Shown piece by piece: positions 1 to 64,000 of a stretch of 64,000 nucleotides of DNA. Each line of letters opens with the position of its first letter. The stretch's first letter is position 1. The position numbers were made by a program, and so were the translations under genes. Under the pieces are notes generated by a model. That model saw only the letters and a list, made by a program, of their open reading frames with translations, made no database searches and was not told the origin of the DNA. The stretch comes from Fistulifera solaris (lineage: Eukaryota): assembly GCA_030295235.1 (NCBI GenBank), contig AP026136.1, positions 1-64,000 of the forward strand, given 5' to 3'.

Positions 1-66
1 TAACCCTAACCTTAACCCTAACCCTAACCCTAACCCTAACCCTAACCCTAACTCTAACCCTAACCT
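1..66. repeat. Telomeric repeat (TAACCC)n = (TTAGGG)n on the minus strand; chromosome left end
   Basis: About 11 TAACCC units from base 1, with a few variants (extra T at ~12, TAACTC at ~49). They degenerate into TAACC/TAACT at the junction with the satellite. Confidence 0.97.
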
Positions 67-1935
67 AACTCTCACTTCTCACATCTCACATCTCCCTTCT
101 CACATCTCACTTCTCACATCTCACTTCTCACTTCTCACATCTCACTTCTCACTTCTCACTCTCTCACATCTCACTTCTCACATCTCACTTCTCACTTCTC
201 ACATCTCACATCTCACTTCTCACTTCTCACTTCTCACTTCTCACATCTCACTTCTCACTTCTCACATCTCACTTCTCACATCTCACTTCTCACTTCTCAC
301 TTCTCACATCTCACTTCTCACATCTCACATCTTACTTCTCACAACTCACTTTTCACATCTCATTTCTCACATCTCACTTCTCACTTCTCACATCTCACTT
401 CTCACTTCTCACATCTCACTTCTCACTTTTCACATCGCGACATCTCACTTCTCACATCTCACTTCTTACATTGCACACTTCCCACTATTGCACACCTCCG
501 ACCATTGCACACCTCCGACCATTGCACACTTCCCACTATTGCACACTTCTGACTATTGCACACTTCTGACTATTGCACACCTCCGACCATTGCACACCTC
601 CCACTATTGCACACCTCCCACTATTGCACACCTCCCACTATTGCACACTTCCAATTTTTTTGATCACTTTTGACTATTGCACACCTCCGACCATTGCACA
701 CCTCCCACTATTGCACACTTCCGACTTTTGCACAATCCACTTGAACAACTTGCACCCACTTGCACAACACACTTTCACAAACTTGCACACACTTGCACAA
801 CGCGACTTGCACAACTTGCACCCACCGCACAACACACTTTCACAAACTTGCACACACTTGCACAACGCGACTTGCACAACTTGCACCCACTTGACAACAC
901 ACTTTCACAAACTTGCACACACTTCCACAACGCGACTTGCACAACTACTCAAAACACTTCATCTCACTTCTCACTTCTCACTTCTCACATCTCACATCTC
1001 ACTTCTCACATCTCACTTCTCACTTCTCACTTCTCACATCTCACATCTCACTTCTCACAACTCACTTTTCACATCTCACTTCTCACATCTCACATCTCAC
1101 TTCTCACATCTCACTTCTCACATCTCACTTCTCACTTCTCACATCTCACTTTTCACATCTCACATCTCACTTTTCACATCTCACTTCTCACATCTCACTT
1201 CTCACATTTCACTTCTCACTTTTCACATCTCACATCTCACATCTCACTTCTCACATTGCACACTTCCCACTATTGCACACTCCGACTATTGCACACTTCC
1301 GACTATTGCACACCTCCCACTATTGCACACTTCTGACTATTGCACACTTCCCACTATTGCACACTTCTGACTATTGCACACTTCTGACTATTGCACACCT
1401 CCGACTATTGCACACCTCCGACCATTGCACACCTCCGACCATTGCACACCTCCGACCATTGCACACTTCCGACTATTGCACACTTCTGACTATTGCACAC
1501 TTCTGACTATTGCACACTTCCGACTATTGCACACTTCCGACTATTGCACACTTCCGACTATTGCACAATCCACTTGAACAACTTGCACCCACTTGCACAA
1601 CACACTTTCACAAACTTGCACACACTTGCACAACCCACTTGCACAACACACTTTCACAAACTTGCACACACTTCCACAACCCACTTGCACAACTACTCAA
1701 AACACAAAGCACTTGCACGACCTGCACAACTTGCACAACACACTTGAACAACTTGCACAACGCGACTTGATCAACTTGCACAACGCGACTTGCACAACGA
1801 CTTGCACAACGCAGACTTGCACAACACACTTGCACAACTTGCACTTGCAAACACTTGCACACACTTGCACAACTTGCATGCACTTTTCCTACTTGCATGC
1901 ACTTGCTTAATTTGCATGCACCTGCACAAAGCACT
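67..1935. repeat. Subtelomeric compound satellite: 7-mer TCTCAC[A/T] arrays, 19-mer CTATTGCACAC[C/T]TCC[C/G]A arrays and CACTTGCACAA-based arrays, with the block series occurring twice
   Basis: 7-mer blocks at ~67-468 and ~959-1254, 19-mer blocks at ~469-727 and ~1255-1565, CACTTGCACAA-type blocks at ~728-958 and ~1561-1935. Confidence 0.95.
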
Positions 1936-1949
1936 TGCATATTTTGCAC

Positions 1950-2130
1950 CGACTCTAGAATTTCTGGGACATCAACAAAACCTTTCTGTGACCGAGAATA
2001 AAAATTCCAGAATTTCTGGATTGCACACAAAATCTCTGAGTGACGAAAACACCGGTTCCAGAATTTCTGGAACATCCAAAGAATATCTGTGTGATTTCAA
2101 AACACCGATTTCAGCTTTTCTGGAAACGGG
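1950..2130. repeat. About 4 degenerate ~52-bp tandem units with palindromic core TTCCAGAATTTCTGGAA
   Basis: Cores at ~1954 (TCTAGAATTTCTGGGA), ~2005 (TTCCAGAATTTCTGGAT), ~2056 (TTCCAGAATTTCTGGAA) and ~2109 (TTTCAGCTTTTCTGGAA). Confidence 0.75.
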
Positions 2131-2933
2131 AGCATGGCCAATCTATAAAAGTAAAATAAAGCTACTAGACAAGAATCAAGGAAGAGTATAGCAAACTGAC
2201 TATTTTATCAATGTCGATAGCTTTGCAATGTAATGGTGATGGATGATGCTTGTTTTTTGTTGTTCGCGTTGTTTTTGTCTTGGTTGCTGGTCATTTCGAT
2301 CAAGTTTGTCTTTTGAAAATTCACACTGTTTCAGTAGACATTCCGAAACGAATTCCAATTTTTAAAAGAATGAAATAGATCTAAATGGTACGCTTCACCC
2401 CACAGTAGAGGTTTTTTGTTAGGGGGTCAGAGAAGGGGTCTCTTACACACTTTAGCCCCACAAAAGTTCAAATCCTTAGTGCTTTGCCTGACTTTCCGTT
2501 GGTCAGTCACCCGTCCACGTCCTTTTTCATTGATCTTAAAATTAATTCACGTTCCTCTTTCATTGATCCTTTTTCATACCCATGTTCTTTCTCTTTTAAT
2601 TTCCGATCATTTTGACCCCCCAGAGCTCCAGGACAGGACGGGTTTACCTTTGTTCTCCTTCTTTCAAGTTTCCCCTGTTTTTCTCCGTCGCCTACGGGCA
2701 TCCCAGTACAAATTCTACACAGAATGACCGCAGCGAAGCAGGTCGTCCGTCAAATTTCATTCTATTGCCAGTTTTGCATTCATGCGACCTCCTTTGAACC
2801 TTTCTGTTTAGTGAAGTTCTTACAGTTGGTTCTTGACATACTGATGCAGAACATGCATTGAGCATGATTCTTTCATTTTTATGCTGCAAGACTCTCCAGT
2901 GATTTCTCACTTAATTCCCAGTACGATTCTTAC

Positions 2934-3740
2934 GCCACAACAGTCCCCAGGTCACATCTTGCTTTTTTGAACGATCTCTTAGCGATACCGATCTCTGAGC
3001 ACCGGGCTTTCCTTCTTTCCAAGTTCCCCTTTAAAGCCACCACAGTCCCAGTACACACATCCTGTGTTTCCAAACAACTTTCTCTCCCAACAATCTCCAA
3101 GTGTCAGGCTTCTTCTTTTCCCGAGCTCCCCTTTCAAGCCACAACAGTCCCCAGTCCACATCTTGTGTTTCTGAACAATCTCTTAGCTATCCCGATCCCC
3201 GAGCATTAGGCTTTTCCCACTTTCCCGGAAGTTCCCTTTTAAAGCCACCACAGTCCCCAGTACACACATCCTGTGTTTCCAAACAATTTTCTCAGTCCCA
3301 ACAATCTCCAAGTGTCAGGCTTCTTCTTTTCCCCGAGCTCCCCTTTCAAGCCACAACAGTCCCCAGTCCACATCTTTATGCTTTCTGAACAATCTCTTAG
3401 CTATCCCGATCCCCCGAAAGCATTAGGCTTTTCCCTCTTCCCGGAAGTTCCCTTTTAAAGCCACCACAGTCCCCAGTACACACATCCTGTGTTTCCAAAC
3501 AATTTTCTCAGTCCCAACAATCTCCAAGTGTCAGGCTTCTTCTTTTCCCGAGCTCCCCTTTCAAGCCACAACAGTCCCCAGTCCACATCTTTATGCTTTC
3601 TGAACAATCTCTTAGCTATCCCGATCCCCGAAAGCATTAGGCTTTTCCCTCTTCCGAAGTTCCCTTTTAAAGCCACCACAGTCCCCAGTACACACATCCT
3701 GTGTTTCCAAACAATTTTCTCAGTCCCAACAATCTCCAAG
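2934..3740. repeat. Tandem repeat, ~3.8 copies of a ~205-215 bp unit built from two related halves
   Basis: GCCACAACAGTCCCCAG recurs at ~2934, 3138, 3350 and 3565, alternating with the related AAAGCCACCACAGTCCC(C)AGTACACACATCC half-unit. Confidence 0.93.
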
Positions 3741-4124
3741 CATCTGGCTCACACTCAACAGATCACTATTATTTCAAGCTAACCAGTATCCCAGATCTCT
3801 ACAAAAATAACATGATTCCGGGGCAACCTGGACGCCCAATTCATTGCAGGCTGCCGCTTTCACGCAGGTACGGACCCCTAAGAAACGAGTAGGACGTGAA
3901 ATCTAAAATTACATGTTAAATGTTAAATGCTTTGCCTGACTGGGAGTCGCGTTTCATTCACGACTGGATTTCTCCAACGTTACGGGACTGAAACTTAGTT
4001 GTGTCGCCAGTCGCAACAGTCCTCGTGACGTTCAACCAAAGCATTGAAGAAGTCAATTATTGCGGTGCTATACCTGGTAATAAAAAGGGGGTCGAAACAA
4101 TCCGTTTTTGACAGCAAGTTCACA

Positions 4125-4997
4125 ATGATCTATTCTCTGTTGCTTTTTACTACACTGTCGCTCAGTCGCGATGCTTTACTGCTATCGAAACAATCAACAA
4201 AATGTCCGAAGAGCGCACTATCCGCCGTAAACGATCACTCTCGGCGGAGAATGATTGCATGGTTGCCATCGGCTGTAACCATTGCGCCAAATGTTGTTTT
4301 TGCGGCAGAAGAGACCTTGTCGGTTCTCGATATGAAGGAGTTTGTCGATCCTATGGGTCTATTTTACATTCAGGTACCCAATTCCTTCTATACCTTGCGT
4401 CGATCTGCCAAGGGCGATTTACCAGACGGCAACGGACAAGGCCGTCGCGGTTCAAGTATATTCACTGCAGGTAACATGGCGAAAGCTGAACTTATTGCTG
4501 TTGAACGGTAAGTGACTCAGGTTTACTCGTCGATCAGTCATAAAGCCTTACGGTTTGTACGAAGATTTCCGACAAAACAGCTGCTCGAGGAAAATGGTAT
4601 TGAAGCGACCGGTGATTTGAGCACATTTCCTGGTCTCGGTGAATCAAGTGCTGTTGCTAGCCTCATTGTAGCTAGACGAGAAAAAGGATCTGCGACGACC
4701 AATACTCAAATTGTTCCGGATTCATTATTTTTAAGCGCCGACGGAAAGGAATTGCGTTTTCGATTGAGAACGGAAATTGATGTTCAAAAACCGGAGCTTT
4801 TGATGGAACAGTACGGTGTTTCTGCATTGTATCGTATCACATCGGCAAAAGCGACTTTGCGCTCAAATGATGGTTATTTAATGGCTGTCTTCGCTAGTGG
4901 CTTGGAACGAGATTACTTGGGGCCGGATGGAGTGGCTTTAGAACACTCCGTGTCTAGTTTCGAAGTCGTTGATAGAGCTGAGCTTGGCGCTATTTGA
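4125..4997 (+). CDS. Probable thylakoid-lumen protein, PsbP-like; 2 exons (intron 4508-4564)
   Basis: Hydrophobic signal peptide (MIYSLLLFTTLSL), then SRRR..hydrophobic..VFA-AEE resembling a Tat lumen signal, and 'FVDPMGLFYIQVP' resembling a PsbP-domain start. The intron GTAAGT...GAAG joins the two ORFs in frame (VER|FPTK). The family call is tentative. Confidence 0.65.
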
Positions 4998-5099
4998 GAG
5001 CAATAGATAAAACGAATGCGTTACCGCATGCTAATTAGTAGTTTGATCCATTGATGCAACCTAAAATGATTGATACTTCTGTCTTATTTTGCGACGCGC

Positions 5100-5810
5100 T
5101 CACGCAAATGAGAGAACAAAAATCAAAGTTAAGCTACCAAGAGTGCTTGCAAACATTCGAAAGGTCACGGAGGCACTGGATGACCCGCCCTGAGAAGATA
5201 CAGGGGCACTTCCGGGCGGGCGGTCGGCATCGGTGCAACCGAAAATCAATCCATCAACACCTGCGGTTTGATTATCGCACGTTAGTTCTCCACAGCCTCC
5301 ACTGTAATCACATTCACTAATGAAAACCCCGCCACAAAAGTTGTAACAGTCATGTTGTCGGTTAGGGCTGACTTTGGCCATGAGTTCAGCGCAGAATTCT
5401 TTGTTTTGAACTTCCGGACATACTTGCGGAACTGGAGCAGCAGTAGGTGTCGAAGTCGTCGGAGCCGCTGTTGTAGCCTGGGGACACGGAGTGCCGTCCG
5501 TTGCTGTACAGGTGCAATTCGCCGTGCAAGTAACCAAACAATCATCGGCGGTGCACGCTCCTAGAGACATAGTGTCTGTCGTCACATTTAATGCCGCCCA
5601 AACGGTTCCTTCAACAGTAGATGTTGGCTGACCACCTGCATAGTCGAACGAAGCAAAGTTCTCTTCCCGGAAAAAGCACCGAGCTCCGTCGAAAATACAT
5701 TCAAATGAGGCGCCATTTACGACGTCGAAGTAATTGTTTCGTCCGAGAATAGTTTCGTCAGCTGTCGTCGCAGCGAATGAGAGAAAAAGCGCAAGGAAAA
5801 TAGCCTTCAT
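5100..5810 (-). CDS. Secreted Cys-rich protein with Thr/Pro linker and hydrophobic C-terminus (possible GPI/membrane anchor)
   Basis: 236 aa ORF with signal peptide MKAIFLALFLSFAATTA, two Cys clusters, a TAAPT linker, and a Ser/Gly stretch before a terminal hydrophobic segment. Confidence 0.8.
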   Translation of the reverse strand: MKAIFLALFLSFAATTADETILGRNNYFDVVNGASFECIFDGARCFFREENFASFDYAGGQPTSTVEGTVWAALNVTTDTMSLGACTADDCLVTCTANCTCTATDGTPCPQATTAAPTTSTPTAAPVPQVCPEVQNKEFCAELMAKVSPNRQHDCYNFCGGVFISECDYSGGCGELTCDNQTAGVDGLIFGCTDADRPPGSAPVSSQGGSSSASVTFRMFASTLGSLTLIFVLSFA

Positions 5811-6331
5811 TCTTATTGAAGGTAGTGTTTAGTTCAGAATTGAAAGTAGCTTGCTGATTGCTGTCTGATCAAAGTCATCGATCACCAATCGAACTTTGAT
5901 CGACGGTATCGTGCATTGTAAGTCGTCAATGCCTCATGCCTCATTATTTTCGCGTATAAAATGACCCCTTCTAAAGTCTTTCGTGGACTTTTATCGTGTG
6001 ATGCGGGTCATTCACAAGATGTACACAGACGGCTATGGTCTATGGTCACATAGAACGGATCCCACATGTGACTTTAACGGAAATTTACATAGACTTCAAC
6101 AATTTTTAGACCCGAGAATGGAGAGTGCAAACACGTCGGAGCTAGAGCTAAAGGCTTTAAGGTTAGTTAGCTAAATCAAACTTGATCTTGCAGGATGCTC
6201 ACGAAGTATTTTTCTTCGTCGAACAAGGATTTAAATACACGCTTTGTATACTGATTTACCGCCTAACGTAAATTTCAAGGAATACACGATTTATGCCCTC
6301 GCTTTACAAATACAAATAATCATGTTTATTT

Positions 6332-8349
6332 TTAGAGAATTAGGTCTCCATGATCCGTTCCATTTGCTGCAGGATGTCGTGCCAATCGTTCCGGCACTTT
6401 GTTCCCGGTACTCTCCAAATATGCTTTCAATGCAGCCATGATACCCGTGTCCTCTTCTGTTATCAGAGACGTAGCCAAACCTTCTTTGCCAGCTCGACCT
6501 GTACGACCGATGCGATGCGTATAGTTTTCAATGCTTCGTGAGGGCAAATCGTAATTTATGACATGGGCAACATCTGGTACATCTAAACCACGTCCAGCAA
6601 CGTCAGTTGCGACCATGACTACGCCTCCACGACGGAATGTCGCGAGACTCTCTTCTCGCTGCTCTTGCGTTTTGCCACCGTGAAGCACAACCACTTGTCG
6701 TCCCGCGCGCTCAACAATTCGTCCAACATACTCAGCGTGTTTCTTTTCGTTCACGAATACAATAACCTTTTCGTACAAAAAGCGAAGATTGCTGATTTGT
6801 TGCATCAAAGCCTTTTCTTTCAATGCAGGTGAAGCTAACCAGACTAACTCTTGCACAATTCGAGAGTTTTTACCGGATCTTTGATCCCCTATGCTTACCA
6901 CAGCTGGGTAGCGTAAGTAAGCTTTTGCTATCTTTTCAACTTCAGGTGGCATCGTAGCGCTGAACATGGCTGTTATACGATAGCGAGCTACAGCGTTCTG
7001 ATTCTGCAAATCTTCTTGTTCTTGTTGATAAGCTCTCAGTTCATCATCCGCCGACTTTAGCATTCCTCCCATCGAGTCTAATATAGACTGAACCTGAGGT
7101 AAAAATCCCATGTCTACCATTCGATCTGCTTCATCGAGTACGACATAACAGCACTGATTGAGCACCAAATACGCCATCTCGATGCAATCGTTGATTCTCC
7201 CGGGAGTTCCGACAACGATGTGCACCCCTTTGCGCACTTGCTGAGCCTGTTGTTGAATAGCTTGTCCGCCTACAATAGGACAGGTAATGAGATTTGGCGT
7301 AAGGCTCAAGAGTTTTCGAAACTCCCCATCGATTTGCACAGCCAACTCTCGCGTCGGTGCAAGAACCAATGCCAAAGGCCCTTCCTCCGCTACTCGCTGC
7401 AAAACAGCGGTTGGTAGTTGCATCAAATAATGACAAAGTGGAACACCAAAGGCAACAGTCTTTCCACTTCCCGTCTCCGCGATACCAATCATATCTCTTC
7501 TCTGCAATCCTACCGGAATCGCCTGTCGTTGAATAGGAGAAGGTTCTTTAAATCTCATGACGTCGAAAAGCGCCTTTATGAGAAGCGGATGAATGGAAGG
7601 GAGTCCTGGTGAAGCCTCTTCAAAAGATCGTAGCGGCGGGGGTGCTTGTCCTCCTCGTACGTGTATTTCGTAATTTTCCCGCAGAATTCTCCAATCTCGA
7701 TTGGTCATTTGTGACAAGGGTTTCTGCATGGCCGATTCTCGATTTGCTACTTCGTTTTCCAGTAATTTGACTTTTTTGCTCTGGAATGACTGTGGCTTTA
7801 CAAAGACGGGAGTGGCGTAAAGAGGATCATCGGTCTCAAAGGTGTCGTCCGTATCATCCCATTGAAATTTAAACATGGTTCTCTTTTTGGACCCCCGCTG
7901 TTGCTTCTGTTTCGCTTCCATTTCTTGATTCAAAGAATCATCCTTGACACCTAAATACGTGTCCTTTATCACTGCATGTTGTTTTTGCGTCAAATCGCTG
8001 CCGGCTGTCGACGTTCTAGAGAGTAGGCTACTTTCCACTGGCTCGGACTGTGGCTGTTTCTTAACGAGTTCAGTAGGTTCATCTTTGATTGCTGTCTGTT
8101 GTTTCCGCTTTTGTTTCGGTACGTAAACTACTCTTCCGCCATTGATTTTATTATTTGAATGTGTTTTCTGCCATGGCTTTTCGAATTGCTGTCGTTCTAA
8201 CTCTTTTGACGCAATGCACGTTCAATAGCTCTTTGCTCGGCTCGTTCTTCTGCGCGTTTCGCCGCTTCTGCTGCTGCCAACGCTTCCTTTCGTTCAAATT
8301 CGGATAATCCTTCTAATAAGGCAGGATCTATTAATGTTTCGAGTTGCAT
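6332..8349 (-). CDS. DDX23: DEAD-box splicing RNA helicase PRP28/DDX23 (N-terminus split by apparent indels upstream of ~8040)
   Basis: Helicase motifs AETGSGKT, LAPTRELA, DEAD, SAT and HRIGRTGRAG, plus the PRP28-type 'DWRILRENYEI..RGG..PPPLRSF' and 'FKFQWD'. An upstream ATG at 8349 reads MQLETLIDPALLEGLSEFERKEALAAAEAAKRAEERAEQRAIERALRQK and is broken at an A-run near 8205. Confidence 0.92.
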
Positions 8350-8970
8350 CTTGAACGTATCGAGTGTACAAGTAATTAAAGCCCCAATTCTTCATCGTCA
8401 TTATCGCAAAGGCAGCAACGCCGTCGCACATAAAGTCGACGATGATTCATGACTGAAATACCGCAGTCGTGGTGAAAAGTCGTCTTCTCTTCGAGCCATA
8501 GTGAATACAGAGAAACTATACCTCGACAACTTTTCGACATCATAAAACAGCGAGTGCTGTGCAAACGCATCTGAGCGTGATTGCAGTGTAATGGAGACAA
8601 ATGTAAAATATTGAGAAAGAGTAGTTAGTAAATTATAGGTAGATGCACTCTAATTCCTCAATTCATGACTGATGACTGAAGTATGGGTCGTGCGTGGGCG
8701 ATCGGCGATTTGAGTGCCGGCTCACTTAGAGAAAGGAGTACCGAACCGCAGCCGTTGACACTGACGTCTTTTTGGATTTCTTGGACGAGAAAAGAGGTGA
8801 TGCTTTTCTTTTGCAAACAAAAATCTTGGTTGTCGTTTGTCGTACAACATCAACTCGCTCGTTGACACTTACATGACTTATCGTCTATCATCTTTAATCT
8901 TACAGATCGACTTATTACTATCAAAGAAGATCAACCGACGAGACGTCGTTTTCGCCGCAACGCAGCTACG

Positions 8971-11900
8971 ATGCATTTGAAACGACGATTCAAACTTCTA
9001 TCGATTCTTCTGGCGATCGCTTCTGTAAGCGGTTTTACTTTGTCGAACCGACGACAATGGAGAGCTCCCATCCTTTTCTCCGCTTCTTCAAACTATGATA
9101 ATGCTGCTTCAAGCGAACGTCCTCCGCAGGTAGCTTTATTACTGCATCAAAGAGTCGACCCGATAGCAGCTCTCGGTTTGCTCTCGTCGAAAGGATATCA
9201 AGTTACTGCGTTTTACATTCAGCAATATGAGAACATGCTGGATCAAAATGAGCTAGTCGATTTAGAACGACGTTGTGCGCGCTACGGGGCTCCAATGCAA
9301 GTAATGGAGGCACCTCCTGTCGCAGGACCGCCCTCGGAATTCGTTTTGAGTGATGCACGAGACAAAATCAAGCTTTTCCAGCAAAACGGATTTGACTTTG
9401 ATTATGTAGCGACATGGTATCAAGTTTCGGTGCAACTAGGAGAAAGAGGTGATGGAATTCAGTTAATGCAGCCGTCGGATGCAACTAATGGCGACTCTTT
9501 TTTACTGTGTATGCTAAACCGAGATCAATTGGATACTTTGGTGCCCAAGCAGAATGCCGCGTCGGTCTCAAAGCAAGAAAAGAATATATTCGGACAAATT
9601 GTGGACTTCTTTGTACCAAAGGAAAAGAACGATTATTCAAGTTATGAAAGAACGAGTGCAGAAAGTCAAGCCTCTCGGCAGCAAGCGTCAAATAAGAATG
9701 AGTACGAGGAACAAAAAGATCGTCAATCAAAAGATGCGATCACCGAGTCAAATCCGAACAATACTCCTCAGTCACCTGCCGTAAGACCCTTGCAAACATT
9801 GCCCCTTCAGCAGCAAACAGCAAGTACGGTGGCAGCTCCTCGCAGACCACCACCAAAAACTTTTTCAAAAGATGCTTCGTCTTCTCCACGGACACAGTCT
9901 CTCGATCCCCTTGTTGGAACTTCACGAGCCGACCCTAGTACCCGGTCGTCTTGGCGTGCGAGTCAAGGGCCACCATCGGCGCTTGGCCCAGATTTTACAG
10001 GCTCAAACACATATCCCGGTGCAGATGCTGCTAGACGAGCACGTCCTTTAGATCCATGGCGCAGTGAACGCACGAGCAATCAGATGTTGCAAAGCGATAA
10101 CATGCAAAGCAGACCTTCGAGCAATTGGGGAGCACGTAATGGACAATCCGCAACCGACGGGACCATTGCACTACAAAATATTTATGGCAATAGCGGGAAT
10201 AGTGCTGTGTCTTCGTGGACGACGCGAAGTGAAGATCGCGGACAGGGTTTTTACGCGGACAAGCGTGTGGACGATGGTGGAGCTTCAATAACAGAAACGA
10301 CGAAGCCTCGCGACAATATACCACCTTCCCGGCAATACTCTACACCAAAGAAACGACCCGAACCGTTGATGCCCATAGATGCTCCACGAAGCGAAGCAAT
10401 GTCAGCATGGACTGGATCAACAGTATCAAGTAGAAGCGCTTCTAACTACCCAGAGCGCCTTCTGTCTGGTTCTTCGTCATGGGTCACAGGTGCCAGGTCT
10501 AATAAGGACATTCGACCGGATCCTTTACAGCCCACAGACCCTCGCCCTAATGAGGCAGTATCAACATGGACTGGATCAACGTATTCGTCGTCAAGCAGAA
10601 ACACCAATCAACAAAATCCTCTTCAACCGATCGATCCCCCACCAAGCGATGCAACATCTGTTTGGACTGGATCCATTCCTGGAAGAAGCAACGAAAGGAA
10701 TTCAAATGATGACTTCTCAAGAATGCCAGTCAGTACAGAACTTCGAACGCGGGGAAAGTCTGACTATGTGTCCGATGTTCGTAACCCATCCCAGAGGTCA
10801 ATCAAAGCCGATGCTCCGACTGAACAAAAAAAGGTAGACGACTTCTACCAAAACCGTAGACCTCCCGAACCAGATAGTCAACAAGCGGAAACTTTGAAAC
10901 AAGACGATAGATGGGGACGGCCCGAATCGAATAATTTTTATGATTCCAACAATGTGGACGGACAACCCAATTGGAATGCCCCGCAACCACAAGAACAGCT
11001 GTACCAAGATCGCATCAACGGATCAGGACAAGACGGTACTACTAAAACATGGGAACCGCTGGAAGCCGAAGCATTATATGAGGCAGTGCAAGACGCATTT
11101 GCGTATTTCTCTCAACTTGCACCGGAACAAGTTCGTAGCGATTTGAAACAACGAGGTGAATGGTACGAACTAGAACAGTTTCCTCTGGAAATTCTTGTGA
11201 CACCACAGGCTTCCGTAGAAGATTGTTCTTCGCGTGTTTCTATTCAAACAGGGTTTTTCCAAGAAAATGGCGACTGGATTATGTACGGGTTCCAAGGCGA
11301 GACGGAATCCTTAGTCCTTCGCGGTTTAATTCAAATTTTATCCGATATTACACAGGAAGTTTCTATTGATGCAGTGCTGGCTTTACCACCCAACGAAATC
11401 GTGAAAGTCTTGGGTTTAGAACCAGCATTACGGCAAAAAGAAAAGAGAGACATGATTGCAATCTGGAACTCCCTGCAACAGCAAATTCAAGAAACAATCT
11501 TTGGGTATTCAAGAAATAAAAACGATTTGGAATACCAGCCGTCGATTATGGGAACCTCAATCCCGGGGACCGGAAACGATAAGTCTGAAGCTCGGAAAGG
11601 ATGGGGTCCAGAGTCGAGCACGAGCAATAATAAGAAGCAACCGAATACATCGGGATCGCCTCCTCCTTTTGCTATCTGGGATCCGACCAGTTCAACAGCA
11701 CAGTCATCACCTCCACCAAGTTCCCCTTCGTCTTCGCCTTCGGATAGGCTTTCCCGTCTTGACCGATTGTCGTCAACTTCCACTCCTAAATTTGCAGACG
11801 GTGCTCAAGTTGATGCTTCGGCAAACAAAGCTCCATGGGACAACTGGACACCGCCGCCTACGCAGGACAAGCAGTCAACGCCACCAAATGCTCCATCTAC

Positions 11901-13224
11901 AATGGGGACATCGATTCCAGGGGCAGCAAGCGGGAAGACGGGGACTAAGAAAGGTTGGGGTCCAGGTTCCAGCACTAACAGCGATAAAAAGCAACCGAAT
12001 ACATCGGGCTCGACCCCGCCGTTTGCTATTTGGAATCCGACGAGTGCATCCGTTGAATCGTCTCCGTCGCCTAGTCCACCATCTTCTTCGCCCTCGGATA
12101 GACTTTCGCGTCTCGACAGATTGTCGTCACCGTCTACCCCTAAAGTCGCTGACGGTGCTCAAGTCGATCCATCAGCAAACAAAGCTCCATGGGATAACTG
12201 GACACCGCCTTCTAAGCCAAATGGTCAATCGACTTCCGGATCGTCCACCTCATCAAGAAGTTCAAAGTCTGGATCTAGAAATTCTGTTTCTCAAATGCCG
12301 AAAAGTCAAAATGATTCGCACCGCGAGCGTAGCGCAACCTCTGACCAACAAACCGGTTGGAAAGGTCCAACTGATTTCGACCCGAATAGTCTCTCTGTGG
12401 CTACTTCGATTCCAGGAACTTCCCAAGCAAAGCCAGAGGTAAAATCCGGTTGGAAGCCGAGTCGAGGACGATTTGAATCTGATGACAACAAAAGCGGTTC
12501 CAATAAAAATGAGAACCAGCCTCCTTGGAACACATGGACACCGCCTCCGCAAGCGCCAGAAAAGACACAGCGCGACCAAAATCAACGAGCGCAACAGCAA
12601 AGCGGTTGGAGAGGCGACACAGACTTTGATCCATCGCAGCCATCCGTAGGAGCGTCAATTCCGGGAGCCGGTCAAGCGAAGCCGGAAGTTAAGTCCGGTT
12701 GGCAGCCAAGTCGCGAGAGATCATCATCCAGTAACAATAGCAACAATAATGATTTTGACAACAATCAGACACAGCCTCCATGGAATACATGGACACCACC
12801 AGCGCAAGTGCAACAAGATGCAAAGGGCGGCCAATATCAGAGGGCGCAACAGCAGAGTGATTGGACAGGCGACACCGTCTTTGACCCATCGCAACCATCC
12901 GTTGCTGCATCGATTCCGGGGGCTGGCCAAGCAAAGCCAGAGGTAAAATCCGGTTGGAAGCCGAGTCGAGGACTATCTGGATCTGATGACAACAGAAGCG
13001 GTTTCAGTAACAATGAAAACCAGCCTCCCTGGAATACATGGTCTCCTCCATCGACAAAGAATAGTACGGGCGACGCTGATAGATTCGAAAACGACCCGGA
13101 AATGTATGGTATAGAAATTCCTGATTTCGACCCTACTTTACCTTCGACCGGTAGTTCTATCCCAGGAGCAGGAGGAAGCAAACCTACTGTGAAGAAGGGT
13201 TGGTCTCCCGGCGGACGTAAATAA
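8971..13224 (+). CDS. Plastid-targeted 1417 aa protein: degenerate MnmA-like N-terminal domain, disordered linker, SufE-like domain, repeat-rich disordered tail
   Basis: Single long ORF with signal peptide plus VSG-F cleavage motif. 'VALLLHQRVD..ALGLL...GYQVTAFYI' and 'FDYVATW...D....DSFLLCMLNRDQL' resemble MnmA. 'VEDCSSRVSI...FQGETESLVLRGLIQIL...LGL' resembles SufE. The ORF is certain; the domain calls are by eye. Confidence 0.85.
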   Translation: MHLKRRFKLLSILLAIASVSGFTLSNRRQWRAPILFSASSNYDNAASSERPPQVALLLHQRVDPIAALGLLSSKGYQVTAFYIQQYENMLDQNELVDLERRCARYGAPMQVMEAPPVAGPPSEFVLSDARDKIKLFQQNGFDFDYVATWYQVSVQLGERGDGIQLMQPSDATNGDSFLLCMLNRDQLDTLVPKQNAASVSKQEKNIFGQIVDFFVPKEKNDYSSYERTSAESQASRQQASNKNEYEEQKDRQSKDAITESNPNNTPQSPAVRPLQTLPLQQQTASTVAAPRRPPPKTFSKDASSSPRTQSLDPLVGTSRADPSTRSSWRASQGPPSALGPDFTGSNTYPGADAARRARPLDPWRSERTSNQMLQSDNMQSRPSSNWGARNGQSATDGTIALQNIYGNSGNSAVSSWTTRSEDRGQGFYADKRVDDGGASITETTKPRDNIPPSRQYSTPKKRPEPLMPIDAPRSEAMSAWTGSTVSSRSASNYPERLLSGSSSWVTGARSNKDIRPDPLQPTDPRPNEAVSTWTGSTYSSSSRNTNQQNPLQPIDPPPSDATSVWTGSIPGRSNERNSNDDFSRMPVSTELRTRGKSDYVSDVRNPSQRSIKADAPTEQKKVDDFYQNRRPPEPDSQQAETLKQDDRWGRPESNNFYDSNNVDGQPNWNAPQPQEQLYQDRINGSGQDGTTKTWEPLEAEALYEAVQDAFAYFSQLAPEQVRSDLKQRGEWYELEQFPLEILVTPQASVEDCSSRVSIQTGFFQENGDWIMYGFQGETESLVLRGLIQILSDITQEVSIDAVLALPPNEIVKVLGLEPALRQKEKRDMIAIWNSLQQQIQETIFGYSRNKNDLEYQPSIMGTSIPGTGNDKSEARKGWGPESSTSNNKKQPNTSGSPPPFAIWDPTSSTAQSSPPPSSPSSSPSDRLSRLDRLSSTSTPKFADGAQVDASANKAPWDNWTPPPTQDKQSTPPNAPSTMGTSIPGAASGKTGTKKGWGPGSSTNSDKKQPNTSGSTPPFAIWNPTSASVESSPSPSPPSSSPSDRLSRLDRLSSPSTPKVADGAQVDPSANKAPWDNWTPPSKPNGQSTSGSSTSSRSSKSGSRNSVSQMPKSQNDSHRERSATSDQQTGWKGPTDFDPNSLSVATSIPGTSQAKPEVKSGWKPSRGRFESDDNKSGSNKNENQPPWNTWTPPPQAPEKTQRDQNQRAQQQSGWRGDTDFDPSQPSVGASIPGAGQAKPEVKSGWQPSRERSSSSNNSNNNDFDNNQTQPPWNTWTPPAQVQQDAKGGQYQRAQQQSDWTGDTVFDPSQPSVAASIPGAGQAKPEVKSGWKPSRGLSGSDDNRSGFSNNENQPPWNTWSPPSTKNSTGDADRFENDPEMYGIEIPDFDPTLPSTGSSIPGAGGSKPTVKKGWSPGGRK

Positions 13225-13278
13225 GTATTTCCGAACATTGCATTCTTTTGTCTTGATCTCTTCGTCTCTAGAAGTAAG

Positions 13279-15927
13279 TTACTTGTTCTGAGTAACATGC
13301 CGCATTTTCGGACCAAAATCTGGGTTTTTTAATCGAACGCTTCCAAAGATACGCTCCGGTAATGTCGATTCGTCATTACCCTCAAAAAGAAACCCCATGT
13401 CTACCACAAGCGTTTTCGCATACCCGAGAGCTAGTCGTACGACTCCCGTTGCAACGGGGTTACTCGCACAGTCTATGATGACCTCGAAAAACCGGCTACC
13501 TTGGACGTATAACTGACGTAGCTTCTTTCCTAACACTGCAGGAGTTGAACCAACCGCTTTGCGCACTAAAAAATTACCTTGCACTATTTGCGGTATCAAT
13601 TTGAAAGTTCGGTTGCGAAACTCGTCCGATGTGCCAAAAAAGAATTCGTTGCATAGTTTGGAAGAAGGCGTCCCATCTTCCCCGTTTATCAATCCCATGT
13701 CGTCGATTGCGTAGTAAAATACGCCGTGATAATAAGGGGGTCCAGGAATGACAATGTTCACCACAAAAACAAACGGTGGCATGTCACTCTTTAGACCTTT
13801 TGCTTTCAGTTCTGCTTCCGCGGAAAGCGCCATTTGCACACGTTCGCGTGGGTGGACACAAAACCCACTGTAAAGCGGTTGATCGACAGAAACTAGATCG
13901 ACAGCAACTAAGCGACCAATGCTGGGGCCGGCATTAATTTTCTGGCCGTCGTCTTTATAATGTTTTCCACGCACGCGAAAAGAATTGGAATCGGGCTCAG
14001 CCCAACTATTCCTGGTCAGTGGCATCGGCGTGCTTGCCAGTCCTGCAAATTTCGATGCTGATGCATATTCCTGAGTTGAAAAAGTGAAATCATAGTTCTG
14101 CAAATCATCGCGAGCTTCATCTCCTTCATCGTGATCATCCGACCTCGCTTGGGCAATACCATGTTGAGAAGAGGGATGAAAACTAAGCATCGCAACTGGC
14201 TCATCTCTGGCACAAGGGACAAATCGGTCCATGTCAATTGCATCACGGATATTTACAAGCTGCGACAGCATGGCAACCCCAAACGCTTCCGCATAACTTT
14301 GCCATGATAACATGGGAAGTGGTGTGGTTGGAACCCAACCGCGGGGGTCGACTTGAATAAAGGCTGTCACAAGGCATTCATTCGGTCTTGGAACACTGCG
14401 TCTGCTGGTAAAGGTCTTCTTGTGTGGTGCGATGGTAAAACTTTGTGCATTTCCGCTCTCACAAAGAAATCCTCAAGAGGACAATCAGAATGTTCGACGG
14501 ACTCGTAACAAATAACATAGCTTCCATCTTCCTCGAGCCGCCAGTATCGATACAGGCAAAAGTCACGCGGTGCCGTCCAAGATGGAAATAAGAATAGAGG
14601 CGATAGTACCATATGGATAATGTCTGTATTGTCGTCAACAGCTTCAACAATCCGAAAAGTCAGCAAATACGCCGACTTGTTTTCAAGTAGCTGCTTGTGA
14701 TCAAAAGAAGCGACACAGCCCAAAGACATGAGGCACAAAAATGCGTCGACAGCTGACGTATTTAGAACCTCATGGGATTTTATAGGTGCGCACGCTTTCC
14801 CATCTAACGAGATCGTACTCCGAAAGCAAGAACGAAATTTCTGTTGTTCAATCCCAATGCGCTCTTCACGATATATTCGTAGAGCGGAAACGCCCGAGAA
14901 TGCAGAGGACCAACCGCCGTGTAAAAGGCGCCACGCGTATTGTTCTTGCTGTGACCATGCCTGATCTCTCCTCGACGGTTGTTTGGCTGTTTGCAACAAA
15001 GCATTTCTAGCCTTTCGACCGTCCGTTGCAAACAATTGTCCCCATGTTGACTGCTGAACACAAAGAGACTCTTGCGATGCGATAATACACTTTCTCCAGG
15101 CGTTAGCCGTCTCATACTCCGAGCTAGCGATCACAATTTCTTTTTTTCTTTTCACCAGTCACGCTTTCTCCTAGTCCAACTGCGGCGCTCCCTCCACCAG
15201 CCGCAGCAGCTCCCACAAAGACTAATCCTGCCACTAAACCGATACCAGCTGTAGCGACAGCTATAGCTGCAGTTCCGCCCGCGGCAGCTGCGATTTTTGT
15301 CCCTTGCCAGATTCGCTTCCGGCTTCTCCGGATTCTCATCTTCTTATTAGTACGATAATCACGCAATAGTTCCTCCTCTTGCGCCTGTTGCTGAGAAATA
15401 TTTCCTGTGGGGCCCTCCACATGAATACTCCGTTGTGATTTCGACCTATTGTGACCATCTTGGACGAAAAGTTCGTTGTCAAGCTTCGCTGATCTTCTAC
15501 GACGGTTTTTAGGGGATTTGGGGGAAAGGTCGAAACTTCCTTCAAAGCTAGGAGTGAGCTCTAACTCGACAGAAGAATCATCTCCACCATCATCTTCGAC
15601 TTCAAATGATGTAATGCGTAAGCAGTAAATGAGATCCTTGTGCTTGCTTACATAAAGTTCGGAGACTTCGCAGTTCGATAGATCGATTATTCCTTTTAGT
15701 TTGCCATTTGTAGTCGAATAGTACCGAAGCGAATTGTCAGAATGCAGAACAAAACGACGAGGAATGTATGGCTCGAGCCAGTTTCTACTTTTCTTGAGCA
15801 TTTCCCCTGCGAAAGGAACATTTCGGTGTCAAAATAAGGACTCGTTCTTCGCAGCAACATCGCAAGCAAAGCAGTTCGACTTACCATCCAACACAATATC
15901 GTCTTCTAAATCAAGTGGCTCCGCCAT
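13279..15927 (-). CDS. PH + START + EDR2 C-terminal (DUF1336) domain protein, EDR2-like; intron ~15807-15884 and apparent frameshifts near 15150 and 14370-14420
   Basis: The spliced N-terminus MAEPLDLEDDIVLDG|EMLKKSRNWLEPYIPRRFVL is PH-like. START-like motifs: 'PRDFCLYRYWRLEEDGSYVICYESVEHSDCP' and 'QVDPRGW'. EDR2_C motifs: 'WAEPDSNSFRVRGKHY', 'FRNRTFKLIPQIVQG', 'LVVDMGFLFEG...LPERIFGSVRL'. Confidence 0.88.
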
Positions 15928-16229
15928 TTTATAAACTATGATTCTGAGTGAAGTCAAAAGCAAAAAAAAAAGTTATGAGGAAAGATATACAGAATGATAA
16001 GACAGCGAAATGACGCAGTCATTCGAGCGAGCGCAAGAACGACGGAACGACAATATTATTATAAAGTCGCTTTTTCGCGTTCTCCTTTTCAACTCGTGAC
16101 TGTTGACTCCTGTAGAAAAATACTTTTTCCACGTTGAACATTAAGAATAGTTCAACGCCTTTGCATTGACTCCAGAAGAAGCTAACATTCTATCGTACGG
16201 CTAATTTACTGCATTTACATCAAATGGCG

Positions 16230-19200
16230 TTAATTTCTTGGCGGCATCATGTCCCTCGGTCGCATGCGGTCGTCGTAAGGTCCATTATTAGGCCCCCTGC
16301 CTGGTCCAGGGGCGCGCCATGCGTTATCGTCTCTGTAACGAAATCTCTCATCCTCGGGACGCCGTGGCCCCTCACCGCGATAATCATAATACTCTGACGG
16401 AACAGGTGGTGGTATTCGACTTCCTCGTTGTTGCCATCTGTCATCGTTCATTCTTCCACCCTCGTAGGGTGAGTAAGGCGGCCCTCGCTACTGTACGGTC
16501 GAGTTGGAATTATTCTATCAACATACGGCTTTTGATCAGGTCGCCGAGGAGGACTTCTGTAACCTTCGGATCGCGACCTCGAAGCGTTTTCGTTGAAAGG
16601 TGATCGGCGTGTTTCGTACCCTGGTTCGTTCGGATCTTGCGCAGCCTGCCCTGCGCCGCCGAACGGCGGTCGACGAGTTTCGTACCGTGGTTCGTTCAAG
16701 TCTCGAGCCCCCTGAGGTGAACTGCGAAAAGGAGATTGTGGTCCATCCTCGGTCAAGGGAACTCTACTTGTTTCGTACCCCGGTTCATTCACGTTTCGGG
16801 TTTTCTGCTCTGCACCACGATAAGGGGATTTTGGTGTCGAACTTCCTCGTGGCTCGCTATTCAATCGGTCAGCTCCCCTTCCTGATGCTGCTCGAGTTGT
16901 CGACTTAGACGCCGTGTCCTTGTCTCCTTTACTTGGTGATTGCGATTCAATCGTTGCTCTTTCGTAGTTTCCTGTCACAATGTCGAGGTACGTTCTGGGT
17001 CGAGGAGGACGATTCTTCTTTTGAAAGTACGTCGAAAAATCCTTTTCACCATTGCTTTCGTCCGCCACGGGATCAATGCCAGATTTTGCTTGTCCAGATG
17101 GCGATGACCACCCAGCATCTCGATCAGCGAACGGACCAGAAGGAGCGCCACGAGTTTCCGAAGCTGACCCACCTCGCGCTCGTCTTTCGCTTCCTGTGTC
17201 TTTTAAAACCTCTGCATCAAATGGCGTGTTTGCTTGGGTATATTCCCTTGCTGAATACTCTTGTGGGCGTCCCCGATAGGGCTCCCGTTCTCTATAACCG
17301 CTTTGTGGTCTGTCTCTTTGATCCACTGATCTGTAGCCTGATCCTCTAACAGATTGACCTCGAGGCTTGCGGTTGACTTCTGTAGTAAAGTCGCCTAATT
17401 TCGTCGGGAAGGCGGAAGGCTCCCAGCTTGCACGGTCATTTTGAGGGCTCCACCGCGTGTTGTCTTGGAATGGTCCTACTGGCGACCCTCTAGATGGTGT
17501 CGAACCCGTCCATGAAGACATAGTGCCACTAGCTGGAGAGAAATTCTGTGGTTGTAGAGTGACTCGCTCAGTGCCTGCTGTTGATGGTGTTGAACCAGTC
17601 CAAGGTGTTGATAAAAAAGTGTTTTGAGGTCCGACTCCACCAGGGGAGAATGGGTTATTCACAGAAGAGACACCAGGTGTCTGTAAATTTTTAGGGGTAA
17701 AAGGCAATGGATCTATGCCATCGGAAGCTTTCCAAACACTGGACGTGCCGGGACTATTCGGATACAATGGATCGAGCCTTGCCCCACCAGCCGACGAGCC
17801 GGACGGCGTTCGCCACGGAGTACTCGGAACTGAGCGCGACGAGTCAGCAGGATTCTTTATTTTATATCGATCTGACTCAACAAAGTCCGGTCCGAGAAAT
17901 GAGCCTTTGCTTGTGTCATTTTTGGGAATACTATCATATACCTTCCTCGAATTTTGGACGAAGTTCCCCGCCGATCCGGAGCTGGACGCTTTAAACGATG
18001 ATGAGGTTACTTCTTGGGGCTGCAAATTATCCTTTTTGGCCGGAGAATCATTCCACCGCTGCTCCGGTGCTTTACCAGAAAGTGGATTCAAAGAAGTTTG
18101 CGGGGGTCGTGACGACCCGTTTTCCCAGGGCGGACGTTCCGAGCTAGTAAGCGGCTTGAAACCAATTGTCGTCGGATCAGATTTCCATGACGACTTGGGT
18201 GCAGTTTCAATCCCGAATGCCGGACCGAGTGGTGGTTCGGTATCGGAGGAACCGACTGACCTACCACTATTACCTGCAGCATTCCAACGACTGCTCTTGA
18301 CAAAAGAAGGAGTACTGGCGACAACGTCAGATTGTGCACCGTTAAAATTATTCGAAGATGATGACGACATTCGGTCAACACGTGAAAGCCTCTCTGAGGA
18401 GGAAGAAGTTCCATCGGATCGGGTGCGACTGCTAGTAAAAGTGGATTGGGCACTATCAGTATTCTGCGGGGGAGGAGTCCAGTTGTCCCACGGTGCCTTA
18501 TTTGCCGAAGCATCTACTTCTGCACCATCCGCAACCTTAGGGGTAGACGGCGACGACAATCGGTCGAGACGCGAAAGTCTATCCGAGGGCGAAGAGGATG
18601 GCGGACTAGGTGACGCAGAGGACTGCGCTGATGCACTTGTAGGATCCCAGATAGCAAACGGCGGAGCAGATCCCGCTGTACTCGATTCTTTATTTTCATT
18701 GCTGGAACTATTGCCCGAACCCGGCCCCCATCCTTTCTTCACCGCAGGCTTTGCACTACTGGCACCAGGAATGGAAGTTCCCATTGTCGATGGTGCATCA
18801 GAGGAAGAGGATTGCGTATTTTGTGGAGGAGGCGGGACCCAGTTATCCCAGGGCGCCTTATTTGCCGATGTATCCACTTCTGCACCGTCCGCAAATTTCG
18901 GCGTTGACGGCGAAGAAAGACGGTCGAGACGCGAAAGCCTATCCGAGGGCGAGGCCGACGGTGGACTAGGCGACGGAGACGACTGCGTGGATGCACTCGT
19001 AGGGTCCCAAATCGCAAACGGCGGAGCTGAACCTGATGCCTTCGCCTGTATATTGTCACTGGAAGTGCTCGATCCAGGACCCCATCCTTTCTTTGTGGCG
19101 GACTTTGAGCTTCCTGCTTCCGGAATCGAAGTACCCAAGGTAGAAGGACTATCAAACGATGTCGTCTGCGAGTTTTGCGGCGGAGGAGGTACCCAGTTAT

Positions 19201-20075
19201 CCCAGGGAGCCTTATTTGCCGATGCATCCACTTCGGCACCATCAGCAAATTTAGGGTTGGACGGTGATGATAATCGGTCAAGACGAGAAAGTCTATCAGA
19301 CGGTGAAGAAGAAGGCGGACTAGACGACGGAGATGATTGCGCTGATGCACTTGTAGGATCCCAGATAGCAAACGGCGGAGCTGATCCCGATGTACTCGAT
19401 TGGCTGCTACTTCCGCTACCTGGACTCCATCCTTTCTTCACAGCCGGTTTTGAGCTTCCTGCCCCAGGAATTGAGGTTCCCATAGTCGAAGGCTCATAGT
19501 CAGAGTCTTCATTGCTTCCATAAAGTGTCTCTTTAATTTGTTGCTGCAGGGCACTCCAAACAGCGCCCATGTCGTTGCTGTCACTCTGACTCAAAGTGGA
19601 TTGTAATCCTAACGCGTTTCCGATTTGATAAGGCGGCAACGACATCACTTCATCAATAGGGACATCTTGCGTAATATCAGATAGAATTTGAATCAAACCA
19701 CGAAGAACAGTGGCGTCAGTATCGCCCTGGAACCTAAAGATGATCCATTCTCCATTCTCCTGATAAAGCCCTGTTTGAATAGAAACGTGCGAGGAACAAC
19801 CCTTTACGGACGTTTGCGGAGTTACCAAGACTTCTGTAGGGGAACTGTGCGAGCTCATACCATTCGCCTCGTTGCTTTAAATCGCTGCGCACTTCTTCCG
19901 GTGACAGTTGAGAGAAATAGGCAAAAGCGTCCTTCACTGCATCTTGTAGTGCTTCGGCTTTCAAGGGCTGCCACGTTGCGGAAGGAATTACTGCAATATG
20001 ATTCTTGAGTATAAACGCACTCGAGAAACTGTGCGTTGCTGCTAAACACAGCACGCAAAGCGGCGACGTCCTCAT
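16230..20075 (-). CDS. Plastid-targeted ~1280 aa paralog of 8971-13224: SufE-like domain plus repeat-rich disordered tail (two apparent 1-bp frameshifts near 19840 and 16483)
   Basis: ORF 19734-20075 supplies the signal peptide, SSA-F motif and 'AEALQDAVKDAFAYFSQLSPEEVRSDLKQRGEWYELAQFP', nearly identical to the paralog. It continues in ORF 16448-19858 ('VKGCSSHVSI...FQGDTDATVLRGLIQIL'). A further shift gives ..PPYSPYEGGRMNDDRWQ.. to the stop at 16230. Confidence 0.82.
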
Positions 20076-20675
20076 GATCGGTCGTCAAATGTTTGAGGTA
20101 GAGTTGTAATGGGGAGACGAGCGCGTTTGCTGCCAAGTTGCACCTTCCACCCACGAACTCATTCTTTTTTCAACTGCTGCCAGCGAGCCGGCTCGCGCTG
20201 GCGATGGTGTCAGTCAGTCATCCAACCGATGGGTTCTATTGAAGTCATAGCAACGAAATCCAACAGTCCCTTTTCGTTCGCTACTTAAAGAAATGATGCC
20301 GTGAGTAGTCCAGTATAATACAGGATGTAACCTTACGTCTGTCCATCGCTCTACGAAAATTAGTCAAACAGAGGGGCATAAGTAGATGCGTTGTAGCTCG
20401 CGTCTCACTGGAGTACACTCACGCGTATAAAAGTGGGACATAATACATCATCCTGTATTTAAGCCCTTTCATATCTGTCAAACGCAATGTTATTGACTGC
20501 AAAGGCGCCCGTGAACCGTGAACATGAAAGATCTTTTCCTCATTCATTCACTTGATGATTCTCATTACCCGGCAGCAAGAGATCATTCTCAATGCAGAAT
20601 AAATAGAGTTCCGGTATATTCTCGAGAGCGAGGGAAAGAAGGTGAGCCACTTTTATGCTATAAATTAATGAAACA

Positions 20676-22501
20676 ATGAGCGGAACTTTCGAAGCAAGCA
20701 CTAAGAAAAGGACAAGTAAGCTCGGTGGAGGGTCGCAGAAGTACTGGAACTCTTCCACCACGGGGTCGTTCCAAATCAGTGAAAAAGATGCAACTGCGAT
20801 CCATCCTTCTAATTCGACGTTCGGTGAGAGCTTTCGAGATACCAAGTCCATTGATAATATACTTTTAGACCTGCATATTGAATCATCTGGTTTGAACAAA
20901 GCATATCAAGTCGAAGGCGACATGCCTTCTAATCATTTCGTCAACTTCTGCGACGAATTTGTAACCAGGCTTGTTCAAAAAAGGCCAGCCAGCGGTATAA
21001 TTGCGAGAATTGGATATAAGGAAGTAGGACCAGTAGCGGCTGTATCGCCGCGCTCTCAATACTGTTTCGAATGGGACGAGTCAGAATGTGTTTCCTCCCG
21101 TGACCTAGGAGCCAAAGCGAAAGACGCGAATCGTCACAGCCAAGTTAAAGGAAGAGTTTTCGACATTTCAACACCCTATTAGTCAGGCAAGCTCCCTTTC
21201 AGAAATAATGGAACCATCAGAATTCGATCCATTTACAGGAAATTTCACAAGAAACTCTTCTCGCCGGAAAAGCATTGCCCGAGCACGGCGATCGAGTACC
21301 GACGAGGATCGAAACAGTCCAGACTCGTCCGAAAACAGCAATAGTACTACAGGACGCCCCATTCGTTCGCCTACTCGAAAACCGTTTACAAGAACTAGAG
21401 CAACGAAATCGTATCAGGAGGAACACCAAAAGATGAAACGAATCGCCCCTCCCAAAACACATCAGAGAGCATCGATTTATATTCGAAGTCCTCACCCCGC
21501 GATCAAAGGGATTTTGACGTCGTCCGAGCGACAATCTTCTTCAAGGCTTGTTACAGCGATTGCGGCTCGTCGCACAAAAGACACCAATCTGGACCTGGCA
21601 GTCGATGCCGATTGTATAGGCTTCTTTAGTTCAAAAGTGCAGAATCCTTCCAAGTTAACCACTGCGATTCGACAGAAGATATCACCCGAAAGCCCCAACC
21701 ACCTTCTAAAGAACTGGGGTGGTTTACCAGGCACCAGTCAATGCCGTCGCAGAGCATCCGTTGTCAATGTATCCTGCCATAGTAGCTTGCAGCAGTCAGA
21801 GCATAATCGTTCACCACGCCACCGCTCGAGAGTAGAGTCCGAACGCTTGTCGCAATCAGAGTACTTCCTATCTCCGAGGCTCTGGTAAAAAATTAAAAAG
21901 TCTCTACCAAAAATGGAAGCACACGACCAGCAGCCACATGTCGCATCTAGTCTTGAGGGGCACACACTTTCAGCCACGTCCGAGAGAACTTTGCGAAGAA
22001 GTGCACCATTTGAGAAACCGATTCCTTTGTTTGCGAGTTCCGATGGCAGCAATCCCTTTTTGGATTCCACACTGATATTCGACGAAGTATCGTTTGAGGA
22101 CGCTTTTTTCGACAAAACCGATCTTCAAGCAAATGGTTTTTCCAGGGTCCCCGAGCCGCGGCAAATACCTAAGCCTGACCGTTTTGCACACCCGAAGAAT
22201 CACACAGGTTCCCCGAGCCGCGGCAAATACCCAAGCCTGACCGTTTTGCACACCCGAAGAATACACACAGGTTCCCCGAGCCGCGGCAAATACCCAAGCC
22301 TGACCGTTTTTCACACCCGAAGAATACACACAGGTTCCCCGAGCCGCGGCAAATACCAAGCCTGACCGTTTTGCACACCCGAAGAATACACACAATATCA
22401 CATCAACCCAATCGAACGTTTCCCCGTGCACTCCTGTGACCCGTCGACTGATGCGTCGAGCTCATGCACTTTCTGCGATGCAAATTGCCTTGCATGTTTA
22501 A
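20676..22501 (+). CDS. Hypothetical Ser/Arg-rich low-complexity protein, probably one gene broken by indels (ORFs 20676-21182, 21208-21888, 21913 onward)
   Basis: Three consecutive same-strand ORFs separated by <30 bp and joinable by 1-bp shifts. No recognisable domain. Confidence 0.5.
22149..22394 (+). repeat. Coding minisatellite, ~4 copies of a 63-bp unit (21 aa, PEPRQIPKPDRFAHPKNTHRF)
   Basis: CCCCGAGCCGCGGCAAATACC starts at ~22149, 22211, 22274 and 22337. Copies 1 and 4 each lack one base. Confidence 0.93.
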
Positions 22502-22597
22502 AGGATGCGATGTTTACTATAATGAGAAGTAAACGATTTTCGACTGTTTTTTTTTGTTCACGTAGCCCAGCGAATGGATTCTATATCACGAAATAAA

Positions 22598-23719
22598 CTA
22601 TGATGCAGCCTCTGGAACAACCAAGCCATCGTCGTTGTACCATGCATGGGCACGAGGGATGTAGGGACCTTGCTTCCCCGCAAACGATACTTGTACCGTA
22701 GGAGCTGTAGGATGATCGGAACGATACGCCGCAAAATGCAGATGCGGTTCGGGTGAAAATCCGACACTTCCACTGGTCCCAATTACTTGTCCTGTTTGAA
22801 CTTGGTCTCCCACCGAAACCAAAGCCGATTGAATATGCACGTATTCGACAAATAGCGGTTTATCAGGAGCTGTATTTTTCACTTGAAGTAATATGGAATT
22901 CCAGTGAAACAAATTCGTGACAGCGATTCCGGTACAATTATGATGATCTTGTACTTGCACCACAACAGCGTCTGCAACGGCAAGCAATGGCGTACCTGCA
23001 GGGCATCGAAAATCAATGGCATGTAAATTTCCGGAAAAGAAATGAGTTAAATGGCCGTGAATTCCTTGCGTGCACAAAAACGATGGATTCGTGGAATCGG
23101 TTCGCAAGGGGAAAGCAAGAAATAAATCATGATAGACGTCGGAAGGATCGGGATGCTGATTCCAGGGTTGAACGTCGCTTTCTAGTCGCAATTGCTCCAA
23201 GTCAATCTGATAGGACGAGATTTCAGTCTCTTCTAATGGTAGGATAACACACAAATGAGCAAATGTTTCCGGCGGACACAGTACAATGAGTGTAGTAACC
23301 TGATTCGTTTCACCCTTATCATTCGTCGTTGAACCTTGCTTTAGGATAAGACCGTGAACATCCCGTAATCGCATTTCGTACACCGTAATATAAGCAACAA
23401 GACTGTAATGATGGAGATTACACACGGTTAAAGTTCCGGATTCTGGATCGATCGCTATATCCGGAATGTTAGACACCTCGTCGGCATCAAAGTCATCAGC
23501 GTGAACTGCTTCCCACCCCAGAATCCAGTCCGATGATTCCGGGTGAGCTATATGACATCCTGGACCGGCATCTGCAACGAAATTATCCGAGGAGGGGAAA
23601 TGAAGTCTTGGGCTTTCTTCATTGCCGCCCAACACGAGTTGCGATTCCTCCCGAAACACATACGGTGCCTTGAACTTCTTTTGGTTGGACTTTTTCGACT
23701 TCGATTTTGGTCTAGGCAT
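22598..23719 (-). CDS. Peptidase M23 family (Zn) domain protein
   Basis: 'HAIDFRCPAGTPLLAVADAVV', 'EYVHI', 'VSVGDQVQTGQVIGTSGSVGFSPEPHLHF' match the M23/LytM HxxxD-like and HxH motifs. Start taken at MPRPKSK. Confidence 0.85.
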   Translation of the reverse strand: MPRPKSKSKKSNQKKFKAPYVFREESQLVLGGNEESPRLHFPSSDNFVADAGPGCHIAHPESSDWILGWEAVHADDFDADEVSNIPDIAIDPESGTLTVCNLHHYSLVAYITVYEMRLRDVHGLILKQGSTTNDKGETNQVTTLIVLCPPETFAHLCVILPLEETEISSYQIDLEQLRLESDVQPWNQHPDPSDVYHDLFLAFPLRTDSTNPSFLCTQGIHGHLTHFFSGNLHAIDFRCPAGTPLLAVADAVVVQVQDHHNCTGIAVTNLFHWNSILLQVKNTAPDKPLFVEYVHIQSALVSVGDQVQTGQVIGTSGSVGFSPEPHLHFAAYRSDHPTAPTVQVSFAGKQGPYIPRAHAWYNDDGLVVPEAAS

Positions 23720-24247
23720 AATGAATAACAACCAAATGAAGAGCATTCATTGCTGCAACAACGGTTGGCATAACCGGGTACTACGTATGTTATGCACGGA
23801 AATTAACAAGGACGTACCAGGTGTAGTCCTTAATGCACGGTTTTGTCGTCGTCTTCTATGACTCATGACTCACCGCAGTCTTGGTTTAGTTAAGACTACA
23901 CTTTGGAGGCTTCGCAACTATCATAAACCTCTTTCACACGTCGATGAAGAGGTTCAAGTTCTACTAAAGACGATTGTATCGTGATAAAGTGATAACGGCA
24001 ATGAAAAGCTCAACAAATGTGCGGGAAGAAGGAGGAACAGATCGACAAAACAAAGGAACTAGCGAACGCATTTGCATATTCTTCGAGCAGCGTCCTCAGT
24101 ACCTAAAACGAAATGGGAAACCTTTTACATTAAAGAGGAGGCGCGGTCGACATTCATTGTCAATCAATTAGTTAACTTTCTACTGTCTTTTAATCTTTAA
24201 TCCATCAATTACACGTAAACTATCATGTTTCTTTTCGGCCTTTCAGT

Positions 24248-24666
24248 CTAGACAATGGCAGGAGCATCGGGACGAAGACCAGTCTTGGAGCAGCAGTCGT
24301 ATGGGTGCACCTTTTCGTCATGAGAGTGACGACTTTGCTGAATGGTCGTGCAGCATCCGCACCAGAAAGTGCAGCAGCAATCGTCCAAATATCCGTCTCC
24401 GAAGGTACTACCGGGAATTTGGTACTTTTGACGCATATGGAATCGAGTGCAGGTTCCCACCACCACACGCCACACAATGAACAAGATCGAGACTGTAAAC
24501 GAGCAGTGTAAGTCGTCTATTTCATTCTGGTGCATTGAAGAAGCTAGAAATTGTTCACAAGACTTACCAATTGACGCTAGGGCGGGAACTCGCACCGACA
24601 CGAGAAGGACGTAAAGAACGAGCGAAGCAATGCTGTATATCATGCAGACATGCTTCATCGGTTCAG
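24248..24666 (-). pseudogene. 3' part of a PLAC8-family (Cys-rich, PCR-like) gene disrupted by LTR element 1; intron 24493-24567
   Basis: 'RFHMRQKYQIPG...DDCCCTFWCGCCTTIQQSRH' is the PLAC8 C-terminal signature. It joins in frame with the 5' part when the element and one TSD copy are removed. Confidence 0.88.
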
Positions 24667-24879
24667 AGCGATAATAAACGAGATTCTCAAGCGAATATCA
24701 CAACAATATCCGCAACAACCGATACAACTTCGAATAACAAAGTCAATCCTAACACATTAATGATTATCTACGATTGGTGTTGCATCGCAACAAGTCATTC
24801 CGATGACGTCGCCATTTTGTAACAACTCGTGTATCAGTCAGTCACGTATAATTGAACGAGATTGTCATTCATCTTCACT
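24667..24879 (-). repeat. 3' LTR of element 1
   Basis: Matches 31146-31358 base for base by inspection. It is preceded on the minus strand by the polypurine tract GAGAGGGAG (24880-24888). Confidence 0.96.
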
Positions 24880-24973
24880 CTCCCTCTCAATCAAAGTTCA
24901 TTCTCTCACAATTTCCTAAAATCCTAAATTCTCTAAACATGTAATCTCTCTCTTGATATGTCGTAGGATCGAA

Positions 24974-27900
24974 TTACCAACCCATCAACATCTTTCGTTT
25001 CGCTTGAAATTCCACCTTTGATAACCCTTTAGTGAAAATATCAGCCTTTTGAAGTTTCGTGATCAATGCGCTTTGCCTCAATCTCTCCTTCACGTGAATG
25101 CTCAATAAACCACCAGTACTTGCAAGCAATATGCTTTGTTCTTGGTGTCATCTTTGGATACTCATTGTTCATCATAATCAATGCTCCATTGTTGTCCTCC
25201 CATACGGTAGAAACTGTAGAAGCAGAATCTCTGTCAATCCCGAAATGAATAGTAAGCTCTTCCATCACCTCTCTGATAGGCAATAGCTGTCTCATCGCAA
25301 CTGATGCTGCAATAAACTCTGCTTCCGTAGTAGAAAGCGAAATTTCCGTCTGTAACTTTGAACCCCACAACACAGGAACGTCACCGAGTGTGATGACATA
25401 TCCCGTTCTACTCTTAACACATACCGGATCATTAGCATCTTCCGAATTCCACAATCCAGCAAAATCAGCATCCACAAACAAATCCAATTTCAGATCATTC
25501 GTTGGACGTATAATCATTCCTCTCGTTCTCGTAGCCTTTAAATATCGACCGATCGTCTTCAACGCTTTCGTGTACTCGTTTCGGACAATGAGTGAATCGC
25601 GCATTGATGAACAGCAAATGCAATGTCGGGTCTCGAATTTGACGCTAAATACATCATCATTCCAACAACACTCGCATACGACCAAGCCTCGACGCAATCT
25701 TCACCATTCTCATCCTTTCCAAGTGTAGTCGGGCTCGCGGGAATCTGATTTTCTCTACTATCCTGCAATCCCATCGTTGCAACAATTCGATCAATAAGCC
25801 CAGTTTGCAACAACTCCAGAGTTCCGTCTTCTTTTCGCTCAATCAATATACCAAGAAATCCAGCAACGCTCTCATCTTCGACCTTAAGCTGAAATCTCTG
25901 ATATTTCTCATTGTGACAAAGATCATAAATAACCTCATCAATATCGGACACATCGCGTGCAAAGAATAAGCAATCGTCCACATAAGTCAAACACACAACC
26001 TTATCAGAAAGAAACAAGCATGGCTCATTCTTCGATTGACGAAATCCTCTGTCTTCCAATCCTTTCTTCAATGTCTTAAAGAAATTCAGTGGGCTTTGGG
26101 CGTAATCCATAAACACTCTTCTTCAACTTGAAAATATACCCTGGTCTATCGTGAACGCCCGGCATTTCACAATAAACCTCTTCGTCAAGATCGGCTTGAA
26201 CAAAGGCTAATGTATAATCAACCTGCCGTGTCGCCAATCCCAAAACTATCGACATAATCAACAACAGACGACACTGTACTCCACGAAACTACCGGTGCAT
26301 ACGTTTCAAAGAAATCAACTCCTTCAATCTGTCGGTCTCCTCGAATACACCAGCGCCCTTGTACTTCTTCACCGTTCCATCAGGATATCTTTTGCATTTA
26401 AATGCCCAGGTACTCGGCAATATATTCGCTCCCTTTTCTATCGCTTCCGACCTCGGTACTTCATCCCACGGATCTAATGCTTTCAACGAATAATACTCTT
26501 CGTCCATTGCTTTCTCGTAACCAATTGCATCCGGACCATTCATCGCTTGATAATAGTTCGGAGTATCCTCATTGTTCGCCTTCGCAGCAAAAAGCAAACG
26601 GATGCAAGTCCTCAATCAAGTTGTCATCGTCGCTGTGTTTGCATCATCGAAACATATGCCCAATAATTTCCAACAGCCAACGGTTCCTCATCAAAATCCA
26701 ATGTCGACAAGAACGCGTCATTCGAAGTCAGCACTCCAAATTCAGCTTCAATCTCATTCAACAGTCTCTCTTCTTCGCTCAAACCAAACTCAGATTTGAC
26801 AAAGTTCGCATCATCTTCGTCTTCGGGACCATAGTAACGATCTCCTTTCACCGGCTTATTCGCATAATCGGGACCGTAAAACTTTCGATTCCAATGACGA
26901 TTTCTACCACTTCTCCTTGGTGGTTGGGGTTCCTCATCTTCATCCACTATGTCATCATCTCCCTCTGGAAACAATAACGGTACTTCTACTTCCACTTCAT
27001 TCAAATCATTCTCCACAGCTTGTACCTTTCTCACAGGGCGGGACCAGACTCCGACTCTGTGCTCGTCGCTTAAGAAACTCTTCTCTCTTCAATTTTTCTT
27101 GATCGGTAAGCCAATCTTCGTGCAACAGAGGCGGTTCGTTGTCCAGATCCACTTTATCTCTACTAAACGTCAACAATTCTTCCCAATTCGATGGCTCGGG
27201 ATCGTCGGCATTCGAATTCTGTACCAACGGAATTGTCGTAAACCTTTCATCATACACCACATGAAATTGTGATGATACTGCACCAGTCCGCAAGTTCCTT
27301 ATCAAACCAATCGTACTTTCGCGTGCCGGGTCGACATACCCAAGAACTGTCCTCTTCGACTTTTCGGGTTGCCAACGAGGTAACTTCTTTCCGTCCTGAA
27401 CTTTCGCATCCAAAACGTAACACGGACATCCAAAGACTCTCATTTTCTGCAAAACATCCATGTTCATTGTAACTCCTGAAAATAACTCAATGGGTGCTAA
27501 ACCAGTGTCCTTCTTCGGAAGTCGATTCCAAAGATAGACTGCATAGTCCACTGCAAATGGCCACAAATCAATACTTGTCTCAGCTGGCCAGTGAATCATT
27601 GCATGTAATAGCATTGTTCTCGCACTCTCGGTAATCGTCAGACGCGTTCTCTGCAATACCATTTTGATGATGCGCTCCAACGCCAGAAAACTCGACACTC
27701 TGCCCTTTCAGCTCTAAATCTTTCATGAATTCTCGCGACTTGTAAACTCCTTGATCAGTACGGTATCCCTGAATCTCAACACCATACGATCTCGCTTCCT
27801 GCTCAAATGCATGCTTCGCTCTGAGCGTCTCTGCAGCCGTCGTTGTAATTTGATTTCGGCACAAACATGTAACTCGTTGCTGTATCAACGAATATAGTTC

Positions 27901-30900
27901 CATAGCCATATTTCTCATTCTCTTGCTCTTTTCCACGAGTCTCCAATCGTCGACCACGTTCAGTTGAAGTAAACTGATCAGATGAAACGACTTGGCCTGG
28001 CTGTAGGATGCCGGCCTTCAACACGCCGTCTCGGCTCGGAATTTTCGACTGCTTTTCGGTCTCAATTGCACGTCTTTTCGCTTTTCCATATTGACATGCA
28101 GCACATATCGGCGGCTCGCACGAGGACGTCTTTTCATATCAGCGTAGGAATAATTGGTACCGATGCCTTATCCCCCTCTCGAACGCGCGTGAGTCGCTGA
28201 ATCCACTGAAAGTTAAAATGCCCCAACCGATCATGAATCAACTTCAATTCACGTTGCGCGGGCGTCAGGTTCAAATTATCTTCCAAAGTAACTTGAATAG
28301 AGCTAGGACCCACAGCAAATGCTTGATCGATCATCGAATCATCACACGTTGTTGGACGTGCAATAGGAAGACGATCTTTGGTAGCGTGAAAACGTAAGCT
28401 TGGACTTCGTGAAATGGAAACCTGAAAACACATCCATGTTCATTGACCATAAATGATCCATTGCCCCCTCTGGCTTCAACCTGGAAATGAACTTGAGGGC
28501 TAAACAGCCGTACCTGCGCCCGAAGGAACATACAGCTTCGATGACGGATCTCTTGAACCTGTCCATTATCGTCACGAATTTGCCACCTAACAAAGCCCCA
28601 TCCTTTCACTTGAGCCTTCTGTGCAATGCCTGTTAAATTTCCGTCGGAGTTATGAAACTCTTCAAAGTCTTCTCGATGTGGCGTCACTCCGGTGGATGCT
28701 CCAGTATCAAAAACGATTGGCGTCTCTGACACATTGCCGAAGTAAACACTTTGTAAATGAAAACAACCATCAACTGGATGACCTTGACCAGTATCCAGCA
28801 ATGGATAAAGCGTAGCAATGTAGCTCGATAAACTTCCCAATAAAGTAAGATCGCACTCGCGGCATCAAACAGAATTCATCAAAGCCACAAAGTAAACTCA
28901 GAAAATGTGGGTTCTGTGCACACGACGCAGTAAACACATGTGCAAATGACTGTCTTGCAAGGGTCTTGTAAAATGGCTCTGGCCGTTGAGGCGGTCGATC
29001 GGCCCAGCCTCTCAACCAATCGGCATACGCTTCATCCGCTTTCAGCAAATGTCTAATTGCGGACCGTTTCGTGAAGCTTCTTGCACACTGACGCTTCCTC
29101 CTGCCAAACCAGACACCTCGCTTTCGTCTCTTCTTCTTTCCAACTTTAACTCGGTTCGAACGCCTTGGTCCTCGCGGAACAAACCAGATCGGCAGAAAAT
29201 CTGTCAGCGCGTACACTCCTTGCGCCATAAAATAAATTCTTCCATAAAATTCTCCAATCACAAACGAACTGTGCACTTCCGTAACTTCATTGAAAGCACA
29301 ACAGATAATCACTCCAAAAGAAACAATCCAAAACAAGAATGCAAGCGAATTAATGATCGCTTTTCGCACTCATCTTTTCAATTCTGGAAAGTTTGGGCCA
29401 TCTGCTCCATCGGTCCAGAAAACCGGTGAAGCGGCCCATTAAAAACGCCGGCGTCAACTTGCCGACATAATTTCCTTGACCACCTTTATCTTGATCCTTC
29501 CCGTCGGAGTTCGAATTCTTCTTGCCATCCGACTTTGCAGAATCGTCCGATCCAAAATTAGCCACCATAGCACGATGCGTATCGGTGTCATGATCATTCC
29601 ATCTGTTGCAACGACCACACCAATAGACCGTTTTCCCATCAATAACCTTCTTATGAGGTTCTCCTTTCTTTGGGGGGAGTGCGGTAAGGGTCTTTATCGC
29701 CTTGATTGGCGGACTTATCGCTCTGCTTGCCGCCACCCTCGACCACCTCGACCACCTCTTCCTCCACGTCCACGACCACGACCTCCACGGCCTTCGCCTC
29801 TCGACCACCGCGCTCATTATTATTCTCTTTCTTTGGCGCTTTGCAGTCCTTGGCCATGTGGCCTTCTTTTCCACAGTTGTAGCAATTTCCAGTAAAGAAT
29901 CCGGTCTCTTCCTTTCCATCGCCAGCTGCCCACAAACTAGCACCAATCAACCCAGAATATAGATTGTTGGCCTTTGTAGTAATATCTTCCACCGTGCAAC
30001 TATCTCCTGCCACAGCTCGAAAAGTTGTAAGCTTGCGGTTGAATTCTTCCGTCGAACTCTTGACTAGTGAACGTTCGATGATATTCACAAAGTCAGGCAC
30101 AGTCGCATTTCCTGTAAACGTATCCACGTTCGAAAGCATATTGAACACTCCATGTGCAACCGTGCAATAACTGCGAACATTTTCACCAGGAAAGTCGGTC
30201 ACACTTAAGCTCTCAAACTGATCAATCAATCCACGGAGCGTCGTTGAGTCTCGCACAACAACAAATTCCATCATCATTTTAAAGTATACCGGGCCAGTCC
30301 GATGAATCTCCGGAAGGCCCTGCACCTGAGTTTCGATCCTCGTACGAAGCTCTTCAGAACAACTGTTGAGAATCAATTCTCCAGACCAAGCCAAATTTTC
30401 CCTTTTGTATTTCTGTCGAGGCACACTCGACAAAAACACTGAATGCTTTTTAATATTCTCCATGCTCACTTCCGAATAACGCGAAAGAAGCGAGACTAGC
30501 TTTGCATCTGGAGCTGGGACCTCAATTCCATATCCAGGATGGTGCACGAATCCGGTCGGAATGTCAAAGACATCCAACATGTCATACATCCGCATTTTCT
30601 CGCGAACGTCCCGATACGAAGATCCACACGATACCACTTCGCCAATGTCTCCGCCCGAGGCTGCAACCTTCAAATTTACCGTGTCCATGGAATCAAACTG
30701 CGGTTCAATCCCTTCCGTGGCATGCTCGCTGAAGATAATTGTACTCCTTAGTACTCAAATCCTTTCTGTCTTTCTTTGGGAACGGAATATTCCCTTCTAA
30801 CTGCTCAGCAACGCTTAGAATGGTCGCCGGAGGCGCTTCTCCATCCAAATGATTGCTCAAATAATCAAACTGATCGGCCATGTTGTCAGTTCCAGTCGGT

Positions 30901-31086
30901 TCGGTCAACAGTTCCAACTGTTCAGTTTCCAATTCGTTCGATTCGTTTACGTCTTCAAAAGACGACAATTCGCTCTTCAAAGACTTCTTCCTTTTCTTCT
31001 TCACCCACTTCTTCTCTCAAAGTAGGTATTTCCTCTTGTTGCCGAGCTCGTGGTGGGTCAGCACTTCTTGTTCGCCGTGTTGGCAT
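24974..31086 (-). CDS. gag-pol polyprotein of element 1, fragmented by many frameshifts
   Basis: Zn knuckle CYNCGKEGHMAKDC, WCGRCNRW..H, protease IVFDTGAS, integrase HDRLGH..C..C and 'GVGAHHQNGIAE', RT 'RQVDYTLAFVQA', 'LKKSVYGL', 'YVDD', and RNase H 'DADFAG', 'EDNNGA', ending LMGW*. Confidence 0.9.
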
Positions 31087-31130
31087 TCAATGTCTCGTCT
31101 ATCAAAACAGATCCAGCAATCGCGCGTGAA

Positions 31131-31145
31131 TCTGGGCTCATAACC
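31131..31145 (-). promoter_or_regulatory. Primer-binding site GGTTATGAGCCCAGA (internal/half tRNA-iMet type)
   Basis: Abuts the 5' LTR and is complementary to GGGCTCATAACC, the anticodon arm of initiator tRNA-Met. The same motif occurs in element 2. Confidence 0.85.
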
Positions 31146-31358
31146 AGCGATAATAAACGAGATTCTCAAGCGAATATCACAACAATATCCGCAACAACCG
31201 ATACAACTTCGAATAACAAAGTCAATCCTAACACATTAATGATTATCTACGATTGGTGTTGCATCGCAACAAGTCATTCCGATGACGTCGCCATTTTGTA
31301 ACAACTCGTGTATCAGTCAGTCACGTATAATTGAACGAGATTGTCATTCATCTTCACT
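31146..31358 (-). repeat. 5' LTR of element 1
   Basis: Direct repeat of 24667-24879, followed by the PBS. Confidence 0.96.
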
Positions 31359-31812
31359 TTCAGGACCTTTCATACCGAACAAGTTGAGATGAAAGCGCTC
31401 CAAAAGTTGACCTTGCAAGACGCAATTGAGGCACCAACCCATCCAGAAACAACCGGTAGCGATGGTCTCACAGCAATCGCGACAAACCATTGGCGCCAGC
31501 GGCCTGTGGGGGCACTTTCAGCGCTACCCGAAGAGATGTCGACGGTCGACATGGCTCTCAGGATAAGGCACTTCGATCATCTGACCTTTCTTGACGCCGC
31601 CTTCGGGGACTGTCACTTTGAACTGTAAAAAAGAAACAATCGCAGAAAGAGATAGTTGGAAATGATTTATAATTAGATGATTGCAGAAGACAAAAGGCGA
31701 AGATGCGGACCTCTCAAGAAACGACACTCACTGTTTTTCCATCGACAGTCGCGTCAAAGACGTAACCGGCCTCCAAATCACCAGGGGCATCTACTTGAAC
31801 GATCTTTGTCAT
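31359..31812 (-). pseudogene. 5' part of the disrupted PLAC8-family gene; intron 31623-31731
   Basis: MTKIVQVDAPGDLEAGYVFDATVDGKT|FKVTVPEGGVKKGQMIEVPYP...PTGRWR..CCETIATGCFWMGWCLNCVLQGQLLERFHLNLFGMKGPE. The intron is GTGAGT..TTACAG, and exon 2 has small indels. Confidence 0.85.
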
Positions 31813-32538
31813 TTTGATGATGGGTAAAGCTTTAAGTTGAATATAAAGGGAGAAGTTATGGAGGAAGAAGCGTCGCAAAGCAATGCAAATAAGCAATGCA
31901 CATTCGGAAGTGAAATGCAATCAACGATGAAAGATCCAGGGAGACCACGAGGACACGGAAGCAACGGAAGCACAACACGAAACGCGAGGAAATCGGGAAT
32001 TCGGATCCTCCAACTCCAACCCCAACCCCGTACAAAACTGTAACCGCGACTCACCATTTAGATAGTAGACTTGAGACTTGGAAAAGAAAACGATACACCA
32101 ACGGAAATTAATTGCATCTAAGTACATCAGAAGATAGTATGCAATGAATACCTAACCCCTAACCCTCGTTCGTATGTCACATGTCCTCGTCCTTTATTTA
32201 TTTTCGGTACAATTGTTACTGTCGTCAACTATCTAAAGATTAAATACTCAAACTTTTAAACTGCATTTACGAAAGATTTTGAACGTAAAAACCATACTAG
32301 CTTCATTTTTCAATGAGGTTGGCAGATTGATAACTTGAGGCGATGACGAGGTATCTGATTTCTGTCGTTGCTTGACGATTCATGACTTGTCGAATCATTT
32401 TAACGCCACTCTGTTCGTCCCTAAATTTGGTAAAGTTTGTAGTATAAAGTGTTGTAAGATGCATGATTACATTGCGAACTGCACTCGTTGTTGCTTGTTG
32501 TCGCAATGTTTAAGGTGTTTTTATTTCATAAAGCGGCG

Positions 32539-33333
32539 TCATGAGTTGCAACGATCCTGGACTAAGATTCTGTCCAGTGAAAAGACTGAGACCAACACAT
32601 CTAGTCGTAACTTCCACAAATCCCTGCAAAAGATCGGTACAGCCTTTTTAAAGACGTCAGGGCAGTTGAGCTGAATATCTTGTCCCCTCGAGCCGCACAT
32701 GCTACAGGGACAGTTTACCCCGTCAACTTTAGCCGTACATGCCGTCCATGTCGTGAATCGTCCCGGCGGGTGAACTCCGTCTACGCAAACCGTGGGAACT
32801 TTGAACGAGACAGTATCTCTATCGGAAAGGTCTCTTCCGACTCTTTCTTCAATTTTTGTTACATTTAATGTCAAATCATCACTTCCACTGCAGAGGGTCG
32901 AATTGAGTTGGTTTCCCGACACGCGGACTTGCATTTTACCGGTGTACGATGGCTTCACGCAATATTCACCCACTGTAGGTAAAGTCATGGGAAGATTTAC
33001 GCCCGCTTTTTCCCTCAAATCGTCCATGCATACCACCGTATCACAGCCGAAATCCACGATGCGACGAAAAGGTTGCAATACACATCTGCACTGAAAAGGG
33101 AAGGGACTATACTGATTGAGAGGGTCTTGAATGACGCCAACAATTAAGTCGCACAAAGGACCGGCTTCTCGTTCGTCGATCAACTCCAGAGAAGACACAT
33201 CGAGTGTTCCTTTCGATAGGTCGGCGTTCGCGACAAAATCTTCTAATTCCTGTAGTTTCCGCGCCCGTAACGCAGCCGAAGCGCTACGCAGAAGGACTGC
33301 GGATACGAGAGTTATGAGACGGGTATACTTCAT
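32539..33333 (-). CDS. Hypothetical secreted Cys-rich protein
   Basis: Signal peptide MKYTRLITLVSAVLLRSASA, an 'LRARKLQ' propeptide-like motif and many paired Cys. The C-terminus is uncertain. Confidence 0.7.
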   Translation of the reverse strand: MKYTRLITLVSAVLLRSASAALRARKLQELEDFVANADLSKGTLDVSSLELIDEREAGPLCDLIVGVIQDPLNQYSPFPFQCRCVLQPFRRIVDFGCDTVVCMDDLREKAGVNLPMTLPTVGEYCVKPSYTGKMQVRVSGNQLNSTLCSGSDDLTLNVTKIEERVGRDLSDRDTVSFKVPTVCVDGVHPPGRFTTWTACTAKVDGVNCPCSMCGSRGQDIQLNCPDVFKKAVPIFCRDLWKLRLDVLVSVFSLDRILVQDRCNS

Positions 33334-33973
33334 ATCAGTATTTACAGATGCTTGCTTCTTGTTTGTTCGACAGCAATTATGAATGAATTGCTGTGATGGT
33401 AGGCGAGAAAAGAAATCCTCTGTCCAGTGTCCAGTGCGAAACAAATAATGCGCACCGTAGCCGCGGAGGAAAAAGGGATAGGCCGCAAAAACGCAGAACC
33501 ACATACAGAAAACGGAGTCGTGGATGATTCGCTCTCCCCCAAAGTACAATCAATGGTCATTTTCACTGACGGGTCTACTTTTTTGTATCGCGCTTTAAAA
33601 ATAGTTAGCTCATTAGGCCCAATTTTGTTCGAATTAACGGCTCATCGCGCGGTGACCCTTGATAAATTTGGCCATGTGCATTACTGCATTACACTTGAAA
33701 ACAGTAAACACTTTCCTAGGAACTAGGAACTCATGTTACGTAGTCTAGCCACTAGCCAGTAGCTAGACTTGATGTTTCGTATTGTTTGCGGAGTCCTCTA
33801 GAATATTCTCTATAGGTAAAGAGCGACTAGCGTAGCAACCATGCTTTTGAAATGAATCGGGTTGAGAAATCTAATGCTCACGAGATAGGAGTTCAAATAA
33901 GTAGCAATGTTTTCTTTCCAATACAAAAGTTTTGTCCTATTCACATCAATTGCGTTTTATTTCTAAATAAGCT

Positions 33974-35209
33974 TTACTCAGCTTTACGAGGCTGATTCTT
34001 AGCTTTAAACATTTCCATACATTTAGCTTGTTGATCGATCCAGCCACCCGGAACAAGGGCCGCCCAGTTTTGGGTAGTAAAATGATCGCGTTCGTTGTGA
34101 ATCACGTGATCGTACATGTGCTCGTTGACCTTGCTCAAGTTAAAAAATGGCACCATCGGATAGCAATGATGCTCAGCGTGAAAATTGGTGTCCCACAAAA
34201 AGAAGCGAACGATCGGGTTCGAGCGCACACTACGAGTGTTACGCAAACAGTTGGGTTCTTCCGACACCTCACAGTCAGCGTGTTCGAGGTTACGAAAGTA
34301 GTTGATCACAGGGTAGCCGACAAAGACTGGAACGATCCAGTAAAACAAGAGCGTTTCGTATCCTTGATCCACTCGACTCGCATAGTAAACAGCCGTTAAG
34401 TACCAAATGATTTGGGCCCAAGCATGACGCTGCAATTGCTTCATGATCCCACTCTCGTCGCTGTACGTCCAGTGACCCAGCGACCAACTCCATCCGCTGT
34501 AGTCCACGGGGATTCCCGCGGCCGAGTTCACGATACGACCGACGCGGTGCAAAAAGGTGGCAAAGACGTTCAAAAACTGCAAGACGTAGTGTGTCTTGGA
34601 CATGGGAACATTGCGAAAACCAGGATTCTCGAGCTGCTCGCGGGTATAAAAACTGGTGAGCTCGGGATCTTTGTAGATGTTGTTCGTGTACGTATGGTGT
34701 TGCTTGTGCATTACACGCTCGTGCACACCCAGCTCAAACGTGAAGCAGCCGACAAGAAAAAGACAAAGATCGTTGATCCACTTTGTCTTGAAAGCATTAC
34801 GATGCAAAAACTCGTGTTGCCCTGCAAATGCAAACGCTTGAAACTGAAAGCCGTAGAAGATGTACATAGGCACAAAAATAAGAAAGGTCGGGATACTCAA
34901 GTCTTTACCGTGCAAAGGGAAGACTTGAAGCTGTCGAATAGCGAACCCGGTCGCCACCAAGCAGCCGACCAAGCTAAAGAGGCGCTCATATCCTTTCCGA
35001 TCAGACTTGCCCATGAGACTGATCAAGACACCGTCGTCGAGAATACGATCCCGTTTCTTACGCTCACTGTGCTTGACGTCGGTCCAGTCTTCGGCGTCAG
35101 CGCGGACGTTAGCAAGTCCGTCGGTATCGGCTTTACTGTCGAGCAAAGCGACGAGCGGATCGTACTGCTGCTCATGGAATTCAATGATGGGGCGTGCGTT
35201 CGGCGGCAT
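33974..35209 (-). CDS. Membrane fatty-acid desaturase superfamily protein (MocD/rhizopine-oxygenase-like subgroup)
   Basis: Three His boxes (HEFLH, HKQHH, HAEHH), plus DPEL, EHADC, NTRS and 'YPMVPFFNL'. Hydrophobic segments, intronless, no cytochrome b5 domain. Confidence 0.88.
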   Translation of the reverse strand: MPPNARPIIEFHEQQYDPLVALLDSKADTDGLANVRADAEDWTDVKHSERKKRDRILDDGVLISLMGKSDRKGYERLFSLVGCLVATGFAIRQLQVFPLHGKDLSIPTFLIFVPMYIFYGFQFQAFAFAGQHEFLHRNAFKTKWINDLCLFLVGCFTFELGVHERVMHKQHHTYTNNIYKDPELTSFYTREQLENPGFRNVPMSKTHYVLQFLNVFATFLHRVGRIVNSAAGIPVDYSGWSWSLGHWTYSDESGIMKQLQRHAWAQIIWYLTAVYYASRVDQGYETLLFYWIVPVFVGYPVINYFRNLEHADCEVSEEPNCLRNTRSVRSNPIVRFFLWDTNFHAEHHCYPMVPFFNLSKVNEHMYDHVIHNERDHFTTQNWAALVPGGWIDQQAKCMEMFKAKNQPRKAE

Positions 35210-35924
35210 TGTGTTTCAATGAGTTTACAATGGAGAAGGAAACGCTTCGACGGCGATTGCAGAGCGTCAAAATTAATGAGAGGTGAGCGAGAGTCTCACG
35301 TTTGCGTGAAGTCAGAGGACGTCTCACATCCTTCGTATTGATGCCTGACATGATGTCAAAGATACCCTCGAAGCGTGGGCTTTTGAGCTGAAAAGGGCAT
35401 ACTTTGGCTGTCACAAATTGACACCTGTTTTTTCGTCCACGAAATTGAACGAAGATGGCAAGATCCCGCTGCGTATTGCTGGCAAATCATTACCTTCTTC
35501 CCTTGTTGGTTGGGAGGAAGTTTCATGCATTTTCATAAGCTTGGTGATGTCCTTTGTCGAAAATGCCGCGAAAGACTGCGGTATTTTTAAACTTTTGAGT
35601 TGAGACATGAGACATGAGTAAACACTAATGATTATGATTGGCTGAAAAGTTCACAGTGATACGCGAAGTGCAAGCCGGCTAACGGCTAACAGGCGACGGA
35701 AGACTTTTGCTGACTGCTAACCGCTGACGCCATGATCGATGAAACAAAGACCAGGATGAACCACATTACATTCTAAAATACTAGGTACGTAGTACGTAGT
35801 ATTCTCGATACAGCACTATGTACTTGATTGGGAACAATTTCATCGGACAGAAATGGAAGGGACTACCTGGTACCGGTACCGGTACCAGCCAACGAAAAAA
35901 TTCGAGAAACTGGCAAAAGACGAC

Positions 35925-36701
35925 ATGCAACGATATCCTAAAGCAATTGATGACTTCAAAAATAATTTAATACATGAGACAGAAAAGAGTGCGGAAACTC
36001 TCGGAACAGATACTGTCAGCTCGGCGTGGAATTATCGCTCATCTTCCTCTGAGGATGATTTTAAGGACGATTCAACGCCAAACGCATTTGACGATTCACA
36101 TCATGCACTGCAGATGACAAACGGGCCATCTGATGCTGCGTTACTGCCGACCATGCAACGAACCGTTCCAACTTTATCACAAAGCGATTACCCTTTTAGG
36201 AGCGGAGTTCCTAGTCTGTCACAAACTTACTCACAAACAAATATGCACAACATGCTGAATGAAGTCCTTCAGGTCTCGCAAAATGCAACCATGCTTGACT
36301 ATTCACAACAACAACAGCAGCAGCAGCAGCAATAACAGCAGTTGCTGCCCATTCTCCTTCCGAGAATTACTTTGCAGCAATCACGAGTAGACCAAGAACA
36401 CCATCTTCGAAAACAGCTTCAGAGTAACCAGCAGAAACTACTGCTTTTGCAGTTGACCGGAGGCCACAAACAGCAGGCTCACCCCTCGTTGGATCTTCTT
36501 CACGATGGAGTTCCGATGACAAACCCACTTTTCCAGGCCCAGCAGTGGCAATCTGCACCACAGTTACCCTTAACGTTCTCAATAGATCTCGACATGCAGC
36601 TACGTGCTTCCGCTCTTTTAAGTCAGTTATCACAGCACCAACAGCGACAAGAAGAAAATGCAGAAATGAAAGCGCCCCCGCCTCCACCCTTTCCAAAATA
36701 G
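35925..36701 (+). CDS. Hypothetical Gln-rich protein with an in-frame TAA inside its polyQ tract (36333-36335)
   Basis: ORFs 35853-36335 and 36342-36701 are in the same frame, separated by CAG CAA TAA CAG CAG. Confidence 0.55.
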
Positions 36702-37102
36702 ACAGAGAAAAGTCACCGTGTGAATCGTTTAAAAATAAAATGAACATATTCCAAGCCCATACATAAAGGGTCAAAAGTAACCCTCAGAATTGGAGGATGT
36801 TTTTCTGTGCAATCTTTTTGGGGGTCAATCAGGATCGCCTTCAACAAACCAGACTTGCAGCAATTGTGCATATTATCGCTTTTAATTTTGCGCTGTGATG
36901 TGTCTTGAACCATGATATGCACAGCATTCTGGTACATGATGGCTTCGAGAACGTCCCGTAAAATGCGTGTGACCCTTTGACTTTTACAGAACTCTGATGA
37001 CGATTGCATCTGTACGCAGTTGGAACGTAAAGCAAAGCTGCTGGCTAAAGGTTGACAATCCTCAAGCAACGTCTACAACCATTTTGTCCACATCAATATT
37101 CG

Positions 37103-37304
37103 AACAAGACTTATTCAGTCATGAGTCGAAATGACGTGTGACGGACTTACGTCAGTGTTGCCGAAGAGCAATCTTGTTCGAACCAGAAGTAGAGTAATCT
37201 TTTATTAAGAAGTGTTGAGTTACCGATTGGCTTTGTATTCGAAGTTGATCTTGTTATTGCGGTTGTTCATTGGATAATCGCTCAGAGGAACATTTATCTT
37301 CGCA
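37103..37304 (+). repeat. 5' LTR of element 2
   Basis: 202-bp direct repeat of 43532-43735. Confidence 0.96.
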
Positions 37305-37319
37305 GGTTATGAGCCCAGG
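37305..37319 (+). promoter_or_regulatory. Primer-binding site GGTTATGAGCCCAGG (internal/half tRNA-iMet type)
   Basis: Immediately follows the 5' LTR and is complementary to the tRNA-iMet anticodon arm. Confidence 0.85.
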
Positions 37320-37390
37320 TCACGCCGGTTGGAATTGATTCGATTGAAAAGCGTGAATCTGAGAGTTGTTGAAGTCGTTCGCACCGGTGG

Positions 37391-40300
37391 ATGACTGATT
37401 GGAGAGAAGAGGAAGAGAGCCTTGCATCACTACAGGAAGAGGAAGAAGTGCTTGGAGGGCTTCATTTGAACATTTTCTGGCAAGAAGAAAGAACGGAAGA
37501 AGAAAAGAACGACGACAATCCGACTGCCGACGGCGACGAGGTTGAGAACAGGATGGCAAGCTTGGAATATTTGACCCGGATGCTTGGAGTTGCTCCACGA
37601 GCGACTGATCGTACTACCCAGGATGTAAAGGGGAAGAAAAGCTGTTGAAGGCGCCAAGATCGCGATGGCTTGAAGCCAAAAGAGCGGACTCAGCTTCATG
37701 AAAGTGCCACGGCTGGCATTGAAACGAAGTTTGAGATCATGGATTCAATTAACTTGAGTGATGGAGAAGCAGTTGCAACTCTGTCCAAAGCTTACCGTGT
37801 TGATCTACGCATTGCTGAAGTTCGTTTGGTTCGCGGAGAGATACGACATGGCTGATGTTTTCCAAATTCCGTCGGATTTTGTTGCCCACCCTGATTTTTC
37901 GGTGCCTATTCCGGCAGAAGGAAGTGAGCTGGTGGATCTGTTTACCGGATATTACAAGTTGGACATGGAGACTATCAAGAAAGCTTGTGATTTCTATGTG
38001 GCACGAGGAGCAGATTGGCAAGTTGAAAATTTGCAATGGTCTGGAGAATTAATTTTGAACTGTTGCTCGCCCGACTTGCGAACTCGGATTGAGACTCAGG
38101 CTCAGAGTGTACCTTTTGGAAAAGAGGCTGCCTACAAGAGCGGGCCGGTCTATTTTAAGATGATGATGGATTACGTTATTGTGCGCGATTCGTCTACTAT
38201 TCGTGGACTTATCAGTCAGTTTGAAAAGCTTACGGTGAAGGACTTTCCAGGAGAGAATGTGCGCGACTACAACACAGTTGCAGTGGGAGTCTACAATATG
38301 CTTGCAAATTCGATGAATCTGGCTGCTAATTCTGTTGTTCCGGATATGGCAAAGATTGTGAAAGCGTGGATTGATCGCGAGCTCAACGCCCCGGGAGTTC
38401 AATAGCGATTTGGCTCAAGCCAGCTGTTGGGACGCGATTGTTCGATTGAAGCGTTGACCGATAAAGCCAATGAGTTGTATGCAGGACTATTGGGAGCGAG
38501 TCTTTGGGTTGCTGGAGATGGAAAACAAGGCGACTCTGGATTCTTTAGTGGTACTTGCTACGAATGCGGAGAAAAAGGTCACAAGATCGCTGACTGTCCT
38601 AAGAAGAAAACGGATGGTAATGACAAGAATGAGTCTGGCAATCGCGGTTCTGGATCTGGACGTGGCAATGGACGCGGAGGACGCGGTGGCCGTGGCGGTC
38701 GTGGCAATCGTGGTGGTCGTAATGGTGGACAAGGTCGTGGAGGTGGTTCTAATGGATCTAATGATGCCAAAGACAAGGATCCCTTCAGCATTCCGCCTAA
38801 GAAAGGCGAAAGCCACACGAAGACCATCAATGGCAAGACTTACCATTGGTGTGGCCGGTGCAATCGGTGGGTGGATCACAACACTGAGCAGCATCGTGCA
38901 ATGTTGGCAATGATGGCGAATGATTCGGATAACAAGTCGTCTGACGGAAAGAAAGACAAGTCTGATGATAAGAAAGAGTCTGGAAACTTCGCCGGGCGTT
39001 TGACGCCGCGTTTTTAATGGGCCGCTTCATTGGCTATCTGGACCGATGGAGCAAATGGCCCAAACTTTCCAGGATTGTGAAGGAGTTTATGAAATTGAGT
39101 TGTTGGAGCAAGCTCGGAGTTTTTGGGCTGCTACTTTGGATTTTATTGATTGGAATTCTTACCTTTGAAGCAGTGGCTGATGGTTCTTGTTCGTCAGCGC
39201 TTGTTTTGATGGAAATGCCGCTTCGCTTGTACTTTGTCGCGGACGGTATCATTGGATTTGGAACTGTTGCCCCGATTTGGTTTGATGTTACTCGACGACC
39301 GATTGTGCGCGACAGAGAGAGATTTAAGGGAAGAAGAAGCGGCGCCGTCGCTTGTTGTGGTTTCGCAGGAGCAAGACTCGGAAGTCAAAACGCGTCACGA
39401 AACGTCCTGTTGCAATAGGAGACGAGATTTCTGAGTGGATCAAAGGATGGGCTGATATACCCATTCGTCCGGTTCCTACGATTCCTGAGATGTTCGACGA
39501 AGCATGCCGCGCCAACCCAGAATTGCTGGATCTCCTCTGTGGTTTCGGTCGCTTTTCTTGGTTGCGGTTTCCTTCGTTGGAAGACAGTTTGGTTGGATGT
39601 TTGGCGACTTTACAGCCGCTGGCCTACAACAATCAAGATCCTGTTGATGGATGCTTTCAGCTTCAGAGCATTTACTTTGGAGCCGACAAATGATACGCCC
39701 TATTGTTTTCGATACTGGCGCGTCTACCGGTGTTACGCCACATCGAGAAGATTTTATTGATTTTACGCCGAGTGATTCGTCTTTGACTGGGATCGCTCAA
39801 ACGGCACGCAGTCTGTGGTTCTGGTACTGTTTGCTGGAAGATTCGAGATGATACTGGACAAGAGCATGAATTGAAAACGCGGGCTCTCTATGTGCCTGAC
39901 GCCCAAGTTCGTCTCTTTAGTCCACAGGTGCATTTGCAGATTGAAGCCAGAGGGGGTCGTGGTGAATTTCGTGTTACGGAAACTGGTTCTGTCTTTCGAT
40001 TTCCTTTTACCAAGAAGTTGTTAACTTTCCATGCCACCCATGACCGACTTCCGATTGCTCGTTTAGCGACATATTCTATCGAGGAACTTTCCGTGTTCCC
40101 CAGTTTCACGCGCCTCAAGTCGCTGTGGAAGAAAATGTTAATCTTTCGCCGGCGCAGCGTGAACTGAAGCAGTTACATGATAGATTGGGCCACTTTAATT
40201 TTCCTTGGATTCAGCGACTCCAGCGAGTTCGAGAGGGGGATAGAGTGCAGGAGCCCATTTTGCGAACAAAATACAAGTCTACGTCCTCTTGTGAGCCGCC

Positions 40301-43300
40301 GATCTGTGCATCATGTCAGTTTGGCAAAGCAAAACGAAAGGCTATTGGGACAGAAAACAAATCGAAAGTCCCAGAGAGAGATGGTTCGTTGAAAGAAGGT
40401 ATCTTGACGCCAGGCCAGATGGTATCGACGGATCAGTTTGTGTCAAGTGTATCTGGAAGGAGGTCACATACTTATGGGAAAGAGCAAGAGCATGACAAGT
40501 ACAAGTGTGGTACTATCTTTGTGGATACGGCTACGACATATTTGTTTGTGCAGAATCAAGTGTCTACTTCGTCGACTGAAACTATTTGATCAAAACATGC
40601 GTTCGAGAGAGAGCTTCGTTCGTATGGAGTTGAAGTCAAGGAGTATCGGGCTGACCTAGGAGTGTACAAGTCAAGAGAATTTCTGAGAGATTTGGAGTTG
40701 CAAGGACAGCGAATTCATTTCTCAGGTGTCGGTGCACATCACCAGAACGGAATTGCAGAGAATGCGATCCGAACCGTGACAGAAAGTGCAAGGACTATGT
40801 TATTGCATGCTATGATTCACTGGCCGAGTGAAACGTCGGTGGACTTATGGCCGTTTGCGGTGGACTATGCTGTGTATTTGTGGAACAGATTACCAAAGCA
40901 GGATTCAGGACTGGCACCAGTTGAGCTACTTTCTGGAGTTACGATGGATACGAGTGTACTTCAGCCGAATGAGAGTCTTCGGGTGTCCGTGCTACGTTCT
41001 GGATACTAGGATTCAAGATGGAAAGAAATTACCTAAGTGGAAGCCAAAGAGTCGCGAGAGGTCAATTCTTAGGGATGTCAACGCGACATGCAAGTACGAT
41101 TGGGCTAATTCGGAATTTGAGAACGGGAGCGGTGTCGCCGCAATTTCATGTGGTGTCACGATGATTTGTTTACGACGATTCCGTTGATTCCAAAGCCTGA
41201 TGTAGAAGAGCCGGAGCCAAAGAATTGGGAAGAGCTATTGACTTTTAGCCGGGATAAAGTTGAGACGGAGGATGGTGAAGAGCTACCTTTGTTGCATGAA
41301 GACTGGCTTACCGATAGCGAAAAGAAGCAGAGAGAGCTGTTGTTGAGACGACGAGTTCAGGAAAGGAATTTGACTCCAGGGCCTCGCCATCGAGAGCCTA
41401 GAGTTGAGCCGAATCAGATTCATGTGGATCAAGATCAAGATGATGTTCCTATTTTAGCTCCAGAGAGAGATGAGAGTGATAGCGATGAGGATGTGGAAGA
41501 GTCTGCTCCCCGTCGGAAGTGAGAGACCGCGACGTTGGAATCGAAAATACTTTGGTTCTGATTTCGTGAATAGGCCTGTTAGCAAAGGAAGATTCTATGG
41601 GCCAGATGATGAAGTCCATGTTGCAAATGACGATATTACTGAGTTCGGAAAAGAGACCGAGTCTGAATTGATTGAGAAAGTTAAAGAGGAGTTTGGTCTA
41701 CCGTCGGAGAACGATGCTTTTCTGGCGAAGTCTGGATTTTGAAGATGATATCTTGTCGCAAGGTAATTGGGGTGCGCATGCATTGTTGATGCGATCGAAC
41801 GTTGATGAGAACGGGTTGCTCGATGATTTGCATCCTTTGGCGTTTGCTGCAAAAGCGAACAACGAAGACACTCCAAACTATTATCAAGCGATGAATGGAC
41901 CCAATAGTGAAGGCTATCGTCAAGCGATGGTCGAAGAGATTGAATCATTAGAGAGTTTGGATCCTTGGGACGTGGTTCCGAGATCTGACGCAGTTGAGAA
42001 AGGAGAGCGAATATCTTGCCGAGTACTTGGGGCGTTTAAATGTAAGAGATACCCCGATGGTCGGATCAAGAAATTTAAGGCGAGATGGTGCATTCGCGGA
42101 GATCGTCAAATTGAGGGCGTTGATTTCTTTGAGACCTATGCCCGGTGGTTTCGTGGAGTACTGTTCAAGCTTGTTGTTGATTCTGTCAATCGTCTTGGGC
42201 TTAGCTACGAAGCAAGTCGACTACACGTTGGCGTTTGTGCAAGCTGACCTGAACGAGGAAGTGTTCTGTGAGATGCCGAAAGGGTTCGAGCGTCCGGGAT
42301 ACATTTTGAGATTGAAGAAAAGTGTTTACGGGTTAAGACAGAGTCCCCTGAACTTCTTTAATTGTTTGAAGAAAGGATTGGAAGATCGAGGATTTGTTCA
42401 GTCGAAGAATGAACCTTGTTTGTTTATGTCGAAGAAAGTGATTTGTTTAACCTACGTTGATGATTGTTTGTTCTTCGCTCGACGAACGCGACATCGATGC
42501 AGTGATTGATGACTTACGTAACAACGAGAAGTTCCAGAGGTTTCAGTTGAATATTGAGGATGATGTTGCTGGATTCCTTGGGATTTTGATTCAAAGAAAG
42601 GATGATGGATCGATTGAGCTATTACAAGAAGGATTGATCGATCGGATTTTGGTTACTATGGGTTTACAGGACTGTCGGACGAGTTCGACACCTGCTGAAT
42701 CGAAAACGTTAGGAAAGGATCCTGATGGAGAAGATTGTGTTGAGAAGTGGTCGTATGCCTCTGTTGTCGGAATGATGATGTATTTGGCGTCGAACTCTCG
42801 ACCAGATATTGCATTTGCGGTGCATCAATGTGCGAGGTTTACGCATTGCCGGGGCGAGTGCATGAGATAGCATTGAAACGAATTGGTCGATATTTGAAAG
42901 CTACCAAAGATCATGGGATGATTATTCGTCCTGATAAGGATTTGAGATTGGATCTATATGTGGATGCTGATTTCGCGGGATTATGGAATTCTGAAGACGC
43001 GAACAATCCCTCTGACGTGAAAAGTCGAACTGGTTATGTTATTACGGCTTGGAGGTGTTCCGGTACTTTGGGGATCAAAATTGCAGAGTGAGATCTCATT
43101 GTCTACTACGGAAGCGGAATTTATTGCTGCATCTATGGCGATGAGACAGTTGTTACCTGTACGAAGTAATGGAAGAGTTGACAGAGCATCTCAAGATTGA
43201 GCGGAGTGCCGAGTCTACTGTTTCTATTGTGTGGGAAGACAACAATGGAGCGCTTACTATGATGAATAATTCTTATCCAAAGATGACCCCTCGGACAAAG

Positions 43301-43458
43301 CATATTGGTTGCAAGTATTGGTGGTTCATTTCGCATATCAAAGATGGAGAAATCGAAGCGAGACGAATCGATACGGCTGAGCAGAAAGCGGATATATTCT
43401 GAAGGGCTTATCGAAGGGAGAGTTTGAAACAAAGCGCAGGTTATTGATGGGTTGGTGA
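37391..43458 (+). CDS. gag-pol polyprotein of element 2, fragmented by many frameshifts
   Basis: CYECGEKGHKIADC, an RGG-rich tract, WCGRCNRWVDH, IVFDTGAS, HDRLGH...CASCQ, GVGAHHQNGIAE, KQVDYTLAFVQA, YVDD, DADFAG and WEDNNGA, ending LMGW*. Confidence 0.9.
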
Positions 43459-43531
43459 GACTTGTCAAGTTTATATGTTTAGAGAGACTTAGGATTTTAG
43501 GAAGAAGTTCGAAGCTACGATTGAGAGAGAG

Positions 43532-43735
43532 AACAAGACTTATTCAGTCATGAGTCGAAATGACACGTGTGACGGACTTACGTCAGTGTTGCCGAAGAGC
43601 AATCTTGTTCGAACCAGAAGTAGAGTAATCTTTTATTAAGAAGTGTTGAGTTACCGATTGGCTTTGTATTCGAAGTTGATCTTGTTATTGCGGTTGTTCA
43701 TTGGATAATCGCTCAGAGGAACATTTATCTTCGCA
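43532..43735 (+). repeat. 3' LTR of element 2
   Basis: 204-bp direct repeat of the 5' LTR (ATGACACGTG versus ATGACGTG). Confidence 0.96.
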
Positions 43736-44038
43736 ATTCGCGCCATTTTCGTTTGTTCTCGTTGACAACAAACGCACAAAAAATCCTTCCGTTGACATTC
43801 ATTCGGGTAGCTCGTTACTATCGGCTTTGATGTGAAACAGTCATTTACGAATAGGATGTATAGACATTTTAGTATTATAGAAGTCCCAACGCGAAGGAAA
43901 AAATTGGCGGGACGCGACGGAGGGAGTCAACTCGCCTCTCACTCTCTTTGCGATGATGAACGAACAGCTTCCATTTATTGAAGAACAAATCCATTCAATA
44001 GAAGTCCATATTGTCATTAATTTCTTTCATAATTAAGC

Positions 44039-44386
44039 ATGATAAGCATACCGCAAGCCCCAGCTAGTTTCAAAATCAGCGGGAACCCGACCGCATTAGT
44101 TCAGCGCTTCATTCGGAGGACGCCTTCCACGGACAGCTCTTCCAGCCTGCTTTATCTTCGCTCCGGTAGCTGCGATGAAGATTCTCTCTCTCCTCCGACC
44201 TCGAGTGCTCGCAGTGAAGAGGACTTGATATTAATGGAAGGAGGACTTTTGGGAATATCACAAGGCGCAGAGACATCCCAATCCGCCATCGCCCAACCCG
44301 TGCAAAACACCGCTAGTGTTCCTCAAGCACCATCGACCGCTTCCGACGTAGATACTATATTATGGGCGAGCTCCATCGTGCAGTAA
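44039..44386 (+). CDS. Hypothetical small Ser-rich protein
   Basis: 115 aa ATG-initiated ORF in an otherwise ORF-poor region. No domain recognised. Confidence 0.35.
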   Translation: MISIPQAPASFKISGNPTALVQRFIRRTPSTDSSSSLLYLRSGSCDEDSLSPPTSSARSEEDLILMEGGLLGISQGAETSQSAIAQPVQNTASVPQAPSTASDVDTILWASSIVQ

Positions 44387-45286
44387 AAATGAGCTTGCTG
44401 CGTAGGACCTTCTTCATAGCCTCGCCTGATTGATTCCCAGCATATTTGGCGATCTTCAACCTGCCTTGGAATACTTGCGTCAATAGAACGCATCATTCTC
44501 TATACGTCATCGCTCATACTACTTAAACATTTAGTACCTTTCGCTTATTGGCTTCATTAGCATTGTTGTGTCAGAAGCATTCGAAGCAAAGTGATCGCTC
44601 GCTCAACGACGAATGTTGCAAAGACTGACTACCGGTCATGGGTCATTCTCGCTTTTCGTACGCTGTGACTTCGTCAAAATTGATCTTGTTGGCAGGTTAA
44701 GCTTGGCAATTGCTTAGGCACCAGATTTAAAGAATGTTGTCAACTTAGAAGGAAGATGTTACGTTATGAAGACTGGCCTTCATTGAGTCACGAAGAACTG
44801 TAACAATGATCTAATCAGGTTTTAGTAGATAAAGATACAAGCACAACACGAAAAGCTCTGATCATTTTTGAATGATGCTCTTGATAATTATTGATTTCTC
44901 TGGCTAGACGAGGATACAAGCACATCACAAGAAGAACTGATGCTCTTGTTATTTATTTATTGCTCTGGCAATGCATAGGCAATAAATCCCTCGTGAGATT
45001 AATGAGCTGGTTTCAGGACTGATTTCAGTCATGTTGCCGTGTTGGCTTTTGCTTACGTCACTTCTGGTGTCGCTCACTTTTTCTCGCGTGCCTCAACGTC
45101 ATTCGTTTACATCTCGAAAGAAGTTGCACCGACAGCATTAGAAACGACCATCATAACAAACAAAGCAAGTGACAAATAATACTTGCATCTCGTAGAGCCC
45201 ACAACTAGTGTGCTGACAGGTTCTATTTTCTGGATTCGAATCGAAGCAGGTCTCCTAGGTTACGGACAAAAACGATCAGAGCAAGC

Positions 45287-46294
45287 ATGCGATTTTCTCG
45301 TATCATCACTGCAACTCTAAGTGTTGCCTCTTCACGAGCTTTTACAATTCCTCGTAACTCCTTCTCTTCGTCGACGCGCTTGTTTCAAAGCGTTCCTAAA
45401 CTGACGGATCCTTCTTTCCTCATGGATCAAGTTGATGTCTTCATTTTCGATTGCGACGGAGTCATCTGGAGAGGAGATTCCTTAATTGACGGCATCCCTG
45501 ACACGCTCGAGAAATTGCGAGCCGCCGGCAAGCGCTTGTTCTTTGTTACCAACAACTCTACCAAGTCACGTAAAGGATACAAAAAGAAGTTTGATTCGCT
45601 CGGTTTGTCAAATGTTCCTGCTGAAGAAATCTTCTCGAGTTCTTTCGCAGCGGCGGCGTACTTGGAAAAGACGCAATTTGCGGCCACCAACAAGAAAGTC
45701 TATGTCATTGGAGAGATGGGCATTTGCGAAGAGCTTGATCTGATCGGTGTTCCGTATTTGGGAGGTCCTGCCGATAAAGATTCAGTGGCCGATATGGGAC
45801 CGGGAGGTATGTTGCATGTTGATGAATCCGTGGGTGCCGTGGTGGTCGGATTCGATCGTCACATCAACTATTACAAAATTCAATACGCACAGTTGTGCAT
45901 CAATGAATTGGGGGCGGAGTTTATTGCGACGAACTTGGATGCTGTGACGCACTTGACCGACGCACAAGAGTGGGCTGGAAATGGAAGTATGGTTGGAGCG
46001 ATCAAGGGATGCACTGGACAAGAACCGACAGTAGTTGGTAAACCGAGTCCGCTCATGATCGATTATATGGAACAAAAGTTCGGGTTTGATCGCTCACGAA
46101 TCTGCATGGTGGGTGATCGCTTGGATACGGATGTTTTGTTCGGAAAAGACAACGGCTTGAAAAGTTTGCTTGTCCTGAGTGGTGTCACGTCAGAAGAGAA
46201 ATTATTGTCTCCCGAAAACAAGATCAAACCGGATTTCTACGCCGAAACAATCAATGATTTCTTTTCGCAGGTTCCCGCTGAATCGAAGACATAA
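45287..46294 (+). CDS. PGP: Phosphoglycolate phosphatase (HAD IIA), plastid-targeted
   Basis: Motifs FIFDCDGVIW, FVTNNSTKSR, FIATNLD, GKPSP, MVGDRLDTDVLFG and LVLSGVT. Signal peptide plus SRA-F motif. Confidence 0.95.
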   Translation: MRFSRIITATLSVASSRAFTIPRNSFSSSTRLFQSVPKLTDPSFLMDQVDVFIFDCDGVIWRGDSLIDGIPDTLEKLRAAGKRLFFVTNNSTKSRKGYKKKFDSLGLSNVPAEEIFSSSFAAAAYLEKTQFAATNKKVYVIGEMGICEELDLIGVPYLGGPADKDSVADMGPGGMLHVDESVGAVVVGFDRHINYYKIQYAQLCINELGAEFIATNLDAVTHLTDAQEWAGNGSMVGAIKGCTGQEPTVVGKPSPLMIDYMEQKFGFDRSRICMVGDRLDTDVLFGKDNGLKSLLVLSGVTSEEKLLSPENKIKPDFYAETINDFFSQVPAESKT

Positions 46295-47113
46295 TTTAAT
46301 GGTGCAGTACTCTTTGCATGTGCTATCAGTGCCTATGAATGTGTCACGTATCTTTACGCTATATAGTTCAAATTGAACTGTTTATGTGTAGATGAAAAGT
46401 AATTTAACCTGAAAGGTCGAAAACGAGATAAAACCTTTGTTGTATAATGTGGTTTGGAGACGACTTCTAGCTAATCAACAAGGCATAATGCGTTTCTACA
46501 ACAGAATAATCATCTTCACTCATCCCACTGAAGTTAATTAGTAGGCGAAAGACTTTCTTTTTATCAGAAACTGTAATAGTATGATTTAGATGCAATTCAG
46601 CGGTTGGGAGCACGATAATTTCCTACAGGTACTCCGTGTTAGCTTGAAACTCGCACCCTAGCTCACGACTCCTCACCAAACACATGTGTGTCTGTACTTC
46701 GTCAGAGAGCAGACCCGCATGAATTCCGGAAGAAAAACGCCATCTGGCAGCAGTCAGACTGTAGATAGAAGTGTACTCCGTTTCTGCCGGACTAATGAAC
46801 ATCGACGAATGGTTTTGATCCATGACGACACAGTCTGTCCAGTCTCCAGTCTAGACCACATTGTACTATCACTTTGACAAATGGCAGCTGGCCGATGACG
46901 ATGTCGTTTGGTGAATTCTCCTTTCGTCCAATCGCAGATGGTCGCGCAAGTTCCGACCCGCAAAACGTATCTTCTGCGCGCAGATCTGCCGATGGAGATG
47001 ATGATGGGATGTGTGTGGGATCCATCGTCGAAATCGACGCCCTCAAAATTGAATCCGCATATGCGTTGCATTTCTTGTTTCACCTGCAAACAAATCATCT
47101 ATTTTTATTCACC

Positions 47114-47944
47114 ATGATAGAAGAAAACGACTCAGTAGTTCCCTACATCGACCATTCGAGGGATACACCGAAACCAGGGCTTCGCGATCGCGCAAAGACC
47201 TGGTTTTTGAATCGTTTGTACGGGATGCTCGAAGATGCCGACGCTCACAACATTGCTCATATTATTTCCTGGCAAAAACACAGTCGAAGTTTTGTTATTC
47301 ACGACAACAAGAAACTACAAGCCATTCTTCCTAACTATTTCAACATAACCAAGACTTCGAGCTTTTTGAGGCAACTCAATATTTACGGTTTCTCTCGCAT
47401 CGTCCACGGGCCTGATGCTGGAGGGTACTACCATGAGCGCTTTCTACGGGGTATGAGATGGCTGGCTCAAACGATAACTCCTTTTAAGGTAAAGGGAACA
47501 GGAATTCGTCAAAAATCAAAGCCCCATCCTGATTTCAGCGTCATGGCACCGATCATTCTTCCTTCTTCCAATCAGCACGAGGCAAAGTCTCACATGACTC
47601 ATGATGCATCACATCCGGGATTGTCACTACCGCGCTCGCTTTCGGTTGTCTCGAACGAGGAAGATCAATGGATGGTTCCGGCATTTAACATGCCTATGCT
47701 AAGTTCGGCTCGAGGCAGTTTGAATAATCTGGTGGATACCACGCCGCTGATGGAAGAGTTGATCTCCGGAGAGCCACAGACCGTTGATCATGTCGACTAT
47801 TCCAAAACGACAGAAGAGGTCGACTGGCATTGGGAAGAAGACGACGTCCAATCTGCCATGTACGACTTGGTTCATAAGCCTGCTGGCATCAGTTTTGATC
47901 GATTTCTACAAGATCTGGCTTTCGAGGAAAGGATTCAGAATTAG
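47114..47944 (+). CDS. Heat-shock factor (HSF-type DNA-binding domain) transcription factor
   Basis: 'FLNRLYGMLED...IISWQKHSRSFVIHD...ILPNYF...SSFLRQLNIYGFSRI..GPDAGGYYHERFLRG'. Confidence 0.92.
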   Translation: MIEENDSVVPYIDHSRDTPKPGLRDRAKTWFLNRLYGMLEDADAHNIAHIISWQKHSRSFVIHDNKKLQAILPNYFNITKTSSFLRQLNIYGFSRIVHGPDAGGYYHERFLRGMRWLAQTITPFKVKGTGIRQKSKPHPDFSVMAPIILPSSNQHEAKSHMTHDASHPGLSLPRSLSVVSNEEDQWMVPAFNMPMLSSARGSLNNLVDTTPLMEELISGEPQTVDHVDYSKTTEEVDWHWEEDDVQSAMYDLVHKPAGISFDRFLQDLAFEERIQN

Positions 47945-48165
47945 GTACTTTGTAGAATGATAATTATGTACATGAAACGTTTTTGGTATGTAAAGAATGA
48001 ATTATAGTTGAGCTGAGTAATGAAATATTGCGCTCGTATGTGCAGTTCATTGCGCATTGGGTAAGTAATTACAATATGTTCAGTAGGCGTTTGAGCCCAC
48101 TCGTCCTTGTGGATCGTTCAAATAGGCCAACGATGCTTCGATTACGATAGCTTTCGATAGAAGAG

Positions 48166-48615
48166 CTAGTCAGTCATAACGATGTCTCCTTTGTCAACAT
48201 CAAGATCCTTGTTGGCAGAAAAATCTTCATCTCGAGCCGTTTCGGACAGATCCGAGGCAAAGAATAAACATCTTACGAGACCACTATGGTGGCCATATGG
48301 GTAAATAGCCTGGCGATTGTGAGGTGAGTAGTGCACGTTGAACTGCTCGCGCACTTGCTCCAACAATCGCTTCTTGATAGCGTGCTGCTGTGATTGATGC
48401 TCACTTGTTTGCCATCCAATACAAGGGAACCCATAGAGAGCCGCATCGACCGAGCTCGAGCCAAATCTATCTGAGAACCCTTTTTGAGTACACACGCCCA
48501 TGTTCTTCCGTTCATTCGCTTCGAACGCTTCCATGTTTTGTATCTCCGATTCCAGAGCCTTCGTGGCTGGGCCTAAATGTAGTCCTGACTCAATGTTGCT
48601 CCGCTTTCTTGCCAT
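48166..48615 (-). CDS. Hypothetical protein
   Basis: 149 aa ATG ORF with protein-like composition. No domain recognised. Confidence 0.5.
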   Translation of the reverse strand: MARKRSNIESGLHLGPATKALESEIQNMEAFEANERKNMGVCTQKGFSDRFGSSSVDAALYGFPCIGWQTSEHQSQQHAIKKRLLEQVREQFNVHYSPHNRQAIYPYGHHSGLVRCLFFASDLSETARDEDFSANKDLDVDKGDIVMTD

Positions 48616-49383
48616 CGATTGCTGCTATTTGACTTGTTGTAGAATGCGAAACTTCTTATGATGTTTGGAGTCGTTGTTGTAAAAATATGCTTGAAGAGAT
48701 TGGTTGGCAATATCATATTATCAGAGAGCTCTTTGGCCCTTGTGAAGGCAGCTGACAAATATAGAATTTTTACCAAGAACGTCAACCGGTGCTCAAATTC
48801 AAAGGTGATTTATAACGAAGAACACGGCTCGCCTTCTGCACTTTCCGAGTGTTTGTTCCGTCAAGCGTATCATTTAGCAGTTCGTTCTTCCGAAAGAAAC
48901 ATTTCTTTTATTCTTCCGTAAGTTTCGATACCTTCGGTCCTGATTCCGATGGCAAATTGTACAAAATACAAAACGGGAATCGGATCGAGTCAGCAATCGT
49001 CAGCACAACAGACACAATACACAAAGAAACATGACTGAAAGGCAAGAGCCAAAAGGATGATTACAAGTATATGTTTGGGATGTTTACTTTATTCTCTAGG
49101 CACGAGTCACGAGCTATGCACATTCATTTAAGTCGAAGGAGCAAGAAGTTCAAAGTAAGCCATAGTACGATCGCGTCGCACACTGACAATCGGGGCGTTG
49201 ACTGCCTTGACCGATGGATTGAGTACGAAAATTTAAGCACTGAACATTCATGTTATTGACGGTACCTTGCCGAATGAGAAAATTAAAAACACTTATCAGA
49301 TTCAAAACAGGCGTTGTAAACTCTAAGCTTCAAACGCTGAATTTCGGTTGAATATTGCTCCCTGTCGTAGATTAGAAACGACG

Positions 49384-50292
49384 TCATCCAAGCACACCGC
49401 TTTGTAGACAAAATTCGTACACGCTAGGGCGGTAATGATACAAGTAATACTCCAACTTTCCCATTGCTACGGACGGCTCGACTGTGATAGAAGCTGGATC
49501 TTGAAGTTTTGCCGCCCATTCTCGAACTTGCGAGCGAGCTGCCTCGACACGAGTTTCATCTTCGACTACCATTTCAACTTCACCCACCGCATGACCAAAG
49601 TCGGTCTCATCCAAATCAACCGTGACGTCTAAAATGGACCATGAAGTTCGTCGAGCGTATATTCTGGCTAAAGGTAGAAGCTGCGATAATAGCACATCGT
49701 TTGGAATTTTCGGTATTGTGTGATTGCGAATCATCAGCTCTGAATTGACGTCAAGAAAGTTGGGACACTCGTTGCAACGAGCCGAATTCATCGGCGAGGA
49801 GATATAAGACACAGCCTTTGCCAAAGCGGGCACGCCTTCAATTTCTACGTAAACAGTAGTCGCTGAGGCCCCCGAACCGTCACGCGGATTGCTATCGGTT
49901 CGTTGCCCTATTTTGATTTGCCACCGGCTTATGTCATCAGTAACGCCGTTCCTTTCCGGCTGACGGCAACGTAACCAGACGTTTTGTTGCAGTAATTGCA
50001 GTGAAGGGGTATCAAAGTACCAATCGGTCATCTCCATGCAATGCTGTCTCGCAAATCCCCATTGCATTAGACGCTTTTCAATGTCACACGGAACGACAAA
50101 CTTCTCTTCAATCTCAATAGTAGACGACTTGGTTGCAGAATGAGCTTCCAAATACATTGTAACACGATTTTTGACAAGAACACGCCGATATCCTCGGGAC
50201 TTGCGTACGAAAAATGCTCTGCGAAAAGCTCGCACCGATAGAATCGTCGTTGCGATGCAAATTAGACTGACGGCTACCGAAAAGACCTTCAT
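49384..50292 (-). CDS. CYTH-domain protein, thiamine-triphosphatase-like, with N-terminal targeting sequence
   Basis: EIEEKF (ExExK), DWYFDT..L.L....WLR.R, 'VDLDETDFGHAVGEVE' and 'MGKL'. Hydrophobic N-terminus followed by VRA-F. Confidence 0.85.
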   Translation of the reverse strand: MKVFSVAVSLICIATTILSVRAFRRAFFVRKSRGYRRVLVKNRVTMYLEAHSATKSSTIEIEEKFVVPCDIEKRLMQWGFARQHCMEMTDWYFDTPSLQLLQQNVWLRCRQPERNGVTDDISRWQIKIGQRTDSNPRDGSGASATTVYVEIEGVPALAKAVSYISSPMNSARCNECPNFLDVNSELMIRNHTIPKIPNDVLLSQLLPLARIYARRTSWSILDVTVDLDETDFGHAVGEVEMVVEDETRVEAARSQVREWAAKLQDPASITVEPSVAMGKLEYYLYHYRPSVYEFCLQSGVLG

Positions 50293-50544
50293 GAAACCCT
50301 CCTACGCTCTCGGGCCTTGACCTTGTTGTGTGTGTGTGTGTGACTAATTAGCTGAATCGAGTGAATGATGAATGTCAAATTCCTAACGATCATATTTATT
50401 ACCCCGTATTTGCGGTTTTGCGATGATCGAGGCTCGATGCTCGATGCAAAAGCGGGTACCGCTGCGTCGAAATGACAAAACAACTGTTTTAGCAAATTCC
50501 AAGACACGTTTCGACACGAAAGCACTGAGGAACTATTACTCCTA

Positions 50545-51208
50545 TTATTTATAGCTAGCATAGTTTAATAAAGAAAGATGTCCCATTTTGCTCAGGGTTG
50601 TGGAATATCCCTGCACTTTTGAGCGCTCTGATTGATCAGGAGATCGGATTCGAGGAGGCAGTCGATGCTTCAGAGGAGACACATTATCGACTCCGTCGAT
50701 CCAACGATTGCGGGGCTTGATCGTATCTTGAATGTCTGGAATGGAAGGCTTTCTTGCTATTTGTTTTCGCGGAGAAACGTCCCGTTCGTCGCCCGATTCC
50801 CACCGATTGTGGGGAGGGAACAATTTTCATTTTCACAACCTGCTCCAAGAAAGCCATGTCGGCACTGTCGATAGAACTATCATCATCATCGCTTCCACCA
50901 GAATCACTTTCCGATATGTCACTGATTGATGTTGAATCCACCATGTCGTCCGGAACTTCAAAGGAAATAATCTTCCGAGGAGATGATTTGTCGATTGATA
51001 GCTCATCGCGTATCTGAATCGATACACAAGTCGGTCTGTTACGACGTCTGGAAGAAGCCATGTCATACCAGTTCCTGCAAATGGAAGCATCTGTGGAACA
51101 AGGAGGAATATCGACGACTTGTCCTCGGTTTGACTTGATAAAGACTTGTTGAAGAGACGATGGTACTCTCGTACGGATGATCGGAGGAGGATGATTGCCT
51201 CTGGGCAT
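50545..51208 (-). CDS. Hypothetical low-complexity protein (probable frameshift near 50820)
   Basis: Overlapping ORFs 50684-51208 and 50545-50823. Acidic tract followed by a repeated 'NRW..G....VSP' motif. Confidence 0.45.
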
Positions 51209-52921
51209 CCTGTCGTTTTTCCACTCCTGTTTTTGAAGTAACAGCTGAAAATAAAGTTATTCCTTGAGTTTTGAGTGTTGAATGAAAATGATTTGAATGG
51301 AGATGTGGCGGAGAGCTGAGAATTTGCTGATTGTCACTTTGTGTTGTTGGTTTTCTACTCACCCAATGATTGCGACATCGTATGATCTAAATTTATTTGA
51401 AACCTTGCCATTTAGGCCACGTCGTCGAAGAACAAGCAAGAGGGCAATACAAGGTTATAGAAGACGAGTGTCTTCGTATTTAAGTGATTGGTACCGCTCT
51501 TCGAGACTCAACGTTCTAGAGTAGACGGCAGCTTTCCCTTCTGCCCTTGACCATAAGCCCACAATTTTTTTCGCGTACTAGATTCATTTGACGCTTTTTT
51601 TCTTTTTTCACCCCTGTCGTTTGGCTACACAAATGAATGAATGTCCACAAATAAGATTAAGCCCACAATTTTGCTGTTGTAGACACGAGAGGCGAAGCCC
51701 GAGGCCAACGATAAAGACGCTATGTTTGACGATTGACGATGGACGATGCTCTCTAGAGAGAACTAGCTAGATTTTAGGTACCAGGGTACCAAAAATACTT
51801 GCACGTAGCGCTATTCACAGGCCTTCAAAGTAGGTGTAAAAGTAGCACAAATGATGAAGAAAATGAGTGTGAGAACTTAATAGATGATTTATTGGATTGC
51901 GTTGCCAAATGCGGTGTGCAAAAATTATAGTCATGCATCGGTTGGAGGGAGAATCAAAAGAATGCAACGGATACAAGAATGGAATCATGCACCACAATTG
52001 GTTAGTAAATCATTTTTTTAAATCAAAAACATGCCGAAGCCCGCTCTTGGAAAAACCAACAACAATGGGCAACGGATATGAAAAAAGACTTTACTTAGAA
52101 CTTTGTACGATGGAAAGCCCAGCTGTACGCCACTTCTTCCTCCTTGCCAGCTCCATACTTGCTTCTGACTCGCGCGCCCCGCGCTTCGTACTTGGGAACC
52201 GACTCGTGGTAATCCAGTCTTGTTTGGTCTCACTACAAATACCGGTATTGGGATCTCCTTAGTATCCATATACGTTATTATACCAGTATTTTTGGGTATT
52301 AAAAGACGTGTAGAACTATACAGTCAATGACGTATGACACGCACGAGGAGCGAGGACCGAGGACCGCGATGCGAGAGGCGAGAGACGAGAGACCAAGTTG
52401 CAACAAGCAACAAGTCTATTGTAAAGGCGTTTGGCTTTAACACTCAGAAAAAACTGAGCTTGTAGGATCGGACTTTAACACACAGAAAAAACAGAGCTTG
52501 TAGGATCGGACTTTGGACTTAGGAAGTCAGACATCATACAGCAGATTAGACATCGTACATCGGAACACGGAACACGGAACGGAACACCGAACACCTCAAA
52601 CCAGTAGTACTACCGAACTTTCTGGCTAGACAAGCTAAAGAAATAAAGATTAAAAGCATTAAACCTTTCACATCGCCCTAACATAGAACCAAGAAAATAA
52701 GTCAAAATAGACGCGTTAAATTGCAGATTCGATCCAACTATCAGCCAAAGAAACGCAATGCACTATTTTCGCATTCGTTTCTCTCATCCTCACGAAGATG
52801 ATTACAGATAACGGTCGTGAATAGGCTACCAATGAATGAAAAATAGGGATGCATTTGCTGGCTTCTTCATGTCATGTATGTCATTGAGACTTTGCGAACT
52901 GTATTCACCGTCACCAGTCCA

Positions 52922-53841
52922 TCACATTCTCCCCTTAGTATCTATGTCTTTTCGCAGATATAAAAGCGCAACGCCGTCAACAAAATAGATACTATCCTTC
53001 CACGCAACACCACCATCAAATGTAAAGGGAGTGTCTTCTTTGGGGACGATGCGATACCCCATGGACTGATATAAACGTTGTGCCGCCGAATACTGTGCAT
53101 CGCAATGTAAATGAAGACTGGTGCAACCCGTTCGCTGGCTGGCTAGCCCTTCTGTAGCGGCGACGAGTAATTTCGCCAAACCACGCCGCCTAAATGATGG
53201 ATCAATCAGCAGATTACCAATCCAAGCTTCGATGGGTGTCCCAGTGATTTGACAGTACATCTTCTTCAGTGAAAGGGGAATCGGTACGGCGGGAGGAATG
53301 CGGTCGGGTAGCACTGGCTGCCAACTCACTTCAATCATTCCTATGACACGCGGTGTCGATTGTTGAGACGTGTTCTGAGTTGCCACAAGAATAGTGTGGT
53401 CTTTGTCGAGTGGAGAAGCATCGAGTGCTAGTTTCATACGCATCGTACTTTCTACCAACAATTGCAACCACCATTGATCAAGTTGATCGGCCAAAGTAGT
53501 CCGATTCTTCTTTCCATACTCGTCCATACAAAGGTCTACGATATCCGTCAAGTCTTGGGGCTCCATTTTCCGTACAGTGAGTCTCGATTCATCGTAGTCG
53601 TTGATGACAAAAGGAAGCTGTAATTGAGACGACGTCAAAGCTTTATTCGCTCCGGCGCAGCGTAATTGTTCAATATGTTTTGACGCTGTTCTTCTCGCGC
53701 TCGAAAGAAAAGTGAACATTGTGTTTTTGTTTTCAGATTTCCGTGATTAAAGGAAAGAAAAGGGGATTGTTGTGGCACTAGAAAAGCATCGTGAACAATG
53801 CACTGACTCAACAAGACGAACAAAATTCTCCGAAGAGTCAT
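52922..53841 (-). CDS. GNAT-family N-acetyltransferase, plastid-targeted (frameshift between 53640 and 53720)
   Basis: 'WIGNLLIDPSFRRRGLAKLLV', 'LHLHCD....AAQRLYQSMGY'. The upstream ORF supplies a signal peptide plus HDA-F motif. Confidence 0.85.
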
Positions 53842-54453
53842 GATTCTATGTTGTCTTTCTCGTGGAGGCCGACCAAGTGGCTCTTAAAGACGTAAAGCGT
53901 AAGATATCGTTAATGACTATCGATAGAAAGATTGCTATTGTTATTGTAGTCTAACCCCAATCAACTCGAATGTCATTGCAGCACATGCGTTTTATTATTT
54001 GTGAGCCAGTAAGAAAAGCGTAGCTGTCCCGTTGCGATGGTCAAGAAGACGGGATTTGAGAAGTCACGATCTTCGCGCAAAGCGTTTATTACGTTCATAG
54101 AAGTTCACCCTAACAACCCCGGCTTTGAGGCGGATGATGTACAAAATAGACCAACTAGTCTAATTTACTAAGAAAAATCAATTACACGAAGGACAGAGAA
54201 CAATTTGAAAGGATTCAAGAGCGAGGCCCGTAAAAAGCAGAACACTGCTGACCGAACCGGTGTATCGTGAGAATGCCTATTGATTCAGGCAGCGTTAAGG
54301 GGACCTGAGTGCCAAGAATCGATCATGACGGTTTTCGAAACAAAGTTGTGAGCTGTATATGCCGCAGAAGCCAATCACACATTAATAAAGACGATTAATA
54401 TCTCGAAAGGGGCAAAGATGGCCTGTCTTCTGTGAAAAACATCATTTCTTGAA

Positions 54454-56247
54454 TCACTCCGAGAAGAGAGTAGTGAGACTCGGAATAGTTTGCGTTCGTA
54501 CCAGAAGAAAGAAAATCAGACATCCCATCAAGGACGTTCCTGCCATAGTGCCTGTTACAATATCTCGAAATGCCGTGCCATTCTCTTCCATATGATTCGG
54601 CACATTCATTCCGACAAAACTACCCACCAATGCAGCACACGTAATACACAGCGTAAACACGCTAATCACCATGTTGGCAAACAAGAGTCGGTTTCGAACG
54701 GAATCTTGTTTCTGATTGACGAGTTCTGCTGCCGAGTCAATTTGTCCTTGAATCAAATGCAACGAGTTGGTTAAACTCAACGCCGTTTGCAAATACGATT
54801 CCAAGATAAGCTCCGGCTCATCGGATTCTTCATCCAACACTTCTTGTGACACGGGATACAAGAATCGCTCTGGGTGCGTAATCAAGCGGCTGAGATTCAT
54901 CAACGCCATGTCTTCGTCTTCATCCAATACGCGATCCAGCGACTGCACAAATCCCTTGACACGGGAGGACATTTCTCGGACGGCATCCTTGACGGCACGA
55001 ATAATTGTGAGAGGATCATCGGAGTAAGAGTTCTTAGGGTGCAGCAATCGATGAATATAATTCATAGACGCCTCTTGCAGTTCAAACGTATCCGATGCTA
55101 ACAAATTGCTGATAACATTCAAAACAGCATCGACGCATTGCAGTTCGAAAGGCAAATCGACCCATTTGTTGTCTTTAATGTCCATCCATTCGCTGGCTTC
55201 CAATGTCGGATGGGGATCATGATCATCGCTGTTGGTGTCCAGTAAATCACTTTCCGTTGAATGCAAACTACCACTTAATGTCGTGGCAGTAGGAGCTCCA
55301 GTCTCTTCTGTCATTCCTGCAGCAGGCATGTATTTATTCAACAAATTTACCTTGTTGTTGCCATGACCGCTAACGCTGACGGGATCCATGGAAGAAGGAT
55401 TTCCATGCGAACTAGCATTGTTTTCATTTTCACTATCGGCGTCATTCCAGAAACTACTGTGCATCGTATCACCCCCTCCGTGCAATCTCGTTTCCAATTG
55501 CACCAAGACCGAGTCAGCTCCATCGGGCACAATGACCAACAATCGGTCTCGCAAAACAATTGCCCGGAGCGGATCGAAATTCAATAACATGACATGTCGT
55601 CGCACGATGAGCTCGGGCTCATTCGATGCACTAAAGGGTGTCACCAATCGACGCATATCTCGGGGATGCAAATATCCTCCGAGGCGTTCGCGGTAAGTGG
55701 GGTTGGAAGTGCGTTCCGTACCCGAGTTGACACGAGGATTCTCGTTGGTTGATGCCGCACGACGTCGTTGGGGCAATTTCTTCGGTTTCGCGGCCGGTGG
55801 CAAGAGTCCGAGAGGGACGGGTGTCACCAACGCATCGCCCAAGTTGATAGATGGTTCCATACTGCTGTTATCGGACGCCACCCGCATCACCGACTTTTGC
55901 GGTGACATCGAGCGCGTTACCTGTGTATCATTGCCTTCGTCATGTGCAGACGAAGTCTTTGTAATACATTTTAAAACATGCTTATACAGAGTCCTGACAC
56001 TCCAGGCAAAATATTGTCGACTACCATTTTGATGCAATTCGAGAACCAATAGCTCTTCCAATCGCTCATTTAATCCTTCTACAGCAGAAGATGTCTGTCG
56101 AGCCGGAGGAGCTTGTGACCACGCTAAACTGCGTTTTAAATTATGTAAATTGTGCAGGGTATCCCAAGGTCGGGGAGGTGCCGCGTGGTGATCGCCATCA
56201 TGTTGATGATGCTTCGAAAAGAGAGTGCGTCGCTTCAGTGCTTGCAT
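54454..56247 (-). CDS. Mrs2/CorA-family Mg2+ transporter
   Basis: 'LHPRDMRRL', 'LPFELQCVDAVL', 'LDEDEDMALMNL', 'ELILESY', and a GMN motif between two C-terminal TM helices. Confidence 0.93.
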   Translation of the reverse strand: MQALKRRTLFSKHHQHDGDHHAAPPRPWDTLHNLHNLKRSLAWSQAPPARQTSSAVEGLNERLEELLVLELHQNGSRQYFAWSVRTLYKHVLKCITKTSSAHDEGNDTQVTRSMSPQKSVMRVASDNSSMEPSINLGDALVTPVPLGLLPPAAKPKKLPQRRRAASTNENPRVNSGTERTSNPTYRERLGGYLHPRDMRRLVTPFSASNEPELIVRRHVMLLNFDPLRAIVLRDRLLVIVPDGADSVLVQLETRLHGGGDTMHSSFWNDADSENENNASSHGNPSSMDPVSVSGHGNNKVNLLNKYMPAAGMTEETGAPTATTLSGSLHSTESDLLDTNSDDHDPHPTLEASEWMDIKDNKWVDLPFELQCVDAVLNVISNLLASDTFELQEASMNYIHRLLHPKNSYSDDPLTIIRAVKDAVREMSSRVKGFVQSLDRVLDEDEDMALMNLSRLITHPERFLYPVSQEVLDEESDEPELILESYLQTALSLTNSLHLIQGQIDSAAELVNQKQDSVRNRLLFANMVISVFTLCITCAALVGSFVGMNVPNHMEENGTAFRDIVTGTMAGTSLMGCLIFFLLVRTQTIPSLTTLFSE

Positions 56248-57205
56248 TCTTGATCGTTGCGATATTCAAGTTTAAAGAGAAAAAGACAAAAAAAACAGGA
56301 AGCTTTTCAGTTATTGTTTATTGATTTGTCATGGCAATCACCAAGATTCATTCTTTTTTATGTGCCACAGTTTTTGCGGCTGCTGGTCCCCTCGTTTAGC
56401 TACTTTGTACGAGTGGATACGACACGACTTAATGTCAATCCCGGAAACACTCTAACTTGTTTCAAGTTTATTACATCTTGCCGAAGCCCGTATTGGTAGA
56501 GAAAGTAAATGAACCTTTCTTCAAAAACAATTCGTTTTAGGCAACCTGTATTCCGTACTCCGTTTAGTTCTTGATGTCGGAAAGCATTGCGCGTCATCAT
56601 CGTTATCGTTCGTATTTACTATAGAATCTAGTGTAGGTGAGCTTTGACCAAGACTGGATTCAATCACGAAGACTACACGGCTATGAGCTATCCGTCGCGC
56701 CGACCCTTCATTTCTCCTTTCAGAGTTTCGTTCATCACATCCATCAACTTTACAGGGTAAGGTGTCAATGGATTTGGTTCTGATTCGCACGATATTCAGT
56801 CCTAGCAATAGTTTGACAAGAAAGTGGCTATGGCTTTAATTCCTGTTAGTTCGCATCAGCATAGCGCATAGCAACGACATTCATTTCACTACAGAAGCAT
56901 TGTTTTCACTCGTGATTCGTTCGATGACCTTTTGTATGATGTTGTAGGAAATAGGAACGACGTCACTTCGATTTCCGTGCCAACATGCGACTTTCATCAA
57001 TACCTACTATCAAGTAGGCTTTGGCTCGCAATAATATAATGATGCTTTATCAATTGGGGACACAATGGAATTTCAGTCCCGTAATGAGTCGACCGTAGGC
57101 GATGGTGATGACGATATGATTTGATGAAGAAATGCTTTATCGCTGAAGATAATATGATCATTAACACCGCGTTAACCGATACTGTAAAGGGAAAATCCTA
57201 CGACG

Positions 57206-58871
57206 ATGTATCCGCACCGTTTTCGATGTACGGCAGCAATCACGAGGCGCTTTTTTGCTTCGAAATCCAACAAAAGAAACCTCCCTCCGTACATTCGTCA
57301 AACAAGAAAGCGTCGCCTTCATTAATTCTCTCTTCTGAACCGAAACTGATCAAATCTCCTCCACTATTTTACAACAATATACAATTATCGTCGGAACAGA
57401 CGTTCCGAGATTCACAATTCAATCTGCATAACAAGAACGATGATTCATTGTATTCATTGGAAGAGGCAAAAGATTTGTACCGTCCTGATTTGCATCTACC
57501 ATCAGCGCCACATTCCTGGGAAGGTTACGAACCGGCAACACCGCTCAGTGATGTTATCACCGCTCTGATTGGTGTGACCGGACGACCTATATCGGTCGCA
57601 GAGTTCATGCGCATGGCGTTGACGCACCCCGAATATGGCTATTACACGCATGGCAAAACGATGACGGAAGGGGATGAATTTGATCGGGATGATCATAGTG
57701 ACGCAAAAGAAGACTATGTGATTGGTGGTGATTTCATTACAGCACCAGAAATATCTCAAATTTTTGGAGAATGTTTGGGCGTTTGGTATTATACGCAATG
57801 GGTCCAACAAGGTAAACCTGACGAATGGCAATGGCTCGAGTGTGGACCGGGGAAAGGCACTTTGACGGCGGACTTTCTACGATTTGCGCGTTTGGACGAG
57901 GCGTTTGAAAATCGTGTCGGGCTGTGCATTTAATCGAAGCCAGTCCAGTTTTGCGTCAGAAGCAACAAGAAACGCTGCAGGCGTGTCAACCGAAGATCTC
58001 GTTTGTTTTCCATCAATCAACGGAGCAATCAACTGAATCTAACGATGCCATTCATGTATACTGGCATAACACATGGCAACAATTTCGGGAAACCACCTCA
58101 TCGCGGTGTACGTTTGCCGTTTGTCAAGAATTTTTAGACGCTCTACCGGTGTATGCTTTTGAAAAAACGAAGCACGGTTACTGGCGAGAAAGACTGGTCG
58201 ATGTTGCCGTGCGTGATGAATGTCTTCAAGATGACGATGATTGGCCTCAACTGGCTGCTATAGAGGCACCTCACGGCGCTAAAAAGACCCGCTTTCGATT
58301 GGTCCTCGCTCCAGAAGCCACGCCTGCACTGAAAACTCTTTTGAAGACTGATGAGCAGGGATACCGTCGTTCTGGTGACATCGCAAGTATTACAGCAAAA
58401 GCCGACAAAGACATTCCGAGTGGGTCTGTCGTGGAAGTCAGTCCTGAGAGTATTTTTATGGCCCAAGACTTGGCACAAACCATTCAATCCATGGGGCGGA
58501 GCTGCACTTATCATAGACTACGGACAAGTTGGAACGACTGACACGATTCGTGGATTCACGCAACATCGACAGGTACCTTTCTTATCGCAACCAGGCCAGG
58601 TTGATGTGACAGCTGATGTAGATTTTGGTGCTCTCTGCCACGCCATTCCTGATCAAGCTCACGGACCCGTCGGACAGGGAGAGTTTTTGATGCGTATGGG
58701 TTTGCAAGAGCGAGTTGTGCAATTGCTGGAACGAGATGATGTAACAGACGAACAAGCGGAGGATATTTATCAATCTATGGTACGATTGGCGTCTCCGGGA
58801 AGAAATGGGGACGAAATACAAAGTGATGGGTATTGTCCCGACGGGGGACCTAAACACCGCCCGGCTTTTGA
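57206..58871 (+). CDS. NDUFAF7: Mitochondrial protein arginine methyltransferase NDUFAF7/MidA (about 4-5 apparent 1-bp frameshifts)
   Basis: 'PISVAEFMRMALTHPEYGYY', 'GDFITAPEISQIFGE', 'LECGPGKGTL', 'HLIEASPVLRQKQ', 'QEFLDALP', 'GAALIIDYG', 'PGQVDVTADVDF' and 'EEMGTKYKV'. An alternative-frame start MYPHRFRCTAAITRRFFASK looks like a mitochondrial presequence. Confidence 0.9.
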
Positions 58872-59172
58872 GACAGAAATACCTGGTAAGCAGTACTTTC
58901 ACTATTATGCGTCAATACCGGTTGGGTGCGATTTTGCGAACCATGGCGCTTGACGTGCACCCTTTTTGACACCTTTCTCATTCATTTGTCATATTTCTGT
59001 ACATCGGTTTCGTCCATTGCTCGGCTCGTCGATAGTCCTCTTGACTCCGTAATAGTTTTTCTCATTGTTATTTGCGGCTCGTCACGCCAATCGACGAAAG
59101 ATATTTTGTTGATGACTTTCGTCCTCGGCGCAGCAGTCAATTTAAAACAGAAAAGCACAAACAATACGTGAA

Positions 59173-59837
59173 ATGAAGCGGTCCAGTTCCAGTGTATTCC
59201 CCATCCTGTCGGTGTTTCTATCGTGCTCGACTTCAAGTGCCTTCGTTGTTTCGTCGGAAGCAAACGCAATCATTACTCCCTCTTCAAGTGGTTCACGACG
59301 GTTTAGTCATTAATCTGAGCGATGAAAACTATGTCGAAGTTCTTCGCGAAGACAAACCTGTTCTCGTTGAGTAAGTCGCCGCTGCTTGCGGTCACCTGTC
59401 CACCTTCCGATACTCTTCTAACGGTTCCTTGCATCTCCAGCATTTTTGCGCCCTGGTGTGGCCCCTGTCGATTGCTCGAGCCAGTGATATCGAGTATTGC
59501 TGAAAAATACCAAGATCGCTTGCTCGTTGCTCGGTACGATGTGGAGTCCAACAATCCCAACTTTAAAGTGGAACTTGTCTTGCAGCAACATTTGCCACGT
59601 AAATTACCGAGCTTGCTTTTATTCAAAAATGGCAAAGTGACTTGGTCGAGAAGTGGATTGATTTCAGAAGAGAAACTTGAATTGCTGTTGCTCGAACAGC
59701 TCGATGCAGCTTCAAGCACAGCAGGTTTCCTCCATTTAGCTAGGCATGAGAACGACTCCTACATGCTATCCGAGTGTCAGCAGATTGAAGAACCCACATC
59801 TCGAAAGCTGCAAGTCGCCATACGGTGGCTCAACTAG
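59173..59837 (+). CDS. Thioredoxin (WCGPC), plastid-targeted; intron 59371-59440, frameshift near 59250
   Basis: Spliced KPVLVD|IFAPWCGPCRLLEP. N-terminus MKRSSSSVFPILSVFLSCSTSSA-FVV. The intron is GTAAGT...CTCCAG. Confidence 0.88.
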
Positions 59838-60670
59838 CTCACATATCATTCGATGCATGCATCTTTTTATTGCAGTTAAATTCCTAGGACTTTCGCGAGC
59901 TATCCGAGTCTCGCGCCAAAACTAAAAGAAAAATTTAATTGCGTTAATGGTCAACAACAGTTGTAGAAGAATACCTACCTTTCAAGGCTTTTAGGCTAGA
60001 GATGAAGGTTCCTCTCAAATTATTCAGTCTAGTTATTTATGCTCGATACTCGATCCCTAATGCAATAAGTCTTGATTGAATTTTTAGTCCCATCTAAACA
60101 AAATCAGCAGTCAACGGATCAGGCCCATAAGATAAGTGTTTTAAGCCCAACATAAAAATTTACAGTACAGTTGTCCTCTTTCACGAGTAGATCATAACTG
60201 TAGAAAATGAGACACAAGAAGCTCAGTTGGCAATAAGCAATAAGATATAGTCTACTAGCTTGACTTTTGACGTTTTAACGCTTGTTTGTGATAGAGAGGT
60301 ATTTTGGCGTTATTTCATTCTTCCGCATTCATAGTCCAGATCTAGTTTATAATGATAAGTACAACAATCGAAGCCCAAGAACTGAATTTTTGTCTTGAAA
60401 ATGTCGGAGTTGGACTGATGGACAGTAAGGTCCGATTTCAAAAACGCTTTCTCCCCACTCCCACCACTATCAACTCCGGGTCGTTGACTGTACAACTCCG
60501 TCATGGTTTTTGAATGACACATTGAATTGCACACAAATCGAGCGGCAAAAGATTCGAACACCATGGAAAGGAGTCTAATGTTTGGTGATGATACTCAAAC
60601 AATCATCATGAACACTCCGTTGTGTCACAATCTTCCCATTGCTGTTCGATTTACAAAACAATGTCTCATC

Positions 60671-61163
60671 ATGCAGTCTTCACCATCAATAGCCGCGGCG
60701 TCGATCACCGTATCGCCACAGAAGCGCGTCCGATTCTCCCTCGCAACAAGATGTCAACATTCCTTCCCCTGCACCTTTAGAGAACGCTACCCAATCGGAG
60801 CTGTGGTATTCCGCCGATGAAATGGCGGCTTTTGAATTCGAAGCTAGACAGTTATCCATCCTTGTGTATAGGAGTCTACTGCAACAACATTTAGAGGATA
60901 CACCGGCATTAGCCTTGGGCCCGCACACACGGGGACTCGAGACAAGAGGCTGCATCCAACGTCAATTGTTACGACGACAAGCTCGGGCTTATATTCGTCA
61001 AATCCAACAGGGGCGCACTGCTGATGAGCTAGCCGAAGTGGCTCGCGAGATGAATGCTTGGGCAAAACATCTTGCCTACGAAGAAGCCGCCCGAGACTTT
61101 GATCGGGCCTATGCCGATGAATCGAACAAACGAAAATTTGACGCTTTGCAAGAACACAGCTGA
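60671..61163 (+). CDS. Hypothetical protein of a common diatom family (K-x-V-R-F ... WYS..E ... TRGLE pattern); frameshift near 60778
   Basis: 'QKRVRFS', 'ELWYSADEMAAFEFEAR', 'HTRGLE' and 'A.EEAARD'. Confidence 0.65.
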
Positions 61164-61444
61164 CAGACACTGCGTTTTTGATAGTTCTCGATCGTGACTT
61201 GATAAAACGCAAAGGGGGTGCAGAAAGTTGATGGGGACAGCAAAGAAATTCATAAACGAATACAATTTTGATAGAGGTAACATGTATTAGAAATTCCTAG
61301 AGAATATAGTCTACTTCATCTACATCATGTAAAGGCTCATTAACAAATCAAAAGACGATTTAAGATCCTTTTCTCGACAGCAATCGAGCTAGCTAGAGGT
61401 AAAGACTTGCCATCTGCCACCGCAGAATTTAGTTTGCTCACCCC

Positions 61445-61479
61445 CGATCGATCGATCGATCGATCGATCGATCGATCGA
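61445..61479. repeat. (GATC)n microsatellite, ~8 copies, self-complementary
   Basis: CGATCGATCG... run visible directly in the sequence. Confidence 0.9.
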
Positions 61480-61920
61480 AAAACGCGCCATCTGTCACTG
61501 TTTTTGGCACGTGCTAGGAATAAATATGAAACGGAGTCGCCCTCAACATCGGCACTCCGACTCGCCCACTCTTGACTGAATAAGGGGCAATAATCTGTTT
61601 CTGGGTTCAGTACTGGTGACTGCTGAGTGACACTGTACATTCTTGTAATGTGGAATTCTCGATGCGTCAGAAAGAACGTTGTTTGGGACTTGAAGCTTGA
61701 AGCCGAATTCCGAACACTTTTTAGAACCGATCCGATGAGAGGTTAAATTCAACGAGTGTCTGTTGTCTGTTCGCCCATCAGTGAATGTGATGGGCATTCA
61801 ATTCTCCTTCATCGTCATCCGCCATCATTCATCATTCATCATTCAGAAAATTGAAGTTCCGATCGTCGTCGTTCTTATCTAATTAGTTGATAAAGAAGAC
61901 ATCCCTTCCCTGCTCTTACA

Positions 61921-63791
61921 ATGACAACGATAATAACACTCATTGTATCACTTATTGTTATTTCTTTCACACAAGCATGGATTTCAATACCGGCAGCGCA
62001 TCATCGAAATTCTTTCGTTTCGACCGAATTATCACTCGCACGTTATCGACCCGATACGAACAAACGTCCAACGAATGACGATGCCAGCAATGAGTCAACG
62101 GATGATGGCGTCACGGGGCAGGGTTCCAACTGGTTAGAGAGGTCTTTTCCGATTCCGCAAGAAAAAATTGACGCGAAAACGGTCATGGATTACAATTTAG
62201 GATTATCGGGTGTGAGTTTTGGGACGGGTCCCTTGTCGGGGCGGATGTACGCTGCCATGACACAACGATCCTCTGCTTTACAGCAAGCGCCACGAGAAAT
62301 GAGAGACGAAATAGTGGGAACGTTGCGTGTTTATGCGATGGATTTTACGGCCAAAGAAGCCACCAAAGTCGCCTTGAATCAGAATGGACTCGAAATGGTA
62401 CTACAAGACGATGAGCAAGATCAAGGAATGTGGGGAGATGTTGATTCGATTCAGCTGCTGGATGAAAATGATCAGCCCATTGGTCCTATGTACGACGATT
62501 GGGAAGATGCCGCTAAAAACTGGACACCGGGGCAAGCGTTTGATTTTGTAGTGCGACAAGTTCCTGCCAAAGTACGAGAGCTTTCGTTGGAAGAACTGTT
62601 GCAAGCTCTAGATCCGGATGGATCTTTACGAGAAGAAGGAAAGGCTATGAATATGAATCTCATTCCGACAACCGATAATTTGCAATCTTTGGAGGATATG
62701 GCGGGTGAGAATCGACGAAGAGTAGAGCTATCTCCACAAGACACAGAAAGTGTATTTACAGGATACCCCGAAAAAGAGGTTATCGAGTTATCACCGCAGA
62801 TGCCTTGAGAGACTGTTGGCGACAATCTGATCGTGATACGTTTCTCGACAATCCTACGGTACTGCACGTAATGGATGCACTCGTGTCACACGGTTGTTTG
62901 GTAGTTGATTTGCAAAATACAGATGCTCTCGAGGGATTATGGAAGACAGTGGAAGAAGTTTTTGCCTCGGAAGATACATATTCACCTCTAAGGACTGCCA
63001 CGGAGACAGGTTCTTCGTACGCGAAAGTGGGCTATGTCGAATATGACACCATGGCGTTTCTAGAAACTAGGAGAATCGGTGATGGTGGTATGTTACCCGA
63101 TGAATTGAGTCCCGAGCAACAGCAATCTCTCCAAAACGCATTTACAAGTATTTGGGATGTATCTCGTAACGTCATTCGTATTGCCATGGCGGCGAGTACG
63201 TTGGAAGACGAAGCGAATAACGATGATATTACGGAAGGCGACATAAATTTTGATCCGTTCCAAGCAGCCGACTGGGCTGCAGAAGAACTCGTCGATCATG
63301 GTGGATCTGGTGGAAGTGTCAGTATGAGCCCGCATCGTTTGTGTCGTTACTATTCTCCCTCTACCGACGCGGGAAGCAAAGATGACCAGAAATACAGAGA
63401 AGTGTTTGGAGCTCATACTGATTCGACCTTTATCACGGCTGTTCCAGTAGCTACCGTTCCCGGACTTGAAGTGTACGATGAAGCGGCCGAACGATGGTAT
63501 CGACCCGAGGCTTTACTCACATCCTCACATTGCCGCTATGTTGTTCTGGTACCGGGTGAATTTTTACAGCTGTTGACACGTCAAGAAATCTTGGCCAGCG
63601 TCCATCGTGTGGTTGTCGGGGCCGAACAACGATTTAGCGCACCCTTATTACTTCGCGGTCGACCAGAGGCTGTCTGGAACGTGCAACGGTACTTTGGATC
63701 GTCGGCGTTGACATCCAATACATTACTGCAAGAATGTGACGGACGGACTATGGAAGAAATTCATGCCGCCATGCAAAACTCATTTCAATAA
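61921..63791 (+). CDS. 2OG-Fe(II) oxygenase family protein, plastid-targeted (frameshift near 62770)
   Basis: HxD...H triad ('AHTDSTFIT', 'SVHRV') and 'RFSAPLLLRG'. Signal peptide plus TQA-W motif. The two ORFs overlap by 4 bp. Confidence 0.82.
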
Positions 63792-64000
63792 TAGTAAGAA
63801 GAAGATTTGAAGCGCTACGCAATAATTGATATTATTTCAAAAAGACTCGGTCTGTATACGATTACTACTTCGTTTGCGACATTCACCGGGCATGTTCTAG
63901 TACAATCTTCGCTTCGCGTTTCTTACAACCGAGTACATTTATAGCATGTATTTCCTTCGATATCGTCTCCCCTAACCGGTGCTCCAGTTCCATCTCGTGT

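Follow-up and report, generated by a model that had tools for sequence, protein, structure and literature searches.

Two paralogous genes of Fistulifera solaris predicted to join a divergent SufE/CsdE domain to long tails of repeated tryptophan motifs

SufE proteins have an ultra-conserved cysteine that takes persulfide. The plastid forms so far described are SUFE1, which may or may not carry BolA, and SUFE3, which is joined to NadA (PMC8003979). SufE is known as a small sulfur shuttle of ~140 aa or as one of these fusions, whereas the two proteins described here have a predicted SufE domain embedded in ~1300–1400 residues. Like the SUFE1 and SUFE3 of plants and algae, they combine SufE with another module and are predicted to be directed to the plastid. 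However, the additional parts are Trp-motif repeat tails and, in one of the proteins, a probable degenerate PP-loop domain, rather than BolA and NadA, neither of which has a Pfam match in these proteins at E≤1.

The tails recall a second group of described systems. PYCO1 of Phaeodactylum tricornutum is also a low-complexity plastid repeat protein with Trp motifs beside Lys and a W-[SG]-P-G/S-rich core. Its sticker, KWSPRGGS, in which the Trp is essential, binds specifically to the diatom Rubisco small subunit, and for the large subunit there is a second Trp motif (PMC10288592). The stickers form a tetrad on four small subunits. The proteins described here differ from PYCO1 in having Gly between K and W and in having folded domains, they lack GTGYNP, and they are not strongly basic. 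With EPYC1 and the Chlamydomonas Rubisco-binding-motif proteins they share the sticker-spacer principle, and would share the use of a common motif to target folded-domain proteins to one assembly. The motif is unrelated, however, and the Rubisco form is different.

Gene structure and distribution

The window, which is the whole 64-kb stretch of DNA that was analysed, contains two paralogous genes in opposite orientation, with an EDR2-like gene (PH + START + EDR2_C) between them. Gene A (8971..13224, + strand) is a single exon with one open frame of 1417 aa plus stop. An in-frame stop at 8863–8865 is followed by the first in-frame ATG, and a contig of run X2 covers 8831–9722, including the 5' end of the gene and this ATG, with no differences. 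No intron joints were seen in the contigs of runs X2–X4. The public model of gene A, P0002, begins 88 residues further in and therefore lacks the presequence.

Gene B (16230..20075, − strand) is also a single exon, however in the window's sequence it is spread across three frames. Contigs from all four runs, which belong to one study, insert a C behind 16481, and at 19839 one base is dropped in the one run that covers the site. Since the run contigs correct the breaks and the intact homoeolog P0007 (1297 aa) reads through both sites, these are two 1-bp errors of the assembly. A tiny intron at the first break was considered and rejected, since any GT..AG intron there would be 16 or 27 nt long and would take conserved residues with it. 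The contigs of X2–X4 lie over both genes, with 13024–16095 left uncovered, and no intron joints were seen for gene B. One X3 contig has a loose T10 end before 16183, 47 nt past the stop codon of gene B. This loose end suggests a 3' untranslated stretch (16183..16229, −) up to a probable poly(A) site, if X3, which is only guessed to be an RNA run, is one.

Fistulifera solaris is an allodiploid diatom. All of the domains and motifs described below are kept in the homoeologs of both genes, with 84–94% identity by region. The closest named proteins are from the same species, and among 1.84 billion representative proteins the sole matches are the window's own protein and the homoeolog of its paralogue, with no relatives outside F. 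solaris. Two metagenome scans, with patterns from the SufE alignment and from the long-repeat alignment, gave nothing that was confirmed by tblastn. The family is therefore limited to a single species as far as searched, and its function is without a cross-check by conservation. One supplementary file of PMC5935921 contains no gene ids and no SufE. The earlier note had not recognised the architecture among described proteins, and among the papers listed on SufE with diatom pyrenoid or Phaeodactylum no title or abstract is on such a protein.

The SufE/CsdE domain and the N-terminal domain of gene A

The folded domain that had been noticed in both genes is assigned by profile to SufE/CsdE. It lies at 11047..11520 (+) in gene A, residues 693–850, and at 19514..19973 (−) in gene B. 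Pfam PF02657 scores 34.1 bits in A and 52.5 bits in B against a cut-off of 27, although the match spans only profile positions 32–121, and all eight matches in a PDB profile search are SufE/CsdE. The predicted acceptor cysteine (Cys752 at 11224–11226 in A; 19796–19798 in B) aligns to SufE residue 51. Around it, DCSSRVSI in A and GCSSHVSI in B are aligned with GCQSQVWI of E. coli SufE, where the cysteine is chain residue 51, and with GCENRVWL of YgdK/CsdE. Beyond the cysteine, GDSDAxIVKGL aligns to GETExLVLRGL in SufE, the likeness to the E. coli proteins being G-[DE]-[ST]-[DE]-x-x-[IV]-[VL]-[KR]-G-L. A has no other Cys over its last 1237 residues, and B none elsewhere in its 1131-aa middle frame. 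On this profile evidence both proteins carry a very divergent SufE/CsdE domain in which the acceptor cysteine is kept.

The divergence is evident in the remaining comparisons. The NCBIfam SufE/CsdE equivalog cut-offs were not reached (28 bits vs 160), single-sequence PDB matches of the domain are insignificant and two of the four are RuvA, and no SufE was matched at E≤0.001 by a 728-aa query in the 1.84 billion representatives. No shorter relatives came up at E≤10 in a word-index search with the domain. An AF2 model built from a 4-row alignment has a pLDDT of 39.5, and only its order of secondary structure is usable. In the alignments the SufE segment 'tpsRsqG' faces the profile consensus RQKEKRD, where B has SQSDSND, and interaction with the desulfurase may therefore be altered. 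Between themselves A and B are 59% identical over 502 aligned columns, which include the SufE domain and two repeats.

In gene A the SufE domain sits behind an extra N-terminal domain and a 477-aa low-complexity stretch, neither of which was described in the earlier note. The low-complexity region 1 (9616..11046, +; residues 216–692) contains 10 Trp, set among S/T/G residues and three of them in WTGS. The N-terminal domain (9121..9615, +; ~165 aa) is probably a degenerate PP-loop domain of the MnmA/TtuA-type HUP fold, an assignment that comes from sub-threshold profile and fold matches. Pfam PF03054 matches with E 0.022 and 14.8 bits, under the cut-off of 20.6, and NCBIfam MnmA with E 0.091; among the ESM Atlas matches listed, all carry PF03054, with a score of 0.82. 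An AF2 model has a pLDDT of 52 overall and 62–85 over its first ~95 residues, with a beta-alpha-beta pattern. Foldseek with this model gave no matches at E≤0.001, and TtuA, PH0300 and ArtA fill eight of the ten top ranks (E 5e-3 to 1.2e-2), with TrmU at rank 27. The only family hints for this domain are to PF03054/MnmA, and the best fold matches are to TtuA; MnmA/TrmU and TtuA are tRNA 2-thiouridine synthetases of the PP-loop ATPase type. Against this reading, the best PDB profile match is the hydrolase NtdB (E 0.0019 over 45 residues). The TrmU chain is far longer at 364 residues. A word-index search with the N-terminal domain likewise gave no shorter relatives at E≤10. The PP-loop ATP-binding signature is SGGxDS. 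This is absent, and HQRVDP follows the first predicted strand in both A and its homoeolog. A PP-loop-like domain here is probably inactive. MnmA/TrmU and TtuA are both clients of sulfur relay.

Repeat tails and their conservation

Two 118-aa long repeats follow the SufE domain of gene A (11533..12240, +), each containing SIPG..K..KKGWGP, PPFAIW[DN]P, SDRLSRLDRLS and KAPWDNWTPP. Gene B has three long repeats of 115–120 aa (18440..19498, −) with the same four motifs, which are also detected as a tandem repeat of period 354 with 2.6 copies and 76% matches. The basic-GW motifs of the long repeats are at 11557–11610 and 11911–11964 (+) in A, and those of B end at 19421–19438, 19076–19093 and 18722–18739 (−). 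Gene A continues with three short repeats of ~83 aa (12346..13221, +), made up of GW[KR]GxTDFDP, SIPGAGQAKPEVKSGW[KQ]P and QPPWNTW[TS]PP, and closes with an incomplete copy of 30 aa that ends in KKGWSPGGRK; their basic-GW motifs are at 12406–12459, 12655–12708, 12910–12963 and 13156–13209 (+). Gene B ends instead in low-complexity region 2 (16230..18433, −), which has 11 Trp (two WTGS), an R/Y/P-rich C-terminus and three NEP[GR]YETxR units at about 16613–16789 (−).

Six basic-GW copies in A and three in B, most of them paired with PW[DN][NT]W, and an end of KKGWSPGGRK in A had been read from the sequence by the earlier note. Regular expressions confirm these counts, with minor deviations of pattern. 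SIP[GE]x4Kx3[KR][KS]GW[SGKQ]P occurs 6 times in A and 3 times in B, and PW[DN][NT]WxP 5 and 3 times. In copy 1 of A an R replaces the second K of the original pattern, and copy 2 of B has SIPE. Two further motifs of the long repeats, PPFAIW[DN]P and SDRLSRLDRLS, with two copies in A and three in B, had not been noticed before. In 5000 shuffles per tail KGWxP has a mean of 0.008 and 0.004 matches, with a maximum of 1, which the observed counts far exceed, and in a six-frame scan of the window the basic-GW and PW[DN][NT]W motifs are confined to genes A and B.

The tails are, as had been proposed, multivalent, enriched in Trp and poor in hydrophobic residues, and they are selectively maintained; disorder is judged here from composition. 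They contain 7–10% I/L/V/M/C and 13–25% Ser, with 12–17% Pro in the repeat regions and 3.4–4.5% Trp in the repeats. Synonymous sites between the long-repeat copies are near-saturated (dS 0.87–1.57 in 9 of 10 pairs, with 1 saturated), dN is 0.13–0.21 and dN/dS is 0.10–0.17. The short repeats have dN/dS of 0.12–0.39. For the SufE domain of A vs B the value is 0.11, close to that of the long repeats, and the tails are therefore constrained as strongly as the SufE fold. The repeat copies are old and are held by purifying selection. In the first copy, 64 of 115 residues are in columns invariant over all five window copies (120-column alignment).

It could be supposed that the SufE domain is the sole functional part and that the tails are neutral low-complexity expansions. 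In favour of this, Pfam, PDB and ESM Atlas have nothing that matches the tails, and the family is species-restricted. Searches with the last 60 aa of A and the three repeats of B gave no PDB sequence matches at E≤10, and the repeats of B gave no usable match in ESM Atlas. The low dN/dS at near-saturated synonymous sites and the invariant columns oppose such a supposition, as do the 477- and 661-aa low-complexity regions, which are gap-free between homoeologs (87% identity in region 1 of A). Neutral expansion is therefore disfavoured and very unlikely. That repeats which would be called 'disordered' are constrained like a fold implies a binding role for four or more different Trp or Arg/Leu motifs. 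Listeria-type GW modules were also considered, and have no Pfam match at E≤1.

Targeting and possible plastid assembly

The signal-peptide and 'SG-F'/'SA-F' presequence features claimed in the earlier note can be read, by eye and hydropathy, in A, B and both homoeologs (4 of 4), each with a hydrophobic core, small residues and Phe at +1. In A, a signal-peptide-like N-terminus (residues 1–21, ending ASVSG|F) is followed by a transit-peptide-like stretch (residues 22–50), together at 8971..9120 (+). It has a maximum Kyte-Doolittle(10) of 2.66 and 1 acidic residue in the first 45, and is kept in the homoeolog P0006. The signal-peptide-like N-terminus of B (residues 1–20, ending HSFSSA|F; 20016..20075, −) is kept in P0007. 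The bipartite plastid presequence of diatoms is of the ASAFAP type, and the four N-termini are read as putative presequences of this kind.

The same N-termini, being clearly signal-peptide-like, would also suit proteins of the secretory pathway, such as frustule, mucilage or other cell-surface S/P-rich glycoproteins, in which case Phe would follow the signal peptide by chance. Diatom cell-wall proteins such as cingulins may offer a parallel to the Ser/Pro-rich blocks (for example SSPSPSPPSSSPS), the lysine-rich motifs and the Trp-rich repeats, and in B only ~14 residues separate the predicted cleavage site from the SufE domain. Conversely, the Phe at +1 after small residues recurs in all four proteins, a transit-peptide-like stretch of 29 residues in A is rich in Ser/Arg and has a single acidic residue, and no Pfam cell-wall domain was matched at E≤1. 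Sulfur relay in organelles or the cytosol, and not the secretory pathway, is where SufE and PP-loop domains are at home (PMC8003979 and general knowledge of the families). A secretory location has a slim chance of being correct.

Many Trp flanked by G/S/T/N/D in disordered sequence is the pattern of Ago-hook proteins. The tails have this pattern, and would do so if the products were cytosolic or nuclear GW/WG 'Argonaute-hook' proteins with mis-read presequences. The hydrophobic, signal-peptide-like N-termini are however kept in four of four proteins, a contig runs over the 5' end of A with the first ATG, and the SufE context does not fit. This origin of the Trp pattern is extremely improbable.

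The explanation favoured here, which is given an even chance of being right, is that two paralogous intronless nuclear genes encode proteins in which multivalent Trp motifs hold a plastid sulfur-relay domain within a higher-order assembly. Each protein would consist of a bipartite plastid presequence, a divergent SufE/CsdE domain with a single acceptor Cys and more than 1000 residues of low complexity. Within the latter, the old, maintained 83- and 118-aa repeats would display basic-GW-P, PPFAIWDP, PWDNWxPP and the R/L helix-like SDRLSRLDRLS. From its family, the SufE domain would take persulfide from a plastid cysteine desulfurase. The architecture suggests that the motif arrays are multivalent docking sites holding this domain in a higher-order plastid assembly, which may be self-associating or form on an abundant partner, Rubisco being one possibility. 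The degenerate PP-loop (tRNA-thiolase-like) domain of gene A may point to descent from a sulfur-relay fusion. Should the tails form a plastid assembly or join one, they would make this a first sulfur-relay component organised by multivalent short motifs.

That the partner is Rubisco, with the tails as its stickers and the proteins as linkers or clients of the pyrenoid matrix, is an unlikely proposal, which had been raised in the earlier note. It rests on the likeness of KKGW[SG]PG to the PYCO1 sticker KWSPRGGS on the red-type small subunit. There are 9 copies of K-[KS]-G-W-x-P in A and B, including four W[SG]PGS and one WSPGG, the tail of B has Tyr/Arg-rich NEPGYETRR units, and the repeat spacing of 83–118 aa is near the ~80 aa of PYCO1 (PMC10288592). 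PYCO1 is without a BLAST homologue in other algae and was still the sole diatom linker in a 2026 review, so that no linker is described for F. solaris.

The resemblance to the PYCO1 sticker is of 4–5 residues in a G/S/P-rich context. Literal KWSP is absent from A and B, Gly separates K and W in all nine copies, and the short-repeat copies have WKPSRGR or WQPSRER. RWSPQ occurs once in B and is not kept, as the homoeolog has PWGPQ at this place. GTGYNP or G.GY.P has no matches in A, B or either homoeolog, and the repeat-region pI is 5.1, 5.4 and 9.5, as against 10.03 reported for PYCO1 (PMC10288592). In two text files of that paper's Rubisco co-IP supplement, which is from Phaeodactylum, SufE and sulfur terms are absent. 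The window proteins have no detected similarity to PYCO1 in the 1.84 billion representatives, nor have the tails in a PDB set that may lack the PYCO1 fragment chain. The fuller proposal is rather improbable. In it, K-K-G-W-[SG]-P-G would be a diverged small-subunit sticker, the other Trp motifs would be further Rubisco or self-association stickers, and both proteins, or all four when the homoeologs are counted, would serve as linkers or tethers of the pyrenoid matrix and also place the SufE domain in the Rubisco condensate. If true, it would link Fe-S/sulfur metabolism to the pyrenoid, which has not been described before, and a Rubisco partner would provide a linker candidate for a pennate diatom without detectable PYCO1.

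Fistulifera solaris can be transformed, and a 2026 report describes CRISPR RNP editing in it (PMC13276009), therefore the question is testable. In practical terms, gene B is broken by 1-bp errors in the window assembly, and the presequence of gene A is missing from its public model.

Structure and targeting of genes A and B

Genes A (8971–13224, forward strand) and B (20075–16230, reverse strand) encode paralogous proteins that carry a SufE domain with a retained acceptor cysteine. Their N-termini resemble presequences, and their multivalent arrays of motifs are under selection. Gene A is a single open frame of 1417 codons, with a stop at 8863–8865 preceding its first in-frame ATG. Gene B is spread across three frames in the window sequence. 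At one break the contigs from all four sequencing runs, which belong to one study, have a C added behind 16481; at the other the base at 19839 is dropped by the sole run covering that site. The intact B homoeolog P0007 (1297 aa) is uninterrupted at both sites, with AQFPSEVLVTPQ and NNEGPPYSPY. Since the run contigs and P0007 read through both sites, both frame breaks are assembly errors. No intron joint was found in either gene on comparison of the run contigs with the window. A loose run of ten T precedes 16183 on one contig, 47 nt beyond the B stop, as expected of a poly(A) tail, the RNA nature of the runs being a guess.

The reverse-strand gene between A and B, called EDR2-like in the earlier note, has PH, START and EDR2_C domains. 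Its frame is also broken in the window (ORFs 13279–14472, 14367–15158 and 15124–15828). Further one-base differences between window and contigs, at 14436, 15139–15141 and 15962, are in or near this gene and may be further assembly errors. Upstream of gene A, a long reverse-strand ORF (6332–8221) in which GSGKT, DEAD, SAT and HRIGRTGR can be picked out by eye reads as a DEAD-box RNA helicase.

All four proteins, A, B and their homoeologs, start with a hydrophobic core and small residues followed by Phe, the pattern that the earlier note read as signal peptide with SG-F or SA-F presequence. The cleavage-like sites are ASVSG-F in A and its homoeolog and HSFSSA-F in B and its homoeolog, with a 29-residue Ser/Arg-rich stretch after this site in A. 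By eye and by hydropathy, these N-termini appear to fit the bipartite plastid signal of diatoms. For A, the public model P0002 (1329 aa) begins at Met89, 88 residues too late; it leaves out 8971–9234 and with it the putative signal and transit peptide. A contig covers 8831–9722, spanning the omitted 5' part, and the JGI model of the A homoeolog, P0006 (1413 aa), includes both peptides.

The SufE and N-terminal domains

The folded domain described in the earlier note as SufE-like scores above the Pfam SufE (PF02657) cut-off of 27 in both genes, at 34.1 bits (A) and 52.5 bits (B), and a profile of four domain copies has eight PDB matches, all of them SufE or CsdE (best E 0.0022). On this profile evidence A and B are, by domain, members of the SufE family. 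The profile–PDB alignment pairs their Cys with E. coli SufE residue 51 and also matches up the GDSDAxIVKGL segment. Neither the last 1237 residues of A nor the 1131-aa main frame of B has a cysteine other than this acceptor Cys (Cys752 of A). The domain is very divergent. The Pfam match starts only at profile position 32, PDB searches with single SufE-domain sequences gave matches that were not significant, and AF2 of the domain from a four-row alignment reached a pLDDT of 39.5.

The role of the SufE family is to accept persulfide from cysteine desulfurase (PMC8003979), and the domain of A and B would do so from the plastid enzyme. The motif arrays may serve as multivalent docking sites that hold it in a plastid assembly of higher order. 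Plastid fusions of SufE with BolA and with NadA are already described (PMC8003979). The earlier note did not recognise the present architecture from described proteins; likewise, among the papers listed on SufE in diatoms and the pyrenoid, and on SufE in Phaeodactylum, none is about it by title or abstract.

The N-terminal domain of A (residues 51–215; 9121–9615, forward strand) has sub-threshold matches to one family only, in Pfam (PF03054 tRNA_Me_trans, E 0.022) and NCBIfam (MnmA, E 0.091). PF03054 is also on all rows among the ESM Atlas matches listed, where the score of 0.82 is a lead only. AF2 models the N-terminal half as beta-alpha-beta (pLDDT 62–85). In Foldseek searches with the model, eight of the ten best matches are to TtuA, PH0300 or ArtA (E 5e-3 to 1.2e-2) and TrmU is at rank 27, with no match at E≤0.001. 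HQRVDP follows the first strand, presumably at the position of the PP-loop SGGxDS motif. Counting against a PP-loop, the best match of the PDB profile search is an NtdB hydrolase (E 0.0019 across 45 residues), with no PP-loop enzyme among the matches. On balance, we lean towards a degenerate PP-loop (MnmA/TtuA-like) domain. Such a domain would hint at an ancestral sulfur-relay fusion of a thiolase with SufE, and this origin, if true, would be relevant to tRNA thiolation in the plastid.

Tail repeats and the Rubisco-linker reading

The tails contain the basic-GW-P block, SIP[GE]x4Kx3[KR][KS]GW[SGKQ]P, six times in A and three times in B, as first noted, and the companion motif PW[DN][NT]W five and three times. 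Shuffled tails give on average ≤0.008 matches, and the motifs are absent elsewhere in the window in a six-frame scan of the 64 kb. A long repeat of 115–120 aa, present in two copies in A and three in B, is built from the blocks PS[TI][ML]GTSIP[GE]x4Kx3[KR]KGW[GS]P, PPFAIW[DN]P, SDRLSRLDRLS and KAPWDNWxPP. Aligned over 120 columns, these five copies share invariant columns that take in 64 of the first copy's 115 residues. A has three further 83-aa repeats, with GW[KR]GxTDFDP, SIPGAGQAKPEVKSGW[KQ]P and QPPWNTW[TS]PP, and it terminates in a 30-aa partial copy ending KKGWSPGGRK. The other low-complexity regions add 10 and 11 Trp, in S/T/G surroundings. The C-terminal tail of B carries three NEP[GR]YETxR units (16613–16789, reverse strand) and an Arg/Tyr/Pro-rich end that includes YYDYRGEGPRRPEDERFRYRDD (16230–16487, reverse strand). 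Regions that self-associate by cation-pi contacts typically have such a composition, which is conserved in the homoeolog.

All eight PWxxW blocks, five in A (11833–11847, 12187–12201, 12523–12537, 12778–12792 and 13027–13041, forward strand) and three in B (18479–18493, 18839–18853 and 19193–19207, reverse strand), have W-x-x-W spacing. This is the C-mannosylation consensus of the ER, via which diatom plastid proteins pass.

Pairwise comparison of the long-repeat copies gives dS of 0.87–1.57 (1 of 10 pairs saturated), dN of 0.13–0.21 and dN/dS of 0.10–0.17. The copies are old, with no recent duplicates. The dN/dS is 0.12–0.39 for the short repeats and 0.11 for the SufE domain between A and B. 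The repeat values are near that of SufE, therefore the seemingly disordered repeats are constrained as much as the fold. The tails are 7–10% I/L/V/M/C and 13–25% Ser, with 12–17% Pro and 3.4–4.5% Trp in the repeat regions.

That the tails are diverged Rubisco stickers, and A and B pyrenoid linkers, seems unlikely. The Phaeodactylum tricornutum linker PYCO1 has no homologue in other algae according to its authors, is missing from centric diatoms according to a preprint, and is still the sole diatom linker on the list of a 2026 review. The W-[SG]-P-G core beside lysines is therefore a fair lead. However, the small-subunit sticker of PYCO1 is KWSPRGGS, with an essential Trp (PMC10288592), whereas Gly stands between K and W in all nine copies here; there is no literal KWSP, and the one RWSPQ is lost in the homoeolog. 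Self-association of PYCO1 is driven by GTGYNP and its pI is 10.03 (PMC10288592); A and B have no GTGYNP, and their repeat regions are not strongly basic (pI 9.5 for A long, 5.1 for B long and 5.4 for A short). PDB searches with the tails found no similarity. A and B fail three of the five PYCO1 features tested, and the lead is thin. At most, their mode of working would be like that of sticker-spacer linkers.

Relatives and homoeologs

The nearest named proteins, GAX20530.1 (88% identity to A) and GAX20532.1 (59% identity to the query region of A), are both from Fistulifera solaris, which is reported to be allodiploid; they are therefore most likely the homoeologs of A and B, respectively. Going by accession numbers, they also flank one gene. 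One JGI model carries the name 'sulfur transfer protein SufE'. Identity between homoeologs is 94% in the N-terminal domain, 93–94% in SufE, 86–92% in the long and 91% in the short repeats, and 84–87% in the remaining low-complexity regions, with no gaps across 477 and 661 residues.

All three matches of a word search for relatives are the proteins just described, and with A residues 690–1417 as query, HMMER run in full over 1.84 billion representative proteins gives two matches, the window's own protein and the B homoeolog. Sequence searches at E≤10 found no shorter relatives of the SufE domain or the N-terminal domain of A, and two metagenome scans found no relatives. Within these searches the family is lineage-restricted, and the genes are expressed-looking. 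In run X5, from a wetland metagenome, 8% of the sampled words of the gene B stretch are present.
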